This document shows, piece after piece, positions 1 through 64,000 of a stretch of 64,000 nt of DNA. Where the stretch lies: the NCBI GenBank assembly GCA_001189075.1, contig LFCN01000006.1, positions 588,866 to 652,865 of the forward strand, written 5' to 3'. Position 1 is the stretch's first letter. Each line of letters opens with the position of its first letter. The DNA is from Parcubacteria bacterium C7867-004. Lineage in GTDB: Bacteria; Patescibacteriota; Minisyncoccia; Phycocordibacterales; Phycocordibacteraceae. A program made the position numbers and the translations under genes. The notes under the pieces are model-generated. The model was given only the letters and a program-made list of their open reading frames with translations. It ran no database searches and was not told where the DNA came from.

Positions 1-2
1 AG

Positions 3-2171
3 GAGGTCGGGTACAACGCCCGTGCCCAGATACACATCATTGTATGTATGAAGGTAGCCGCCCTCATTCATCACGCCCGATACGATGACATCCATGGTGC
101 CGTCACCGTCGACCTCTACTGTGCGGGAACCGACCTCGACGGAGTTAGCAGAGAAAGGAGCATCGAGTTCTCTTCCAGGAGCTATAACCCATTCGGTTCC
201 GGTATTAAGATAAACGTCATTCTCAACCCAATGTGAAGATGGGGTGTTGTCTTCAAGCCAAGCTGCGAGGCCGATATCCACAAGGCCGTCGTTATTCAAA
301 TCTGCAAGACGTACCGAGGTGTCTCTACCGGGTGGTATAGGGACAGTCCACGTTGTGCTCGTCGCCCAGGTGCTTCCGGTGTTCATGTACACGATGTCAG
401 CCGGACCGTAAGACGAGTCGTGGCCACTGATTATGTCATCGAGCCCATCGGCATTCACATCGGCAATGCGTGCGCCCGTGTCGCTCTTTATCGCACTCGT
501 GAAGATGGTTGGAATTGTCCAGCCTGTATCGAGCGTCCATCCATGCCCATTGTTTATATAAACCTGCTTGGTAATTGTTACTGGCGGAGAATTTGGATTT
601 GTCTCATACGAGCGCACTATGTCGATCAGTCCGTCTCCGTTCAGGTCAGCGAATCGAGTACCGACATCCTTATAGCTATCGATGATGGTCACTGGATTAG
701 TCCATGCAGAACTTGTTGCCCAACCATTCCCTGTATTCAAAAGAACCGTTGAATTACAAATAAAGTCGGGCAAGGAGTCTCCGTTAACGTCTGTGACTCG
801 CGTACCCAGATCTCGTTGTGAGGAGGCGAATAATTCGGTAACGACGCACGGAGGAGCCCAGGTAGCGTTTTGGGTCCAACCGGAGCCGTTGTTGATGTAG
901 CCTATTTTTGTTGTACCCGAAACGTCCTTAAACGAACGTAGAATGTCAGTGAGAGCATCACCATTTACGTCTGCTAGCGTGATCCCGTAGTAATCGTATT
1001 CGTCATTAACAAACGGGGTCGGTGCGGTAACGGCCGACTCGGTCCATTCAGACGTCGAAGTTGCGTAGCTGAACGTGGTCGGAAGGAATGCAGCCGTCGT
1101 GCTCGCTTCATCGCGGCCGGATTCCGTCACCGACGCAAGCATGAGACGGGAGCCGTTATCGCCATGCGTATACGAGAAGTCATAGCTGCGAACCCAGCCC
1201 CCGTTAACGCTCGTCTTGACCTGGCTTATCTTGTAGCGCGTCTTCACGCCGAACCCAGACTTGGTGGTCGTAGCCGTTGAGGTAGCCCGTAGGTCTTTTG
1301 TGAAATCGACTGCGAAGATGCCGCCAGTGCCGTTGGTGCCGGTGTAGTTGATGGAAGCTGGATAAACCTGCCCTAGATCCTTTGAATAGGTGTAATTAAC
1401 GGTATTGCCGTTCGTATCCTTCGTTTCCTCGAGGTACCACCGATACGCTTTCGAGGAGTCAGACGGATTATCCTGCCGGGACCCTGCCGCAGTCCCATAC
1501 TTATAGGTCATCCCGTTCTTATCGGTAACGATCCACGCATTGCTTGCAAACGCGTATTCCATATAGGAACCGTCGTCGCTTCGGGAGTAAAAGACAGCCG
1601 CGTTCGAGGTCGTCGCGAGCTCGCCCGAAAGCGAGGAATAGAAATGCGGAGAGGTTGTGCTGTATAGATCCTCGAGGCCTTCGACGTTATACCGCTCGAT
1701 ATAGGGGATGGAGATGTCCCAACCGTACCCGAAAGGACTTCCCTCATCCTTGGACTGGCTAGAGTATGAGAGCTTCAGGTTCGGTTCCATCCCGTTCCTT
1801 CCTGGGGGTACGGTGATCGGGTAGTCATAGGTGAAGGCCCCTGAAGCTGACGATTTGTCACTTCGTCCTTCATCTGCGCCCGAATCGCGCAGATAGTACG
1901 GAAGTTGCTCGTCTACCACTGCCGATAGGCTCATTGGACCCGATGGAACGATAGTCGGGGCCTTCATGCCGCCAGACGCATCCTGCTTCTCTCCTTTCTG
2001 CGGAGCCGGGACCTTGGTTGGCGACTGCGTTTTTACTTCCGGAGCGGCCTTCTGTGGAGAATCAGCTTTAGCAAAACTTGCGGTCGGAGATAGGACGAAT
2101 GAAAAAAGCAGCAAAGATGCTGCTCCTCTCCGCAGGATTTTATCTACACCTTTTAGCCGTCTCAACTTCAT
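3..2171 (-). CDS. SpvB/TcB-like N-terminal domain plus FG-GAP repeat protein, probably an RHS/YD toxin-like protein; 3' part lies outside the window
   Basis: Missing from the ORF track because there is no stop in the window. Manual translation from ATG 2171: MKLRRLKGVDKILRRGAASLLLFSFVLSPTASFA (signal-like), then SGAFTYDYPITVPPGRNGMEPNLKLSYSS..PFGYGWDISIPYIER, WYLEETKDTNGNTVNYTY, and repeated DVNGDxLxD/DLNGDGLID motifs. Confidence 0.9.
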   Translation of the reverse strand, partial: MKLRRLKGVDKILRRGAASLLLFSFVLSPTASFAKADSPQKAAPEVKTQSPTKVPAPQKGEKQDASGGMKAPTIVPSGPMSLSAVVDEQLPYYLRDSGADEGRSDKSSASGAFTYDYPITVPPGRNGMEPNLKLSYSSQSKDEGSPFGYGWDISIPYIERYNVEGLEDLYSTTSPHFYSSLSGELATTSNAAVFYSRSDDGSYMEYAFASNAWIVTDKNGMTYKYGTAAGSRQDNPSDSSKAYRWYLEETKDTNGNTVNYTYSKDLGQVYPASINYTGTNGTGGIFAVDFTKDLRATSTATTTKSGFGVKTRYKISQVKTSVNGGWVRSYDFSYTHGDNGSRLMLASVTESGRDEASTTAAFLPTTFSYATSTSEWTESAVTAPTPFVNDEYDYYGITLADVNGDALTDILRSFKDVSGTTKIGYINNGSGWTQNATWAPPCVVTELFASSQRDLGTRVTDVNGDSLPDFICNSTVLLNTGNGWATSSAWTNPVTIIDSYKDVGTRFADLNGDGLIDIVRSYETNPNSPPVTITKQVYINNGHGWTLDTGWTIPTIFTSAIKSDTGARIADVNADGLDDIISGHDSSYGPADIVYMNTGSTWATSTTWTVPIPPGRDTSVRLADLNNDGLVDIGLAAWLEDNTPSSHWVENDVYLNTGTEWVIAPGRELDAPFSANSVEVGSRTVEVDGDGTMDVIVSGVMNEGGYLHTYNDVYLGTGVVPDL

Positions 2172-2277
2172 GAAACTACCCTCAACCTAGCACCTTGCGT
2201 ATAGATCCCCTTCCATGGCCTGTTGATAACCCTAGAAAACCGCCCTCTGGCGGCTTCTGCGTTTATTTGTTGCGGCT

Positions 2278-2562
2278 CTAAGTCTTGCCAAGGGCACTAA
2301 ATCTGATTTTTCCAGCAAGAATACCCTCTCCACTAGGCCTGTTTGTTGGTCCTGGAAGTTCTTGCTCTACGGGAGGCGGCAAGATAATGATGATAAAAAT
2401 AGGAGTTGCCAACAGGAACGACACGTAAACCCACTTGAGAAGCTTCCTTTTGTGTGGTCCTGCGCTCATGGGTCTAGTGTAGCCTAATACTTTCTCTGCG
2501 AAAATGAGCTTGGCTGTTTTGGGAATAACCTCTTCTGTTTTGAAGAAGCCGTCTAACCACAT
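2278..2562 (-). CDS. possible small single-TM hypothetical protein
   Basis: ORF in an AT-richer stretch with one hydrophobic segment (WVYVSFLLATPIFIIIIL); start uncertain. Confidence 0.3.
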   Translation of the reverse strand: MWLDGFFKTEEVIPKTAKLIFAEKVLGYTRPMSAGPHKRKLLKWVYVSFLLATPIFIIIILPPPVEQELPGPTNRPSGEGILAGKIRFSALGKT

Positions 2563-2812
2563 CTACCGCTCTATGCTCTTCCGTTCTGAATGAGAACATC
2601 CGGAAATAGACCGAGGATGCCACTGAACTGCAATTCGCTCTTAATGAGTGGCCAGTTTGCTACTCTAAACTTCTCTAGCAAGAGTTCTGAACTTGTCCAC
2701 GAGGGGGAGCAAATGAAAACGGCGCCTTTCTGGCGCCGCACTCTTGGCCACAAGACCGACACTTTTTGAAAATGTGCTATGTTGTCCTCGAACCTGAACT
2801 GGGAGCAGTACG

Positions 2813-3109
2813 ATGAAAGTACGGTCTGTCCGAATCTTCAACCAAGACGGGACTGAGAGCATACCTGCTCTTCTCATTCCCGCTGAGGAATACGCGATCG
2901 TCGTGGAAGCCCACCCGAATGATCACGGTCGGCGTTTCCCCCTGAATGGCCGGAGTCGCCTGTACTTCTTGGGCGGACTGAAGACCGAACCGCTTGAGGA
3001 ATTCGATCTTTCCGACGAAATGGCCCAGTGCGCGGCGGAATACGTTCGCGCCGTGCAAGCGCTCGAGTTCCTCGCGAGCCCTATGAATGGCTGGTTGCCC
3101 GAGCCTTGA
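2813..3109 (+). CDS. orphan hypothetical protein (SD-led cassette)
   Basis: 98 aa; GGGAG at 2801-2805; terminator directly after the stop. Confidence 0.75.
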   Translation: MKVRSVRIFNQDGTESIPALLIPAEEYAIVVEAHPNDHGRRFPLNGRSRLYFLGGLKTEPLEEFDLSDEMAQCAAEYVRAVQALEFLASPMNGWLPEP

Positions 3110-3140
3110 ACCGTCTCTAACTATGAGACGGTTTTCTTTT
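3109..3140 (+). terminator. intrinsic terminator
   Basis: AACCGTCTC-taactat-GAGACGGTT plus T tract. Confidence 0.8.
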
Positions 3141-3468
3141 ACGCCTTCCCACTCAGCTTCTCTAGAGCCCTCGCCTTGTACCCCTCGGCCACGCGACGTA
3201 CAATCTCGCTCCTGACCTCCGTATTCACGAGCGCCTGCGGGTACCCTGCAGGGATATCAGTTTCCGAGGCCGTAAGAGCGTCCAGCCTCTTCTCAACCAT
3301 CGACTCAATGCTTTCTCCGCTGAATGCGGGATCCTCGAATATGCGGTCGTCACTGAGCCGGCCAGCGAAATAGTTCAGCATCGGCTGCATTCCAGGATCG
3401 TTTAGAACGCTCCCTTCCCCTGCCTCTGAAACTCCTTCCACTGCAGCTCGTCGTTCAGGATTTCCCAT
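3139..3468 (-). CDS. hypothetical protein
   Basis: 109 aa charged helical ORF converging on the 3109-3140 hairpin. Confidence 0.65.
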   Translation of the reverse strand: MGNPERRAAVEGVSEAGEGSVLNDPGMQPMLNYFAGRLSDDRIFEDPAFSGESIESMVEKRLDALTASETDIPAGYPQALVNTEVRSEIVRRVAEGYKARALEKLSGKA

Positions 3469-3549
3469 ACATAGTCATTTAGGTCTATGCCTGAAGTATG
3501 ACACCTTCATAAACCCTATCTGGGGATAAGCACCATAAGTGGCCGTATA

Positions 3550-3651
3550 TTGACAAATTCAATATATTGTGCGACTTTTGAACAGCGCCTACATTCGGCG
3601 CTGTTCTTTTAAGGAGGAAGTCACATGACTATCTGTCAACGTATAAGGTAG
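3550..3651 (+). promoter_or_regulatory. TTGACA promoter, 5' hairpin with U tract, SD-led 8-codon mini-ORF
   Basis: TTGACA 3550-3555; GAACAGCGCC-tacattc-GGCGCTGTTC-TTTT at 3580-3610; AAGGAGG then ATG 3625 (MTICQRIR*). Confidence 0.5.
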
Positions 3652-3769
3652 CCGCTCATTGCGCGCTGCATTCAGATTGAGAACAACTCTCTGGTGATGG
3701 GCGCGCACGCGTCTATCACAGTTGCAACCCCGACGAGCAAGGATTCGTCGACCCAACACGGAGAGTGTC

Positions 3770-4714
3770 ATGACCTACAACCAACGTTCCAACGTCCGTC
3801 CCCTGCCCTCGAGCATGCCGGAATTCATCCTGGTCAACATCGCTCGGTCGGCCTTCAAAGGCCAACTGCAGTGGAAAGCGACCTACCGGCTGTACGACAA
3901 CGGACGCGCCAGCGACGACATCGACGTCGTCGTGAACTTCAATTCCTACGTCTGGCCCCAGTCCGACCATGATGTCTGGTGGTGGGTGAAGCCTGTGAGC
4001 ATGGCGCCTCAACAGCGCCTGGTCTTCGCCGAAGCGGTTCAGCGCTTGGACACGCACGATGCACCGCTCACGGTGCGCACGCATGACCAACTCGTTCTCG
4101 ACTTCGTTTGGTCGGAGGATGAGAAGCGCTATGTCGCTCACCTTGATGGCTGGAAGGTCGTCTTCTCGAGTGATCACGTCGCGCGCGCCGAATCCTGGCG
4201 CGTCGAGGTGACTGACATCCGTCTTGCGACCGGGATTATCCTCACCCGGCCCATCGGACCCAGTCCGAAGGCCGTGTACCGGCCGCCGGCGAACGTCGGC
4301 TACCTCTCGCTGACCCCGCTCTACGAACCGGGCGGGACCATCGAGACTGATGCGCTCACGTACTCGAGCTGGTGCAACGATCGTCAAGGCGCAAGTCTTA
4401 CGGTCCATGTCGAGCATGAGGGCAAGATTCTCAGGCTCGAATGCACGCAGCTCAGGCTCCGGGGGAAACAACTCCTCGGATTCGTCAGCCATCCCGGCCG
4501 GTACCCATACCTCGCGGAGCTCGTGCTCCTTGAGGGCCAGCCGGTCGGACTTCCTGAGGCTCCATACTGTCCTCCTGCCACTCCCCCGCGGTTCAGGAGC
4601 AGGATGAGCTTCCGTGAGCAGAGCTTCTATGAAGCTGATGCGGAAGAGGACTACCGGGACTACCTCGCGGAGATCCGAGAAAACGAGGAGTGGCCCGTCT
4701 ACGATTGGGACTGA
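3770..4714 (+). CDS. orphan hypothetical protein, 314 aa, acidic C-terminus (SD-led cassette)
   Basis: Long ORF with GC-rich third positions; GGAGAG 3760-3765 before ATG 3770; terminator follows. Confidence 0.85.
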   Translation: MTYNQRSNVRPLPSSMPEFILVNIARSAFKGQLQWKATYRLYDNGRASDDIDVVVNFNSYVWPQSDHDVWWWVKPVSMAPQQRLVFAEAVQRLDTHDAPLTVRTHDQLVLDFVWSEDEKRYVAHLDGWKVVFSSDHVARAESWRVEVTDIRLATGIILTRPIGPSPKAVYRPPANVGYLSLTPLYEPGGTIETDALTYSSWCNDRQGASLTVHVEHEGKILRLECTQLRLRGKQLLGFVSHPGRYPYLAELVLLEGQPVGLPEAPYCPPATPPRFRSRMSFREQSFYEADAEEDYRDYLAEIRENEEWPVYDWD

Positions 4715-4735
4715 GAACAGTCCCTCGACACCACT

Positions 4736-4767
4736 GCGCCTGGCGGCAACGCCGGGCGCTTTCTTTT
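4736..4767 (+). terminator. intrinsic terminator
   Basis: GCGCCTGGCG-GCAA-CGCCGGGCGC-TTTCTTTT. Confidence 0.85.
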
Positions 4768-4920
4768 ATCCATTGACCTCACAAAGCAGCTTCATGAAGC
4801 TCTGGAAGTAAGCTATTGAAAGCCTTTTAGTGCTCCGTAGATTGACTTATGCTAGATACTGTAATATGAATATGCCCATGCGGGGGGACTAATTCCGCCA
4901 CGCTAAACAGAGGGTTTGAA

Positions 4921-5121
4921 ATGACCAAGTTCTTAAAGATCGCCAAGAACGGCCTCGTGGCTGGCGCCCTGGCGCTGAGCATGACCGCCGTCCCGGCCGC
5001 CGCCGACCCGTTCACGCTCGACCCGCTGCCGGGCGACACGACCTGCTGGGTCCTGCAGCCCGACGGCACCGTCGCGCACGAGCAGTGCCCGCCGGAGGAG
5101 TTCCCGTTCGGCCCGTTCTAA
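4921..5121 (+). CDS. small secreted peptide with two Cys (SD-led cassette)
   Basis: Sec signal MTKFLKIAKNGLVAGALALSMTAVPAAA, mature part about 38 aa; TTGACT 4842; GAGGG SD; terminator 5167-5196. Confidence 0.8.
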   Translation: MTKFLKIAKNGLVAGALALSMTAVPAAADPFTLDPLPGDTTCWVLQPDGTVAHEQCPPEEFPFGPF

Positions 5122-5166
5122 GGACTGACGGCGACAACACAAACGAGCATGCATGCCATGCTCACG

Positions 5167-5196
5167 AGGGGTCCCGGAGCAATTCGGGGCCCTTTT
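5167..5196 (+). terminator. intrinsic terminator
   Basis: GGGTCCCGGA-GCAA-TTCGGGGCCC-TTTT. Confidence 0.8.
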
Positions 5197-5211
5197 GCGT
5201 TTTCTCTACGG

Positions 5212-7602
5212 TTACCCGAAGACCGCTTGTACGATGCTCGAGAAGAATCCGCAGATAGCTGCGAGTATTCCCATGATCCAATCCCCTATAGATCCCGCTG
5301 TTTCTCCAACCGCTGCTACGAGCGAGTTCGGATTAAGTGCGAGCTTTTTCTCATTTTCTGCTGCACTTGTTTTGGTTGTAGGGTAAGCACCTGCTCCGGA
5401 CCCATCGATCGCCGAACCCGACTTCGGATGAAGATCGTATTTCTGATTCACTCGGTCGAAGAGCTTGAAAGCAGCTACCGGATCCGTGACCGTTTGGTTG
5501 TTTTCATAGGTGACGTCTCCCGCTCGTATGTAGCCGACAGCGATATTATTCGAAACCTTTACGCGGACCGGAAGCGGAGTACCTCCCTTAGCTGCTGGTA
5601 TGGAGATCCATGTCGCTCGCCCATTCGTAGTGCTGTTAACCACGGTGTTGTGGTCGACGAGTCCGTCCGCGATACCGTAGAGCGAGATGCCGTGCCAGTG
5701 CGAGGTTATCACGACATTGCCCGTAACCTTCATGTTCGTCACCAATCCGTCGAAGAGCGCGATTCCTTGCATCGCGGAATCGAACGGACGATTAACGTCC
5801 GTGCTCTCCTGGAACCAGTTGTCCTCGATGCGGATATTGTTGAAGACTGCCCCACCAAGCGCGAATATCTGCAGGCCGTCGTCATGGTTCGCGTCCCCGT
5901 CTTCCTGTCCCGCGTACTGATCGAAGAGCTTGTTATCCCGGACCGTGATATCGGAGCCGAGTGTCACGAATCCGTCCGCGGAGAAATTGCGAATGACGTT
6001 ACCTTCTACCAGTACCTTCGTCGAATTCGCCGAGGGAGTGAGGCCCTGCTTAATGACGCCGATCCCGCCGCGCATGTTCGTGAGCGAGTTATCAACGATC
6101 GCGACGCAGGTCGAGTTATGCGCCTGCATTCCCGAGGTTGCGGTCGATATCCAATCGGTTACCGTCCATCCCGCCGTGCTCTTGGTGGTGTACAGGTTCC
6201 CGTCACCTACCACCACGTTACTAACCTGATCCATCCACATCAGCAGCGATGTAACCGACTGTTTAGCCGTAAGCTCCGGTCCGGTAACGATGATCCTCGA
6301 GACCTTTTGCAGCGGCATGCTCTCGCCGATGGCACCTGATCGGAACTCGAACCACGTCCACGCGCTTCCGCTCGTGAGAAGCGGTGCGGTGCGGTCGGTT
6401 ACGGCGATCTTGCCGTGATATCCCGGAAGCAGGATGACGTGATCTCCTGGCTGGATCTTCTTGGTGAGGAGCGCGGTAGCGATTGACTTGTACGGCGCGT
6501 TACTCGCTCCGGTACCGGTATCCGATCCGTTAACCGGGTCTATGTATACTTCGCGCGCGTAGGTAGATGCCGGGGACTCGCAGCCAGTATAGACGGCATA
6601 GCGAGGAGGACCACCCGAACTTGGCGCAGGGTCCGGAGTCGGAGGAACAGGATCCGGGACGGGTACTGGAGTCGGATCAGGTACAGGAACAGGCGGTACT
6701 GGCAAAGGGACGGGATCCGGTACGGTAGGAACCGGATCGGGAGTCGGCACCGGCGCATCATCCGCAACCTCCGGCGGAACCTCTTGCGCAGAATCAACCG
6801 AAAGTCGTACGGTGTCGGTTATGGTCCCGAGCGCATTGCTACAGGTAAGCGAATATTTAACGCTTTCCGGTGACGTGACGTTAACCGAGCCGGAAAGCGC
6901 TCCACCGGTATCAAATCCTTTCGAGGTACAGGTATCGCTCAGTTCTGTCTTCCAGCTGAGCTTAACTGCGACATTCGGTTTCGTGTTGGATGGGGCGAGC
7001 TCTAGTTCTACTCTCGGCTTTCCGGATGTGGTGGGACGAGTGGGTGCCGCTGGGGTAGCGGGAGCCGATGCGGGAGTACTTGGCGTAGTGGGTGCGGTAA
7101 CAACAGTTGTCGGCTTCGACACGCTTCCCGATCCCCCTCCCGACGCACCGCTACCTGATCCCGAGGATGCTTTAGGCGCAGTAGCGACCGCAGGAGAGGT
7201 CGTCGCGAATGTATAGGTATAGGTGCGATCCTTGGGGGACACCTGCGGAATCAAGAGATCAATCGGCGAACTGCTAGCGGTGCGCATGCTCGCGAAGAAG
7301 CCGTTACCTCCTGCTTCCTCGACGTACAGTCCGACACCCGCAAGGACAATAATCGCGGTATAGAACGCTATGGAGAGCTTGAAGCCGGAGTTCCCTTTGC
7401 TTGCAGCCGATGACGATGCGCTCAATACCGAGTCAGTGATGCCGAACGCTGATTTGGAGGTCTTGAGTTTCTGGATGGCGAGCGCGCCATGGATGTCTTC
7501 AACCGTCCATTCGCTTCCCGAAAGTGCTTGGACAACCGCGTCATCCCCGGAGCCCTTCTTGAGTTCCTCTTGCACGCGTTCGATCAATTTCTGGTCAGCC
7601 AT
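5212..7602 (-). CDS. membrane-anchored surface protein: S/T/P-rich linkers plus right-handed beta-helix (pectin lyase-like) domain
   Basis: 796 aa; TM near aa 75-93; YIDPVNGSDTGTGASNAPYKSI start motif; repeating I/V-x-x-N-x-I beta-helix pattern; NHDDGLQ. Confidence 0.9.
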   Translation of the reverse strand: MADQKLIERVQEELKKGSGDDAVVQALSGSEWTVEDIHGALAIQKLKTSKSAFGITDSVLSASSSAASKGNSGFKLSIAFYTAIIVLAGVGLYVEEAGGNGFFASMRTASSSPIDLLIPQVSPKDRTYTYTFATTSPAVATAPKASSGSGSGASGGGSGSVSKPTTVVTAPTTPSTPASAPATPAAPTRPTTSGKPRVELELAPSNTKPNVAVKLSWKTELSDTCTSKGFDTGGALSGSVNVTSPESVKYSLTCSNALGTITDTVRLSVDSAQEVPPEVADDAPVPTPDPVPTVPDPVPLPVPPVPVPDPTPVPVPDPVPPTPDPAPSSGGPPRYAVYTGCESPASTYAREVYIDPVNGSDTGTGASNAPYKSIATALLTKKIQPGDHVILLPGYHGKIAVTDRTAPLLTSGSAWTWFEFRSGAIGESMPLQKVSRIIVTGPELTAKQSVTSLLMWMDQVSNVVVGDGNLYTTKSTAGWTVTDWISTATSGMQAHNSTCVAIVDNSLTNMRGGIGVIKQGLTPSANSTKVLVEGNVIRNFSADGFVTLGSDITVRDNKLFDQYAGQEDGDANHDDGLQIFALGGAVFNNIRIEDNWFQESTDVNRPFDSAMQGIALFDGLVTNMKVTGNVVITSHWHGISLYGIADGLVDHNTVVNSTTNGRATWISIPAAKGGTPLPVRVKVSNNIAVGYIRAGDVTYENNQTVTDPVAAFKLFDRVNQKYDLHPKSGSAIDGSGAGAYPTTKTSAAENEKKLALNPNSLVAAVGETAGSIGDWIMGILAAICGFFSSIVQAVFG
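6620..6770 (-). repeat. Pro-rich coding tandem repeat (PVPTPDPVP-like)
   Basis: Translation APVPTPDPVPTVPDPVPLPVPPVPVPDPTPVPVPDPVPPTPDPAP. Confidence 0.8.
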
Positions 7603-7756
7603 GGATACGGGATTAGGGTATTCAAACTATACCAGTAGTTTCGGGCCAAGAATTTGATACCCCCTCCCCTCGAGACTAATCCCACGGGCATATTCCCGAG
7701 CCAGATTGGCGGTTCTGTAGTATCGTTAGCACAATCACTAATAAATCGAACACGGT

Positions 7757-7864
7757 ATGGGAAAGAACAGCCACGGCGTAAGCCCGAAGAAGATACGCAA
7801 ATCGCCTCCGAAGACCAAGAAGCGTCTTGCGATAAAGGCGGCGAGGAGGATCGCGGATAAGTAG
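7757..7864 (+). CDS. 35-aa highly basic small protein
   Basis: MGKNSHGVSPKKIRKSPPKTKKRLAIKAARRIADK*; below the ORF-track cutoff; followed by a bidirectional terminator. Confidence 0.7.
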   Translation: MGKNSHGVSPKKIRKSPPKTKKRLAIKAARRIADK

Positions 7865-7871
7865 CAGCACG

Positions 7872-7909
7872 AAAAGAAAGATCGCCCGGCTGTAGAGCTG
7901 GGCGATTTT
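7872..7909. terminator. bidirectional intrinsic terminator
   Basis: A tract-ATCGCCCGGC-tgtaga-GCTGGGCGAT-TTT between convergent genes. Confidence 0.8.
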
Positions 7910-7934
7910 GTTGGTTGTGGGAAGAGCGAATCGC

Positions 7935-8633
7935 TCAGACGAGGGCCAGGGCCCTTTGCCTCGAACGGATCATCCCACCAACGATGCCGAAGCCGACGAT
8001 CATCAGGGCCCAGGTGGCGGGCTCCGGGACCGTGGCCTCGCCGATCTGGAGACCGACGATGCCGTTCGGACCGACATCATCGCCGCCGACCACCGAGAAC
8101 GAGCTGAACTGGGCCATCCACAGGTTGGTGACGCCGCCCAGCTTCGTGAACTCCACGCCCGGGCCGTAGGTGATACCGGGGATCGGGCCGGTGAAGTAGC
8201 TCCACGGCAGCGCCACCTCGATGGTCCGGGGACCGTAGGCGATCTCGAAGCCGAGCGGCCCCGAGAAGCCGGGCCGGCCGAAGGACACGGCGTGGTTGTT
8301 GGTCAGGATGAACCCGAGATCAACCCCGTTGTCGTTCAGAGGATCGAGGTCGAAGTACACGTTCGCGAAGAGCGTGTCGACGGGCCCGCGCGACCTGAGC
8401 AGCAGATCCACGAAGCCTTCGCCACTGTAGGCGTAGACGTCGAAGACCGGGCCGTTGGTGTCGGCCGTGGGTGCACCGAAGTTGTGGACCGGGGCGAGCT
8501 CATTGAAGTGCGCCGTTACGGCCGGGAAGCCGTAAACGGGATCAATGGTGGCGTCGATGACGACCGCGCTCGCGGGAACCGCGAAGAGGAAGCCAGCGGA
8601 AAGCACGGCACTAACAAAGTGGGAGAAAGACAC
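7935..8633 (-). CDS. PEP-CTERM (PEPxxWA-CTERM type) sorting-signal protein
   Basis: Signal peptide; C-terminus VPEPATWALMIVGFGIVGGMIRSRQRALALV; GGAGG SD before GTG. Confidence 0.92.
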   Translation of the reverse strand: MSFSHFVSAVLSAGFLFAVPASAVVIDATIDPVYGFPAVTAHFNELAPVHNFGAPTADTNGPVFDVYAYSGEGFVDLLLRSRGPVDTLFANVYFDLDPLNDNGVDLGFILTNNHAVSFGRPGFSGPLGFEIAYGPRTIEVALPWSYFTGPIPGITYGPGVEFTKLGGVTNLWMAQFSSFSVVGGDDVGPNGIVGLQIGEATVPEPATWALMIVGFGIVGGMIRSRQRALALV

Positions 8634-8756
8634 TGCAGGCCTCCATGTTCTATGGGCTATCCGCGGAATGCGGACAGATCGATACTATCGAAGATCAGCG
8701 AGTACGGCTTATTTATATCGTAATTCACGGTTTTTTCAATAGTTCAAAACGTATAA

Positions 8757-8787
8757 AGAAAAAGACGCACCCCGGAGGATACGTCTT
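8757..8787 (-). terminator. intrinsic terminator
   Basis: Minus strand AAGACGTATCCTCCGGGGTGCGTCTT plus T tract. Confidence 0.7.
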
Positions 8788-8815
8788 GTGTCGTGGTGTC
8801 CGGCGAATGCCGGAC

Positions 8816-9610
8816 TTAGGCTGCGAGCGCCAGACGGCGCCTGCGGACCACGGAGCCGGCGAAGCCGAAGCCCACGATCATCAGGGCCCAGGACGCGGGT
8901 TCGGGGACCGCGCCGCCCGACGGCGCCAGCGACGTCGACAGGTTGTCGTAGTAGACATCCAGGTTGGCGCCAGTGTTGTGGCTGTTCGCGATGAAGTTGG
9001 TGAAGGACATCGTCCCGAAGGCGCTGGACAGCATGGACAGGTTGCCGATGGTGTACTTCAGCTGGTCGCTGCTGGTCAGCAGATCGATAGTCAGCGTCTG
9101 CCAGGTGCCCGCAGCGAAGCCGGCAGGCAGGCCCATGTTGACGTAGCCCGTCGCGTTGTCCCAGCCACTGAAGAAGTTGCTGCCGGCAGCGGCGTCGAAG
9201 AGGGTGAGGATCCCGTAGGAACTCACGTCGCCGTTGACGTCGATGCCGGTGACCCAAGGGCCGGTGATGCGGCGATCGGACGCGCCGTCGAACGCCGGGT
9301 CGATGAACAGATCGATGCTCACCGACTGCGTGCCGGCTTCGAGATCGATCTTGCGACCCTGCGTGTTGTAGAAGCTGCCGGTGCCCTGGAAGTCGGAGCC
9401 CGCGAGCCCGATGTGGAGCGTCGACGAGTGGCCGCCATGGGCGATCCCCGATTCGAAGGTGGCAGGCGCGAACCGGTCAGTGTACCAGACGCCAGGCGCC
9501 TGGGTCGGACCGGTCGTGACGGGACCGTCGAAGTTATAGAAGGTGTCGGCGCTGGCCACGCCAGCGACGAGGAAACCGGCCAGGATGGCCGGAGCAAAGA
9601 AACGATTCAT
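8816..9610 (-). CDS. PEP-CTERM (PEPxxWA-CTERM type) sorting-signal protein
   Basis: Signal MNRFFAPAILAGFLVAGVASA; C-terminus AVPEPASWALMIVGFGFAGSVVRRRRLALAA. Confidence 0.93.
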   Translation of the reverse strand: MNRFFAPAILAGFLVAGVASADTFYNFDGPVTTGPTQAPGVWYTDRFAPATFESGIAHGGHSSTLHIGLAGSDFQGTGSFYNTQGRKIDLEAGTQSVSIDLFIDPAFDGASDRRITGPWVTGIDVNGDVSSYGILTLFDAAAGSNFFSGWDNATGYVNMGLPAGFAAGTWQTLTIDLLTSSDQLKYTIGNLSMLSSAFGTMSFTNFIANSHNTGANLDVYYDNLSTSLAPSGGAVPEPASWALMIVGFGFAGSVVRRRRLALAA

Positions 9611-9658
9611 CTAGAGACCCCTAAAGGATTAAAGTTGAAGTTCGCCCAACAAACCGAC

Positions 9659-9738
9659 CGGACTTGCGTCCGTCCCCGTTTACTATGGCCAGGAACGCTC
9701 CTGAGAGACCCAGAAGAGCTTTTGGCCGTAGTAAACGG
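9659..9738 (-). promoter_or_regulatory. structured 5' leader of the PEP-CTERM gene
   Basis: 16-nt arms 9676-9691 and 9723-9738 (15/16 complementary), then CGGAC-GCAA-GTCCG. Confidence 0.6.
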
Positions 9739-9838
9739 CACCTCGAATTGAAAGAACGCTCTGTATTTTATAACCTAATTACTTATATTTTGCAATATCT
9801 GGGCTAAAATCAGAGCCTAGATGCGCTATACTTTCTTC

Positions 9839-10183
9839 ATGAAGCTCATCATTCCCTTCGTGCTCATCGCGCTCGGCCTTGTCGGTCTCTACATCAGCTA
9901 CCAGAGCCAGCGACCTCTTCCGCCTGAACCCGTGGTTACCGAGGAAGCACCAGTAGCTCGGTACATGGACATCGAGTCCTATGTCAGGAATTCAATCTCA
10001 GAACTCTCCCCTATCAAGGAGCAGCTCGGCGGAACGTTCTATGTCACGAAGATTGAAATGAGCGAAGGCATGGGCCTAGTTGAATACGAAGACGGCCACA
10101 ATGCGTATGTGGCCGACTTCACCTATTCAGTAGCAGAAGATGGTAAACCGACCATCCTCACCTTTACGATCCGCCCGGAATAA
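9839..10183 (+). CDS. membrane-anchored hypothetical protein
   Basis: N-terminal TM; LGGTFYVT..VEYEDGHNAYVADF motif; TATACT 6 nt before ATG. Confidence 0.85.
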   Translation: MKLIIPFVLIALGLVGLYISYQSQRPLPPEPVVTEEAPVARYMDIESYVRNSISELSPIKEQLGGTFYVTKIEMSEGMGLVEYEDGHNAYVADFTYSVAEDGKPTILTFTIRPE

Positions 10184-10537
10184 CTAGTCCTTCGCTTCGA
10201 GCTTCGCTGCCGCCTGCGGCGTTGAGACCGCGCGACTCATCACGAGCGCTTTAAGGATGCCGAGCGCAACAAGCCAGTACACCACCATCGCAAGCAGCGT
10301 AGTCCACTCAAGCACGCTTCCGGATACCTGCGTTATCCGGAACACGCTCAGGAAGGGAGCGACAAACGGATAGGTAACGGAGTAGATGAGGTTCGTGAAC
10401 CCCGCACCCGGGTTCGCACCCAGAAGCTTGAGTACGAATCGGAACGCGAGCAGTGCCTCGATGAGGCCGAGAATATACCAGACTATCTGAGTACCGCGGT
10501 AGAGCGGCTTTGTGCTTGGGGCGACATAGGAATCCAT
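10184..10537 (-). CDS. YggT family membrane protein
   Basis: LLAFRFVLKLLGANP...IYSVTYPFVAPF pattern. Confidence 0.85.
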   Translation of the reverse strand: MDSYVAPSTKPLYRGTQIVWYILGLIEALLAFRFVLKLLGANPGAGFTNLIYSVTYPFVAPFLSVFRITQVSGSVLEWTTLLAMVVYWLVALGILKALVMSRAVSTPQAAAKLEAKD

Positions 10538-10606
10538 AGGAAAGAAAGTTAGCGGGAAGTACCCGCTAACAATCCCATGCGCCCTATGAAGCGTTCATGA
10601 TGAAGA

Positions 10607-11023
10607 CTACTTCTTCGCGCATTTCTCGCACCGGCAACCGAAGGGCTTTATGAATTCGTCCACGTATTCCTTTCCGTAGTCGTAGGTTAGCTCGTCACCG
10701 GCCTTGATAGCGCGCGTCGAGAATATGAATACTCGGCCCTTATGAATCTTGCTCTCGCAGTTCCAGCGGCAGGAGTGATTGATGTAGCCTGCCTTATTGA
10801 TCTTCGGCTTCCCGTCGATAGTCTTCGTCTTGCTGATCTCGAAGAGGTAGCGACTCTTGCTCTTGTCGGTCTCTTCCTGCGTGAGTGTTTTACCAACATA
10901 CTCGATGACGCAGACGCCTTTCGGAATCGCTTCCCCGGCGAACAGACCAAGCCCCGCGCTGGAGCGCTTCACGGTAAGTTTCCAATCTCCCGGCACATAC
11001 TTCCCTTTCTTAGCTGGTGACAT
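10607..11023 (-). CDS. SET-domain protein-lysine methyltransferase
   Basis: GLGLFA, YINHSC, GDELTYDYG, post-SET CRCEKC. Confidence 0.93.
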   Translation of the reverse strand: MSPAKKGKYVPGDWKLTVKRSSAGLGLFAGEAIPKGVCVIEYVGKTLTQEETDKSKSRYLFEISKTKTIDGKPKINKAGYINHSCRWNCESKIHKGRVFIFSTRAIKAGDELTYDYGKEYVDEFIKPFGCRCEKCAKK

Positions 11024-11066
11024 AGTACGCGCATACTACGGGCCAATACGTACAAAGACAAGCAGA

Positions 11067-11099
11067 ATTCATGGAGGCTTCATTAATTTGCCGTATGGT
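11067..11099 (+). promoter_or_regulatory. putative OmpR-type direct-repeat box plus -10
   Basis: ATTCATG-gagg-CTTCATT, then 9 nt, then TATGGT. Confidence 0.5.
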
Positions 11100-11159
11100 A
11101 CTACCTATAGAATCGCTTTGAGCGATTCGACTCTCTTGCTACCGTTCACCTAACCCCTC

Positions 11160-13205
11160 ATGTCCGCATACCTTACTCATCGGAATCTTTTCTGGAATGC
11201 CGTGCTTTTTGCCGCGGTATTCGCGGCCGCTGAGATCTTCTCGCATCTGTACTTCGCGGGCGGTACCTCTCCGGCGCTCATACTGCCCGCTTCTGGCATA
11301 GCGCTAGCCGGCGTCATTATCGGCGGCCCATTGCTGTGGCCGGGAGTTTTTCTTGGCATATTCCTCCACCAACTCCTAAGCGGAAGCTCTCTCGTAATAG
11401 GCATTGGTATCGCACTGGCCAACACGCTTCAGGCGCTGGTTGGCGCATGGCTCCTGCGCAAGCTCGGGTTCAATTCCTTCTTCTCGCGGGTCCCCGACAC
11501 CATCGCATTCACTGTAGTTGCGGTCTTCGCGACCATGATCGTACCGACGGTCGGTTCGCTCGCGCTCGCGGTTGCCGGCTACCCGTTCCCGCGCGGGTAT
11601 GTGGGCACCTGGATGCCATGGTGGATAGGTCAGGTGCTTTCCGCCCTTATCGTCACCGCGCTTCTAGTGCGCTGGCTTCCGAAGCTTTCAGTACAGCGCA
11701 CGAAAGTGGAATGGTTCGAAGCCTCCGCAGCACTCACCTCCCTGGTGCTCGTCGATCTCCTCCTGTTCTGGACGCCGTACCGGGAGCTCGGAGGACTTCC
11801 GCTAATCTATCTCATCCTCGGGCCGTTGCTCTGGATTGCGCTTCGAGTGGGTCCTCGCTTCATGACACTCGCACTCTTCCTGAACGCGGTTCTTGCGCTT
11901 ACGGGAACTGCGGTTATGGCGCTCTCGGGAGGAAACGCGACTGAGCTCGGAGAACTCTTATTCCAGACAGAGATCTTTATCATCATGATCTCCTTCATCT
12001 TCCTGATACTCGTCTCGATAGCCGAGGAGCGGAAAGACACCGCGAATGATCTCCGGCATAACGTTCGCGATCTCGAGCATGCGCTCGAGCGCATCCAGCG
12101 TGAAGACGAGGCGAAGAGCCGCTTCATCGCAACGCTCGCGCATGAGCTCCGCAATCCACTCGCGCCCCTCATGACCTCGCTCGAGCTGCTCTCGCTCGAG
12201 AAATCGCCGACCAGCGACACGCAGAAGGTAGCGGGCGAGATGATCGAGCATGTGAAGACCATGCGGCATCTGCTTGATGATCTTCTGGATATCTCCCGCA
12301 TCTCCCGCGAGAAGCTCACGCTCTCCTTGGAGCATGTCGAACTGCACGGGATAATCGCAAAGAGCGCCCGCACGGTAGAGCCCCTCATGCTCGAGCGCCG
12401 GCACACCCTCACTGTCTCACTTCCAGAAGGCGCGGTTAGTTTCGAGGCCGATCCAATACGGCTCGAGCAGATAATCGTGAACTTACTTAACAACGCCGCG
12501 AAGTACACCGAACCGGGAGGAACCATTACCCTCGCCGCAAGTATCGAGGAGCGCACACTCGTTATACGGGTGCGGGATTCCGGCATCGGCATGGATCAGG
12601 CGATGCTTGAGCGCGTCTTCGAGCCGTTCTTCCAAATCGAACACGGGGGGCGCACGATATCGGGCCTCGGCATCGGACTCTCGCTCACGAAGAACCTCGT
12701 GCAGATGCACGGCGGTCGCATCTCAGCACTCAGCGAAGGAACAGGACTCGGCAGCGAGTTCGTCGTCCGGATCCCGCTCAAGGAGTTTGCAGAGAAGCGG
12801 ACTGCTGCGATCTCTCCGACCACGGCGATGGAATCGGACGAGCATCGGTTCCGCATACTGGTTATCGATGACAACCGAGCGGCTGCGGACGGACTCGTTA
12901 AGCTGCTGAAGCTTCGTGGTCATGAGGCAAGCGCGGTCTACACTGGCGAGGAGGGACTTGCAAAGGCCCCAGAGTATAAGCCCGAAGTTGTACTGCTCGA
13001 CATCGGCCTGCCGGATATGGAGGGCTACGACGTAGCAAAGGGACTCAAGGCGGACGAGCGTGTCTCAGCAGTCCTCATCGCGCTAACCGGATACGGACAA
13101 GATGCGGATATCCGGAAAGCGGAGAAAGCCGGCTTCGACTACCACCTCACGAAGCCCGCAGGATTGGCTGAGATCGAGGAGCTTCTCGCGAAAATCGCAC
13201 GCTAG
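11160..13205 (+). CDS. MASE1 hybrid sensor histidine kinase with receiver domain
   Basis: Multi-TM N-terminus; LAHELRNPL H-box; NLLNNAAKY, DSGIG, GLGIGL; C-terminal REC with LLDIGLP. Confidence 0.95.
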   Translation: MSAYLTHRNLFWNAVLFAAVFAAAEIFSHLYFAGGTSPALILPASGIALAGVIIGGPLLWPGVFLGIFLHQLLSGSSLVIGIGIALANTLQALVGAWLLRKLGFNSFFSRVPDTIAFTVVAVFATMIVPTVGSLALAVAGYPFPRGYVGTWMPWWIGQVLSALIVTALLVRWLPKLSVQRTKVEWFEASAALTSLVLVDLLLFWTPYRELGGLPLIYLILGPLLWIALRVGPRFMTLALFLNAVLALTGTAVMALSGGNATELGELLFQTEIFIIMISFIFLILVSIAEERKDTANDLRHNVRDLEHALERIQREDEAKSRFIATLAHELRNPLAPLMTSLELLSLEKSPTSDTQKVAGEMIEHVKTMRHLLDDLLDISRISREKLTLSLEHVELHGIIAKSARTVEPLMLERRHTLTVSLPEGAVSFEADPIRLEQIIVNLLNNAAKYTEPGGTITLAASIEERTLVIRVRDSGIGMDQAMLERVFEPFFQIEHGGRTISGLGIGLSLTKNLVQMHGGRISALSEGTGLGSEFVVRIPLKEFAEKRTAAISPTTAMESDEHRFRILVIDDNRAAADGLVKLLKLRGHEASAVYTGEEGLAKAPEYKPEVVLLDIGLPDMEGYDVAKGLKADERVSAVLIALTGYGQDADIRKAEKAGFDYHLTKPAGLAEIEELLAKIAR

Positions 13206-13229
13206 CGCCGGATGTGGGACAATGGTCCT

Positions 13230-14117
13230 ATGGAACGTACAACGCTCTACGTATCGATCGGCATAGCCGTAGTTGCGGTCCTTGCGCTTATCTCTGGTGG
13301 ATACGGGCTCTATTCCCTTTCGAACGAGCTGAAGGCCACACGCTCTGAGCTCGCCTCGACAACCGAAAGCAAAGACACCCGCATCAAGGAGCTTGAGACC
13401 AACCTGGTTGCACGGACGGACGAGGGCGTGGCGCTCGCGGCGAGACTTCGTGCCGAGCAGATGAAGAACGGCACCTTTGAGACCCAACTCTCAACCCTTT
13501 CCGGTACCATCGGAACACTCGAGAAGCTGGCGAAGACCGACAGCGAACTGCTCGCGAAATATTCAAAGGTCTATTTCCTTAACGAGAACTACCTGCCGCC
13601 GAAGCTTTCGGCAATCGATGAGGCATTTGTATCCCAGAAAGGCCGTGCGCTCGAGATGAACGCGGAAGTAGAACCATTCCTCAGCGACTTACTCAAAGAA
13701 GCGAAGGATGACGGTGTCGATCTACTTGTTGCCTCTGCGTACCGCTCCTTCGGGGCTCAGGGGGCGCTTAAGTCCTCATACAAAGTGACGTTCGGCGCAG
13801 GAGCAAACAGCTTCTCCGCGGACCAGGGATACTCGGAGCATCAGCTCGGGACTACCGTTGATTTCACAACCGCCAAGATCGGCGGAGGACTCGCCGGATT
13901 CGACGGCACTCCCGCATTCGCCTGGCTCAATGAGAATGCCTACAAGTACGGGTTCATCCTCTCCTACCCCAAAGGCAACACGTACTATCAGTACGAGCCT
14001 TGGCACTGGCGCTTCGTCGGCCGGGATCTTGCGAAGGACCTGCGCGAGGACAAGAAGCGGTTCTATGACCTCGATCAGCGCGAGATTGATGAGTATCTCG
14101 TCTCCCTGTTCGATTAG
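13230..14117 (+). CDS. D-Ala-D-Ala carboxypeptidase, M15B/VanY-like, with coiled-coil stalk
   Basis: SAYRS, SEHQLGTTVD, YEPWHWRFVG. Confidence 0.93.
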   Translation: MERTTLYVSIGIAVVAVLALISGGYGLYSLSNELKATRSELASTTESKDTRIKELETNLVARTDEGVALAARLRAEQMKNGTFETQLSTLSGTIGTLEKLAKTDSELLAKYSKVYFLNENYLPPKLSAIDEAFVSQKGRALEMNAEVEPFLSDLLKEAKDDGVDLLVASAYRSFGAQGALKSSYKVTFGAGANSFSADQGYSEHQLGTTVDFTTAKIGGGLAGFDGTPAFAWLNENAYKYGFILSYPKGNTYYQYEPWHWRFVGRDLAKDLREDKKRFYDLDQREIDEYLVSLFD

Positions 14118-14140
14118 GGGGTGAATGGTATCCTTTTGGT

Positions 14141-14434
14141 ATGGGAAGGATGAGTCATGAGTTTTTCGAGCGTAAGGATCCGGGCGGAGACGGGACCAAA
14201 GCCATTGAAGCGGCTCTGCAAGTTGGGCAGGCTCCGATTCGCGAGACGCCTGTATCAGATCTTCGTGCAGGCATGCAAGTACAGGCGTATGATGGAATGT
14301 ACACGGTTGAAAGTGTCCGAGACGGCGACGCAGGCCAGAAGAGAGTCATACGATTCCTTGAGCCGGGTGTCGAACCATTACGTGTTGATCCGGATGAGAC
14401 CGTGAGCACGCTCGCTGCAGATAGAAAAGAATAA
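14141..14434 (+). CDS. hypothetical protein
   Basis: 97 aa; TATCCT 6 nt before ATG; terminator after the stop. Confidence 0.7.
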   Translation: MGRMSHEFFERKDPGGDGTKAIEAALQVGQAPIRETPVSDLRAGMQVQAYDGMYTVESVRDGDAGQKRVIRFLEPGVEPLRVDPDETVSTLAADRKE

Positions 14435-14466
14435 ACCCCGCGGACAGTCCGCGGGGTTTATTCTTT
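14430..14466. terminator. bidirectional terminator
   Basis: ATAAACCCCGCGGAC-A-GTCCGCGGGGTTTAT inverted repeat. Confidence 0.85.
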
Positions 14467-14475
14467 GAGCGTTTC

Positions 14476-15756
14476 TTATTTAAGATAATCCCACATCTTA
14501 GGGTCCGATCCCCCATCGAACTTGAAGACCGATACGCCCGCTACCTTGAGCTTCTTCGCGAGCGCGACCTTATCGCCTATAGCCTTCGCGTCGCTCCACC
14601 ACAGAAGCTGCACCGGTGCCTGCTTTTTGTCCTTCTTTGCAAGCGCAAGCGCGCCGGCGGCAGCGAGATTGCCTGAGGTGGTTCCCCGGGGTGCAAGCGC
14701 CGCGAGGAATCCCTGGTTAGGGAGTGCCGACACCTGCTCCTTTGGGACATAGGTGAAGGAGAGCTCGCCTGCGCGATTACGCGTCGGGGTTATGCCGTAC
14801 TTGGCCGCGATGTCGGTTGCGTAGGCAGGATTGAAGGCTTCGGTCTTTATGTAGTTGAAGCCACTGCCATCGGTGTATGGCATGAGCTGATAGATATAGC
14901 CGTAGGTGGCGATACCGATGGACATCTTCTTCTTATCGATATCCTTCGCCATGTAGTTGATAACCTTCTCCACCCATTTCACGTCCGCTACCGGCGCATA
15001 GGCTTCATTTGCCGCACGAGCGGCAGCGTTCAGCTGGAGGTCGGCAGTCTGCTGGTCGTAGGTCATGACGCGCACGCGGTCGCAGTACGTATTGATCTCC
15101 TTGAAATCGTTCGCGTATTCAATATTTGCGGGCGGCGTACCACTGAAGCGGGCCTCGAGCGGCATCCTTGCTTCTATAGTGCACATGAGCCACTTGTTCG
15201 ATTTCTTCTTGCCGAACTCGGCGGCGAGCTCCTTGAGGAAGGCGGAGTAGTAGGTGCGAGTCTCCGCTTTCTTACCCTCGTAGTCGATGTCGATACCATC
15301 GAAGCCGTTATCATTAACTGCCTTCACGATGGACTGTATGTGTGCGGCGCGCTTCTTCGGGTCCGACAGGACCTTGTGTATGGCATCCGTATCACTCCAC
15401 ATGACGGTCGGGATGACGCGGACCTTCTTTGCCTTTGCGGCCTTGAAGAGATCCTGCCAGGCGCGGCTCTGAATGTTTGCCGCATCATTAAGAGTGCCGT
15501 CCGCCTTCACGGTGTAGCCGAACGGATTCACTTCCGTGAGCTGGGAGAGATGCGCCGATGCGTCGCGAGTTCCGGCATCGGTTCGCCAGTATGGAATCCA
15601 ACCGGAGACCTCGAGCTTCCCGCTTGCTTCCTTAGTGCTCTTCGTTTCGCCTTTCTTGCTTGATGATGCAGCAGATGCAGAAAGTGGCGCCGCACTCGTC
15701 AGTATGACAGCGGCGAGCAGCGAAAGGGTCGCGAGTTTGAAGAAAAGTACGTGCAT
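14476..15756 (-). CDS. secreted glycoside hydrolase family 18 protein
   Basis: FDGIDIDYE catalytic motif, VMTYD, signal peptide. Confidence 0.93.
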   Translation of the reverse strand: MHVLFFKLATLSLLAAVILTSAAPLSASAASSSKKGETKSTKEASGKLEVSGWIPYWRTDAGTRDASAHLSQLTEVNPFGYTVKADGTLNDAANIQSRAWQDLFKAAKAKKVRVIPTVMWSDTDAIHKVLSDPKKRAAHIQSIVKAVNDNGFDGIDIDYEGKKAETRTYYSAFLKELAAEFGKKKSNKWLMCTIEARMPLEARFSGTPPANIEYANDFKEINTYCDRVRVMTYDQQTADLQLNAAARAANEAYAPVADVKWVEKVINYMAKDIDKKKMSIGIATYGYIYQLMPYTDGSGFNYIKTEAFNPAYATDIAAKYGITPTRNRAGELSFTYVPKEQVSALPNQGFLAALAPRGTTSGNLAAAGALALAKKDKKQAPVQLLWWSDAKAIGDKVALAKKLKVAGVSVFKFDGGSDPKMWDYLK

Positions 15757-15834
15757 ATGGTGTTCAGTATATAACAAGACGCAGAAAGAGCCGCGCCCTT
15801 ACGGACACGGCTCTTCATGAAGGAGATTCATTTA

Positions 15835-16446
15835 TTACTTCAGCGCGAGCGACGGCTCAGCGAACATCGCAGCGAGCTCTTCCTGGGTAGTCGGAGCATG
15901 CTTCATGTCCACGTGACCGACGACCGTGGCGGTAACGCCACTACAGACACCGAGTGCGACTGCCGGGTTAAGCTCGCGTCCGTTCACCTTGACCGTGTCG
16001 GTCTGGTCGAACTGGATGTCGATCTTGTCGGTCCAGCGCTGATGCATGGTGTCGGCGATGATGCGATAACCGATAAGGTGATCAACCTCGCTGAAGCGGC
16101 AGGATGGGGTGTCCTTACCCGATCGCTCGAGAAGGATAACCGTTCCGAATGGAAGCTCGCTCGCAAGGTCGCGAGAGCGGGCAGCCACGACTTCGGGATT
16201 CGAAGTCATACCGCTGGCCGTGGTAGTCGGATCGAAGTCCGTCTGCCCCGGCACAGCGTTGTAGGCGGTCATAGTCACCTGGTAGCTGGCGGCCACTTCC
16301 TTTGAAGTGGCCAGGCGTTTGGAAGGCTCGTCGAGCTCTCCAGCTGCCACGACCGGCGCGGAAATCGTCTCCGCATGTGCCGGCGCCGTTGCGCTACCTG
16401 GCAAAAACAGGAAGCCCATAAGGGCTACTACTGCGATAACAGGCAT
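15835..16446 (-). CDS. 3D-domain (double-psi barrel) cell-wall protein
   Basis: VTMTAYNAVPGQTDFDPTTTASG, LPFGT, IADTM..KIDI. Confidence 0.88.
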   Translation of the reverse strand: MPVIAVVALMGFLFLPGSATAPAHAETISAPVVAAGELDEPSKRLATSKEVAASYQVTMTAYNAVPGQTDFDPTTTASGMTSNPEVVAARSRDLASELPFGTVILLERSGKDTPSCRFSEVDHLIGYRIIADTMHQRWTDKIDIQFDQTDTVKVNGRELNPAVALGVCSGVTATVVGHVDMKHAPTTQEELAAMFAEPSLALK

Positions 16447-16483
16447 AAATGAAAACCGCCCTTACGGACGGCTTAACAAGCCC

Positions 16484-16513
16484 ATAGTAGCACCCTTGAC
16501 AATGCTTGTCAAG
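16484..16513 (-). promoter_or_regulatory. sigma70 promoter with a palindrome over the -35 box
   Basis: Minus strand TTGACA-17-TACTAT; CTTGACAA-tgc-TTGTCAAG at 16495-16513. Confidence 0.65.
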
Positions 16514-16613
16514 AGCTGTGAAGCGATTTCTTCATGTTCACGGGGGTCTCAGTATAGGAAGTCAAGAGGGTCTAGAACTGGCCAAAACGGCCTAGATACT
16601 ATATAATCAGGCC

Positions 16614-16925
16614 ATGTCGAAGCGTAAAAAGGAAGCTCGAAAGCTCTGGTTCAGGGCCAAGGAATACGGCTGGGGCTGGTACCCGGCTTCCTGGCAGGGC
16701 TGGACTATTACCTTCCTCTATACCCTTCTCTTTGCGGTTTCCATCATATTCTTCGTGGTGTGGGTAGGAGCGGCGAATGAGGCGCATTCGGGCTTTAGGA
16801 ACGTGGTTTTAGGCATCTTCGAGTTCGTCGCCTGGATGACCTTTCTGGTGTATTCCATGCTCCGTATCTGTTATAAGACCGGCGAGGAACCTCATTGGAG
16901 CTGGGGTCACAAGGAAAAGAAGTAG
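16614..16925 (+). CDS. small two-TM membrane protein
   Basis: WFRAKEYGWGWYPASWQGW motif; TATAAT 6 nt before ATG. Confidence 0.85.
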   Translation: MSKRKKEARKLWFRAKEYGWGWYPASWQGWTITFLYTLLFAVSIIFFVVWVGAANEAHSGFRNVVLGIFEFVAWMTFLVYSMLRICYKTGEEPHWSWGHKEKK

Positions 16926-16968
16926 CCTCGCGTTGCCGCGAGGCTTTCTTGTTAATCGGGCCCGGTTG

Positions 16969-17169
16969 CTATTCCTTCCCAGCCACTGACTGCCCGAACT
17001 CTGAGGGCGGCCAGGGGTTGTCGCAGGGCGGCGCATCAGGATCGTAGTGATAGACGTCGCCTGCCTTACCCAAAGCCTCGTACTGCTTTCCGGCGGCAGT
17101 GTGGTTGCTTGTATGCTCCATCCGCTGGCCACGTGTCCAGCTGGGTCGATCGGTAGCAGCGGTACCCAT
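16969..17169 (-). CDS. 66-aa orphan protein (SD-led cassette)
   Basis: TTGACA at 17219-17224 (minus); GGGAGG SD; hairpin 16924-16950 downstream. Confidence 0.6.
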   Translation of the reverse strand: MGTAATDRPSWTRGQRMEHTSNHTAAGKQYEALGKAGDVYHYDPDAPPCDNPWPPSEFGQSVAGKE

Positions 17170-17328
17170 ACTCTTCCTCCCAAGTGAATGTGCTCACGGA
17201 AACCACAGAAGATTTCCTTGTCAATATCGTACCGTCTATCTACATAAAGTCAAGTTGTTCTTATCCTCATCTTTCTCCTATCTCTTCTCCAGGTTTGCAT
17301 GAAGACCCCGTACCTATGATCTATCCAC

Positions 17329-17481
17329 ATGACGGAGGCGATTCTGGAACCGAAACCACTCAACCTGATCGAGGAAAGTGATCGCAACGTCATAGGCATT
17401 ATCGATAGGATTATCCATGAAGCATACGAAGCCAGCGCCTCTGATATTCACGTACATCCGAGTGAGTCAGAGATCGTCGTC
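17329..17481 (+). pseudogene. truncated N-terminal fragment of a PilB/GspE-family ATPase
   Basis: IIDRIIHEAYEASASDIHVHPSESEIVV matches the ASDIHIEP region; similarity stops where RxRIDG is expected. Confidence 0.7.
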
Positions 17482-17507
17482 CCCTACGGGATGAGAGGCT
17501 TTCCTCA

Positions 17508-18542
17508 TTACCAGCTCAGCTGGCCGCCGGTCTTGTACTCGGTAACGCGGGTCTCAAAGAAGTTCTTCTCCTTGTTGAGGTCCACAGCCTCGCCCATCCA
17601 AGGGAACGGATTCTCCACGTTGTACTGGGTCGGCAGACCTACCGTGACGAGACGGCGGTCGGCGATATGCTCGATGTACTGCTTGAATCCGTCGGCGTTC
17701 ATACCGAATATGCCGCGCGGGAACACTTCCGTCGCGAACGTGTACTCGAGAACAACTGCGCGCTTCACCAGGTCGATGATGCGCTGCTGAAATTCCGGTG
17801 TCCACAATTCCGGCTGCTCCTCCTTGATCGCATTGATCATGTTGATGCCGAAGTTCAGGTGCTGCGACTCGTCACGCATGATGTACTGTATCTGCTCGGC
17901 GGAACCCGTAAGCTTGTTCTGGCGCTGGAAGCCAAACATAACGGCGAACGACGAATAGAAGAAGATGCCTTCGAGGATGAGCGAGAAAACGCAGAGGTTC
18001 TCAAGAAAGAGCTGATCGTTCTCGAAGGTGCCGGTCTTGAAGCCGTCGGCGAAGATTCCCTCGTTCAAGCGAAGAATCATGTTGTCCTTGTTGTAGATGC
18101 TCTCCACCTCGCGATACATGTTGAAGATCTTGCTCTCGTCCATCTGGAGGCTCTCGACGATGTACTGGTACGCGTGCGTATGGATAGCCTCCTCGTATCC
18201 CTGACGAAGGAGGTACATGCGGCACTCAGGGCTCGTGATGTGCTTGTAGAGCGCGAGCACGACGTTGTTTGCCGCGATGGAGTCCGCGGTTGTGAAGAAA
18301 CCGAGCACGGTCTCAAAGGCCTTACGCTCATCAGCGGTCAAGGCCGTCGGACTCTTCCACTGCTCGATGTCGCGCTGCATCGATATCTCGGTCGGGAGCC
18401 AGTGGTTCGCGTTCCCCGTCATGTATGCCTCCCATGCGAAGGTGTGCCGCATCGGATAGAGCTGCATCACGTCGGCATCGCCGCCGTTGATGATCTTCCG
18501 GTTGTTAATGTTCACGGGCGCGGCTCCTTTGTTGATGGGCAT
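17508..18542 (-). CDS. nrdB: ribonucleotide reductase class Ia beta subunit
   Basis: WLPTEI, ADSI, EEAIHTHAY (radical Tyr kept), LEGIFFYSSF, RDESQH. Confidence 0.96.
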   Translation of the reverse strand: MPINKGAAPVNINNRKIINGGDADVMQLYPMRHTFAWEAYMTGNANHWLPTEISMQRDIEQWKSPTALTADERKAFETVLGFFTTADSIAANNVVLALYKHITSPECRMYLLRQGYEEAIHTHAYQYIVESLQMDESKIFNMYREVESIYNKDNMILRLNEGIFADGFKTGTFENDQLFLENLCVFSLILEGIFFYSSFAVMFGFQRQNKLTGSAEQIQYIMRDESQHLNFGINMINAIKEEQPELWTPEFQQRIIDLVKRAVVLEYTFATEVFPRGIFGMNADGFKQYIEHIADRRLVTVGLPTQYNVENPFPWMGEAVDLNKEKNFFETRVTEYKTGGQLSW

Positions 18543-18668
18543 ACGAGGGATTGTTTATCAATAATTCGAGATCGTATATCTCGCGGTTAGACGTTCATTG
18601 TCGCGCGCAAATGCTTCCCAGGCAACCTGGGGAGAAGTGACTTTCTATGCAGAAAATCGTTAGAAACA

Positions 18669-19013
18669 CTAGGTTTCTGACCAGATAGCGAGCTCGTTGC
18701 CAGCTGGATCGAGGAAATGGAAGCGCCTGCCTCCCGGAAAGGCATAGATAGGTTTTGCAATCGTTCCTCCGGCATTCTGAACGTCTGAAACTGACCCTTC
18801 AAGCTGGCTCGAGTAGAGGATAACGAGCGGACCGGATTCCTTAGCAACCTCCCCTTTCGTAAAGCCACCTTCGAGCGAGCCGTCGGTGAATGCGGTGTAA
18901 TCCGGACCGTAGTCGGTAAAGGTCCAGCCGAACGCACCAGCATAGAACTTCTTTATCGCCTCGAGATCATCGGCCGGAAGCTCGATGTAATTAATTCGGT
19001 GATGCGCATTCAT
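18669..19013 (-). CDS. VOC/glyoxalase family protein
   Basis: INYIELP, FYAGAFGW, FPGGRRFHFLDPAGNELAIW. Confidence 0.93.
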   Translation of the reverse strand: MNAHHRINYIELPADDLEAIKKFYAGAFGWTFTDYGPDYTAFTDGSLEGGFTKGEVAKESGPLVILYSSQLEGSVSDVQNAGGTIAKPIYAFPGGRRFHFLDPAGNELAIWSET

Positions 19014-19025
19014 GCGTAATTATCT

Positions 19026-19616
19026 CTAATACTCGACAGTAATCGGGATTGAGAGCGACGCGTCGTTCTCGGGAAGCCCGGACGGATTGTCTTTGTGCAG
19101 AACGAGAGTTGCAGGACCGATGTACGACTGCGGAGCAGTGATCTGAACGGAGAACGGCACGAAATTCTCGGTCATCCAATCTCCCTGCGCCTGTACGGGC
19201 ATCGATGCAAGCACTTTCCCGTCCTTATCGAGGAGCTCTATCGGAAACGACGCTTCAAAGTACCAGTAACCGCGCGCCTTCCCTTTCACCGTGAACGACT
19301 TCCCGGTAACTGCTCCCGGTGTAGGGGTCTCAACCACGATCTTGTCAGCCGACGCATTCATGTAGGTCGCCTTCTCAGGGATCTCTTCCGCGTACGTACG
19401 ACCGTCGGGAACCTTACACTGCCGTGGATAGCTTTCCATGATCGGATACCCTGCAGCTTCACAGTCCGAAAAGCTCATGATGGAAGACGAATCGGTCGGT
19501 TGCTCGCGATTAGCGGGATCTCCCTGCTTCTCGTTACAGATGTAGGCGTTCAGACCGAAGAACGCGACGACGAGTACGGTTATGACTATTCCGAGGGTGA
19601 TGGCAATATTTTTCAT
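19026..19616 (-). CDS. membrane-anchored Gmad2 Ig-like domain protein
   Basis: CEAAGYPIMESYPRQC, GKARGYWYFEASFP, KDNPSGLPEND. Confidence 0.88.
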   Translation of the reverse strand: MKNIAITLGIVITVLVVAFFGLNAYICNEKQGDPANREQPTDSSSIMSFSDCEAAGYPIMESYPRQCKVPDGRTYAEEIPEKATYMNASADKIVVETPTPGAVTGKSFTVKGKARGYWYFEASFPIELLDKDGKVLASMPVQAQGDWMTENFVPFSVQITAPQSYIGPATLVLHKDNPSGLPENDASLSIPITVEY

Positions 19617-19697
19617 AGGTATATGGTACTACATTCGATTTCGACGAAGAAAGCCGCCCTTCTGGAGCGGCTTTCTTCTGCTACTTAGGTCTGAATC

Positions 19698-22598
19698 TTA
19701 TGATTCGCAACTCTCACAAATACCCGCCTCCTCTCCAGCTGCGACGCGCGCCATCTTCGCCTTCCATTCGTCAGGCGTGAAGCCGGATGGGACGCTCGGT
19801 GCTGCTACCGGTGCGATGGGTGTCATCTCGACTTCCGCTTCGATAGCGGCGATAACCGCTTCGGTAGCTACCGCGGCCGTCATCGGGCCGCTCGCGGTGC
19901 GCGTGTGGGTCGCGCCGTACTCGCTCGTCGAGACGGTCGCCTTCTCTACCTGACTCGCCCCGAGCGTGCGGAGGTAGTAGGTGGTCTTGAGGCCCATCTT
20001 CCACGCGAGGAAGTAGATATCCGAGAGATCGCGTCCGCTCGTTCCGTTGTAGAAGATGTTGAGCGACTGGGACTGGTCAATCCACTTGCCGCGCCGCGCA
20101 GCTGCTTCAACCAGCCACTTCCCGTCTATCTCGAACACTTCCTTGTACTTCTCCTTCAGGTTGAGCGGGATCTCCGCGATGTCCTGCACGCTACCGTCCG
20201 CGTACTTGATGCGGTTCAGCATCGCCGGACTCCAGAGTCCGAGCTGCTTCAAGTCCTCGACGAGATACTTGTTCACCACGACGAACTCGCCCTCCTTGTT
20301 GCTCTTCACGTAGATGTTCTTGTATATCGGCTCGACGCATGGGATGCAGCCGACGAGGTTCGCGGTTGAGGCGGTCGGCGCGATAGCCATGAGGTTCGAG
20401 TTACGCATGCCGTACTTACGGACCTGTTCGCGGACTGGGGTCCAGTCGAGCTTGCCGCCGCGCTTCACCATGACTTCTTCGCCGCGCTCAGCTTCCAGAA
20501 GATCGATAGTGTCCTGCGGGAAGATGCCGCGATCCCACTTCGATCCCTTGTATGAGGAGTACGTGCCACGTTCAGAAGCAAGTTCGGAAGAGCCGAGAAT
20601 GGCGTAGTACGCGACAACCTCCATGCTCTCGTCCGCGAAGGCGAGAGCCTCCGGAGAATCAAACTGGATGTTGAGCATGTAGAGCGCGTCGTGATATCCG
20701 CGAACGCCGAGACCGACCGGACGATGACGGGTGTTGCCGTTCTCCGCGTCCTTGGTCGGGTAGTAGTTGAGATCGATGACGTTGTCGAGCATCCGAATGG
20801 CGGTCTTCGTCACGCTAGCGACGAGCTCGTGATCGAAGCGAGGATTCCCACTCTCATCCTTGGTCACAAACTTCGCGAAGTTGAGCGAGCCAAGCGTACA
20901 GACCGCGGTCTCGTCATCGCTCGTGTTGAGCGTGATCTCAGTGCAAAGGTTCGAGTTATGCACGACGCCGGCGTGATCCTGCGGAGAGCGGACGTTTGAA
21001 GGATCCTTCCACGTGATCCACGGGTGTCCAGTCTCGAACAGCATGCCGATCATCTTCTTCCAGAGGTCAGCGGCTGGAATGCGCTTATAGAGTTCTATCT
21101 CGCCGCGATCTGCCTTCGCCTCGTACTCGATGTATGCGGCTTCGAACTTGGCGCCGTAGATCTCGTGGAGATCAGGGACATCGTTCGGCGAGAAGAGCGT
21201 CCAGTCTCCCCCGTCGCGCACGCGCTTCATGAACAGGTCGGGGATCCAGTTGGCGGTATTGATGTCGTGCGTACGGCGACGCTCATCACCCGTGTTCTTA
21301 CGGAGCTCGAGGAAGTCCTCGACATCAAGGTGCCAGGTCTCGAGGTAGACGCAGCCTGCGCCACGGCGCTTTCCGGAGCGGTTGATCGCGAGGTTCACGT
21401 CGTTCGCTACCTTGAGGAACGGAACGATACCCTGGCTGCCTACGCCCGTGCCCTTGATGAAGGAGCCGGTAGCGCGGACCTTGGTCCAGTCGGTTCCGGT
21501 CCCGCCCGACCACTTGAGATACTGCGCGTTATCCGCGAGCGACTTGAAGATGCCATCGAGGGAATCCGGCACGCTGTTGAGGAAGCAGTTACTCATCTGG
21601 GCTTTCTTGAAGCCAGACTGGAAGAGCGTACGGCCGCCCGGGGTGTAGAGGAAGTTCGAGAGCACGTCATAGAACTCGAGCGCGACGCGCTCGCGGTCTT
21701 CCGGCTTCTCAGCGATCGCAAGACCCATCGCGATGCGCATCCAGAGCATCTGCGGGGTCTCAAGCTGCTTGTGCGCCTTGGGGTCCTCCATGCAGTAGCG
21801 GCTACTCATGATCTCGAGGCCCATGTACTCGAAGAGGAAATCGTTCTCGACCTTCATGGCGCGCGCCATCTTGGCAAGATCGTATTCGCCCATGCGGGGA
21901 TCGAGATCGCCATCAGCGACCAGCTTCGACATGTTGCGCACGAAGACGCGCTCGTGTGCCGCGAGCGGATCCTTGCTGTCGAACTCAGGACCGAACACTT
22001 CCGCGTACATGCGCTGAAGGAGGAGCTTCACCGCGAGCTTCGAGTATGCCGGGTCGAGCTCGATCATCGAGCGCACGACCATGATGAGCGCCTTGCCCAC
22101 TTCCGCGGTCGTCATACCCTCGTACAATTCGTACTTGAGCTGCGTGAGGATGTGCTCGATATCGAATGCGACTCCTTCCACATCCTTCGAGAAGTGCTCG
22201 AGCGTCTGACGGAGCTTCGTCTCGTTGAACCGCTCCTGCTTGCCGGACGCGGTCGTGATCATGAGCGCGTTGTCCTCGATCTTCTCGAGGGTCTCCTGCT
22301 TCCGCTCCTCGCGGATCTTGGTGTGCTGGTAGCGGTAGACGATGTAGTGCTTCGCGACCGGATGGTAGCCGGCTTCCATGAGCGCGAGCTCGACCAGGTC
22401 CTGGACGTTCTCGACCGATGGCGTCTGCTCGCCCCCGAACTTCATCTCGAGATCGGTGAGCACCCCGTTGGTAAGGCTCTCGAGGATTGTTTCCTCGACG
22501 GTGACGTCGCAGTAGGCGAACGCCTTCCTCATCGCTTCAGTAATCTTCGCCTCCTCGAAGTCGACGATGCTCCCGTTCCTCTTTTTGACCTGCTTCAT
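19698..22598 (-). CDS. nrdA: ribonucleotide reductase class Ia alpha subunit with two ATP-cone-like domains
   Basis: VKKRNG ATP cone, SNCFL, SNLCTEI, APTAS, KTTYYLR, terminal CESCES; start placed at MKQVKK. Confidence 0.96.
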   Translation of the reverse strand: MKQVKKRNGSIVDFEEAKITEAMRKAFAYCDVTVEETILESLTNGVLTDLEMKFGGEQTPSVENVQDLVELALMEAGYHPVAKHYIVYRYQHTKIREERKQETLEKIEDNALMITTASGKQERFNETKLRQTLEHFSKDVEGVAFDIEHILTQLKYELYEGMTTAEVGKALIMVVRSMIELDPAYSKLAVKLLLQRMYAEVFGPEFDSKDPLAAHERVFVRNMSKLVADGDLDPRMGEYDLAKMARAMKVENDFLFEYMGLEIMSSRYCMEDPKAHKQLETPQMLWMRIAMGLAIAEKPEDRERVALEFYDVLSNFLYTPGGRTLFQSGFKKAQMSNCFLNSVPDSLDGIFKSLADNAQYLKWSGGTGTDWTKVRATGSFIKGTGVGSQGIVPFLKVANDVNLAINRSGKRRGAGCVYLETWHLDVEDFLELRKNTGDERRRTHDINTANWIPDLFMKRVRDGGDWTLFSPNDVPDLHEIYGAKFEAAYIEYEAKADRGEIELYKRIPAADLWKKMIGMLFETGHPWITWKDPSNVRSPQDHAGVVHNSNLCTEITLNTSDDETAVCTLGSLNFAKFVTKDESGNPRFDHELVASVTKTAIRMLDNVIDLNYYPTKDAENGNTRHRPVGLGVRGYHDALYMLNIQFDSPEALAFADESMEVVAYYAILGSSELASERGTYSSYKGSKWDRGIFPQDTIDLLEAERGEEVMVKRGGKLDWTPVREQVRKYGMRNSNLMAIAPTASTANLVGCIPCVEPIYKNIYVKSNKEGEFVVVNKYLVEDLKQLGLWSPAMLNRIKYADGSVQDIAEIPLNLKEKYKEVFEIDGKWLVEAAARRGKWIDQSQSLNIFYNGTSGRDLSDIYFLAWKMGLKTTYYLRTLGASQVEKATVSTSEYGATHTRTASGPMTAAVATEAVIAAIEAEVEMTPIAPVAAPSVPSGFTPDEWKAKMARVAAGEEAGICESCES

Positions 22599-22634
22599 AA
22601 GGTAATCCCGTAGGTTACGCGGCACAGTGATAAA

Positions 22635-22725
22635 GTCAGCCTTGGCTCTCGCGCCAGCAGGGAGATTCTCTCCACTTCGGGACGCGCCGTGGCGCATATG
22701 TCCCGACTGCATTCGGCTTCGTGAC
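22635..22725 (-). promoter_or_regulatory. structured nrdA leader, candidate cis-regulatory RNA
   Basis: Multibranch fold CAGTC/GGCTG enclosing GGGAC..GTCCC, GGAGA-gaa-TCTCC and TGGC-gcgaga-GCCA. Confidence 0.45.
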
Positions 22726-22904
22726 CCCCTTATCGTACCCCCTCTTCATCCAATTCTTATGTGCATAAAGCACTAGGAAACGTTCCAGACGACCCGCAAG
22801 ACACTCGTTCGTATAGTGAAGCAAATACTGCCTGAAAATTGCCTATAGTACGACGGAAAAGCGCCTCCTAAAATGAGGTTTGACGCTATACTCAAGCGAC
22901 ACTC

Positions 22905-23597
22905 ATGGCTACGCGAATATCTTCCCGAGTTGCTATAACTATCACGCTTTCCCTAGTGATCGTGGGGGCGCTGTATGTCATCGAGCAGTTCATCGGGGCA
23001 AGTTACGTCGTAAAGACAGCGCTTAAGGTGCTGCTATTTCTCATTCTTCCGCTCGGATTGGCGTTTGCGTATGAACAGAAACGGATCTCAAAGATCCTTG
23101 GACTAGAGAACTTCACTGTCCAGAGCCTCCTGCCTGGATTGCTTCTGGGCGTCGGTTCCTTCCTCATTATCCTTGGAGCATATGCGATCCTCGGCAGCTT
23201 CATAGACATGGAGGCCATTGCAGATAACCTCGAGAGCAAGCTGGGTATCAACTCCGGTAATTTCCTGTTCGTCGGACTTTACGTCATCTTCGTGAACTCG
23301 CTGCTCGAGGAATTCTTCTTCAGGGGCTTCCTGTTCTTGAACCTGAAGGGTCATGCTTCGCGAGTCTTTGCATACGTATTCTCCGCAGGACTATTCGCCG
23401 TATATCACCTCGCGATAATCAAGGGATGGTTCAACCCTGTACTGATGGCGCTTGCGCTTATATCGCTATTCGTAATTGGCTTAGTATTTAATTACCTTAA
23501 CAGCCGCTCAGGCCACTTCCTTAATTCATGGCTCGCCCACGGGATTGCAGACAGCGCAATCATCCTCATAGGTATGCATATGTTCGGCATCCTTTAA
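22905..23597 (+). CDS. CPBP/Abi (CAAX protease-like) intramembrane protease
   Basis: EEFFFRG, FAVYH, WLAHGIAD; multi-TM. Confidence 0.92.
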   Translation: MATRISSRVAITITLSLVIVGALYVIEQFIGASYVVKTALKVLLFLILPLGLAFAYEQKRISKILGLENFTVQSLLPGLLLGVGSFLIILGAYAILGSFIDMEAIADNLESKLGINSGNFLFVGLYVIFVNSLLEEFFFRGFLFLNLKGHASRVFAYVFSAGLFAVYHLAIIKGWFNPVLMALALISLFVIGLVFNYLNSRSGHFLNSWLAHGIADSAIILIGMHMFGIL

Positions 23598-23612
23598 AAT
23601 AAAAGTTAGGTG

Positions 23613-23644
23613 CTTCATGAAGGCTTCATGCGATAACCTATAGT
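23613..23644 (+). promoter_or_regulatory. putative autoregulatory OmpR-type box plus -10
   Basis: CTTCATG-aagg-CTTCATG perfect direct repeat, then 8 nt, then TATAGT. Confidence 0.65.
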
Positions 23645-23683
23645 CTACGCATATAACGATATTTAGCCCTAAGGACCCTACCT

Positions 23684-24358
23684 ATGCGTATCCTCATCGT
23701 AGAAGACGAAGCGAAGCTCGCCGAAGCCTTGAAGCGCGGCCTTGAGAGCAAAGGCTTTGCGGTCGACTGGATCGACGACAGCGAGAAGGCGCGCACGCGC
23801 ATTATGCTCTATCGCGATGAGTACGACCTCATCCTGCTCGACCTCATGCTCCCCGGCATTGACGGCGCGACCATCACGCGCGACGCGCGCGCCGAGGGCG
23901 TGACGACCCCGATCATTGTGCTCACCGCCCGCGACGAGACCGAATACAAGGTCGAGCTGCTCAATATCGGTGCGGACGACTATCTCGCGAAACCTTTCTC
24001 CTTCGAGGAGCTCGTCGCCCGCATCAACGCAGTGCTCCGCCGTCCCGAACAGACCATCCAGACCACGCTCTCGGTCCGCGACATCGAGCTCGATCCTTCG
24101 AGCCGCACCGTGACCAAGGGCGGCAAGCCGCTGGCGCTCACGCTCAAGGAGTATTCCCTCCTCGAGTACTTCATGCGGCATCCGGATGAAGCGATGACGC
24201 GCGAGAGCATCCTCGATCATGTCTGGAGCTTCGACTTCCCTGGCTTTTCGAACGTTCTTGACGTACACATGAAGAATCTTCGTAAGAAGCTCGACACCTA
24301 TGCAGATGCACCCCTCTTTGAAACCGTCCGTGGCGTGGGTTACCGACTTAACCGATAA
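23684..24358 (+). CDS. OmpR/PhoB-family response regulator
   Basis: ILIVEDE, LLDLMLP, GADDYLAKPF, ETVRGVGY. Confidence 0.96.
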   Translation: MRILIVEDEAKLAEALKRGLESKGFAVDWIDDSEKARTRIMLYRDEYDLILLDLMLPGIDGATITRDARAEGVTTPIIVLTARDETEYKVELLNIGADDYLAKPFSFEELVARINAVLRRPEQTIQTTLSVRDIELDPSSRTVTKGGKPLALTLKEYSLLEYFMRHPDEAMTRESILDHVWSFDFPGFSNVLDVHMKNLRKKLDTYADAPLFETVRGVGYRLNR

Positions 24359-25436
24359 GTACCGCTTCAACCCGTTCATCCGGGCAGCGGTGCATGTCAT
24401 CCTGTTGCAGCTCGCGCTCGGGTTGGTCTCCGTCGTACTCTTCCTCGTTGGTATCCAATACGCACAAGACCAGACTATCGAGTCGATAAGCGTCGGAATA
24501 CAAGAGGCGATGGTCACGGGCGCAACGACGACGCCCACCAACTTTGAGACCATTATAGACGGCATCCGCGCACAGACGGTGACGCTTGCGTTTGTCGGCA
24601 TCGTGCTCCTGAACCTCCTCTTCGGCTTCCTTATCGCCCGTTTTGCGCTCTGGCCGACACGCAATTCCCTCCAGTTCCAGAAGCGCTTCATCGGGAACAT
24701 TGCTCATGAGATACGGACACCGCTCGCCATCATAAAGACAAATACGGAGGTGGCGCTCTTCGATCCGAAGATACCGAAAGATGTGCGCGACACTTTCGAA
24801 GGCACGGTTACCGAACTCGACCGCATCTCGGAGACCATCAACAACCTCCTCTCCTTCGATACCCTTACCCGCCCGCGACGCATGCCGTTCGAACCGACCG
24901 ACCTCGGCGCTATCGTCGAACTCGTTGCGGAGCGGCATCAGGCACTCGCGGATTCCCGGGCAGTGCGACTTGAGACCCGCGTCGGGAAGAGCCGGATGGT
25001 CGAAGGCAACCAGACTGCGCTCGATCAGGTGGTTACCAACCTGGTTAAGAACGCCATTAACTACACGCCGGCGGATAAGGACGGAGTCGTCACTGTCACC
25101 GTCGGTCATGACGGACCGGGGAAGATCCTCCTCTCGGTCGCTGACACCGGCATAGGCATTGGCCAGAAGGATCTCTTCCATATCTTCGAACCCTTCTATC
25201 GCGGAGACACGTCGAGAGCACGCGGTATCGGCACGGGAACCTCGGGACTCGGACTCGCTATCGTGAACGAGATCGTGCGCCTGCATAAAGGCTCCATAAA
25301 CATACGCAGCACGCCGGGCATCGGTACCGAGATACGCATAACGCTTCCCGGCGCCAAAGGGGCGGGACTCAATGATCCGCTCGATAAGAACGAGTCGGAT
25401 ACGACGAACGAAGTATCGCTCGACTTCTCTTCCTAG
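24300..25436 (+). CDS. sensor histidine kinase (start uncertain, overlaps the regulator)
   Basis: Two TMs, IAHEIRTPL, NLVKNAINY, DTGIG, GLGLAIV. Confidence 0.93.
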   Translation: MQMHPSLKPSVAWVTDLTDKYRFNPFIRAAVHVILLQLALGLVSVVLFLVGIQYAQDQTIESISVGIQEAMVTGATTTPTNFETIIDGIRAQTVTLAFVGIVLLNLLFGFLIARFALWPTRNSLQFQKRFIGNIAHEIRTPLAIIKTNTEVALFDPKIPKDVRDTFEGTVTELDRISETINNLLSFDTLTRPRRMPFEPTDLGAIVELVAERHQALADSRAVRLETRVGKSRMVEGNQTALDQVVTNLVKNAINYTPADKDGVVTVTVGHDGPGKILLSVADTGIGIGQKDLFHIFEPFYRGDTSRARGIGTGTSGLGLAIVNEIVRLHKGSINIRSTPGIGTEIRITLPGAKGAGLNDPLDKNESDTTNEVSLDFSS

Positions 25437-25477
25437 CGTTCATCTTCGGTTCACAGTAGTTCGCGTATCCTGATCGT

Positions 25478-25685
25478 TCGGGGAACGGAAGCAGGATGCA
25501 CGTGTGCGGCCTCTTCCGAAGCCTCGTGTTCCTTCATTTTCGGCCGGGTGTCCCGGGAAGGATGCACGGCATACGGTGAAGACCGTTACAAGCGCGCCTA
25601 ACAGAGACGCAACGGTATGATACAGAAACTGCGAGACTAGCAGCCGGGGCGCTGAAGGTAAAACCTTCAGCGCCCCGGCGCATTT
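25478..25685 (+). ncRNA. candidate structured RNA or interspersed repeat
   Basis: Direct-repeat box and TATCCT upstream; several hairpins; perfect 17-bp inverted repeat at 25643-25679. Confidence 0.35.
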
Positions 25686-25699
25686 CTCAGTATCTATTC

Positions 25700-25780
25700 T
25701 TGACTGCATCCCTGACAGGGGTATACTTTCAGTACAAGTGCCTCCGGGCTCGCCTCCTAATGGGGGAGAAAAAGAAAAAC
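25700..25780 (+). ncRNA. promoter and candidate small RNA convergent on PemK gene 1
   Basis: TTGACT-16-TATACT-ttc-AGTACA, GCC-TCCG-GGC, then a GC hairpin; homologous motif at 45066-45170. Confidence 0.6.
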
Positions 25781-25782
25781 CG

Positions 25783-26169
25783 TCAAAGCAAGTCTTTGGC
25801 GGTTTTTCTAACTCTTATAAAGCATTCTTGGTCCAAGAATCCGATTTTGTTTACGAGCCTTTTAGTATCAATTATTCGAATTTGAGACATAAGCGCCACA
25901 GCCTTCTTGCCCTCAACGTGACCTATCGGCAAACGATACCTATGCCGCTTGATAGACGTGGTTAGCGGTATGACGTAGCAAGTCTCGCGACTAATTCCTT
26001 TCAAAATAAGGACCGGACGCTGTTTTCCCTCACCCGTTCCATCCTGTTCAAAACCTATGTTAGTTCCAAGCGAACACCACCACAGTTCTCGCTCATGATA
26101 GAGCTTATTGCGCTCTTCCGAGTGAATTCTTTCTTTCAGGGAGTACCAGGTGGAAAAATCCTTCTCCAT
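25783..26169 (-). CDS. PemK/MazF-family endoribonuclease toxin with no adjacent antitoxin ORF
   Basis: ERELWWCSLGTNIGFEQDG, RPVLIL, IPLTT, SQIRIIDTKRL. Confidence 0.92.
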   Translation of the reverse strand: MEKDFSTWYSLKERIHSEERNKLYHERELWWCSLGTNIGFEQDGTGEGKQRPVLILKGISRETCYVIPLTTSIKRHRYRLPIGHVEGKKAVALMSQIRIIDTKRLVNKIGFLDQECFIRVRKTAKDLL

Positions 26170-26231
26170 TTGCCGAGGATACGGTCCTGGTCCTCAAGGG
26201 AAGATGAAATTTAGATAATTAAATTCTAAAG

Positions 26232-27005
26232 CTACTGCTTCAGTCCCGCTCCGCGCTTAAAGAGGATGATGGTCACTATGAACGCAAGCAGCGTGAGTCC
26301 GCCCATAACTTCGAAGGCAAGCGAAAGTGGCACGTCCGAGATGCCGAGAAATCCGTAGCGGAACGCGTTAACCATGTAGAGGATCGGGTTGAACAGGGAG
26401 ACCGTCTGGAACAGAGGCGGGAGCTGGTCGATCGAATAGAAGACACCTCCCAGGTACGTGAGCGGAGTGAGCACGAACGTCGGTACGATGTTTATCGCAT
26501 CAAAGGACTTCGCGAAGATCGCGTTAATAAGACCCAGCAGCGAGAACAAAAGGGCCGTAAGGAACGCTGCGGCGAATATGACACCAACGGAGAAGAGCGT
26601 GAGATGCGTGAAGAAGAGCGAGACGCCGATCACGATAAGACCGACGAGGAACGCGCGGATGAGGCCGCCCGAGACGAAGCCTGCGATAACCACCCAGCTC
26701 GGCATCGGAGACACGAGGATTTCATCGATGGTGCGAATCCACTTCGCGAAATAGAAGGTGGAGACGGTGTTCATGTACGAGCTCGTGATCACTGACATCA
26801 TGATGAGTCCAGGCACGATGAACTGGATATAGGGGAATCCGTGGATAGCGTCGACCTGGCTGCCAATGAACGTGCCGAAGATTGCGAAGTAGAGCGCCAT
26901 CGTTATAGCTGGCGGAAGCAGGGTCTGACTCCATATGCGCACGATGCGCCGGAAGTCCTTGCGGACCATGGTGTAGAACCCGATGAGTATTGGTGAGCGG
27001 GTCAT
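26232..27005 (-). CDS. ABC-2 transporter permease (YadH-like)
   Basis: RIWSQTLLPP, FIVPGLIMMSVI, LTPLTYLGGVFYS. Confidence 0.93.
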   Translation of the reverse strand: MTRSPILIGFYTMVRKDFRRIVRIWSQTLLPPAITMALYFAIFGTFIGSQVDAIHGFPYIQFIVPGLIMMSVITSSYMNTVSTFYFAKWIRTIDEILVSPMPSWVVIAGFVSGGLIRAFLVGLIVIGVSLFFTHLTLFSVGVIFAAAFLTALLFSLLGLINAIFAKSFDAINIVPTFVLTPLTYLGGVFYSIDQLPPLFQTVSLFNPILYMVNAFRYGFLGISDVPLSLAFEVMGGLTLLAFIVTIILFKRGAGLKQ

Positions 27006-27006
27006 A

Positions 27007-27954
27007 TTAGGTATCCTTCTCAATTAGGTTTACGAATACTTCCTCCAGTCGGCTACCACTGTTGCGCACATTCGCGATCTGGATGCCGGTTGCGGCGATC
27101 TTCCTGATCGCATCGTTCACGGTCTCTCCGGGCTTGAGCGTGAGTTTGAGAGTCGTCTCGTCGATTCGCTCAAGCTTAAGCTCGCGAAGCAGATGCATGG
27201 TCGCGTCCTTAACGGGTTCGGTGGTATCGAGCAGCAGGGTGACGAAGTTCAGCTTCGTGAGCAGCTCCTTTACGCTTCCCTCCTCGATAATCTGACCCTT
27301 ATTAATGATGGCGACACGGCTCGCGAGCATCTCCGCTTCCTCGAGGTAATGCGTGGTGAGCACGATAGTTGTGCCGCTCTCGTTAAGTTCCCGGAGGAAA
27401 TCCCACATCCCGCGACGGAGCTCGACGTCGACGCCGGCAGTCGGCTCGTCCAGAAGGAGGATCGCCGGCTCATGCACGAGCGCACGAGCGATCATGAGGC
27501 GGCGCTTCATCCCACCGGAGAGCGCCTGCGCAGTCGAGTCCTTCTTCTCCCAGAGGCCGAGGTCCTTGAGAACCTTCTCCGCACGCGGAAGCGCCTCAGC
27601 TCGCGGAATACCGTAATAGCCGGCCTGATTGAGGACGATGTTGATCACCTTCTCGAAGATATCGAAATTGAATTCCTGCGGCACGAGTCCGATAAAGGAT
27701 TTAGCCTTTTCTGGATACGTATCTATCGAGAGGCCGTTCACCTCAGCGAGTCCTTCGGTCTTAGTGACAAGTCCCGAGAGGATACCGATGATAGTCGACT
27801 TTCCCGCGCCATTTGGACCGAGCAGAGCGAAGAATTCACCGGAACGGATAGTAAGCGAAACACCCTTGAGTGCTTCGGTTCCCGCCTTCTTCCCGTCCTT
27901 TGCATACACCTTTCGGAGATTCTCAACCTTAAGCGCCGCGTCCGTTTTCTCCAT
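27007..27954 (-). CDS. ABC-2 transporter ATP-binding protein (YadG-like)
   Basis: GPNGAGKS, LSGGMKRR, LLLDEPT. Confidence 0.95.
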   Translation of the reverse strand: MEKTDAALKVENLRKVYAKDGKKAGTEALKGVSLTIRSGEFFALLGPNGAGKSTIIGILSGLVTKTEGLAEVNGLSIDTYPEKAKSFIGLVPQEFNFDIFEKVINIVLNQAGYYGIPRAEALPRAEKVLKDLGLWEKKDSTAQALSGGMKRRLMIARALVHEPAILLLDEPTAGVDVELRRGMWDFLRELNESGTTIVLTTHYLEEAEMLASRVAIINKGQIIEEGSVKELLTKLNFVTLLLDTTEPVKDATMHLLRELKLERIDETTLKLTLKPGETVNDAIRKIAATGIQIANVRNSGSRLEEVFVNLIEKDT

Positions 27955-28004
27955 AATAATCGCAGTATATCACTGATGGCTTTTCGCGTGAAAATGAGGA
28001 TAAC

Positions 28005-28160
28005 GAGAGAGCCCCGCATGGCTGCAGGGCTCTCTCAAATGGGAGTATTCCTCGGTTGAGGCAGGCTTTTTTACGGCTTAGTGATCGATCTTGCGAGCGA
28101 CACGTTGTAAAAAGTAAGCCGTAAAAAAGCGTGTCTAACCTGGTGGAGGCTGTACTCTTA
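28005..28160 (-). ncRNA. candidate rod-shaped small RNA with its own promoter and 3' hairpin
   Basis: TTGACA-17-TATTGT upstream; perfect 16-bp inverted repeat 28065-28080/28115-28130 with extended pairing; terminal hairpin 28005-28036. Confidence 0.6.
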
Positions 28161-28166
28161 TAAGGA

Positions 28167-28195
28167 ACAATACACGACGCAACCCTGTTTGTCAA
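28167..28195 (-). promoter_or_regulatory. sigma70 promoter
   Basis: TTGACA (28190-28195), 17 nt, TATTGT (28167-28172). Confidence 0.7.
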
Positions 28196-28236
28196 TGGCG
28201 CTGGGGATAGCGTATGACGAGCTATCATCTAAGGTA

Positions 28237-28647
28237 ATGCGCCTTACGCCAGCACTCCGCCGCTTTCTTCGCTACGCGGTAGTCGGGGTTTCGACGCTGG
28301 CGTTCGATCTGGTACTCCTCTATCTGATAACGGAGTATGCCGGGGTTCCCTATTACATAGCCACCCCGCTCGCCTTCCTGGTAGCCGTCTCGATCAATTA
28401 CCTGATTTCGAGGCGACATGTCTTTCATGGCACCGAGCGTACGGTCCACCACGGATACGCGTACTTCATCAGCATCGCGCTCGCCGGCGCATTCGTGACG
28501 ACCATGGGTGTTGCGTTCTTCGTGCAAGCGCTAGGCTTCTATTATCTGTTCGCCCGCGTGCTTATCGCAGGCCTGGTCGGCATCGCCAATTACCTCCTCA
28601 ATCTCCATTTCAACTTCAGAGTTGTTGGTCACCATCCCGGAACATGA
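28237..28647 (+). CDS. GtrA family membrane protein
   Basis: RFLRYAVVG, NYLISRRHVF, four TMs. Confidence 0.9.
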   Translation: MRLTPALRRFLRYAVVGVSTLAFDLVLLYLITEYAGVPYYIATPLAFLVAVSINYLISRRHVFHGTERTVHHGYAYFISIALAGAFVTTMGVAFFVQALGFYYLFARVLIAGLVGIANYLLNLHFNFRVVGHHPGT

Positions 28648-28664
28648 AATGCTAGAATGTTCGG

Positions 28665-29666
28665 ATGAAATTCTTCTTGCTTCCGACCGTCGTTTCCGTA
28701 CTCATCCTCGCCGCAATCCTCTACACGCTCGGATGGGCCGCATTCGTGACAGCAGCATTGCTCGTGGTGCTTGAAGTCACGCTCTCCTTTGATAACGCGG
28801 TCGTGAACGCGCGGGTGCTCACGAACATGACTCACGTTTGGCGTAACCGATTCCTCACTTGGGGCATGCTCATCGCGGTCGTAGGCACCCGTCTCATCCT
28901 CCCGATACTCATCGTCTCGGCGAGCGTGCTCCTCTCCCCGCTCGCGGTTGCGAAACTCGCCGCATTCGCTCCAGAAGAATATGCGCACCTGCTCGAGGGC
29001 GCCCGCTATGGCATCTATGCGTTCGGCGGCGCGTTTCTCCTCATGGTCTCGCTCAAGTACTTCCTTGATGACAACAAGGACATCCACTGGATAAAGGTTA
29101 TCGAGCGGCACATCTCGCGCTGGGGCCGCATCGAAGCGATTGAGATTGCTATAGCGCTCGCCTTCCTCAGCGGCATCTCGTTCCTCGTGCCGGATATCGC
29201 GCAGGCAACCGTGCTCGTTGCCGGTATCATCGGTATCGTTCTCTTCATACTTATGCAGGGACTTGCAAGCTCCTTCTCGATAGAGACTGACAATGCGACT
29301 GCAGTTGCAGCGCAGTCGGGGCTCGCGCTCTTCATCTACCTCAACGTCCTTGATTCCGCGTTCTCGCTCGATAGCGTGGTCGGTGCCTTCGCGTTGACCA
29401 CGTCGATCCCGATCATCGTTGCAGGTCTCGGCATCGGCGCCTGGTTCGTCCGGTCTCTCACAATCTACCTCGTCGAGAAGAAGACTCTTGATTCGCTCAC
29501 CTATCTCGAGCACGGCGCGCACTGGGCAATCTTCGGTCTCGCCATTTCCATGTTTGCGGATCTTCTATTCCATGTGCCTGAAGTGATAACCGGCCTCATC
29601 GGGCTCGCGTTCGTGCTTGCCGCGTACGCATCGTCGATACTGTCCCGGAAAAAAATTGCGGCGTAA
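28665..29666 (+). CDS. DUF475/TerC-like integral membrane protein
   Basis: LEVTLSFDNAVVNA, DSAFSLDSVVGAFA, YLEHGAHWAI. Confidence 0.92.
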   Translation: MKFFLLPTVVSVLILAAILYTLGWAAFVTAALLVVLEVTLSFDNAVVNARVLTNMTHVWRNRFLTWGMLIAVVGTRLILPILIVSASVLLSPLAVAKLAAFAPEEYAHLLEGARYGIYAFGGAFLLMVSLKYFLDDNKDIHWIKVIERHISRWGRIEAIEIAIALAFLSGISFLVPDIAQATVLVAGIIGIVLFILMQGLASSFSIETDNATAVAAQSGLALFIYLNVLDSAFSLDSVVGAFALTTSIPIIVAGLGIGAWFVRSLTIYLVEKKTLDSLTYLEHGAHWAIFGLAISMFADLLFHVPEVITGLIGLAFVLAAYASSILSRKKIAA

Positions 29667-29708
29667 GAAACCTCAGACCAGAATCGGTTGTTGTCTTAGA
29701 CGAATACC

Positions 29709-30458
29709 ATGACCCCACGAGCCGTCTTGTTTGACCTCGATGAAACGCTTGCCGAAAGCAAGCAGCCTATAACTGACTCGATGGCGAATCTTCTCGTTCG
29801 CTTGCTCGACGCGACGAATGTCGCGGTTACCTCGGGCCAGAAATACGAGCTCGTGCATGCGCATACCGCAGGCCGGTTGCCCAGTCACGCCAATCTCGAA
29901 CGACTGCATCTTCTCCCTAACTGCGGTGCGGGATTGTTCCTGTATACGGACGGTAGTTGGTCTGCAGGATACAAGAATGACTTTAGTGAGGAGGAATTCG
30001 ATTCGATCAAAGCCATAATAGAAGCGGCGATGGATGAGACCGGCATTATCGACCGACATTCTCCATCATATGGCGACCGCATCGAGCATCGCGGGCCGTC
30101 AGTAGCACTTTCTGCACTCGGACAGACTGCTCCACTTGAAGAGAAGCTCGCATGGGATCCTTCGCACGAGAAACGTTCCCTTCTTCGTGAGGCAATTGCC
30201 GCGAAGCTTGAAGGCTTCGACGTACGAACGGGAGGCTCGACCTCTTTCGACGTTACTCGACCCGGTATCGATAAAGCATATGGCGTTCGAAAACTTTCCG
30301 AGCATCTTTCGATACCAATCTCTGACATGCTCTACATAGGCGACGCGCTCTTCCCGGGTGGCAACGACGAGGTCGTAAAGACGACCGGTATCGAGACGAG
30401 GGCGACGAGCGGACCCTTCGAGACCGCCCGCATCATCGAAGAACTCCTCGAGCGATAA
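29709..30458 (+). CDS. HAD-IIB hydrolase (phosphomannomutase-like)
   Basis: FDLDETLA, GGSTSFD, GDALFPGGND. Confidence 0.92.
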   Translation: MTPRAVLFDLDETLAESKQPITDSMANLLVRLLDATNVAVTSGQKYELVHAHTAGRLPSHANLERLHLLPNCGAGLFLYTDGSWSAGYKNDFSEEEFDSIKAIIEAAMDETGIIDRHSPSYGDRIEHRGPSVALSALGQTAPLEEKLAWDPSHEKRSLLREAIAAKLEGFDVRTGGSTSFDVTRPGIDKAYGVRKLSEHLSIPISDMLYIGDALFPGGNDEVVKTTGIETRATSGPFETARIIEELLER

Positions 30459-30482
30459 CCGCGGCGCGGTATACTGCTTGGA

Positions 30483-32141
30483 ATGAGTGACACCCAGCTG
30501 TTCGATCGCATCAAGGCGACCGTGAAGGGCGAGGTCGTGAACGATGACGCCTCCCGTAAATTGTTCTCGCGCGACACGAGCGTGTTCTCGCGCACGCCTT
30601 CTATCGTGGTCTATCCGAAAGACGCAGACGACGTTGCTTCATTAGTTCGCACTATGAATGGCGCGCGCAAAGAAGGCATTCCGGGATCCGTAACCGCGCG
30701 CTCGGCGGGAACTGACATGTCCGGCGGTCCGCTCACCGACTCGGTGGTAGCCGTGTTCACGAAATATATGAACACGGTCGAAGAAGTCGGCGACGGATAC
30801 GCGGTAACCGAGCCAGGGGCGTTCTATCGCGACTTCGAGAAAGCAACGCTCGCTCGTGGCCGCCAGCTCATGCCCTCCTACCCCGCGTCCCGCGAAATAG
30901 CCGCGATGGGAGGCATCGTGAATAACGATTCGGGCGGTGAACGCACACTGGAGTACGGCAAAACCCGCGATTATATCGAAGAAATCGATGTCGTGCTTTC
31001 CGATGGGACGAAGACCACATTCAAGGAGCTTTCTCCCGAAGAAGTAGCGCGCAAGACGCAGCTCGAGACGCTCGAAGGACGCATCTATCGTGACATGAAG
31101 AAGCTGCTCGAGGATAACAAGCAGATGATCACAGACGCGAAGCCGAAGGTCTCCAAGAACTCGGCCGGATATGCGCTCTGGGACGTTATAGATGAGAAGA
31201 CCGGGAAGATGAATCTTGCGAAGCTTATCTGCGGCGCGCAGGGCACCCTCGCACTTACGACGAAGTTCAAACTCCGCCTCGTGCGCGAGCAGGGATACCG
31301 CGCGATGCTCATCGTCTTCCTGTCGGATATCAATGTCCTCCCGGAGATCGTACGGAAAGTGCTTCCCTACAACCCCGAGTCATTCGAGTCGTACGACGAC
31401 AACACCTTCAAGCTCGCCATAAAGTTCCTGCCGCAGATGCTTTCCCAGATGGGACTCGCTCGCGCAACCCGCCTCGGCTTCTCGTTCCTTCCGGAACTCG
31501 GGCTTGCTATCCGAGGTGGCGTACCGAAGTTAGTTCTCATGGCGGAGTTCTCCGAGGACACGCATCAGGAGGCGCTCTTCAAGGCGGGACAAGCGAGGGC
31601 AGCGCTCGCGCCTCTGGGGCTCCCGATGCGCATCGCACGAGATGAACGCGCCGCCGAGAAATACTGGATCGTGCGCCGCGAGAGCTTCGCGCTTCTCCGG
31701 AAGAACTCGCATGGCCTCTATGCCGCTCCCTTTATCGACGACTTCGTGGTTCCTACGGATACCTATCCGAAGTTCCTTCCCGAACTGAACGCGCTTCTTG
31801 CCGAGTACAAGCTCCTCTACACCATCGCGGGACATATCGGGAACGGGAATTTCCATATCATCCCGCTCATGGACCTCAACGACCCTAAGGTACGCGGCGT
31901 CATTCTCGAGCTCGCACCGCGTGTATACGACCTCGTCATCAAATATGGTGGCACCACTACCGGCGAGCACAACGACGGCATCATCCGTACGCCGTACCTA
32001 GGCCAGCTCTTCGGGGACAAGATGGTAGCGCTCTTCGCGGAGACCAAGCGCATCTTCGACCCGCTCAATATCTTCAACCCCGGGAAAAAAGTGGGCGGCA
32101 CCTTCGCCGACATTGAGCGCGACATGCTCAAGAGCATCTGA
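30483..32141 (+). CDS. FAD-binding oxidoreductase (GlcD/D-lactate dehydrogenase-like)
   Basis: ARSAGTDMSGG, GHIGNGNFH, TGEHNDG, FDPLNIFNPGK. Confidence 0.93.
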   Translation: MSDTQLFDRIKATVKGEVVNDDASRKLFSRDTSVFSRTPSIVVYPKDADDVASLVRTMNGARKEGIPGSVTARSAGTDMSGGPLTDSVVAVFTKYMNTVEEVGDGYAVTEPGAFYRDFEKATLARGRQLMPSYPASREIAAMGGIVNNDSGGERTLEYGKTRDYIEEIDVVLSDGTKTTFKELSPEEVARKTQLETLEGRIYRDMKKLLEDNKQMITDAKPKVSKNSAGYALWDVIDEKTGKMNLAKLICGAQGTLALTTKFKLRLVREQGYRAMLIVFLSDINVLPEIVRKVLPYNPESFESYDDNTFKLAIKFLPQMLSQMGLARATRLGFSFLPELGLAIRGGVPKLVLMAEFSEDTHQEALFKAGQARAALAPLGLPMRIARDERAAEKYWIVRRESFALLRKNSHGLYAAPFIDDFVVPTDTYPKFLPELNALLAEYKLLYTIAGHIGNGNFHIIPLMDLNDPKVRGVILELAPRVYDLVIKYGGTTTGEHNDGIIRTPYLGQLFGDKMVALFAETKRIFDPLNIFNPGKKVGGTFADIERDMLKSI

Positions 32142-32199
32142 TTGACAGCTCGCGGACTTCGGCGCAGTGTGTCGGCAGGTGTTCATAGGAGAGCCAGTC

Positions 32200-32847
32200 A
32201 TGGCACCAAGATTACTCGTCTTCGCCGACGGAACCGAGACCGGAGGCGGCTCGGGCTTCGCCAATCTAGTCAGGCGCGCAAGATCTGGCAGCCTCGATGC
32301 CACTATCGTGGGGGTCGTTTCAAGCCATGAGAACGGTGGGGTCAGGGGCTACGCCGACGAATTCAACATTCCTTTCCGGCACATGCCGAAATGGGATCGA
32401 ACCGAGGACGGCTATCGCTTCCTTGTGCGCTTCTTCAGCTCCGACTTCGTGGCGCTATCCGGATACACGAAACTTGCCCGCGGTCTCGACCCCCGCACAA
32501 CGTTCAACATCCACCCAGGCCCTCTCCCGCAGTTCGGCGGCAAGGGCATGCACGGCGATCATGTGCACGAGGCAGTGCTCGCCGCCTACCAGCGCGGCGA
32601 GCTCACGCACACCGAGGTGTGCATGCACTTCGTGACGGAGAAGTACGACGAAGGGCCGGTGTTCCTTAGGGTGCGGATCCCTATTCACGAGGACGACACC
32701 GTCGAAACGCTTCGTACTCGAGTTAACAGAGCCGAACACGAGTGGCAACCAAAGTTCACGCGATTCGTCATGTTGGGTTTGATTGCCTGGGATGGCATAA
32801 ACCCCAATACGCTCGTGGGTTCGCTCGAATTCAAGCTGGCGACGTAG
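32200..32847 (+). CDS. purN: phosphoribosylglycinamide formyltransferase-like protein (SD-led cassette)
   Basis: GGGSGF, NIHPGPLPQFGGKGMHG, HFVTEKYDEGP; TTGACA 32142; AGGAG SD; terminator 32846-32875. Confidence 0.85.
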   Translation: MAPRLLVFADGTETGGGSGFANLVRRARSGSLDATIVGVVSSHENGGVRGYADEFNIPFRHMPKWDRTEDGYRFLVRFFSSDFVALSGYTKLARGLDPRTTFNIHPGPLPQFGGKGMHGDHVHEAVLAAYQRGELTHTEVCMHFVTEKYDEGPVFLRVRIPIHEDDTVETLRTRVNRAEHEWQPKFTRFVMLGLIAWDGINPNTLVGSLEFKLAT

Positions 32848-32897
32848 GAAGCTCCACAGCTTCCTTTTTCTTTTATAGGTCGTGATACAGTATCGCC

Positions 32898-33593
32898 ATG
32901 AACGAAGATTGCTCGGCGCACGAAGCACTGGTAAAGGAATTGAATGACCCGACTATGCGCGCCGACTACGCGCGGCCGTATGACGGCTACAAAGTCGGGC
33001 CGATTGCTGCCGTGCTCGGTTGGCTGCTCGTGACCTCCGGCACGATTGTGTACGGAAAGAAGCCCTCGTATGGGAAATTCAAAGCGGTAGAGGTTATTGC
33101 CCGTATCCCCTATCAGTCCTGGGAAGTCGCAACCTATACGCTCCTTACTGGCTTCTATGGAAATGAGAAGCGCGCCATCGAGCTCACGAAGACGAGCGCC
33201 TTCTCCCGCCAGGCTCAAGACAACGAGACCATGCACGTCGTGGTGATAACCCAGATATGCAAGCGCTTGCGCTGCGTCGGATGGTTCCGGCACATGTTCA
33301 TACCGCTTGTCTTCGCGTTCTTCTATTTTTGGACTATCTATCTCCTCTACATGGTCTCGCGCAAGTCAGCACTCGAGCTGAACTATCTCTTCGAGACTCA
33401 TGCATACCATCAGTACAGTGAGTTCCTCGCACTGTACGGAGAACAATTGCGCGATACCCCGGTCATGTCCGATTTCCTCGTGCTGTACGGCCGCAATGTG
33501 CGCAGCGAATACGAACTCTTCGAATCGATACGCAACGACGAGCTCATCCACCGCAATCGCAGTATCAAAGAGATCGAGCTTCGGAGGAAATAA
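32898..33593 (+). CDS. alternative oxidase/PTOX-like diiron protein
   Basis: EVIARIPY, NETMH, FETHAYHQY, IRNDELIH: four-Glu, two-His diiron pattern. Confidence 0.85.
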   Translation: MNEDCSAHEALVKELNDPTMRADYARPYDGYKVGPIAAVLGWLLVTSGTIVYGKKPSYGKFKAVEVIARIPYQSWEVATYTLLTGFYGNEKRAIELTKTSAFSRQAQDNETMHVVVITQICKRLRCVGWFRHMFIPLVFAFFYFWTIYLLYMVSRKSALELNYLFETHAYHQYSEFLALYGEQLRDTPVMSDFLVLYGRNVRSEYELFESIRNDELIHRNRSIKEIELRRK

Positions 33594-33626
33594 GAAAAGG
33601 CCGCCCGCGTGTGCGAACGACCCTTG
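33593..33626 (-). terminator. intrinsic terminator
   Basis: Minus strand AAGGGTCGTTCGC-ACAC-GCGGGCGGCCTTTTCTT. Confidence 0.75.
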
Positions 33627-33627
33627 G

Positions 33628-34298
33628 TCATTGCTTGGGAGCCCACCCGATGAGCACGTAGTACTTCTCATTGAGCTCACGTCCGGTCGGACATACAGCC
33701 TTCGGTGACCCTCGTAGGCGACAATCGGGATCTCATCCGAGTTGCCCGTATGATCCGGATCGTACCGTTCGCCGAGGCACGCGAAGCTAATGTCGCTACG
33801 GCCTTCGATGATCTTCGTCACCGGACCGATGAGCCACGGCATGCTGGCCATATCGAGGAAGAACTCGCCCTCGTCGAGCGTGTCGTACCCGTCCGCGCCG
33901 TACTGCACGGCGCGGAATGGAAAGACCAGTAGTTCTGCCGAAGAGGCCTTTTCCAGCTCATCGAGCTTCTGGACCGTTCGCGGCACCCGGACATAGCGCT
34001 CGACGCGAGAACCGGCGAAAGAACCGGCTTGAACGCCGGGAAGCTTCATCACCAGTTTCAGGTCCGAAAATTTGTCCCAGAGCTGGATTGCTACGAGCGC
34101 GTTGAAGTACGTGAATCGAGTCGGTTTCGGAATCACGACCATGCCGGCATAGCCGGCGGACACGTAATTCCGCAACAGCGAAGCGTCCACGGAAGGCGGA
34201 TGCGAGCTTTGCAGGCTCGGGAGCCCGCGCTTATACCACCGGAACTGAACGTCGACCGCAAGCGCTGGAATCGGCGAAACCGACCCGTTTCTCGTCAT
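33628..34298 (-). pseudogene. orphan hypothetical protein with an apparent 1-nt frameshift near the C-terminus
   Basis: The main frame runs through the terminator into the opposite gene; the -1 frame gives ..SPKAVCPTGRELNEKYYVLIGWAPKQ*, stopping at 33628 just before the terminator. Confidence 0.6.
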
Positions 34299-34508
34299 GT
34301 GCGTAACCCTTCACGTAATCGCATCCTGATGATGCTCTGTTATTATAACACATATTGTTATACAGCCAAACGCGATTCATCTTATCCCCATACAAGGCGT
34401 TCTGACTTGCGATTAGGCCGTCTCTGTAGCATAATGCCCATAACTCGCAGAACTCCAAATTGCCCCAAGCGTTCGGCATCGGCGAGGTTATCACGTATCA
34501 CAAGCCAC

Positions 34509-34898
34509 ATGGCAACATGCAAACTATATGTCGGCGGTATCCCCTACCGCACGACCGAGGATGAACTCCGCACCGCTTTCGAGGAAGCCGGTTCGGTAAC
34601 ATCCGCAAGCATTATCAGCGATCGCATGACCGGCCGCTCACGCGGATTCGGTTTCGTCGAGATGGCATCCGAGGCTGAAGGCCAGGCTGCTATCGACCGT
34701 TGGGATGGCAAGGAGATGGACGGGCGTATGCTCTCCGTTTCCATGGCTCGCCCTCAGGGCGACCGTCCTCCTCGCGAAGGCGGTGATCGCGGTGGCTTCG
34801 GCGGCGGTAATCGCGGCGGAGGTTTCGGCGGCGGCAACGGCGGTAATCGCGGCGGCTTCGGCGGCGGCGACCGCGGAGGCTACCAGGGCGGATACTAA
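34509..34898 (+). CDS. RRM RNA-binding protein with Gly/Arg-rich tail
   Basis: KLYVGGI (RNP2), RGFGFVEM (RNP1), GG(D/N)RGGFGGG repeats. Confidence 0.95.
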   Translation: MATCKLYVGGIPYRTTEDELRTAFEEAGSVTSASIISDRMTGRSRGFGFVEMASEAEGQAAIDRWDGKEMDGRMLSVSMARPQGDRPPREGGDRGGFGGGNRGGGFGGGNGGNRGGFGGGDRGGYQGGY

Positions 34899-34910
34899 TC
34901 CGACCAGGAA

Positions 34911-34949
34911 AGAAGAACGGCCCCTCTCTGAGGGGCCGTTCTTCTTTTA
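34911..34949. terminator. bidirectional terminator
   Basis: AGAAGAACGGCCCCTC-tct-GAGGGGCCGTTCTTCT. Confidence 0.88.
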
Positions 34950-35402
34950 TTCAGTGAGGGGGTCTTCCTTCTTCGCCACCTTCACCTCATGCTTCTCCCC
35001 TTCCGCGTACCAGCCGACGAGGTTCGCGAATATCTGGAGGAATGAGCCTACGGCGGCCAATGCGAGGATGAGGATAACGGGCCACGAGAACGGGGTCGCG
35101 TAATACGCGAATACGACGATCGCGGAAGCCCAGAGTCCGCTGCACCACGGACACTCGATGAGCGACTTCAGGGTCGAACCGATAGTGCCCTCGCCTGAAG
35201 CCGCGAACGAATCGCGCAGAATATCAGTGACGTGATCGTAAGTTACGAGACGGATGAGTCTCCAGATAGCGAGCGACATCAGCACGAGATCGAGTACAGG
35301 AGCGTCGTGCTCGAACCGTCCGGTAGCATACAGCCACCAGAGACCGAGACCTATGAGTACGGAGAACGTGACCGAGAAGATGATGTCCCATAGGTATTTC
35401 AT
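34947..35402 (-). CDS. DUF1360 family membrane protein
   Basis: RLIRLVTYD..LR, LIECPWCSGLW. Confidence 0.88.
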   Translation of the reverse strand: MKYLWDIIFSVTFSVLIGLGLWWLYATGRFEHDAPVLDLVLMSLAIWRLIRLVTYDHVTDILRDSFAASGEGTIGSTLKSLIECPWCSGLWASAIVVFAYYATPFSWPVILILALAAVGSFLQIFANLVGWYAEGEKHEVKVAKKEDPLTE

Positions 35403-35482
35403 GTTGATGTGGGTAATGGGAAGAGCATATCAGGTCCGCATTACGATTTGATGAAGAACGCTCCTACCTATACTGTGTGCCT

Positions 35483-36238
35483 ATGTACGAAATATCCGAT
35501 AACGAGCGGGCGCTGCTTATCCGCGACAAGTACGCCGGCGACCCGGACGCTGACCTTTCCGCTGATATCGAGCGCCTTAGCCGGGGCGAGCCGCTTGCCT
35601 ATGTGATCGGCTGGATCCCCTTCATTGGATTGAACGTCCGCCTCGACTCCCGTCCGCTCATCCCCCGCCCCGAGACCGAATGGTGGACGGAGGCCCTCAT
35701 CGCACATCTGAAAGAAACGTTCGAGGATGCACCGTTCCGCCTGCTCGATCTCTGTGCCGGTTCAGGCGCCATCGGCCTTGCGGTGCTTTCGCACCTTCCG
35801 AACGCAAGCGTCGCATTCGGCGAGCTCGAACCCGCGCACGCGGACCTCATCCTCACGAACCTCGCGGAGAACAACATCGACGCCTCGCGCGCCGATATTC
35901 GTTCGGGAGACCTCTTCATACCTTTTGAGGATGAGGAATTTGATATCATCGCGACGAACCCGCCCTACGTCCCCCAGACCCGGGAGCTCGAAGCCGGCGT
36001 CACCGACTACGAGCCGGGCGCGGCGCTCTTTGCAGGTGCCGACGGTCTCGACATAATTAGGCGCATAGCTGAGGAAGCTCCGGGACACCTATCGGCTGCC
36101 GGAGAGCTCTGGATCGAATGCGACATCGCGAACGCCGAGAAAGCGAAGGAGCTGCTTGAGATGAACGCGGCGCTCTGGAGCGAGATACGCAACGACCCGT
36201 ATGGGCGGCCCCGTCTCGTCGTGGGATACTATTCCTGA
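35483..36238 (+). CDS. prmC: release factor glutamine methyltransferase
   Basis: GEPLAYVIG, LIPRPETE, LDLCAGSG, NPPY. Confidence 0.93.
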   Translation: MYEISDNERALLIRDKYAGDPDADLSADIERLSRGEPLAYVIGWIPFIGLNVRLDSRPLIPRPETEWWTEALIAHLKETFEDAPFRLLDLCAGSGAIGLAVLSHLPNASVAFGELEPAHADLILTNLAENNIDASRADIRSGDLFIPFEDEEFDIIATNPPYVPQTRELEAGVTDYEPGAALFAGADGLDIIRRIAEEAPGHLSAAGELWIECDIANAEKAKELLEMNAALWSEIRNDPYGRPRLVVGYYS

Positions 36239-36492
36239 TGCAGGAAGAACAAGCGGCCCTCGTCGCGCCTTTCCCCTCTCCGACGGTGCTTTTTACGGGC
36301 CTTGATCCCGTACAGGTGATCTCCGTGCTCTTTACAGTGTTGTTCATCATCTGGGCGATCTATACGATCGTTACCGCGTACCACTGGCTCCGCTACGGGC
36401 ATCGCTCAGCGGTAGCAATTCCAGCACTCATCACGCACGTGGCGGTCTCGGGCTTCCTCGCGCTGTTCGCGGTAAGCGGCATCCGTCCGTAA
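36238..36492 (+). CDS. small two-TM membrane protein
   Basis: Coupled TGATG start; YHWLRYG motif. Confidence 0.8.
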   Translation: MQEEQAALVAPFPSPTVLFTGLDPVQVISVLFTVLFIIWAIYTIVTAYHWLRYGHRSAVAIPALITHVAVSGFLALFAVSGIRP

Positions 36493-36495
36493 CGT

Positions 36496-37053
36496 ATGGA
36501 GGAATTCGAACTTGAAGAAGGAGAGCGCGTAACGCTCACGGTGCGCAAGCACTGGTTCGTGCTTCTGCTCAGTATGCTCCCGTTCCTGCTTCTGGCGTAT
36601 CTCCCTACGGTGCTTCCCGGACTCTTTGCCGGATTCGCGAAGCAGAGCCCTGAACTTCTTGAGCTGCTTAGTACGCTCACGCTCGACAACATGTACGTTC
36701 GCCTCTTTCTCGGACTGTGGTGGCTCATGCTTTGGATCGGCGCGTTCAATACCTTTACGCAGTACTACCTCAATCACTGGGTGATCACCTCGCACCGCAT
36801 CGTGCGCATCGAGCAGCACGGGTTCTTCAATCGTGAAGTCTCAAGCTTCCTGCTTCTCAAGGTGCAGGATGTCTCGACCACCGTCGACGGCATCTTTGCC
36901 GACCTGCTCGGGTACGGCACCATCCAGGTAGAGACCGCCGGGACCTCCGCGAAGCACTTCGTGATGGACGGCGTTTCAGACCCTCAAGGCATGCGCGACC
37001 TCATCATGCGCGAGATAGGCCAGCTGCATACACCGACAAATACGGGCGTATAG
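36496..37053 (+). CDS. bacterial PH-domain membrane protein
   Basis: VRKHW, WVITSHRIV, VQDV, GYGTIQVETAG. Confidence 0.88.
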   Translation: MEEFELEEGERVTLTVRKHWFVLLLSMLPFLLLAYLPTVLPGLFAGFAKQSPELLELLSTLTLDNMYVRLFLGLWWLMLWIGAFNTFTQYYLNHWVITSHRIVRIEQHGFFNREVSSFLLLKVQDVSTTVDGIFADLLGYGTIQVETAGTSAKHFVMDGVSDPQGMRDLIMREIGQLHTPTNTGV

Positions 37054-37087
37054 AAAACTCCAGCGGGTCTGCTAAAATCAACCTATA

Positions 37088-38356
37088 ATGAGCAACAAAG
37101 ACGGCCTCTCCACCGATTCCTATAAGGGCGTGCGCGATTTCTACCCTGCTGACTGGGGCCGTCTTCAGGCCGCCTTCGGACGCGTCCGCGAGACCCTCTC
37201 CTCTTGGGGTTATGAGGAATACCAGGCCTCCCCACTCGAGCGTTCCGAGCTCTATGAGAGCAAGGGCAACGAAGAGATCATCCGCGACCAGACCTACAGC
37301 TTCGAGGACCGCGGCGGCCGCCGCGTGACGCTTCGTCCTGAAATGACGCCCACGCTCGCGCGTATGGTCTCCGGCAAGCGCCGCGAGCTTGCATTCCCGC
37401 TTCGCTGGTTCTCCATCGGCAATCGCTTTCGGTATGAGCGTCCGCAGAAGGGACGTCTCCGTGAGTTCTTCCAGACCGACGTCGATCTCATCGGACTTCC
37501 CGAGGGCGAGGCTGATCTCGAGATACTCACGCTTGCAAGCGCCGTCTTCCGCGCGTTTGGCGCCTCCGACTCGGACTTCACCATCCGCATCAATTCCCGC
37601 CCGCTCCTTTCCGCTGCCTGCCGCGCAGCCGGCGTAACGGACGCTGAAGGCGTGAAGGAATACTGGCTGCTCCTCGACCGCAAGGCGAAGATGTCCCCTG
37701 AGGAATTCGATGCCGCCCGCGGTACCACTATCGATCCGCTGCGCGCTATTGAGGACGCTACCGACCCTCTCGTAAAGGCGGAGAAGGACAAAGTTCTCGC
37801 GATGATCGAGGAGCTCAAGAAGCGCGGCATCGAGAACGTGGTCTTCGAGCCCGAGATCGTGCGCGGCTTCGATTACTACACCGGGATCGTGTACGAAGTA
37901 CAGGACACCAGCCCCGAGAACCCGCGCGCCTTGCTTGGCGGCGGGCGCTACGACGGACTCGTTGCCATGTTCGGCGGCGATCCTATACCCGCTATCGGTT
38001 TTGCGTTCGGAGACGTCGGCCTCATGGACTTCCTCGCGACCCACGACCTCCTTCCGGCAGCACTTTCCGCACCCGAGCTCTACATCGGTACGCCTTCTCC
38101 CTCAGATATTCCTCTCGCCCAAGCATTCGCAGAAAGCGTGCGCGAACGAGGTATCCGCACCTTCGTTAACCTCGGAGAGAAGCAACTCGGCGATCAGATC
38201 CGCGACGCCGTTAAGCGCGGCATCCCGTACTTCGTCGCATACGGCACCGAAGAAGACAATCGCAAGAGCGTGAAGGTCAAGACCCTCGCGACAAGCGAAG
38301 AGGAGGAGGTCAACGTCACCGTCGTCGCGCAGCATATACACGCAAAGAAGAACTAG
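37088..38356 (+). CDS. hisS: histidine--tRNA ligase
   Basis: KGVRDFYP, LRPEMT, RYERPQKGRLREF, RGFDYYTG, GGGRYD. Confidence 0.96.
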   Translation: MSNKDGLSTDSYKGVRDFYPADWGRLQAAFGRVRETLSSWGYEEYQASPLERSELYESKGNEEIIRDQTYSFEDRGGRRVTLRPEMTPTLARMVSGKRRELAFPLRWFSIGNRFRYERPQKGRLREFFQTDVDLIGLPEGEADLEILTLASAVFRAFGASDSDFTIRINSRPLLSAACRAAGVTDAEGVKEYWLLLDRKAKMSPEEFDAARGTTIDPLRAIEDATDPLVKAEKDKVLAMIEELKKRGIENVVFEPEIVRGFDYYTGIVYEVQDTSPENPRALLGGGRYDGLVAMFGGDPIPAIGFAFGDVGLMDFLATHDLLPAALSAPELYIGTPSPSDIPLAQAFAESVRERGIRTFVNLGEKQLGDQIRDAVKRGIPYFVAYGTEEDNRKSVKVKTLATSEEEEVNVTVVAQHIHAKKN

Positions 38357-38360
38357 CGGT

Positions 38361-38939
38361 ATGCGAGAGATAACGTTCGATATCGAAACCGCCAATATCC
38401 TTCCGTCGCTCGCGCGCCAAGACGTCACCCGCCTCGAGCTCGCCGTCGTGGCTATCCATGACTCTCTGACCGGAGAGTTCTCCTCGTACGATAAGAGTGA
38501 GCTACCGAAGCTCTGGCCCATCCTTGAGGCTGCTGACACCCTCATCGGCTACAACTCCGACTCCTTCGATATTCCCCTCCTCAACCACTACTACCCCGGC
38601 GACCTCACGCGCATCAAGTCCGTCGACCTCATGATCGAGGTCCAGAACGTGCTCGGCCGCCGTCTCAGGCTTCAGTCCATCGCCGAAGCCACACTCAAGG
38701 TTGGGAAGTCTGGCAACGGCCTCGACTCGGTGCGTTGGTGGCAGGAAGGGCTCTACGACAAGGTCCGTAAGTACTGCATCCAGGATGTGAAGATAACGCG
38801 CGATCTCTTCGACTATGCGCTCGAGCACGGAACGCTCAAATACAAGGATCTCAAGGATATCCGTGACGTGAAGATAAACACGCGTTCCTGGCGGGAACCC
38901 AAAGCGCCCGACGCATTCACGCATACTCTCGGACTCTAG
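38361..38939 (+). CDS. RNase H-like 3'-5' exonuclease domain protein (YprB-like)
   Basis: FDIET, GYNSDSFD, YCIQDV. Confidence 0.88.
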   Translation: MREITFDIETANILPSLARQDVTRLELAVVAIHDSLTGEFSSYDKSELPKLWPILEAADTLIGYNSDSFDIPLLNHYYPGDLTRIKSVDLMIEVQNVLGRRLRLQSIAEATLKVGKSGNGLDSVRWWQEGLYDKVRKYCIQDVKITRDLFDYALEHGTLKYKDLKDIRDVKINTRSWREPKAPDAFTHTLGL

Positions 38940-39001
38940 ATTTAATTCGAATTCGTGCTATTGTTTTTCAGGACTACCAACCGCAAAAGGAGAGATGCGC
39001 G

Positions 39002-39301
39002 GTGCAGATTCAAATTTCGATCCCGGCAATGCCGGACCCCGAAAAGAACAAGCGGCTCGCCACAGAGCTACGCGGTCTCGGGTTCGAGATCACCCCCAGC
39101 CAAATGAGCATGCCCCAGGGGACCACGGACGCGATGTGCTTTGTCAGTGGCCTGACCGCGGAGCAGGAATCCGAGGAGATGCGGAAGGCCGCATTCATCC
39201 TCTTCGAGGTCTGCGGCGGACTCAAGAATGTCGTCATGGTGCACAAGGGAAAGAGCCACCTGTTCACACCAGACACCGCTCAACCGGCCTGCGCCGCCTG
39301 A
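39002..39301 (+). CDS. orphan hypothetical protein (SD-led cassette)
   Basis: AAGGAG upstream of GTG; terminator 39310-39342. Confidence 0.7.
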   Translation: MQIQISIPAMPDPEKNKRLATELRGLGFEITPSQMSMPQGTTDAMCFVSGLTAEQESEEMRKAAFILFEVCGGLKNVVMVHKGKSHLFTPDTAQPACAA

Positions 39302-39362
39302 CGCCCATCAGCCCCCGTCATTGCGCCGGGGCTTTTATTTTTACGCGTGCTATCATTTTTTC

Positions 39363-40061
39363 ATGATTCCAGCCTCGAAGCTCAAGCATGACTACTTCCT
39401 CCCTGGCGCTATTGTGCTTGCCGGCCTCATCCTTTCTATCGCGATATTCGTCTTTCGGACCGACTCCTCTCCGGCGCTCGGGCACGGAGACCCGGCCCTC
39501 GTAGCTGCTATCGGCATACAAGATCACATCATCGGCAACCCGGAGGCCAAGGTGCTCCTCATCGAGTACGCCGATATCGACTCCGAATACAGCAAGCAGT
39601 TCCAGGCTACTCTCCAGCAGCTCATGAGCGAGTACGCTGCCGGTGGAGAAGTGGCCTGGGTGTACCGTCACTTCCCGCTTCTTGATCAGCATGTGGACGC
39701 GGGTTCCCACGCTGAAGCTGCGGAATGCGCCGCGCTCCTCGGGGATTCGGACGCGTTCTGGCGCTTCATCGATGCCATACAGTCGGCAGCTCCCGGAGAG
39801 AACCAGTTCCCGCGCACCGGCTACGCGAGCATCGTCGCCAAACTCGGACTTCCTGCTCCTGAATTCCAGACCTGCCTCACCAACAGCCGCTTCACGAAGA
39901 AAGTGTATGAGGACAGCAAGAACGCTATAGCGGCAGGTGCGGATGGTACGCCCTACACCGTGCTCATGGTTGCGGGACAGAACCCCGTCGGTATCAGCGG
40001 CGCACTCGACTATACCGATCTCAAGCGGGTGGTGGATGAGGCTATCGCGAAGACGAAATAG
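39363..40061 (+). CDS. DsbA/thioredoxin-fold protein with SxxS in place of CxxC
   Basis: IGNPEAKVLLIEYADIDSEYSKQF, WVYRHFPL, AAECA, GTP loop. Confidence 0.9.
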   Translation: MIPASKLKHDYFLPGAIVLAGLILSIAIFVFRTDSSPALGHGDPALVAAIGIQDHIIGNPEAKVLLIEYADIDSEYSKQFQATLQQLMSEYAAGGEVAWVYRHFPLLDQHVDAGSHAEAAECAALLGDSDAFWRFIDAIQSAAPGENQFPRTGYASIVAKLGLPAPEFQTCLTNSRFTKKVYEDSKNAIAAGADGTPYTVLMVAGQNPVGISGALDYTDLKRVVDEAIAKTK

Positions 40062-40064
40062 ACC

Positions 40065-40937
40065 TTAACGGAAGGTATCCAGCTGCTCGAGTATTTCTAG
40101 GTGGACCTTGTCCGCAAGCATTTCCCGAACTGATTCAGAGGAAACGGTAAGTCCTTTTTCTCCCGAGATGCCGTTAACGATTGCAAGAGCTTCGTCATAG
40201 GACCTCCGGGACTCATGCCTGCCGCGCATACGAGCGTAATGCGCGAACACAGTAAGCTGGCTTCGCGCCTGCTTAAGGAGAAGCTCCTGTACAGGATGGA
40301 CCGCAAGCTCTCCCTTGCGACCCTCGGTCCAAGCACGCGCAAGAGAGAGTACGGTCCCGCGCTCAACACCGAGCACGATGCGCGGGACCTGAGTGAGTCG
40401 TCCTTTGATCCTGCCGTCGCCTGATTCGAAATATTTTATTGTCGCGAGCCGGTCCTGATCGATATCTCTCTTGATCCGGCCGAACTTCTTCGAAATCGTA
40501 TCGGCACCGTAGGTAGCATCAACGCCGAGCGCCAGATGCGCCTTCCTGCTCTCGGGCTCATCAAATTCGACGATGAGGTCAACGCCGTTCACGATGTCAT
40601 CAAATTCGCTCGTTTTGAGAGTGTGAGCGTGCGAACCGAACCAATTTGAAAGCTCGATCTGGTCGAATACTATGCCTTCGAGGATATCCGCCGCGATCTT
40701 TCCGCTCCCGGTCTCGAATACGTTACTCTTGAGATGATCGACCTTAGCCAAATCTGCCTGTATTGCCTTCTGGTCATACAGGTCGCCGAAATTCTTCGGC
40801 TGTATGGCATGCTCGCGAAACAGCTTCTGAGCCTTCTCGTACGCAAGCCGTACGGTGGGATTCGTCTCGAACGTTCCGCCCGAATCGATCTGGCGTGCCA
40901 TCCTGTTCTCCATCGGATTGTACCCGTTGTATCCCAT
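40065..40937 (-). CDS. conserved hypothetical protein, possible PD-(D/E)xK-like fold
   Basis: TSEFDDIVNGVDLIVEF..LGVDAT; leaderless -10 TATCGT. Confidence 0.82.
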   Translation of the reverse strand: MGYNGYNPMENRMARQIDSGGTFETNPTVRLAYEKAQKLFREHAIQPKNFGDLYDQKAIQADLAKVDHLKSNVFETGSGKIAADILEGIVFDQIELSNWFGSHAHTLKTSEFDDIVNGVDLIVEFDEPESRKAHLALGVDATYGADTISKKFGRIKRDIDQDRLATIKYFESGDGRIKGRLTQVPRIVLGVERGTVLSLARAWTEGRKGELAVHPVQELLLKQARSQLTVFAHYARMRGRHESRRSYDEALAIVNGISGEKGLTVSSESVREMLADKVHLEILEQLDTFR

Positions 40938-40957
40938 GCAAAGACGATAGCATGGCG

Positions 40958-43810
40958 CTACGTACCGAAAAGTTTGAGTAGATCGTCGTACTCGGACGGC
41001 TCGCCTTTGCGCCACTTGCCGCTTATGAGCTCTCGCAGGACCTCATCAAGTGTCCCGGCGAGCTCTGCTCGCGTCTCATCCGTGAGCGCTACCGGGTGCT
41101 CCGTCACTTCTTCCTCGCCAACCTGGATGATGAGAGCGCTATCCGTTTCGTGACCGTTCTCCCGGAGCAGAAGATCGTAGAACGCGAGCTGGCGCTCAAA
41201 CTTCTGCGCATCTTTCTTATCAATAGTCGACGACGTCTTGAAGTCCACGATGCATTCTCCCCGGTCTCCCTTGAAGACCGCATCCACCTTCCCTTTGAGA
41301 ACTATCTCTTTCCCATCGATCGTGCGCTTCACGCTGAACGCCTCCTCGATGGCAATTGCTTCGCGCGTGAGCAATTCGCTACCTAAGTAGGAATCGAGCG
41401 ACGCATGGGCATGGCGTGTGAGCTCATCAAACGTATCGCCTCGCTGGAGCAAGGAACGGGAGAGGGAGCGGGATAGCTCCGCATGCGCCGCGGCAGCGCG
41501 TTCGTCCTCGGCAGCGTCCTTCCGCTTGAGATACGCCGCTATGGCCGCATGCACCGCGTTTCCTACCGCTATCGCCCGGCTCTCCGGCTCACTGAGTCGC
41601 AGTACGCGCTTAGCGAAGAAGGTCGGCGGCGAAGCGAGATATTCGTTATACGCCGACGGCGAGAGGCCGTCATGCTCCAGATAACGGCAGGTAAGCTCGC
41701 GGGCAAGCTCGGGTGCATCAATAACCGTATGCATGAGTGGAATTGGATCAGACTCGACTTCAGCAACACTGAGTCCGGACGGAAGTAATGAGAGCGGCGC
41801 CTGCTCTTTCCCTGCCATGTCGGAGGCGGCATAGGAAAGGACGAGCTCGTTCTTGGCGCGCGTGAGCGCAACATAGAACAGACGGACGAGCTCTTCCTTC
41901 TCGCGCGTCGAGTCGAACATGGACGGCACGAGCGCGCTCTTGCCGCGACCTTCCCATTCGCGGGCGGTGAGCGCGGTTACGAACACGCGTTCGAATTCCA
42001 TACCTTTCGCCTTGTGCGCCGTTATAACCGTCACCTGCCCTTCCCGCTGCGTGAGCGAGGTCTTGATGCTGCCAATCTCGTGCTCACGCGCTTTTGCTAA
42101 GCTGTCCATAATCTCGCCGAAGGTTGCGTTGGGGTCCCGGCGCGTCAGATCCTCGACATGCGCGATAATCTGGCGCACAAGCGGGATGTCTTCGGAAACC
42201 TGTTCGCCTCCTGAAAGGAAGAACGCACGTGCGCCCGAATCCTTGAGAAGATACGAGAGTACGTTAAGCGGTGGAAGGCTTACCACCTGCTCCCGCAGAT
42301 GCGCTATCGTTCCAGCGATACCAGGAAAGGAGACGGCGAGCGCATCCGTAAGCTCGTAGTCCCGATGCTGTCTGAGGAATGTTGCGCGCTCGGCGAGGCT
42401 CGGTTCCCACCACGGCGCAAGCAGCGCTTCCCGCAGGAGCGCGTTCTCGTTCGGATTCGCAATCGCCTGCATGAGCGCGAGCAGGAAGCGGATGCTCGGT
42501 CGCCCGTCGAGGTCGATGTCGCCGGCACGGAGTGTCGGTATCCCGCGAGCACGCAGATGGAGCGCGAAGAGGTCGGCAGTCTTATTCTTGAGCGTTATGA
42601 TCGCTATCTCGTGCGGTGCAACGCCCTCATCTATCGCTTCTTGAACTAGAGTCGCTACCTGGTCCCGCTCAGCGAGTGGGTCCTCGGACTGGAGCAGGTG
42701 CATCTTCCCGCCCGCGCCTCTGAAACCTGAGAGCCTGACATGCTCGCCGCTCGACGAGGGGAGATCCGCCAGCAGTGTATGCGAAAGGTCGAGGATGTCC
42801 TGGTACGAGCGATAGTTTTCGGTGAGCGCTATCACCGTTGTCCGAGGATAGAGTGTAAGGAAGGTCTTGAAATGCGTCGTGTCCGCGCCCTGGAATCCGA
42901 AGACCGCCTGCTTCTCATCACCCACGATGAAGAGGTTCGGGTGCTCGTCGAACGCGAGTGCATCGAGCAAGGCGTGCTGAAGCGCGTTTGCATCCTGGTG
43001 CTCATCGGCGAGCACGTACTGATACTTCTCTTGGAGATCCGCTCGGAGCGCTTCATCCTCCGCGAGTGCGTCGGTCGCAATCCGGAGTACATCGGTATAG
43101 CCGTAGAGTCCTCTCGCCTCCTTCTCTGCGCGATACGTTTCGATAAGCCCTGCCGCTTCCCGTCCTTTCTCCAGACGCTCAATCTTCTTCACGCCTGTCG
43201 GATTAAGCTCCCCGGCAGCGCCTCCTTTCCCGCCACGCACGTAGCGAAGCTTGGGATCGTCTTTCATGCGCTCCTCTTCCTCGTCGAGCCAGCCTTGATA
43301 CTGTTCGATGCTCACGCACTCGCGCGTAAGGGTATCCTCGAGCGATTTCAAATCCTTCAGGTAATGGAAGGGTGACTTCGGTGTACGCAGTTTCGATTGC
43401 TTCAGATTCTCAAGCACGTCCCGCCAGAGCAGCACCTGCTCAACCTCGCCCATAAGCCTGCGATCCGTGTATTCGGAGAACGCTTCGGGATACTCCTTCA
43501 TGATGTGCTCGGCGAAACTGTGGAAGGTGTACGTTCCGACCTTCCTCGCAGCCTCCTCGCCGATGAGTCCTCCGAGACGCTTCGCCACCGTGCGTGCGGC
43601 GGAATCAGTGAACGTGAGTACGAGAATATTCTCAGGAGCCGTGTCCTGCGTCGTCTTTAGAATGTTGGCAATGCGCAGCGTAAGGATGTGGGTCTTTCCG
43701 GTACCCGGGCCCGCGATAACCAAGACCGGACCCTCCACCGTATCCACCGCCTGCTTCTGGGCGGGGTTAAGCTTTGCGTAGGCCTCGTCGAACGCCTTCG
43801 TATCCTTCAT
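40958..43810 (-). CDS. UvrD/PcrA-type helicase fused to a PD-(D/E)xK nuclease (AdnAB/AddA-like)
   Basis: AGPGTGKT, DEHQD, VGDEKQ, ENYRS, TAHKAKGMEF, YVALTRAK; KGKVDAV..IVDFKT..QLAFY. Confidence 0.95.
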   Translation of the reverse strand: MKDTKAFDEAYAKLNPAQKQAVDTVEGPVLVIAGPGTGKTHILTLRIANILKTTQDTAPENILVLTFTDSAARTVAKRLGGLIGEEAARKVGTYTFHSFAEHIMKEYPEAFSEYTDRRLMGEVEQVLLWRDVLENLKQSKLRTPKSPFHYLKDLKSLEDTLTRECVSIEQYQGWLDEEEERMKDDPKLRYVRGGKGGAAGELNPTGVKKIERLEKGREAAGLIETYRAEKEARGLYGYTDVLRIATDALAEDEALRADLQEKYQYVLADEHQDANALQHALLDALAFDEHPNLFIVGDEKQAVFGFQGADTTHFKTFLTLYPRTTVIALTENYRSYQDILDLSHTLLADLPSSSGEHVRLSGFRGAGGKMHLLQSEDPLAERDQVATLVQEAIDEGVAPHEIAIITLKNKTADLFALHLRARGIPTLRAGDIDLDGRPSIRFLLALMQAIANPNENALLREALLAPWWEPSLAERATFLRQHRDYELTDALAVSFPGIAGTIAHLREQVVSLPPLNVLSYLLKDSGARAFFLSGGEQVSEDIPLVRQIIAHVEDLTRRDPNATFGEIMDSLAKAREHEIGSIKTSLTQREGQVTVITAHKAKGMEFERVFVTALTAREWEGRGKSALVPSMFDSTREKEELVRLFYVALTRAKNELVLSYAASDMAGKEQAPLSLLPSGLSVAEVESDPIPLMHTVIDAPELARELTCRYLEHDGLSPSAYNEYLASPPTFFAKRVLRLSEPESRAIAVGNAVHAAIAAYLKRKDAAEDERAAAAHAELSRSLSRSLLQRGDTFDELTRHAHASLDSYLGSELLTREAIAIEEAFSVKRTIDGKEIVLKGKVDAVFKGDRGECIVDFKTSSTIDKKDAQKFERQLAFYDLLLRENGHETDSALIIQVGEEEVTEHPVALTDETRAELAGTLDEVLRELISGKWRKGEPSEYDDLLKLFGT

Positions 43811-43879
43811 AGGGCTATTCTACCTGATTCAAAAAGAAAAGAGTCCGGACGCGGTTATGCGTACGGACCCTGAATCGAA

Positions 43880-44398
43880 CTATCCCAGCGGCTCCTCGAA
43901 CGCGAAGAGCGTTCGATCGAGGAAGTGAAAGCCGTTCCCCGATACACCGGCCCTCCGCTCACCCGTCTTCTTCGAATGATAGACGCCGCAGACATTCGGA
44001 TAGCTCTCGAACATCTGCTGCTCCGTTGCGACCAGTCCCACGCCGCCCCCACAGGAGAACAATTCGTGGAGCGGGCGGGCGAGAGCGGAGACCGCGAAGA
44101 CGGTGTACGGATTCGTACTGAGAAGGCCGTTCCGGCGACCCCATGAAGAAGCATCGATCGGCGAGGTCTTGCTATCCGGACCCGCCCACATGAGGATGAG
44201 GCGGACGTGCGGTCTCGCTTCTGGTATCGCGAATTGATTCCCGATGCGATGGATCTTGAGTTGCGGTTGAGGCCTGGTGTCGGGCGTTCCCGCCATGATG
44301 GCAGCATCCCACGAATCGAAACGCGGGACAGCAACCGTAAGCCGGATAATCCTTCCGTCGAGCGGAGGGCAGATCGTATCAAGCAGCGACTGTGACAT
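43880..44398 (-). CDS. orphan hypothetical protein (SD-led cassette)
   Basis: GGGAGAG before ATG; terminator 43831-43870 on the minus strand. Confidence 0.8.
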   Translation of the reverse strand: MSQSLLDTICPPLDGRIIRLTVAVPRFDSWDAAIMAGTPDTRPQPQLKIHRIGNQFAIPEARPHVRLILMWAGPDSKTSPIDASSWGRRNGLLSTNPYTVFAVSALARPLHELFSCGGGVGLVATEQQMFESYPNVCGVYHSKKTGERRAGVSGNGFHFLDRTLFAFEEPLG

Positions 44399-44462
44399 GC
44401 GCTCTCCCGAATCGCAGTGTTGGAGTCAAAGAACGTGGATACGATATACCACGAAAAACAAA

Positions 44463-45026
44463 CTACGTCGAGTACCTCGTTCGGATGATTCTTCTCGCTT
44501 CCTTATGCTTAGGAACGGTCCGGGCGACCAGGTCCCAGAACCTCGCCGAGTGGTTGTGCTCCTTGGTATGGCAGAGCTCATGCACGATGATGTAGTCGGC
44601 GAGCTCGTGCGGAAGGAATGCGATGCGGTAGTTGAAAGAGAGATTGTTCTCCATGGAGCAGCTTCCCCAACGCGTTTTCTGATTCCGTATTGATATCCGT
44701 CCGTACGAGAATCCGTATGCCGTATTGAAATGCGGGAGCCTCTCCGTCACCAGCACCCTTGCTGCTTCCACCGCATCCTTGTACGCCTTCGATCCCCTTC
44801 TCGGTTTCGGAAGCGGTTCGGGAGCGACGCCCTTGTTCCGCTTCTCGAAATACGCTCTCGCCTTCTCAATCCACTCCGATTTGGTCGCCATCCACCGCTC
44901 GACTTCCCGTAGCGAAACGCGCTTCGGTTTCGTTACCACCACCCGCCCATCTGGTTCTACCGTAAGCCGCAGATTCTTCGCCCGCACTGATTCCCGTATC
45001 TCATATTCGATCCCCGACATTCCCAC
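44463..45026 (-). CDS. YgjP/M48-like metal-dependent hydrolase
   Basis: QKTRWGSCS, YIIVHELCH, NHSARFW. Confidence 0.92.
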   Translation of the reverse strand: MGMSGIEYEIRESVRAKNLRLTVEPDGRVVVTKPKRVSLREVERWMATKSEWIEKARAYFEKRNKGVAPEPLPKPRRGSKAYKDAVEAARVLVTERLPHFNTAYGFSYGRISIRNQKTRWGSCSMENNLSFNYRIAFLPHELADYIIVHELCHTKEHNHSARFWDLVARTVPKHKEARRIIRTRYST

Positions 45027-45065
45027 AGTCTACAGTGAGGCTGAAAACAATGCAGATATGATGGA

Positions 45066-45170
45066 TTGATTTCTTATACTTAGACTTATATACTTTAAGT
45101 ACATTAGGGTGAGAGCTCTAATGACTATGGCTTCGGCCCCGCCCCGCTCGCAAGAGTGGGGCAAACTAGT
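45066..45170 (+). ncRNA. promoter and candidate small RNA convergent on PemK gene 2
   Basis: TTGATT-17-TATACT-tta-AGTACA, inserted hairpin, GGC-TTCG-GCC, GCCCCGCTC-GCAA-GAGTGGGGC. Confidence 0.6.
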
Positions 45171-45563
45171 TTACGCAAATAGAATTTGCTTCAGGCGCTT
45201 ACGTAAGCATTCGAAGGTTTCGATATCAAGAATATCGATTCTTCGTATGAGTCGCTTTGCATCTATTAAACGCACTTGCGATAGGTTTGCACATGCTTCC
45301 CGCTTTCCAACCATTCCGAGTGGTAAATAATATTCCCCTTTCTTCATTTTTCCTGTTAGAGCAACTCCAAAAAAGGTATTCCGATTAAATGCTCGAATCA
45401 CTACAATGGGCCTGTCGAAGTTCTTTCCAGTCCCATCTTGTTCGAATCCTATGTTCACGCCGAGAGCACATGACCATATCTCACGCTCTCGATAATGAGG
45501 ATACGTTCCGCGAACGTTCCTGAATTTCTTGCTCTTATTCCACTCATCGAAGTCCTTTTCCAT
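45171..45563 (-). CDS. PemK/MazF-family endoribonuclease toxin with no adjacent antitoxin ORF
   Basis: EREIWSCALGVNIGFEQDG, RPIVVI, SQVRLIDAKRL; paralog of 25783-26169. Confidence 0.92.
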   Translation of the reverse strand: MEKDFDEWNKSKKFRNVRGTYPHYREREIWSCALGVNIGFEQDGTGKNFDRPIVVIRAFNRNTFFGVALTGKMKKGEYYLPLGMVGKREACANLSQVRLIDAKRLIRRIDILDIETFECLRKRLKQILFA

Positions 45564-45633
45564 CTCACAAGCTTACAAAAAGGCACATAAAATAAACCTG
45601 GAGAAATCAGCACTATTTCCCTATACTTTAGAT

Positions 45634-46107
45634 ATGAAAACGGAGACCCGCTACTGGCTCATGAAATCCGAGCCGGAGAGCTACAGCATCGGGCACCTGA
45701 AGAAGGACAGGAAGACCGCTTGGAATGGCGTGCGCAACTATCAGGCCCGCAACTTCATGCGCGATATGAAGATAGGCGATCAGATCCTCTTCTATCATTC
45801 CAACTGTAAGGTCATGGGCGTATACGGCGTTGCCAAAGTCGCATCAGCCCCCTACCCCGACCCGACCCAGTTCGATCCCAAGAGTCACTATTTCGATACT
45901 AAAGCGACGAAGGCGAAACCCATTTGGGACCTCGTTGATATTGCCTACGTTTCTATGTTCAAAGAGCCGGTCACCCTCATCGACATCCGCGCGACCCCAT
46001 CGCTCAAATCGATGATTATCCTCCAGACAGGCTCCCGCCTTTCCGTCACTCCTGTCGACCCTGCGCATTTCAATACCATCCTCGCCCTCGCCAAAAGATA
46101 CATGTAA
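45634..46107 (+). CDS. EVE domain protein
   Basis: YWLMKSEP, WNGVRNYQARN, FYHS, RLSVTPV. Confidence 0.94.
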   Translation: MKTETRYWLMKSEPESYSIGHLKKDRKTAWNGVRNYQARNFMRDMKIGDQILFYHSNCKVMGVYGVAKVASAPYPDPTQFDPKSHYFDTKATKAKPIWDLVDIAYVSMFKEPVTLIDIRATPSLKSMIILQTGSRLSVTPVDPAHFNTILALAKRYM

Positions 46108-46148
46108 AAGGCCCGCTCTGCGGGCCTTTTACATACGAGTGTTCGTTG

Positions 46149-46733
46149 CTACTTCTTTTCTCCCTGAAGCTTCTTGATCTTCTCCATGAGTTCCTTGATC
46201 TTCATCTGTGCATTTTCGAGCATCGGACGATCCGTCTTCATAGTAGTAGACGCATTGACCGTAGCGGTTGTGGTTGCGTTTCCGCTCATCTTCGGCTTTT
46301 CGGTGGTAAAGCTGCGGACTTCGGTCGCAGTGATGACACCGGTGGTCTCGTCGATCTTTCCCTTGATCCAGACGCGGGAGCCGACGGTCGGAGTCGCGCT
46401 CCATGCGCCGTTGTTAGTCTTTGCTCCTTCGGTCTTCACGGTAAACGTGTGACCAAAGAGGGACACGGTGAGGGTCGAACCTGAGATCGCCGTTACTTTG
46501 GCGGCATCGAGATCGGCGCGTCCGCCCATGCCGATCATGATGCTCGGTGCACGCTTCTTCATGAGGAGGTCGAACTCCTTGCGAGCCTTCTCCTCGACTT
46601 TCGTACCGCTGCCGTCGGTGGTTAGGGTGATGGTGCCGCTCGTTGAGCCCTGCTCAGCGTAGGCGACTGATCCTGCTCCGAGCGCGACAACAGACGCGAG
46701 GAGGAGCGGGATGATTAGATATCGTGATTTCAT
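46149..46733 (-). CDS. secreted hypothetical protein with an OB-like (DUF5666-like) module
   Basis: Signal peptide; KVTAISGSTLTV...VGSRVWIKG...ITATEV. Confidence 0.82.
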   Translation of the reverse strand: MKSRYLIIPLLLASVVALGAGSVAYAEQGSTSGTITLTTDGSGTKVEEKARKEFDLLMKKRAPSIMIGMGGRADLDAAKVTAISGSTLTVSLFGHTFTVKTEGAKTNNGAWSATPTVGSRVWIKGKIDETTGVITATEVRSFTTEKPKMSGNATTTATVNASTTMKTDRPMLENAQMKIKELMEKIKKLQGEKK

Positions 46734-46878
46734 ATGCGTAAATAATGAACTACTGAGTAACGGTAGTAGTATACCCCGCGCAAGATGAGGTTTTTCGGAA
46801 AGGAAACATTGGACTTAGCTCATTAAATATGCTATAGAATAGATACCATCCACCTGAAACTTTTGGAGTATTCAGACC

Positions 46879-47160
46879 TTGGACGTTCATTCTGCCAACG
46901 ACGCGCGCGGATCCTTCAGCTGGATCCTTCCCGAGGCGGCCGCAGCGAGGCTTTCCGAGCTTCCCGCAGAGCAGCGCGACTCCTTCCTGAGGGCCGTCAC
47001 GGGCCTTTTTGAATCGAGGATTTCGCTTCTCGTCATGGCGACAGGCTTCGACGAGCCGATGGCCGGCATCGACATCCTTGCCGCGAGCGATGAAGAGCTC
47101 ATCGAAGTGCTCGAAGCGATCATTGTGCCCAAAGCACCTTCCGATCGACCGCCCTCCTAG
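46879..47160 (+). CDS. orphan hypothetical protein, tandem paralog 1
   Basis: GGAG SD; similar to the next ORF; terminator 47144-47179. Confidence 0.7.
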   Translation: MDVHSANDARGSFSWILPEAAAARLSELPAEQRDSFLRAVTGLFESRISLLVMATGFDEPMAGIDILAASDEELIEVLEAIIVPKAPSDRPPS

Positions 47161-47255
47161 GCCGGTCGATTTTCTTTTTAACGCTTAGGTGATGCCTAGA
47201 CAATAACCCGATATTGTTATATAAAGCAGATACTAGTTCTTACAACGTTTGGGGA

Positions 47256-47537
47256 ATGTGCGTGCCAATAGACTTCTATGAAATCCATGGGGACGGGGGC
47301 TGCATCAGCATGACCCTTTCTGAAGGAATCGCGAGGAACATTGAGAATCTTCCCGAAGACCGGCGAGCCTTCGTTAGAAGGAGCATTAACGGCCTCCTGG
47401 AAGCTGAGCTCAGCCTTATCGCGGCTTCTCTTCTGGCTAATGAGGGGCGCGACAGCACGGAATGCCTCCAGTTCATGAGCAACAATAAGGCTCATCTCGC
47501 GGTGGAAATAGCCGTGATGCTCTTTGAGCCGAAATGA
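47256..47537 (+). CDS. orphan hypothetical protein, tandem paralog 2 (start may be GTG 47262)
   Basis: GGGGA SD; shared G-x-I/F-S-x-x-L-x-E...LP-x-x-x-R...GL-x-E-x-x-I/L-SL pattern; terminator 47541-47575. Confidence 0.7.
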   Translation: MCVPIDFYEIHGDGGCISMTLSEGIARNIENLPEDRRAFVRRSINGLLEAELSLIAASLLANEGRDSTECLQFMSNNKAHLAVEIAVMLFEPK

Positions 47538-47624
47538 CGCAATCGACTGCCCTCCCCGGCGGTCGATTTTCTTTTATAGAAAAGCCCCGCGCAGCAAGCT
47601 GCGCGGGGCCATAGTCCTCATACC

Positions 47625-48881
47625 CTATCCGAGCAAGACCGGGATCTGGATGCAGTCGGGAGCGCCGTGGACCTTCCGGTCCGGGCGCCCCGTCACTTCT
47701 GCATCCACCACACCGTCCTTGCCGATATAGGCGGTCACTCGGAGGTAGTAGTCCTTCGTCACCCGTTTCCCATCGTCACCAAAGACAACGATGGGAATGG
47801 GCACCTGCGGAACCTGTTCCTGAAGAATCCAGGAAGAGCCGTCGGATTTCGCCGACTGCGCCAACTGCTGTTCGAACTCCTTCGGATCGAGATCCGAGAA
47901 CAGCACCCGCTTCAGTCCCGAGGAGACGCACGCCTTGATGATGCGGGGCTTTCCCGCATCAGTCCGGTCGCGCCATCCCCAGTGCTTCTTGCCGACCAGC
48001 GTCGTCGCCGGGATGAATTCCTCCATCCCAGAGAACGCGCGCAGTTCAGGCAAAAACGCCTTCGAGCCCAGGTATGCGAGCGGCGGAAAGAAGGTCGCGA
48101 GACTCCCTTCCAGGTACCGCTTGATGAGCCGATCACGCACCGACGGATAGGTGTCGAGCGTGTCCGGGATCACGAGCACGCCGACGTCCGGGTCCGAGAA
48201 CAACGGGTGCTCGGTGTCGTTCGCGAGATCCGCTTCACTCACGGGAATCACGCGCATGCCGTACGCGCGAAGCGCATCGGCAAACACGTACGCCGAGGGT
48301 CCGTAATAGCGCTCGAACTCCGAGTAGAGCAGGTACCACCTCCGGATTTGAGGGTTGGTGTTCCGGATCTGAGCTTCGATACCGGCGAGGCCCGGGAACC
48401 GCGGCTTCCGGAAATCCTCCGGCAGCGAGAGCTCGAGCAGCGCCGCGTAGCCGAAGCCGCGCGGGTTGTAGCAGTCCACTTCCGCGATCTGGAAGGTGCC
48501 CTGCGGGTTCTGAACCAGATCCACCTTGATCACGGGCGGAATGGCCGGGACACCGTCTTCGGGAGCGAGCAGACCACGCTTGGCCAGCCGCGCGCACTTG
48601 AGCAACTTCGCTTCCGCGTGCGTGAGGTGCCGACCGGGAGCGGTGTACGAGCAGAGCCTGCCGCTCAGTTCCTCCACGGCCGCATAAGTCGTGGTCGCGA
48701 GGCGGTTCAGGTACTCCTGCTGTCCCGGCGAGAGCACGTAGGCTGCCGGCGAGAGCTGGTATCCGTGACGGATACGGCGCTCGGGGGTCCCCCAGAGGCC
48801 GCACTGAACGAGATAGGACTCGATAGCGTCGCGGTCGAAGCCCATATCGATAGTCGACGCGGGCGGGCTGTAGTCGTTCAT
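47625..48881 (-). CDS. ATP-grasp ligase-like protein, glutathionylspermidine synthase/circularly permuted type (SD-led cassette)
   Basis: IKVDLV..FQIAEVDCYNPRGFG, YLGSKAFL, IIKAC, WILQEQV; GGAGGA SD; hairpin 47581-47610. Confidence 0.75.
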   Translation of the reverse strand: MNDYSPPASTIDMGFDRDAIESYLVQCGLWGTPERRIRHGYQLSPAAYVLSPGQQEYLNRLATTTYAAVEELSGRLCSYTAPGRHLTHAEAKLLKCARLAKRGLLAPEDGVPAIPPVIKVDLVQNPQGTFQIAEVDCYNPRGFGYAALLELSLPEDFRKPRFPGLAGIEAQIRNTNPQIRRWYLLYSEFERYYGPSAYVFADALRAYGMRVIPVSEADLANDTEHPLFSDPDVGVLVIPDTLDTYPSVRDRLIKRYLEGSLATFFPPLAYLGSKAFLPELRAFSGMEEFIPATTLVGKKHWGWRDRTDAGKPRIIKACVSSGLKRVLFSDLDPKEFEQQLAQSAKSDGSSWILQEQVPQVPIPIVVFGDDGKRVTKDYYLRVTAYIGKDGVVDAEVTGRPDRKVHGAPDCIQIPVLLG

Positions 48882-48921
48882 GACTTCCTCCGATGAACAT
48901 ATAACGATTGAGAAGATCAGT

Positions 48922-48974
48922 GACGCCCCGAACGGGCGTCCTGTTGGCGGTTTCTAGACTCCGCCAACAGGACG
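48922..48974 (-). promoter_or_regulatory. two overlapping hairpins in the leader of the ATP-grasp gene
   Basis: Perfect 14-bp stem 48937-48950/48961-48974; 7-bp stem 48922-48940 shares 4 nt with it. Confidence 0.55.
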
Positions 48975-48979
48975 ACAAC

Positions 48980-49402
48980 TTAGGGAATGATCTCGATCAG
49001 CTCCTGCATATGCTTGATCGTTGCCCAGGGGACATCGGTCCCATATGTGGGCGCATGTCCCGCAAAGAGCCCGCGCTTAAGCCATATGGTCTTAGCTCCT
49101 GCCTTATTCCCCGCTCGTATCTCGCTCTGGAGATAATCCCCGACGACGTATACCGTGCCCGAACTTCCTGAAACCAGCTCCTGAATAACCGGACCCTTAT
49201 CCCCCACGAACGCTACCGAAGCGAAGAAATCGCGTACCCCGAGCGTATCGAGCACATCATCACGCCCTCCCTCACGCCTCGAGACGAGATGGAGTGTCAT
49301 CCCGCGCTCCGCAAAATGCGTAAGCGCTTCAAGGGCGCCCGGCACAGCCGTGTCGGTCTCAGGGTCGTATATTGTTCTGTTGAAGTCGAAGATAATGGTC
49401 AT
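48980..49402 (-). CDS. minimal HAD-superfamily hydrolase
   Basis: IIFDFNRT, LVS, VVGDYLQSEIRAG. Confidence 0.88.
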   Translation of the reverse strand: MTIIFDFNRTIYDPETDTAVPGALEALTHFAERGMTLHLVSRREGGRDDVLDTLGVRDFFASVAFVGDKGPVIQELVSGSSGTVYVVGDYLQSEIRAGNKAGAKTIWLKRGLFAGHAPTYGTDVPWATIKHMQELIEIIP

Positions 49403-49419
49403 ATGAATAGTGTTTAGAA

Positions 49420-49454
49420 GAGAAAAACCCGCCATCGAGGATGGCGGGTTTTTC
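49420..49454. terminator. intrinsic terminator, both strands
   Basis: AAAAACCCGCCATC-gag-GATGGCGGGTTTTT. Confidence 0.85.
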
Positions 49455-49478
49455 CGTGCATTGATGCTGGTGAGTATC

Positions 49479-49559
49479 CTATGCAACGACGAAATCCGCC
49501 CCTCGGAAGAGGTGCCATACCTTGCCCATACGGCGGAAGGAATTGCTTGCGGTTGTCAT
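49479..49559 (-). CDS. candidate 26-aa leaderless peptide
   Basis: TTGCAG-16-TACTAT, 8 nt, ATG; MTTASNSFRRMGKVWHLFRGADFVVA*; terminator follows. Confidence 0.5.
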   Translation of the reverse strand: MTTASNSFRRMGKVWHLFRGADFVVA

Positions 49560-49714
49560 GTGTACGGATAGTAGCATGGTATTTCTCATCTGCAAATTCA
49601 GTATGAATAACTCAGCGGTCGATTTCTTTTGGAGTTTGACGTATCGGTCCCCGGCGGTACCATCCAGGGGAATTGTCAGGAGATTCTCTCCCCTTTCATT
49701 CCGTGAGGTACGCG

Positions 49715-50182
49715 ATGCCGCATACGCTCGATACCGCTCAAGCCGCACTCAGCCTGCTCCGCTATGCTCAAGCGAGAACGACATTTGCAGCGGCGATGCT
49801 CAACATCGGAGAGTGCGCTGCAGCTCGTTCAGATATTGAAGCGCTTCTAAGCCTCCTTGAATCGTTCCTCGAGCTAGACCGGCCGTTCGATCGTCCGCTC
49901 TACCTGAAGCTGCTTCAGGACCTCGGCAAGCCGATTGTGTTGATGGAGGTGATCGAGGCGGAACAGTCGCACGTGCTGTGGATGAGCCAGCTCGAACATG
50001 AGCTACGCCGCTCGGCCGCATTTGCCGCCTGCCTCCTCGGCGCGATCGAGGTGACTAACGGCGACATGGAAGCTGCTGTTGGCGCGTTCGAAAAGGCCCT
50101 CAAGTTCAAGCCCGGCTACCACGACGCCAAGGTGGGCCTGGCCCACACCCAAGCTCGCCTCAAAGCCGCCGGCCGTCCCTAG
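49715..50182 (+). CDS. TPR-containing protein (SD-led cassette)
   Basis: LGAIEVTNGDMEAAVGAFEKALKFKPGYHDAKVGLA TPR; TTGACG-16-TACCAT; GAGG SD; terminator 50170-50201. Confidence 0.8.
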   Translation: MPHTLDTAQAALSLLRYAQARTTFAAAMLNIGECAAARSDIEALLSLLESFLELDRPFDRPLYLKLLQDLGKPIVLMEVIEAEQSHVLWMSQLEHELRRSAAFAACLLGAIEVTNGDMEAAVGAFEKALKFKPGYHDAKVGLAHTQARLKAAGRP

Positions 50183-50200
50183 GGGCGGCCGCTTTTCTTT

Positions 50201-50386
50201 TACCGGTTCTGCGCAGCTGCGAGACTAAACTGGAAGCAGCCGAAGACTGGGGAGCCGATGAGCGGTATGACCGACCGTGTCCTCGAGTGGCGGCTCTCCG
50301 CGAGAGGAGGCGACCTTTAGTCTTCGTGTCGCCCTGGAATGCCGTAGCTGTCTCGCGGATCGCAGAATCGAGCGGAAGTGCCGGTA
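50201..50386 (+). ncRNA. candidate long rod-like structured RNA or interspersed repeat
   Basis: Nested pairings TACCGG/CCGGTA, TTCTGCG/CGCAGAA, CTGCGAGAC/GTCTCGCGG, CGAAGACTGG/TTAGTCTTCG, GGAGCCG/CGGCTCT. Confidence 0.45.
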
Positions 50387-50417
50387 TCAAGAAAGCGCCC
50401 CTGAGGGCGCCTTTCTT

Positions 50418-51725
50418 TTAGTATGACTTGAGCCTCCGACTCTTCTCATGCGTCCTAATCTTCTCGAGCGCCTTAGCCTCGATCTGCCTGATGCGCTCAC
50501 GCGTCACCCCAAACTCCTTCCCCACTTCCTCAAGCGTGTGATACACGCCATCGAGGAGACCATGACGCATCTCGAGAATCTTGCGCTCCTTCGGGGAGAG
50601 GTCTTCGAGAATGTCGCGGACCTGCTCGCCGAGGATGCGCTCGGAAGATTCCTGGACCGGGGACGGGATCTTGTCGTCAGCGATGAAGTCGCCCAGCGTC
50701 GAGTTCTGGTCATCATCGGAACCGATCGGGTTCTCGAGCGAGAGGGTGTCCTGATTGATCTTCTCGATCTGGTAGATCTTGTCTACTTCGACACCCATCT
50801 CAACCGCAATCTCTTCCGGCTGCGGATCGCGGCCAAGCACCTGTGCAAGCCTGCGGGAGACCTGCTTGTACTTGGCGATAGTCTCCACCATGTGCACCGG
50901 AATGCGGATGGTGCGGGACTGGTCGGCGAGCGCGCGGGTTATGGCCTGGCGGATCCACCACGTCGCATACGTCGAGAACTTGTAGCCCTTCTTCCAGTCG
51001 AACTTGTCGACGGCCTTGAAGAGGCCGAGGTTCCCTTCCTGGATGAGGTCGAGGAGGGTGAGGTCGGGAGAGCGTCCGACGTACTTCTTCGCGATGGATA
51101 CCACGAGGCGGAGGTTCGAGCGAGCAAGGATGTTGCGGGCCTCGTCGTCGCCGGCGTCGATCCTTTGAGCCAGCTCGCGCTCTTCGGACGCGGTCAAAAG
51201 CGGGTACTGTCCGATCTCACGGAGATAGATCTGGATGGAGTCGTAGGTAGAAGAATCACGCCCCTTGATGTTGCGAGTCGCCAGGTACTGGTCCGTAGTG
51301 TCCTCGAGCATGCCGCCTTCGAGGATGTCGATGCCGCTCGTGGTGAAGCGCTCATAGAGCTCGTCGAGGAAGTTCACGTCGTCTTCGACATGCGGGAACT
51401 CCTTGAGGATCTCGCTGTAGGTGATGTAGCCACGCTCCTTTCCCTTCTTGATGAGCATCTCTGCCTTATCAAGCTTCTGGGCAGCAGCCTTTGCCTTCGC
51501 TCCCGTCGCAGCCGCACGGACGACTGCCTTCAGCTTCTCCTTCTTTGCAGGAGATTTCTTTGCGGCGACTTTCTTCGCTACCTTCTTTACGGCTTTCTTC
51601 ACCGCTTTCTTAGCAACCTTTTTTACCGGCTTTTTAGCCGCTGGCTTCTTAGCCACGGTCTTCTTCTTCGCTACTGCTTTCTTAGCCGGTTTCGCAACCT
51701 TTTTCACGGGCTTCTTTGTGGGCAT
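50418..51725 (-). CDS. rpoD: primary sigma factor (sigma70) with Lys/Ala-rich N-terminal extension
   Basis: [48 protein letters not shown]. Confidence 0.96.
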
Positions 51726-51756
51726 AGGCTATGCAATCAAATGAGTAATGAGAATG

Positions 51757-53463
51757 CTATGAAAATGATGAGAGACGCTTGGCGAGTTCTCGCACGCTAT
51801 CCAACGCTTCGGATATGGCTTCCGGATTCCGGGAAGTCTCTGCACGGCTCAATCGAGCGGTCGCTTCAGCGTACCGCTCGTTAAGAACTTCTTTCTCCAA
51901 TGCCTCTATGAGTTCGTCCGCTGCCGATTCTTCCGGGGCCTCGCCATAAGCGATACCTTCCTCGAATATAGATTGTTCGGGAGGAGGCGTTTCCGGAAAC
52001 GGTGCGCCGATAAGCCTAGTATGCTCACTTTCGAGCCTTTTTGCAAGAGCGGTATCGGGGTATGCGGCCCATATCGCGTGGAGCTTCCGAGTCCTGCGAA
52101 GGCTTCCCTTTTCCGCTACTTTCGCAGGCTGTGCGGGTGTCGCCATCGCCTGGAGGGGTCCGCCGACCTGGGGACGATCTTCTTTCGGCAGACGATTAAG
52201 CGCTTCGCGAATAGCCTCAGGGGTGGAGTTCAAGGAACGGGCGGCAACACCCACGAAGTGCTCCCGTTCCATCGGGCTCTGGATGGCGGCGATAAGGGGA
52301 AGAACCGTCTTCTCCGCGGCAACAATGAGGCGGTGCGCATCCGGCTCGCTTTCGGCGAGTACGGAGAGGAAGAACTCCACGATGGGCTCGCTCTCGGCTA
52401 TACGCTTCGTCATGTCCTTTGGATCCTCTTTCGCAATGTCGGCCGGGTCCTTTCCTTTCGGGAGACGGACGGCTTTGACGCGCATGCCGGCCCTGAGCGC
52501 CGCGATAGCGTTCTTCATCGACGCCGCAAGACCTGCTCGATCAGAGTCGAGCGCGAGCATGAGGTTGTCGGCGTACCGCTTGATGAGCGAAAGATGCTGT
52601 GGCGTGAGCGCGGTACCCGAAAGCGCGACAGTATTTGTGAATCCGATCTGGTGCAGAAGGAGCAGATCCATCTGACCTTCTACCAGGAGCGCGAAGCCGC
52701 GGGTACGTATCGCGTCCTTCGCCTTATCCATACCGAAGAGGATCTCTGACTTCTTGTAGAGCTCGGTCTCGGGCGAGTTGAGGTACTTGGCTTGATCATT
52801 CGGGTCAAGTGCGCGGCCCGTGAACGCTACCGTGCGGCCTGCGGAATCACGTATCGGGAACATGAGGCGATTGCGGAAGCGGTCATACCACGTTCCCTTC
52901 TTCTCGTCGGCTTCCTTGATGAGGCCCGCGGACACAAGGTCATTGTTCGTGTATCCATGCGTAGCCAGAGCTTCGAGGACACCGCGCCATCCTTCCTGCG
53001 CAAAGCCTAAGTTCCAATGCTTGATAGATTCAGGCGTGAGTCCGCGCGAGAGCGCATAGGCATACGCGCTTCCGGGAACTTCGCGACCGGTCTCAAGCTG
53101 CTCCGCAAACAGCGCTTCCGCCCGCGCCACCATCTCATAGAGCTTATCCTTCTTTCCCTTGTCTTCTTTCGAAGCTCCTCCGGTGTAGACGATCTCCACG
53201 CCCGCCTTCTCGGCAAGGATCTTCATAGCGCCCTTGAAATCGACGCCCTCCATCTTCTCAACAAAGGTGAACATATCGCCGCCCGTGCTCGAGGAGAAGC
53301 AATAGAAGGAATTGCGCTCGACGTTCACGAAGAAGGACGGACTCTTCTCCTTATTGAACGGCGAAAGGCCCTTCCAGTACTTCCCGGACTTGGTGAGCTT
53401 CACGTACGGCGATATGACGTCGACAATGGAAAGCTTCCCCTTTATCTGCTCGACGGTATCCAT
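51757..53463 (-). CDS. dnaG: DNA primase
   Basis: DRFRNRLMFPI, KYLNSPET, VEGQMD, LDSDRAG, GKDPAD. Confidence 0.96.
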   Translation of the reverse strand: MDTVEQIKGKLSIVDVISPYVKLTKSGKYWKGLSPFNKEKSPSFFVNVERNSFYCFSSSTGGDMFTFVEKMEGVDFKGAMKILAEKAGVEIVYTGGASKEDKGKKDKLYEMVARAEALFAEQLETGREVPGSAYAYALSRGLTPESIKHWNLGFAQEGWRGVLEALATHGYTNNDLVSAGLIKEADEKKGTWYDRFRNRLMFPIRDSAGRTVAFTGRALDPNDQAKYLNSPETELYKKSEILFGMDKAKDAIRTRGFALLVEGQMDLLLLHQIGFTNTVALSGTALTPQHLSLIKRYADNLMLALDSDRAGLAASMKNAIAALRAGMRVKAVRLPKGKDPADIAKEDPKDMTKRIAESEPIVEFFLSVLAESEPDAHRLIVAAEKTVLPLIAAIQSPMEREHFVGVAARSLNSTPEAIREALNRLPKEDRPQVGGPLQAMATPAQPAKVAEKGSLRRTRKLHAIWAAYPDTALAKRLESEHTRLIGAPFPETPPPEQSIFEEGIAYGEAPEESAADELIEALEKEVLNERYAEATARLSRAETSRNPEAISEALDSVRELAKRLSSFS

Positions 53464-53598
53464 GACTTCCCTTCAGTTTACCGCTTATTAGGAGGTTGCG
53501 CTGTGTTGCAGACATTTTGACAAAGTAGATTAAATACGTAATATGTTATTGAACGTTCCGCTGCTAACTGCAGCATTTCAAATCGAAAGGTTCTTCCA

Positions 53599-54069
53599 AT
53601 GGCTGGAACGCCTCAAGACTATCCGTACCGCATCTGCGGACTTAGCGTGATCCTCGTCGGCTTCACGGGAATGCATGAGGACGGCGACGTGACGATCCAC
53701 AGGATCAATCGTCTCCACAGCCTCATCGCCCGGGATGTAGCACTCAGGAACGGCTGGCTGCGTGGTGAGGAGGTGGAATTCCTTCGGCACTATCTCGGCC
53801 TGACGTATACCGAGTTCTATCAGCTCCTATCCAGGGGCTCGGTCGACAATCCCGAAATCTTCGACAAGAGCCACGGACGCAGCGAACTCCTGGAGACCAG
53901 CGAGGTCCTTCTTCGCCGGCGTGTCCTCATGCAGGTGCAGTTGGACTCCATTCCTACGAAGGAAGAGACCTTTGCAATGATCAGGGGTTTTCGGGGGAAT
54001 CCACCGACGCTTCAGATCGACGCCTCGCACCCTGAGAACTACCGCGTCATCGAGGCCGTTGCCGCATGA
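53599..54069 (+). CDS. degenerate MqsA/Xre-like HTH protein
   Basis: YPYRICGL..LHSLIA..LRGEEVEFLRHYLGLT resembles antitoxin-type HTH proteins. Confidence 0.7.
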   Translation: MAGTPQDYPYRICGLSVILVGFTGMHEDGDVTIHRINRLHSLIARDVALRNGWLRGEEVEFLRHYLGLTYTEFYQLLSRGSVDNPEIFDKSHGRSELLETSEVLLRRRVLMQVQLDSIPTKEETFAMIRGFRGNPPTLQIDASHPENYRVIEAVAA

Positions 54070-54290
54070 CCAAGATTGAGCTGTACTGGGGACTTCGGCG
54101 ACTGAGCGACTGGTTCCTGATCGACGGCGCCGTATACATCGGCATCTCTGTCGCCTGTTCGCTTCTTGTCGTGCCGCCGGAAATCACCTGGGCCTTCGGC
54201 TCCGGGGGGCGGGCATGCGTGTTCCTCGCACTCTACGTCCGGTTCGCCACATACCTGATGCGCCGTCTGTTTGGGAATCCCCCCAACTGA
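54066..54290 (+). CDS. small membrane protein
   Basis: ATGA overlap with the upstream gene; two hydrophobic segments; terminator 54290-54323. Confidence 0.65.
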   Translation: MTKIELYWGLRRLSDWFLIDGAVYIGISVACSLLVVPPEITWAFGSGGRACVFLALYVRFATYLMRRLFGNPPN

Positions 54291-54402
54291 ACCACCGACT
54301 CACCTCGGTGGTTTTTCTTTTTTGCGGCATTCATTGACCTGTGTGGCGTTCGATAGTATCAATCTATTGAAGGTAAAAGTTCATCTTGTGCGAGGATTGT
54401 GC

Positions 54403-54699
54403 ATGTTGGTACAAGTTCTGGGTTATCTGCTTGCGGCCGGCGATGTCGCACTCGCCCTCTTTGTCTACTGGAGGCTCTGCGTGTACGCCACGAAATCTGA
54501 TGGGATGGAAATGGGTGAGGCAATCGTCCTCGGTCTGGTGCATGTCGCTTTCGTGCTCGTCATCGGCAGTTTCGCCGTCTATGGCCTGCAGCGGAAGCAC
54601 ATCGACTTCATCGAGATCTTCACCGGCGTCGCAGGTGTGGCATATGCCGCCCTCTCGATTATCATCATCGTGAGAAGCTACCGAGATCCCTGCGCCTAA
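54403..54699 (+). CDS. small three-TM orphan membrane protein (SD-led cassette)
   Basis: TTGACC 54334; GAGGA SD; terminator 54726-54758. Confidence 0.72.
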   Translation: MLVQVLGYLLAAGDVALALFVYWRLCVYATKSDGMEMGEAIVLGLVHVAFVLVIGSFAVYGLQRKHIDFIEIFTGVAGVAYAALSIIIIVRSYRDPCA

Positions 54700-54764
54700 C
54701 GGCACACACGCTGTCTATCCACTCGCCGCTTCGGTTCCCCCGGAGCGGTTTTTCTTTATACGAA

Positions 54765-54794
54765 CACAGCCCGCTCTTTCGAGCGGGCTGTGTG
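54765..54794 (-). terminator. rpoC terminator hairpin
   Basis: ACACAGCCCGCTC-tttc-GAGCGGGCTGTGT. Confidence 0.75.
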
Positions 54795-54812
54795 TATTTT
54801 CAGAACGGAGCG

Positions 54813-57800
54813 CTACTGAACCGAGCTCTGTACGGTCTCTTCGGCAAGCGCAGCGCGCTCAACCTCGAGTGCACGCTGCTCAACCGCACGGCGAGCCTGC
54901 ATCTCGTCGATAGCATCGTGCTTCATGGAGCCCTTGAAGCCGGTACCAGCCGGGATGAGGCGACCGAGGATGACGTTCTCCTTGAGACCGCGGAGCGTAT
55001 CAACGGAACCCTTGAGGGATGCGTTGATGAGGATCTTCGTGGTCTGCTCGAAGGAAGCGGCCGAGAGGAACGAGCGGCGGGAAAGCGCCGACTCCTTGAT
55101 GCCGAGCACCATCTCGCGAGCCTTCGGCGCGATCTTCCCTTCCGACTCCATGAGCTTGTTCTCTTCCTCGAGCTCCCAGTGCTCGACCACGTCGCCCACT
55201 GACCAATCGGAATCTCCGGTGTCGGTGACCTTCGCGCGAGAGAACATCTGGCGGACGATAACCTCGAGGTGCTTGCGGGACACGGATGCACCCTGCAGCT
55301 CGTAGATCTTGCTCGTCTCCGCGATGATGTACTCCTGCACGAGTGCGCGGCCTGCGTTCTCGAAGAGCTCGTCGAGGTCGGCGGAACCATCAGAAAGGAG
55401 CTGGCCCTTCTTAACGACGTCGCCTTCCTTCACGAGCGCCTGGCGAGGATAGGTCAGGAGGTACTCGATGTTCGAGCCTTCCTTCTTCTTGCCCTTGCCC
55501 TTGGTCTTGTACTCAGCACCTGCTTCAGGGGTAACCACGACAACCTTGTCGCGACCCTCGTCGCGGACTTCGAGCACGAATCCTTCGGTCTTCGAGACGG
55601 CTGCCGAGTTCTTCGGCGAACGCTTCTCGAACACTTCCTCGATGCGAGGAAGACCGGATGTGATGTCTCCGCCGACGGAGGCGGTACCTCCAGCGTGGAA
55701 GGTACGCATCGTGAGCTGGGTTCCTGGCTCGCCGATAGCCTGTGCAGCGATGGTTCCCACTGCTTCTCCGAGATCAATCGGAAGCTGCGTCGTGAGGTCC
55801 ATTCCGTAGCAGGTAACGCAGATGCCGTAGCGGGTCTCGCAAGACATAGGCGAACGAACGGAGACGGTCGTAACCGCTTCATCCGCCGCGATGGTGAGCG
55901 AGTCTTCCGCGGTGACATAGCGACCCTTCTTGAGGCCGGCTGCGTCTGCAGCGAGAGTACGTCCGCGAACGGCTTCAGCGAAGTCGATCTTGATGCCGGA
56001 CGCTGAGATGCGGTTGATCGCGACGCCACGCTTCGTACCGCAATCAGCTTCCGTGATTATGGAGTCCTGGGCGGTGTCGAAGAGGCGGCGCGTGAGGTAT
56101 CCCGCGCGTGCGGTACCGAGCGCGGTGTCGGTGAGACCCTTACGCGCGCCGTGAGTGGACATGAAGTACTCAACCGGGTTGAGACCTTCGGTCATCGAGG
56201 ACACGATAGGCACCTCGATGGTCTCGCCAGCCGTGTTCTGGATGAGTCCCTTCATACCGGCCATCTGCGTGAGGTTTCCGATGGAACCGCGAGCGCCGGA
56301 GCGCACCATGTCATGGACGGAACCGGTCGGATCGAGCGCGTCTTCGACGAGCACCTCGACTTTCGTCTTTGCGCCGTGCCAGACCTCGATAACCATGCGG
56401 CGCTTCTCGTCAGCCGAGAGGAGACCGTCCTTGAAGTCGCCTTCGATCTTTCCGACCTTTGCGCGAGCTTCAGCGATGACTGCTCCCTTGCCTTCCGGCA
56501 CGGACACGTCGTCGAGCGACCACGAGACGCCGGACTTGGTGGCGTACTCGAAGCCGAAGCGCTTGACCTTGTTCACTATCCCTGGGATCGAGTCGATGCC
56601 GTACTTCACGATGCAGTCGCTCATGATGCCGGTGATGACCTTCTTCGAGATCGCGTCGTTCACGTACGGATAGTCCGCAGGAAGGACGGTGTTGAAGAGG
56701 AGGCGTCCGACGGTGGTCTCGAAGATGCCGTCGCCCATTGCTGAATACTTCGGCTTGCCGGCTACCGGAAGCACGTGGATCTTCGCCCTTAGATCTATAG
56801 CGCCGTACTCATGCGCGAGGATGGCTGCGTTCGGAGACTGGAAGTACGTGTCCTCACCCTTCGCGCCTGGCATGAGCTTGGTGAGCCAGTAGGTACCGAG
56901 CACGATGTCGAGCGGCTTCTGCGTCATGACGATCATCTCGCCGGATCCCGGCTTGAGGATGTTCTTGTTCGCAGACATGATGTTCGCCGCTTCCCACTGC
57001 GCCTCTTCGGAAAGGGGCACGTGGATGGCCATCTGGTCGCCGTCGAAGTCAGCGTTGAACGCCGGACACACGAGCGGGTGCAGCTGGATAGCGTCGCCCT
57101 CGATGAGGCGGGGGCGGAACGCCTGGATACCCTGGCGGTGGAGCGTCGGAGCGCGGTTGAGCAATACGTGCTTGCCCATAATCGCTTCTTCGAGGATCTC
57201 CCACACCTCAGCGACGCCGTCCTCGATGAGGCGACCCGCACCACGGATGTTGAAGGCGAGCTCGCGCTCGAGGAGTCCTGCGATAACGAACGGGCGGAAG
57301 AGCTCGAGCGCCATGTGCTTTGGAAGACCGCACTCGTCGAGCTCAAGGTCAGGACCGACGACGATCACCGAACGGCCGGAGTAGTCGACGCGCTTTCCGA
57401 GCAGGTTCTGGCGGAAGTAGCCCTGCTTACCCTTGAGGTAATCTGCGAGCGACTTGAGCGGACGGCGCTGTGCTGGGGTGAGCGCTCCTGCGGATGCTCC
57501 TCCCTTGCGGATGGAGTTATCGAGGAGTGCGTCTACTGCTTCCTGAAGGATGCGCTTCTCGTTGCGGAGGATAACCTCCGGTGCGTGGATATCGAGGAGC
57601 TTCTTCAAGCGGTTGTTGCGGTTGATGACGCGACGATAGAGGTCGTTCACGTCAGACGTTGCATGGCGGCCACCTTCGAGGGCTACCATCGGACGGAGTG
57701 CTGGCGGGATAACCGGGATCTTTGTGAGGAACATCCACTCAGGGCGGATATTCGCGGCGGTCATGCTCGTGATGAGCGAGATGCGCTTGGCAAGCTTCTC

Positions 57801-58577
57801 ACGCTCAGCGGCTGCAGCCTTAGGGTAGCGCTCTTCGAGCGTGTCCTTGAGCTTCACGAGATCGAGGTTCTTGAAGAGGTCGTAAATAGCCTCTGCACCG
57901 ATCTTGGCCTCGAACAGGGTTCCGTAACGGACTGAGAAGCGGTGGTACGCGACCTCGTCGAAGACGCGGCCGACAACCACGGAGTCGATCTCCTGCTTGG
58001 CGAGCGTCATGCGCTCCTTGAGCGCGTCGCGCTCCTTGTCGTCATTGATGCTCTTGTGCTTCGCCTTGTACTCAGCCTCGAGCTCCGAGAGGAGGCGCTT
58101 CTTCACGTCTTCTGCGACCTTGGTTACGATGTAGCCCGCGAAGTACACGACCTTCTCGAGATCGCCCGACGGGATGCCGAGGATAAGCGCCATGCGGCTC
58201 GGCATGGAGCGGAGGAACCAGATGTGCGCTACCGGAGTAACGAGCTCGATGTGGCCCATGCGCTCACGACGGACGATGGAGCGAGTGATCTCGACACCAC
58301 ACTTGTCGCAGATGATCCCCTTATAGCGGATACCCTTGTACTTGCCGCAGTAACACTCGTAGTCGCGCTCAGGACCGAAGATCTTCTCGTCGAAGAGTCC
58401 GTGCTTTTCAGAGCGCTGGGTGCGGTAGTTGATGGTCTCCGGCTTGGTGATCTCGCCGCGGGACCAAGAGAGAATGCGCTCAGGCGACGCGAGCGAAAGA
58501 CGCAGTGCGTCCCACTCGTTCGCGCGAGGCATCGGCGGTCGCTTTCCTGAATTCGAGCCCATAGAGAAATTAGCCAT
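54813..58577 (-). CDS. rpoC: RNA polymerase beta' subunit
   Basis: KPETINYRT, CYCGKYK zinc finger, NADFDGDQM, GEPGTQLTMRTFH. Confidence 0.99.
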   Translation of the reverse strand: MANFSMGSNSGKRPPMPRANEWDALRLSLASPERILSWSRGEITKPETINYRTQRSEKHGLFDEKIFGPERDYECYCGKYKGIRYKGIICDKCGVEITRSIVRRERMGHIELVTPVAHIWFLRSMPSRMALILGIPSGDLEKVVYFAGYIVTKVAEDVKKRLLSELEAEYKAKHKSINDDKERDALKERMTLAKQEIDSVVVGRVFDEVAYHRFSVRYGTLFEAKIGAEAIYDLFKNLDLVKLKDTLEERYPKAAAAEREKLAKRISLITSMTAANIRPEWMFLTKIPVIPPALRPMVALEGGRHATSDVNDLYRRVINRNNRLKKLLDIHAPEVILRNEKRILQEAVDALLDNSIRKGGASAGALTPAQRRPLKSLADYLKGKQGYFRQNLLGKRVDYSGRSVIVVGPDLELDECGLPKHMALELFRPFVIAGLLERELAFNIRGAGRLIEDGVAEVWEILEEAIMGKHVLLNRAPTLHRQGIQAFRPRLIEGDAIQLHPLVCPAFNADFDGDQMAIHVPLSEEAQWEAANIMSANKNILKPGSGEMIVMTQKPLDIVLGTYWLTKLMPGAKGEDTYFQSPNAAILAHEYGAIDLRAKIHVLPVAGKPKYSAMGDGIFETTVGRLLFNTVLPADYPYVNDAISKKVITGIMSDCIVKYGIDSIPGIVNKVKRFGFEYATKSGVSWSLDDVSVPEGKGAVIAEARAKVGKIEGDFKDGLLSADEKRRMVIEVWHGAKTKVEVLVEDALDPTGSVHDMVRSGARGSIGNLTQMAGMKGLIQNTAGETIEVPIVSSMTEGLNPVEYFMSTHGARKGLTDTALGTARAGYLTRRLFDTAQDSIITEADCGTKRGVAINRISASGIKIDFAEAVRGRTLAADAAGLKKGRYVTAEDSLTIAADEAVTTVSVRSPMSCETRYGICVTCYGMDLTTQLPIDLGEAVGTIAAQAIGEPGTQLTMRTFHAGGTASVGGDITSGLPRIEEVFEKRSPKNSAAVSKTEGFVLEVRDEGRDKVVVVTPEAGAEYKTKGKGKKKEGSNIEYLLTYPRQALVKEGDVVKKGQLLSDGSADLDELFENAGRALVQEYIIAETSKIYELQGASVSRKHLEVIVRQMFSRAKVTDTGDSDWSVGDVVEHWELEEENKLMESEGKIAPKAREMVLGIKESALSRRSFLSAASFEQTTKILINASLKGSVDTLRGLKENVILGRLIPAGTGFKGSMKHDAIDEMQARRAVEQRALEVERAALAEETVQSSVQ

Positions 58578-58587
58578 ATATCAGGAG

Positions 58588-61500
58588 TTACGCGGACGCG
58601 TCGGTGTAGCCCTCCATCGGTTCGATGTCGAGCGCGAGACCGCGGATCTGGTTAGTAAGGACAGCGAAGGATGCCGGAGTGCCTGAGTGACTTACCGGCT
58701 CGCCCTTCACGATCGCATCGAAGGTCGCGGAGCGGCCCTGGATATCGTCGGACTTAATCGTGAGCATCTCCCGGAGCGTGTATGCCGCGCCGTAACCCAA
58801 GAGTGCCCACACTTCCATCTCGCCGAAGCGCTGACCGCCGTTCTGCGCCTTTCCGCCGAGCGGCTGCTGGGTGATGAGGCTGTACGGACCAATGGAGCGC
58901 ATGTGGATCTTGTCCTCCACCATGTGATGGAGTTTGAGAACATACATATATCCGACGGATACCGGCTGCGCGAACGCTTCTCCGGAACGTCCGTCGAAGA
59001 GCTGCATCTTTCCGGACGCGTCGAAGCCTGCCTTGACGAGTTCCTCGCGGATCTCGGCATGGGTCGCTCCTGCGAACGGAGGCACGATTGCCTGGTAATC
59101 AAGAGTGTGTGCGGCGAGTCCGAGGTGAAGCTCGAGAATCTGTCCCAGGTTCATACGGGACGGGACGCCGAGCGGAGTGAGGATGATGTCGACCGGATTG
59201 CCGTCCTTGTCGTATGGCATGTCCTCAACCGGAAGCACGCGGGAGATAACTCCCTTGTTTCCGTGGCGACCGGCGAGCTTGTCTCCGACCGATACGTTAC
59301 GAACCTGCGCTACGGTTACGACGATCTTCTTAATGATGCCGCTCTCGAGCTGGTCGCCGCGCTCGCGGGAGAAGATCTTCACGCCGATGACACGGCCGCG
59401 CTTTCCGCCGTCCATGCGCAAGCTCGTATCCTTCACGTCCTTGGCCTTGTCGCCGAAGATCGAACGAAGGAGACGCTCCTCAGGCGTGAGCTGGGTCTCG
59501 CCCTTTGGCGTTACTTTTCCGACGAGGATGTCGCCCGGACGCACTTCAGCGCCGATGCGGACGATTCCCTCTTCGTCGAGGTTCTTCAATCGAAGTTCAC
59601 CGACGTTTGGAATATCGTGGGTCGTAACCTCGGCACCAAGCTTGGTGTCGCGGACTGCGGCCTCGAACTCCTCGATGTGCACCGTGGTGAACTTCGATTC
59701 CTCAACGAGGCGCTCCGAGACGATGATGGCGTCCTCGTAGTTAGCACCATTCCAGCTCATGAAGGCGACGCGGACGTTCTGTCCGAGTGCCATCTGGCCC
59801 TGGTCCGACGAGGATGCGTCAGCGAGGACATCGCCCTTCTTAACCTTGTCGCCGGTTGCGACGATAGGGCGCTGACTGAATGCCGAGTTCTGGTTGGTCT
59901 GAGTGAGGCCCTGGAGCTTGTACTCATGATCCTTTCCTGTAGTCGGGGTAACCACGATGCGGCGCGCGTCAGCGTACGACACGACACCTGATTCCTGAGC
60001 CAGAATGAGACGTCCGGTGTTGCGGGCTGCATGGCCCTCGATACCGGTAGCAACCAGTGGAGCCTCAGGGATCAAGACCGGGGTCGCCTGCTTCTGCATG
60101 TTCGAGCCCATGAGCGCACGGTTCGCGTCGTCGTGATCAACGAACGGAATCATCGCGGTAGCAGCCGAAAACATCTGATAGGTGGATGCGTCGATGTACT
60201 GGATCTCCTCGCGAGTAACGACGGCCGGCTCGCCACCACGGCGAGCTTCAATAGAGTCAGGAACGATGCGCAGCTTCTCGTCGACAGGGGTCGCGCCGTG
60301 GGCGATGACATAGTCCTCCTCTTCAAGTGCGTTGAGGTACTCGACCTCTTCGGTAACGACGCCGTTTTTGACAACTGCGTACGGAGTCTCGATTACGCCG
60401 AACTCGTTCGTGCGCGCGTGAAGCGCGAGACGAAGGATGAGTCCGATGTTCTGTCCTTCAGGAGTGTGGATCGGACAAAGGCGTCCGTAGTGCGAAGGGT
60501 GCACGTCGCGGACCTCGAAGCCGGCACGCTCGCGGGTAAGACCTCCGGGACCAAGAGCGGATAGGGTGCGCATGTTCTCGAGCTCAGCAAGGATGTTCTG
60601 CTGGTCCATGAACTGCGAGAGCTGGTTTGCAGTGAAGAACTCGCGGACCGAAGCTGAAAGCGGGCGCGGGTTCACGAAGGCCATTGGAAGCGAGGTCTCG
60701 CTCTCAATCGTCGACATGCGGTCCTGGATGTTGCGCTTCATGCGGGACATACCGACGCGCATGCGGGCCTGGAGGAGCTCGCCAACGAAACGGACACGGC
60801 GGAAGCCGAGGTGATCGATATCGTCCGGAACCGCGTTTGCGTCCTGGTTCATGCGAGCGATCTCTCCGACGATGCGGATGAGGTCCTCAAGCGATAGTGC
60901 GCGGTTCTCGAGCGACTTCTTGTCAGTTGGGAGGCCGAAGCGGGCGTTCAAGCGGTGACGGCCGACCTTGGAAAGGTCGTAGCGGTCAGCGGCGAAGAGC
61001 GCGTTCACGTACTGCTTCGCGTTCTCCGGGGTCGCGAGATCACCGTCGCGCATGCGGCGGTGGATCTCGACGTATGCGTCCTCGATGGAAGCGGCGGTGT
61101 CGTGCGCGAGAGTGGTGGTGAGTGCGGCAGTCGCGATGTCGTCGCCCTTGAACTTCGCGAGGACTTCGTCGCGGGTACCTGCACCGAACACGGTGAGGAG
61201 GTTCGTTACCGGGAACTTGCGCTTGCGGTCGATCTTAACGTAAATAGCGCCGTCGGAATCGGACTCGATCTCGATCCATACGCCGCGTGCAGGGATGAGC
61301 TTCGCACCGAACCACTGCTTACCCTTTACCTCATCAGACACGAAGAACGCGCCGAAGGAGCGGGCGAGCTGCGGCACGATAGCGCGCTCGACGCCGGATA
61401 CGATGAAGCTGCCGTGCGGCGTCATCATCGGAATATCGGTGAGGAAGATCTCCTGCGTCTTCTCGCTGCCGAAGGTCTTATTAACGAGAGTAACGGACGC

Positions 61501-61767
61501 CTTGATAGGTGCCTCGTAGGTGCGCATGTTCTCACGCGCCTCCTCTTCGGTTCCCTTCGGTTCCCCTATCTCGAACCCGTCGAAGCGGAGCTCGAACTTC
61601 TTGCCGGAATAATCCTGGATCGGCGAGAACTCCTTGAAGAGCTCCTTGAGCCCGTCGGCAAGGAGCCAGTTGAACGATTCCCGCTGGTGGCCTACCAGGT
61701 CCGGGAACTCGACGCGCGGAGCGCGGTACGCGCCGAAGGTCTTTGGCACGAGCTTTTTCTGCTGCAT
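58588..61767 (-). CDS. rpoB: RNA polymerase beta subunit (compact)
   Basis: RDVHPSHYGRLCP, GDKLAGRHGNKG, GGQRFGEMEVW; start placed at MQQKK. Confidence 0.98.
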   Translation of the reverse strand: MQQKKLVPKTFGAYRAPRVEFPDLVGHQRESFNWLLADGLKELFKEFSPIQDYSGKKFELRFDGFEIGEPKGTEEEARENMRTYEAPIKASVTLVNKTFGSEKTQEIFLTDIPMMTPHGSFIVSGVERAIVPQLARSFGAFFVSDEVKGKQWFGAKLIPARGVWIEIESDSDGAIYVKIDRKRKFPVTNLLTVFGAGTRDEVLAKFKGDDIATAALTTTLAHDTAASIEDAYVEIHRRMRDGDLATPENAKQYVNALFAADRYDLSKVGRHRLNARFGLPTDKKSLENRALSLEDLIRIVGEIARMNQDANAVPDDIDHLGFRRVRFVGELLQARMRVGMSRMKRNIQDRMSTIESETSLPMAFVNPRPLSASVREFFTANQLSQFMDQQNILAELENMRTLSALGPGGLTRERAGFEVRDVHPSHYGRLCPIHTPEGQNIGLILRLALHARTNEFGVIETPYAVVKNGVVTEEVEYLNALEEEDYVIAHGATPVDEKLRIVPDSIEARRGGEPAVVTREEIQYIDASTYQMFSAATAMIPFVDHDDANRALMGSNMQKQATPVLIPEAPLVATGIEGHAARNTGRLILAQESGVVSYADARRIVVTPTTGKDHEYKLQGLTQTNQNSAFSQRPIVATGDKVKKGDVLADASSSDQGQMALGQNVRVAFMSWNGANYEDAIIVSERLVEESKFTTVHIEEFEAAVRDTKLGAEVTTHDIPNVGELRLKNLDEEGIVRIGAEVRPGDILVGKVTPKGETQLTPEERLLRSIFGDKAKDVKDTSLRMDGGKRGRVIGVKIFSRERGDQLESGIIKKIVVTVAQVRNVSVGDKLAGRHGNKGVISRVLPVEDMPYDKDGNPVDIILTPLGVPSRMNLGQILELHLGLAAHTLDYQAIVPPFAGATHAEIREELVKAGFDASGKMQLFDGRSGEAFAQPVSVGYMYVLKLHHMVEDKIHMRSIGPYSLITQQPLGGKAQNGGQRFGEMEVWALLGYGAAYTLREMLTIKSDDIQGRSATFDAIVKGEPVSHSGTPASFAVLTNQIRGLALDIEPMEGYTDASA

Positions 61768-61774
61768 GTCAGTC

Positions 61775-61947
61775 TGTATGTTACTGCCCCCATATACGGG
61801 AAAGGGGCTCATGTACGCCATGAGCCGCGTCCTCGTTCCTGGAAGACGCTTTTTTAAAATCGCACCTGTGTTCTACCCCGCACCCGAGTATCAGCCGTTA
61901 CTCAATCTCGTTCCCTAAATATACCGTGAAGGCTTGGGCGGGGTCAA
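61775..61947 (-). promoter_or_regulatory. rpoB promoter and structured leader
   Basis: TTGACC-18-TATATT; hairpins GCGTCTTC/GAGGACGC and GGCTCATG/CATGAGCC; no SD. Confidence 0.6.
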
Positions 61948-62004
61948 GGGAGGAACGGGATAAAGAAAAGGCCCGCCGTCCGGTTAAGGAGGCGGGCCCG
62001 AGGA

Positions 62005-62634
62005 TTAGCCTTGAAGGCGATCCGGGAAGTCCGGGAAAGGCGGCTTGGACTTATGATCGTCTGCGTCGAGATGGTACAGCGGGCTAGCCCCGGTAGTGGC
62101 AGGCCTTGGGGCCAGCTTCATCGGGCCCCGCTGTCCGAATCCGTCGCGATTGAGGAAGGCGGTAGTCGCGATCCATGCAAACGCGACACCAGCGGCATCG
62201 AGCATATAGCTCACCAGCCGCCAGCCCTCGGTATCCAACCTGATGCTCCATGCGCAAGCCATGATGGCAAGTACAAGTGGCACTGGAGCGAACTCGAAGG
62301 GCCGATGGTTCGGCTCGTGCATGATCTGCCGGATGCCGAACACGATGAGCGCGAGCAGGACGAGCGCGGCGAGCGGTGCGTACCAGACCGGAACCGACGC
62401 CACAGCGGCGAGCAGGACCATCATGGAGAAGCCGGCCAGGTCCTCCCGACGCTTGCGGCACGCGACCGCAAAGAAGCCGACATTGAAGCAGACCGCGGCG
62501 AAGCCGAGGGTCGCCGAACCGAGCTCGAGGTTCTTGGACGAGCCGGCGCTGTTCATGTAGAACAGGATCATCTGTACCATGAGCGGCACGATGCTCGCGA
62601 TAACCAGGTAGTTAACCAAGCGTTTGGACGACAT
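62005..62634 (-). CDS. orphan multi-TM membrane protein (SD-led cassette)
   Basis: About six hydrophobic segments; GAGGGA SD; terminator 61963-62000. Confidence 0.8.
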   Translation of the reverse strand: MSSKRLVNYLVIASIVPLMVQMILFYMNSAGSSKNLELGSATLGFAAVCFNVGFFAVACRKRREDLAGFSMMVLLAAVASVPVWYAPLAALVLLALIVFGIRQIMHEPNHRPFEFAPVPLVLAIMACAWSIRLDTEGWRLVSYMLDAAGVAFAWIATTAFLNRDGFGQRGPMKLAPRPATTGASPLYHLDADDHKSKPPFPDFPDRLQG

Positions 62635-62801
62635 GTTCTATTCCCTCAAAGAAGCAAGACTTCGCTGCCGAGTTCGGCAGGCTCGATAAAACTATAACAC
62701 TATATATCTAAATAAGCAATATCTACTTCCCCTCCATTCCCAAATGAAAAGGGCCCGCACAGGAAGTGGCGGGCCCTTGATTGTTGCTTGGCGCGGGTGT
62801 T

Positions 62802-63035
62802 CTACCCGGCCAAGCGGCGGCCGATGATCCGGATGCCTGGCAGGCGGATCTCGCTGGTCGAGCCGCGGGGGGTCGGCTTGATTGCCGCGGCGGGTTCCGG
62901 CGAAGGACCCATCATTTCCTTGACGGTCTTGAGGTCGGTCTTATAGACCGGGCCCCTCTTCCGACGGTAGTGCTTGTAGACGACCATTGCCAGGACCACC
63001 GCCCCGGACAGCAGCGCAATAATCAAGTTCGACAT
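62802..63035 (-). CDS. small single-TM orphan protein (SD-led cassette)
   Basis: TTGACA-17-TACGAT (63118-63146); GGGAGG SD; terminator 62746-62779. Confidence 0.75.
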   Translation of the reverse strand: MSNLIIALLSGAVVLAMVVYKHYRRKRGPVYKTDLKTVKEMMGPSPEPAAAIKPTPRGSTSEIRLPGIRIIGRRLAG

Positions 63036-63162
63036 GACAGACGCCTCCCAACAGCGTTGTGCCCCTATGAAAAGGAGACCGGAATGGCACGAGATCCGGG
63101 TCCAGACATTCACTAAAATCGTACGCCTTTAGGGCGATATTGTCAAGGTATAAAAATGTGGT

Positions 63163-63834
63163 CTATTTTGAGATCTGCTTCTTTGCTTTCTTCGACCGGA
63201 ACGCATCAATCTTCTTATGGTCACCGGTCTGAAGCACTTTCGGGACGCGATACGACTTCCCCTCCCACTCGATGCTCTCAGGACGCGTGTATACGTCGGG
63301 AGCAGCGATACGGCGTTCCTCTACTGATTCGTCTTTGCCGAGTACGCCCGGAAGCCTGCGTGTTATGGCGTCCACCATCGCGAGCGCCGGGACCTCCCCA
63401 CCGGTGTAGACCGCTTCGCCAACGGCAAACGTCTTCACGGGCGCCATGGTCTTCAGAATCTTGAGCGCGCGCTCGTCGATGCCTTCATAGCGGCCGCAGA
63501 CGAACACGACCTCGTCGAGCTTCCCGAGCGCGTCAGCGTCCTTGTTCGTGAACTGCTTGCCTGACGGACTGAACCAGATGATCGCTTTCTTCCCGGTCCG
63601 GCGTCCGAGCGACTTCTTCACTGCCTTCACTACCGGCAGCGCCGTCATAACCATGCCGGGACCTCCGCCATACGGACGCTCGTCCACCTTACCCCAGCGG
63701 TTCGTGACATAGGTGCGCGGGGACTGATACTCCACTTTTACCTTCTTGTTCTCGCGGGCGCGTCCCAATATCGATGCGCTCAGGTACGCATCACAGGCTT
63801 CCGGAAAAAGAGTTATGAGATGGAATCGAATCAT
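63163..63834 (-). CDS. trmD: tRNA (guanine-N1)-methyltransferase
   Basis: ITLFPE, DERPYGGGPGMVM, CGRYEGIDER, TGGE, YTRP. Confidence 0.96.
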   Translation of the reverse strand: MIRFHLITLFPEACDAYLSASILGRARENKKVKVEYQSPRTYVTNRWGKVDERPYGGGPGMVMTALPVVKAVKKSLGRRTGKKAIIWFSPSGKQFTNKDADALGKLDEVVFVCGRYEGIDERALKILKTMAPVKTFAVGEAVYTGGEVPALAMVDAITRRLPGVLGKDESVEERRIAAPDVYTRPESIEWEGKSYRVPKVLQTGDHKKIDAFRSKKAKKQISK

Positions 63835-64000
63835 GTCTCTAGAGAGTGTAGAGGACCTTGAAATTGCCCCTGAAGAACGGGTGCGTAGGGTCCCCCTCAC
63901 CAAGTTCGCCAAGTCGAATAGCCGCTCCGGCACTCGTGCTAAAAACTCCAACCTCGTCGCCTGCTCCACCGAACCAACACTGCGCAGCTGCTACTTCACC

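Follow-up and report, generated by a model that had tools for sequence, protein, structure and literature searches.

There are two PemK/MazF genes of one subfamily in the window (the whole stretch of 64,000 nucleotides that was analysed), which comes from a genome of 779 kb rated as complete. Each gene is followed, on the opposite strand, by a predicted promoter and a short structured RNA (Table 1). Close homologues of the toxin bear Paceibacterota and Campbellbacteria names, which makes a Patescibacteria origin of the genome very likely.

Behind the stop codon of toxin 1 the sequence reads TATACT, then TTCAGT, then ACAAGT-GCC-TCCG-GGC-TCG-CCTCC-TAAT-GGGGG from position 25734. An earlier note on this DNA had described a convergent promoter followed by two hairpins at this place, and the sequence is as it stated; P1 and P2 stand, and a third hairpin, P3, was overlooked. 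The predicted RNA 1 is about 75-79 nt long, with fold z-scores of -5.6 (plus strand) and -2.2 (minus strand), and the spacing of its promoter is also found in homologues. There is a perfect 16-bp inverted repeat at 25643-25679, between a sensor-kinase gene and the RNA 1 promoter; it has no clear U run and is probably a terminator that insulates the RNA 1 gene.

Table 1. Coordinates of the two toxin genes and of the predicted RNA features in the window
Feature	Position	Strand	Remarks
PemK/MazF-fold endoribonuclease toxin 1	25783-26169	-	128 aa; Pfam PF02452, E 1.3e-13
Weak -10-like hexamer TATCCT	26176-26181	-	6 nt before toxin 1 ATG; predicted leaderless start
Predicted strong sigma-70 promoter of RNA 1	25700-25727	+	TTGACT (25700-25705), 16 nt, TATACT (25722-25727)
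Predicted single-stranded 5' leader ACAAGU, RNA 1	25734-25739	+	Predicted +1 at 25734
P1 hairpin, RNA 1	25740-25749	+	GCC-UCCG-GGC; UNCG loop
P2 GC-rich hairpin, RNA 1	25753-25766	+	CCTCC-TAAT-GGGGG, after 3-nt linker UCG
P3 hairpin	25773-25809	+	U runs on both strands; toxin 1 stop inside; predicted bidirectional terminator
PemK/MazF toxin 2	45171-45563	-	130 aa; same subfamily; 44% identical to toxin 1
Predicted promoter of RNA 2	45066-45094	+	TTGATT, 17 nt, TATACT
Predicted RNA 2	45101-45165	+	ACA, extra 5' hairpin, ACUAU, P1, P2; no P3; z -4.1
Extra 5' hairpin of RNA 2	45102-45123	+	Between ACA and P1
P1 of RNA 2	45129-45138	+	GGC-UUCG-GCC
P2 of RNA 2	45141-45162	+	GCAA loop

A leaderless mRNA for toxin 1, as the earlier note had it, is a plausible prediction from the sequence. 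There is a -10-like hexamer 5-9 nt before the start in 50 of 120 homologues, with a peak at the 6 nt seen for toxin 1 (27/120), and an SD-like word precedes the start in 2 of 120. The description does not extend to the Campylobacter jejuni homologue, the mRNA of which has a leader of 26 nt (PMC3656092).

The same arrangement had been claimed at toxin 2 on the strength of a shared 15-mer. In the window this 15-mer has two occurrences, at 25722 and at 45089 (chance mean 0.05), and a scan of the genome allowing 2 mismatches found one more site, on contig C2. However, 12 of the 15 bases are -10 box and discriminator, so the 15-mer was rejected as a functional RNA element, and at toxin 2 an extra hairpin separates ACA from P1. 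Toxin 2 is flanked by a divergent gene (45529-46107), the motifs of which resemble those of an EVE-domain protein, and by another gene (44463-45026) with motifs like those of an M48/SprT-type metalloprotease.

The toxin subfamily and the linkage of the RNA motif to it

The AlphaFold model of toxin 1 (pLDDT 94.9) has the MazF fold. The best structural match is MazF-mt1 (Z 14.7, rmsd 1.4 over 101 residues), ahead of CptN (Z 10.5, rmsd 2.4 over 103) and ToxN (Z 7.0, rmsd 3.4 over 101), and Foldseek agrees with this comparison. Pfam names PemK and no ToxN family on toxin 1, NCBIfam gives a weak MazF match only, and PADLOC gives none. Residues 5-17 of toxin 1 form an N-terminal helix that lies outside the MazF alignments, the first aligned residues of which are 19-27. 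The subfamily toxins have about 22 additional N-terminal residues in comparison with MazEF/PemIK toxins, and the helix is missing both from the aligned MazF structures and from the control PemK genes that have a protein antitoxin. Nine residues are invariant in 85 aligned homologues (W8, K12, G35, N37, G39, E41, R51, Q96 and R104), and W8 and K12 belong to the subfamily-specific helix. T70 is invariant in 12 close sequences and falls below 90% among the 85; we assume that R51 and T70 correspond to the MazF catalytic Arg and Thr.

The subfamily is present in 94 of 301 genomes of the order, with up to nine copies per genome, and in 54 of 401 genomes of the phylum. It is also found on Nitratiruptor, Helicobacter and Campylobacter plasmids and in Campylobacter prophages (Campylobacterota). 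The subfamily profile collects 555 clusters (50% identity) at E <= 1e-30 and 2118 at E <= 1e-10; a contig search of genomes with a single protein as query returned 1 locus.

A fixed detector, consisting of a promoter, an AU-rich leader and two hairpins on the opposite strand behind the toxin stop, was positive behind 126 of 162 subfamily toxins (98 of 120 distinct full-length toxins and 28 of 42 more distant ones), the loci scored being the best-scoring matches and then successive lower-scoring ones, a part of all matches. The motif can be seen by eye at 19 of the 22 loci missed among the 120; one has no downstream DNA and two (L066 and L131) have no clear motif. The 14 misses among the 42 comprise 10 that are positive by eye, three that are doubtful (L170, L173 and L183) and one without data. 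Applied to long ORFs of the window's genome, the same detector was positive at 2 of 614. The observation of the earlier note stands and extends far beyond the window.

Behind canonical short PemK/MazF genes of the phylum the detector was positive at 0 of 23, and 20 of these 23 have an overlapping upstream ORF; many of the upstream ORFs are MazE-like. Beside these 23, the set contained six subfamily genes. None of them has an overlapping upstream ORF, and the RNA was detected at five. Closed upstream ORFs of 40-130 aa are present at six of the 120 subfamily loci and are unrelated to one another, and a search of the genome for PF04014 (MazE family) gave nothing over the cut-off, in agreement with the earlier statement that there is no antitoxin ORF. 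In the sample examined, the helix and the RNA on the one hand and a protein antitoxin on the other are mutually exclusive. At L017, L018, L034, L159 and L184 two toxin-RNA modules are adjacent, each with its own promoter, marking insertion hot spots.

The consensus of the motif is TTGAC-16/17-TANNNT-6 nt, a +1 at A(C/U)AA(A/G)U, P1 of 3-4 bp (sometimes longer), a linker of 1-6 nt and a GC-rich P2, followed by an A-rich spacer and P3 or by a U run. The predicted RNA starts with A(C/U)A in 88 of 98 loci and with ACAA in 64 of 98, in comparison with 3 of 39 and 0 of 39 for other promoter-like sites of the genome; a mere initiation preference for ACA was rejected on this comparison. The earlier note had suggested that a 5' UACA could be a decoy or processing site. 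The decoy idea is weak: the U falls at the predicted position -1, where 52% of 68 seeds have a T, so the conserved unit is not UACA. What is conserved is A(C/U)A at +1.

Covariation was scored on 75 distinct model-aligned RNAs, in an alignment that is fitted to the structure and in which kin RNAs are not independent: 99.8% of 508 cells pair, there are 64 double changes, and the score is 0.284 in comparison with at most 0.085 for slid partners. The middle pair of P1 is G-C in 53 RNAs, C-G in 20 and unpaired in one. On a quick toxin tree, in which 12 of 93 inner branches are well supported, the C-G form takes 6 changes. Strong branches force at least three of these, so the swap has recurred, and the covariation of the small stem that had been proposed from the two loci of the window holds in the family. 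The sequence is kept in the single-stranded parts (leader and junction) while the stem pairs swap.

There is a UNCG loop in P1 on the convergent strand in 72 of 98 loci and on the mRNA strand in none; for a GNRA loop in P2 the counts are 48 and 3. The tetraloops mark the convergent strand as the RNA strand. The folds computed were of the nested kind, and given the stability of the tetraloops a pseudoknot is unlikely. A peptide read from an AUG, GUG or UUG in the leader was rejected by eye, there being ACG variants and length changes that shift the frame. Rfam gave 0 matches in the window at gathering scores, and in E-value mode sub-threshold noise only.

Of the 98 loci, 67 have P3 (60 by a stricter count) and 31 lack it. 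The toxin stop lies inside it in 62, and it is U-rich on both strands in 56. G-U pairing in P3 is biased towards the RNA strand (73 against 29), so it is uncertain that the mRNA terminates there. The leader-P1-P2 core ends before the toxin stop codon in 92 of 98 loci, and in 56 of the 67 loci with P3 the core is beyond the predicted bidirectional terminator, where the predicted overlap between RNA and mRNA is P3 only. The toxin ORF overlaps P2 in 6 of 98 loci; at L063, L083, L088, L123, L128 and L130 the toxin frame continues through the reverse complement of P2 into a C-terminal tail.

Decayed loci, additional units and relatives in Campylobacterota

Among the 301 genomes, an 18-nt pattern taken from toxin-linked RNAs matches 77 times in 55 genomes, against a single match of the reversed pattern. 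Of the 77, 57 adjoin a listed toxin, three are extra units at known loci and 17 are orphan. Thirteen orphan sites have a C-terminal remnant of the toxin, two are at contig ends, and two are chance matches without a promoter. At the 13 sites the promoter and hairpins are kept beside a decayed toxin, which has internal deletions, often with the N-terminal KDF fused to the last helix, or is reduced to its last 10-14 codons; the remnant scores reach or exceed the 99.9th percentile of a genomic null. The toxin is lost first and the RNA is kept, the order to be expected of an addiction module. A covariance model of the RNA, R2, which is narrow and with which 82 candidates per genome were scored, has no match in 80 toxin-negative genomes and has matches in 20 of 44 toxin-positive ones. 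Outside the 80 stand four toxin-negative genomes, G100 (deliberately), G112, G134 and G140, in which an RNA with a remnant was already known.

There are toxin mini-ORFs at L097, L100, L102 and L104 in which the N-terminal (K)DF is joined to the C-terminal helix, which suggests recurrent deletion via a short internal repeat. At L099 the last ten codons of the toxin form the end of an unrelated ORF of 141 aa, which uses P3, and the RNA gene is intact.

Tandem units under one promoter, two to about five in number, were seen at L020, L119 and L146 only. At L020:1278-1500 (+) about five partly degenerate leader-P1-P2 units follow one promoter, with P3 over the toxin stop, much as in an antitoxin array. 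Additional RNA units are found at L119:1413-1500 (+), L146, L056:1015-1054 (-) and L120:1243-1283 (+). Some of them have the junction type of another toxin clade, and the one at L119 has no matching toxin type among the four toxins of that genome. These units are possibly for cross-protection or leftovers of module replacement.

The gene at 30634-31038 of plasmid pVir in C. jejuni 81-176 is a homologue (hhalign 99.6%, E 7.6e-24; subfamily profile E 3e-32), and it has the N-terminal FDEW..KK helix too. In a published transcriptome study, an sRNA named CJpv3 was detected by Northern blot beside pVir0047, on the minus strand at 31119-31043 (77 nt; Dugar 2013, PMC3656092). The same source gives a start step height of 16164 for CJpv3 and of 28 for the toxin mRNA (PMC3656092). 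The start of CJpv3 as given there is 6 nt after TATAAT, which is the predicted start position. CJpv3 folds into an extra 5' hairpin, AAUU, a P1 opening with GGC, one linker base and a P2 opening with CCCC. It ends 2 nt past P2, short of the toxin stop codon, and this layout is that of RNA 2 in the window.

The PemK homologue is the sole annotated toxin-antitoxin toxin among 48 features of pVir. The study by Shen in 2016 reportedly gave its toxin the name cjpT, and is said to contain a curing result. According to two secondary sources, Shen 2016 reported that cjrA, encoded on pVir of 81-176, is an antisense antitoxin of type I (PMC7826846, PMC10470494). Because pVir0047 is the only annotated toxin of this kind on the plasmid, cjpT is probably pVir0047 and cjrA is probably CJpv3. 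The earlier note had spoken of an undescribed type of toxin-antitoxin system. This stands for the family, the structure of the RNA and the mechanism, but such a pair was, to judge from the secondary sources, probably published in 2016 as cjrA/cjpT. The accessible main text of T1TAdb (PMC8594479) does not contain 'Cjp', 'Cjr', 'PemK' or 'MazF', and the literature searched, mostly papers outside subscription, holds no description of the RNA family, its structure, CJpv3, the cjpT protein or the link to Patescibacteria.

The Nitratiruptor locus reads TATAAT-6-ATAAAT-P1-P2, as in Patescibacteria, and the Helicobacter and CJIE4 loci are similar by eye. Model R2, which was built on the Patescibacteria (CPR), has no match at five Campylobacterota loci, and the likeness rests on position and folding. 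Two relatives on C. coli megaplasmids, short or split genes, have no RNA within 130 nt downstream; they align from residue 32 only and have an HTH gene downstream. In strain RM1221 a convergent RNA, CJnc90 (96 nt, detected by Northern blot), lies behind CJE1154, according to Table S11 of PMC3656092.

How the RNA may act on the toxin

Taken together, the data make it very probable that the RNA is the antitoxin, as the earlier note had proposed, because the RNA is linked to the toxin throughout the family, covaries, excludes protein antitoxins, outlasts the toxin when a locus decays and has a homologue that is expressed in C. jejuni according to the transcriptome study.

On the present sequences it seems somewhat probable that the predicted RNA blocks the toxin by binding the protein. 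The strong promoter would provide a large excess of an RNA of 45-95 nt, which would sit in the RNA-binding groove of the toxin through its single-stranded 5' A(C/U)AA(A/G)U and its P1-linker-P2 junction, aided by the extra helix. MazF cuts before ACA, and an RNA with ACA as its first bases would look like an uncleavable 3' product of the reaction. If transcription stopped, through loss of the element, phage take-over or dormancy, the RNA would decay and the nuclease would be freed.

Several findings favour binding. A cis-antisense RNA could pair without any conservation of its sequence, but the leader and junction, both unpaired, are conserved and the stems swap. The core mostly ends ahead of the stop codon (92 of 98 loci) and, where P3 would terminate both transcripts, nothing in the mRNA is complementary to it. 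Two to about five units share one promoter in L119, L146 and L020, although these may be leftovers of recombination. The added invariant helix is found exactly where the RNA is present. Additionally, ToxN proteins, which have the MazF fold, are known to bind RNA antitoxins. Against binding, the toxin mRNA may extend over the whole RNA wherever P3 is missing (31 of 98 loci).

These last loci lead to type I antisense control, which we consider possible but rather doubtful. Here the convergent RNA would pair with the 3' end of the toxin mRNA and cause cutting by RNase III or a block of translation, the role of P1 and P2 would lie in stability and kissing, and ACA would reflect initiation. The layout is indeed convergent, RNase III is encoded in the window's genome, P3 or the whole RNA can overlap the toxin mRNA, and in 6 of 98 loci the ORF itself runs through P2. 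In C. jejuni the homologous RNA is in large excess, and the secondary sources call cjrA an antisense type I antitoxin (PMC7826846, PMC10470494). However, any cis-antisense RNA is complementary to its target, and the conservation of +1 to +6 and of the junction, far above that of other promoters, goes beyond this. The core is outside the predicted mRNA in 56 of the 67 loci with P3, a 3-bp stem with a UUCG loop would be a poor kissing loop, and antisense control does not account for the added invariant helix of the toxin.

The RNA could also do both, pairing over P3 and the stop codon to tune the toxin mRNA while its 5' core binds the protein, and two layers of this kind would reconcile the published class with the conservation. 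The stop is spanned by P3 in 62 of the 67 loci, even though coding changes have to be matched in its non-coding arm. A shared terminator, however, accounts for P3 without pairing, and 31 of 98 loci have no P3; we regard this combination as unlikely. It is very unlikely that the RNA is not an antitoxin at all, with a protein that is self-inhibited by its N-terminal helix (which could mimic the tail of MazE) or is for RNA processing, and a motif that is a travelling promoter, terminator or scar, since at 13 of 17 orphan sites the toxin is deleted and the promoter and RNA are intact, as an addiction module predicts, P1 is too weak as a terminator, and the homologous C. jejuni RNA is abundant in the published data.

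With binding of the protein as the preferred reading, the wider picture would be of a large class of protein-binding RNA antitoxins that has so far gone unnoticed, in which a MazF lineage has lost MazE, has gained an N-terminal helix and is held in check by a convergent, repeat-free RNA of 45 nt, the ACA of which mimics the cleavage product. This would be a type III-like origin independent of ToxIN, common in Patescibacteria, and cjrA/cjpT would have been misfiled as antisense; as a whole, the picture may hold or fail about equally. An RNA family that is absent from Rfam 15 is now defined, and the missing antitoxin would be named for hundreds to thousands of partnerless 'type II PemK/MazF' genes. 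In streamlined Patescibacteria an RNA-controlled nuclease would be present in as many as nine copies. Should the RNA bind the protein, the evolution of types II and III is linked within one fold, and to our knowledge no smaller or simpler antitoxin of this sort has been found. The presence of a relative in a culturable species with mapped transcripts makes these ideas directly testable.

Comparison with known systems

The type III systems ToxIN, CptIN and TenpIN (and AbiQ) have a MazF/Kid-like fold in common with the window toxin, and inhibition of the protein by RNA is likewise predicted for the window family. A type III antitoxin is a tandem array upstream of the toxin in its operon, which the toxin cuts into pseudoknots. 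In the window family, by contrast, the RNA is downstream and convergent, is mostly a single unit and has two plain hairpins, and the toxin is structurally closer to MazF than to CptN or ToxN (Z 14.7 in comparison with 10.5 and 7.0). The fold and active-site motifs are shared with type II MazEF and PemIK; these have an upstream antitoxin ORF, whereas the window family has none and carries the N-terminal extension. The module has neither the layout of ToxIN nor the partner of a type II system.

Like type I systems, the window family has a cis-encoded RNA on the opposite strand, which is predicted from promoter and strand polarity and was measured for the C. jejuni homologue only. Type I pairs usually overlap at their 3' ends in convergent orientation. 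In Bacillus, txpA/RatA and bsrG/SR4 have convergent type I RNAs at the 3' end of the toxin gene with a shared terminator region; in these systems the overlap is long, and small membrane peptides serve as toxins. The window family differs in having a nuclease toxin and a conserved core that is mostly outside the ORF. The Rfam pemK motif (RF02913) is an RNA motif named for PemK genes; it has no match at either site, and its best match in the genome is elsewhere, at 17 bits (cut-off 34.8).

Finally, cjrA/cjpT, if it is the pair of CJpv3 and pVir0047, differs from the window family in being plasmid-borne, in its longer P1 without a UUCG loop, in the lack of P3 and in the 26-nt leader of its mRNA. 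Like the window family, it combines a homologous toxin that has the helix with a convergent RNA in which an AU leader, P1, a short linker and P2 are placed beside the toxin stop.
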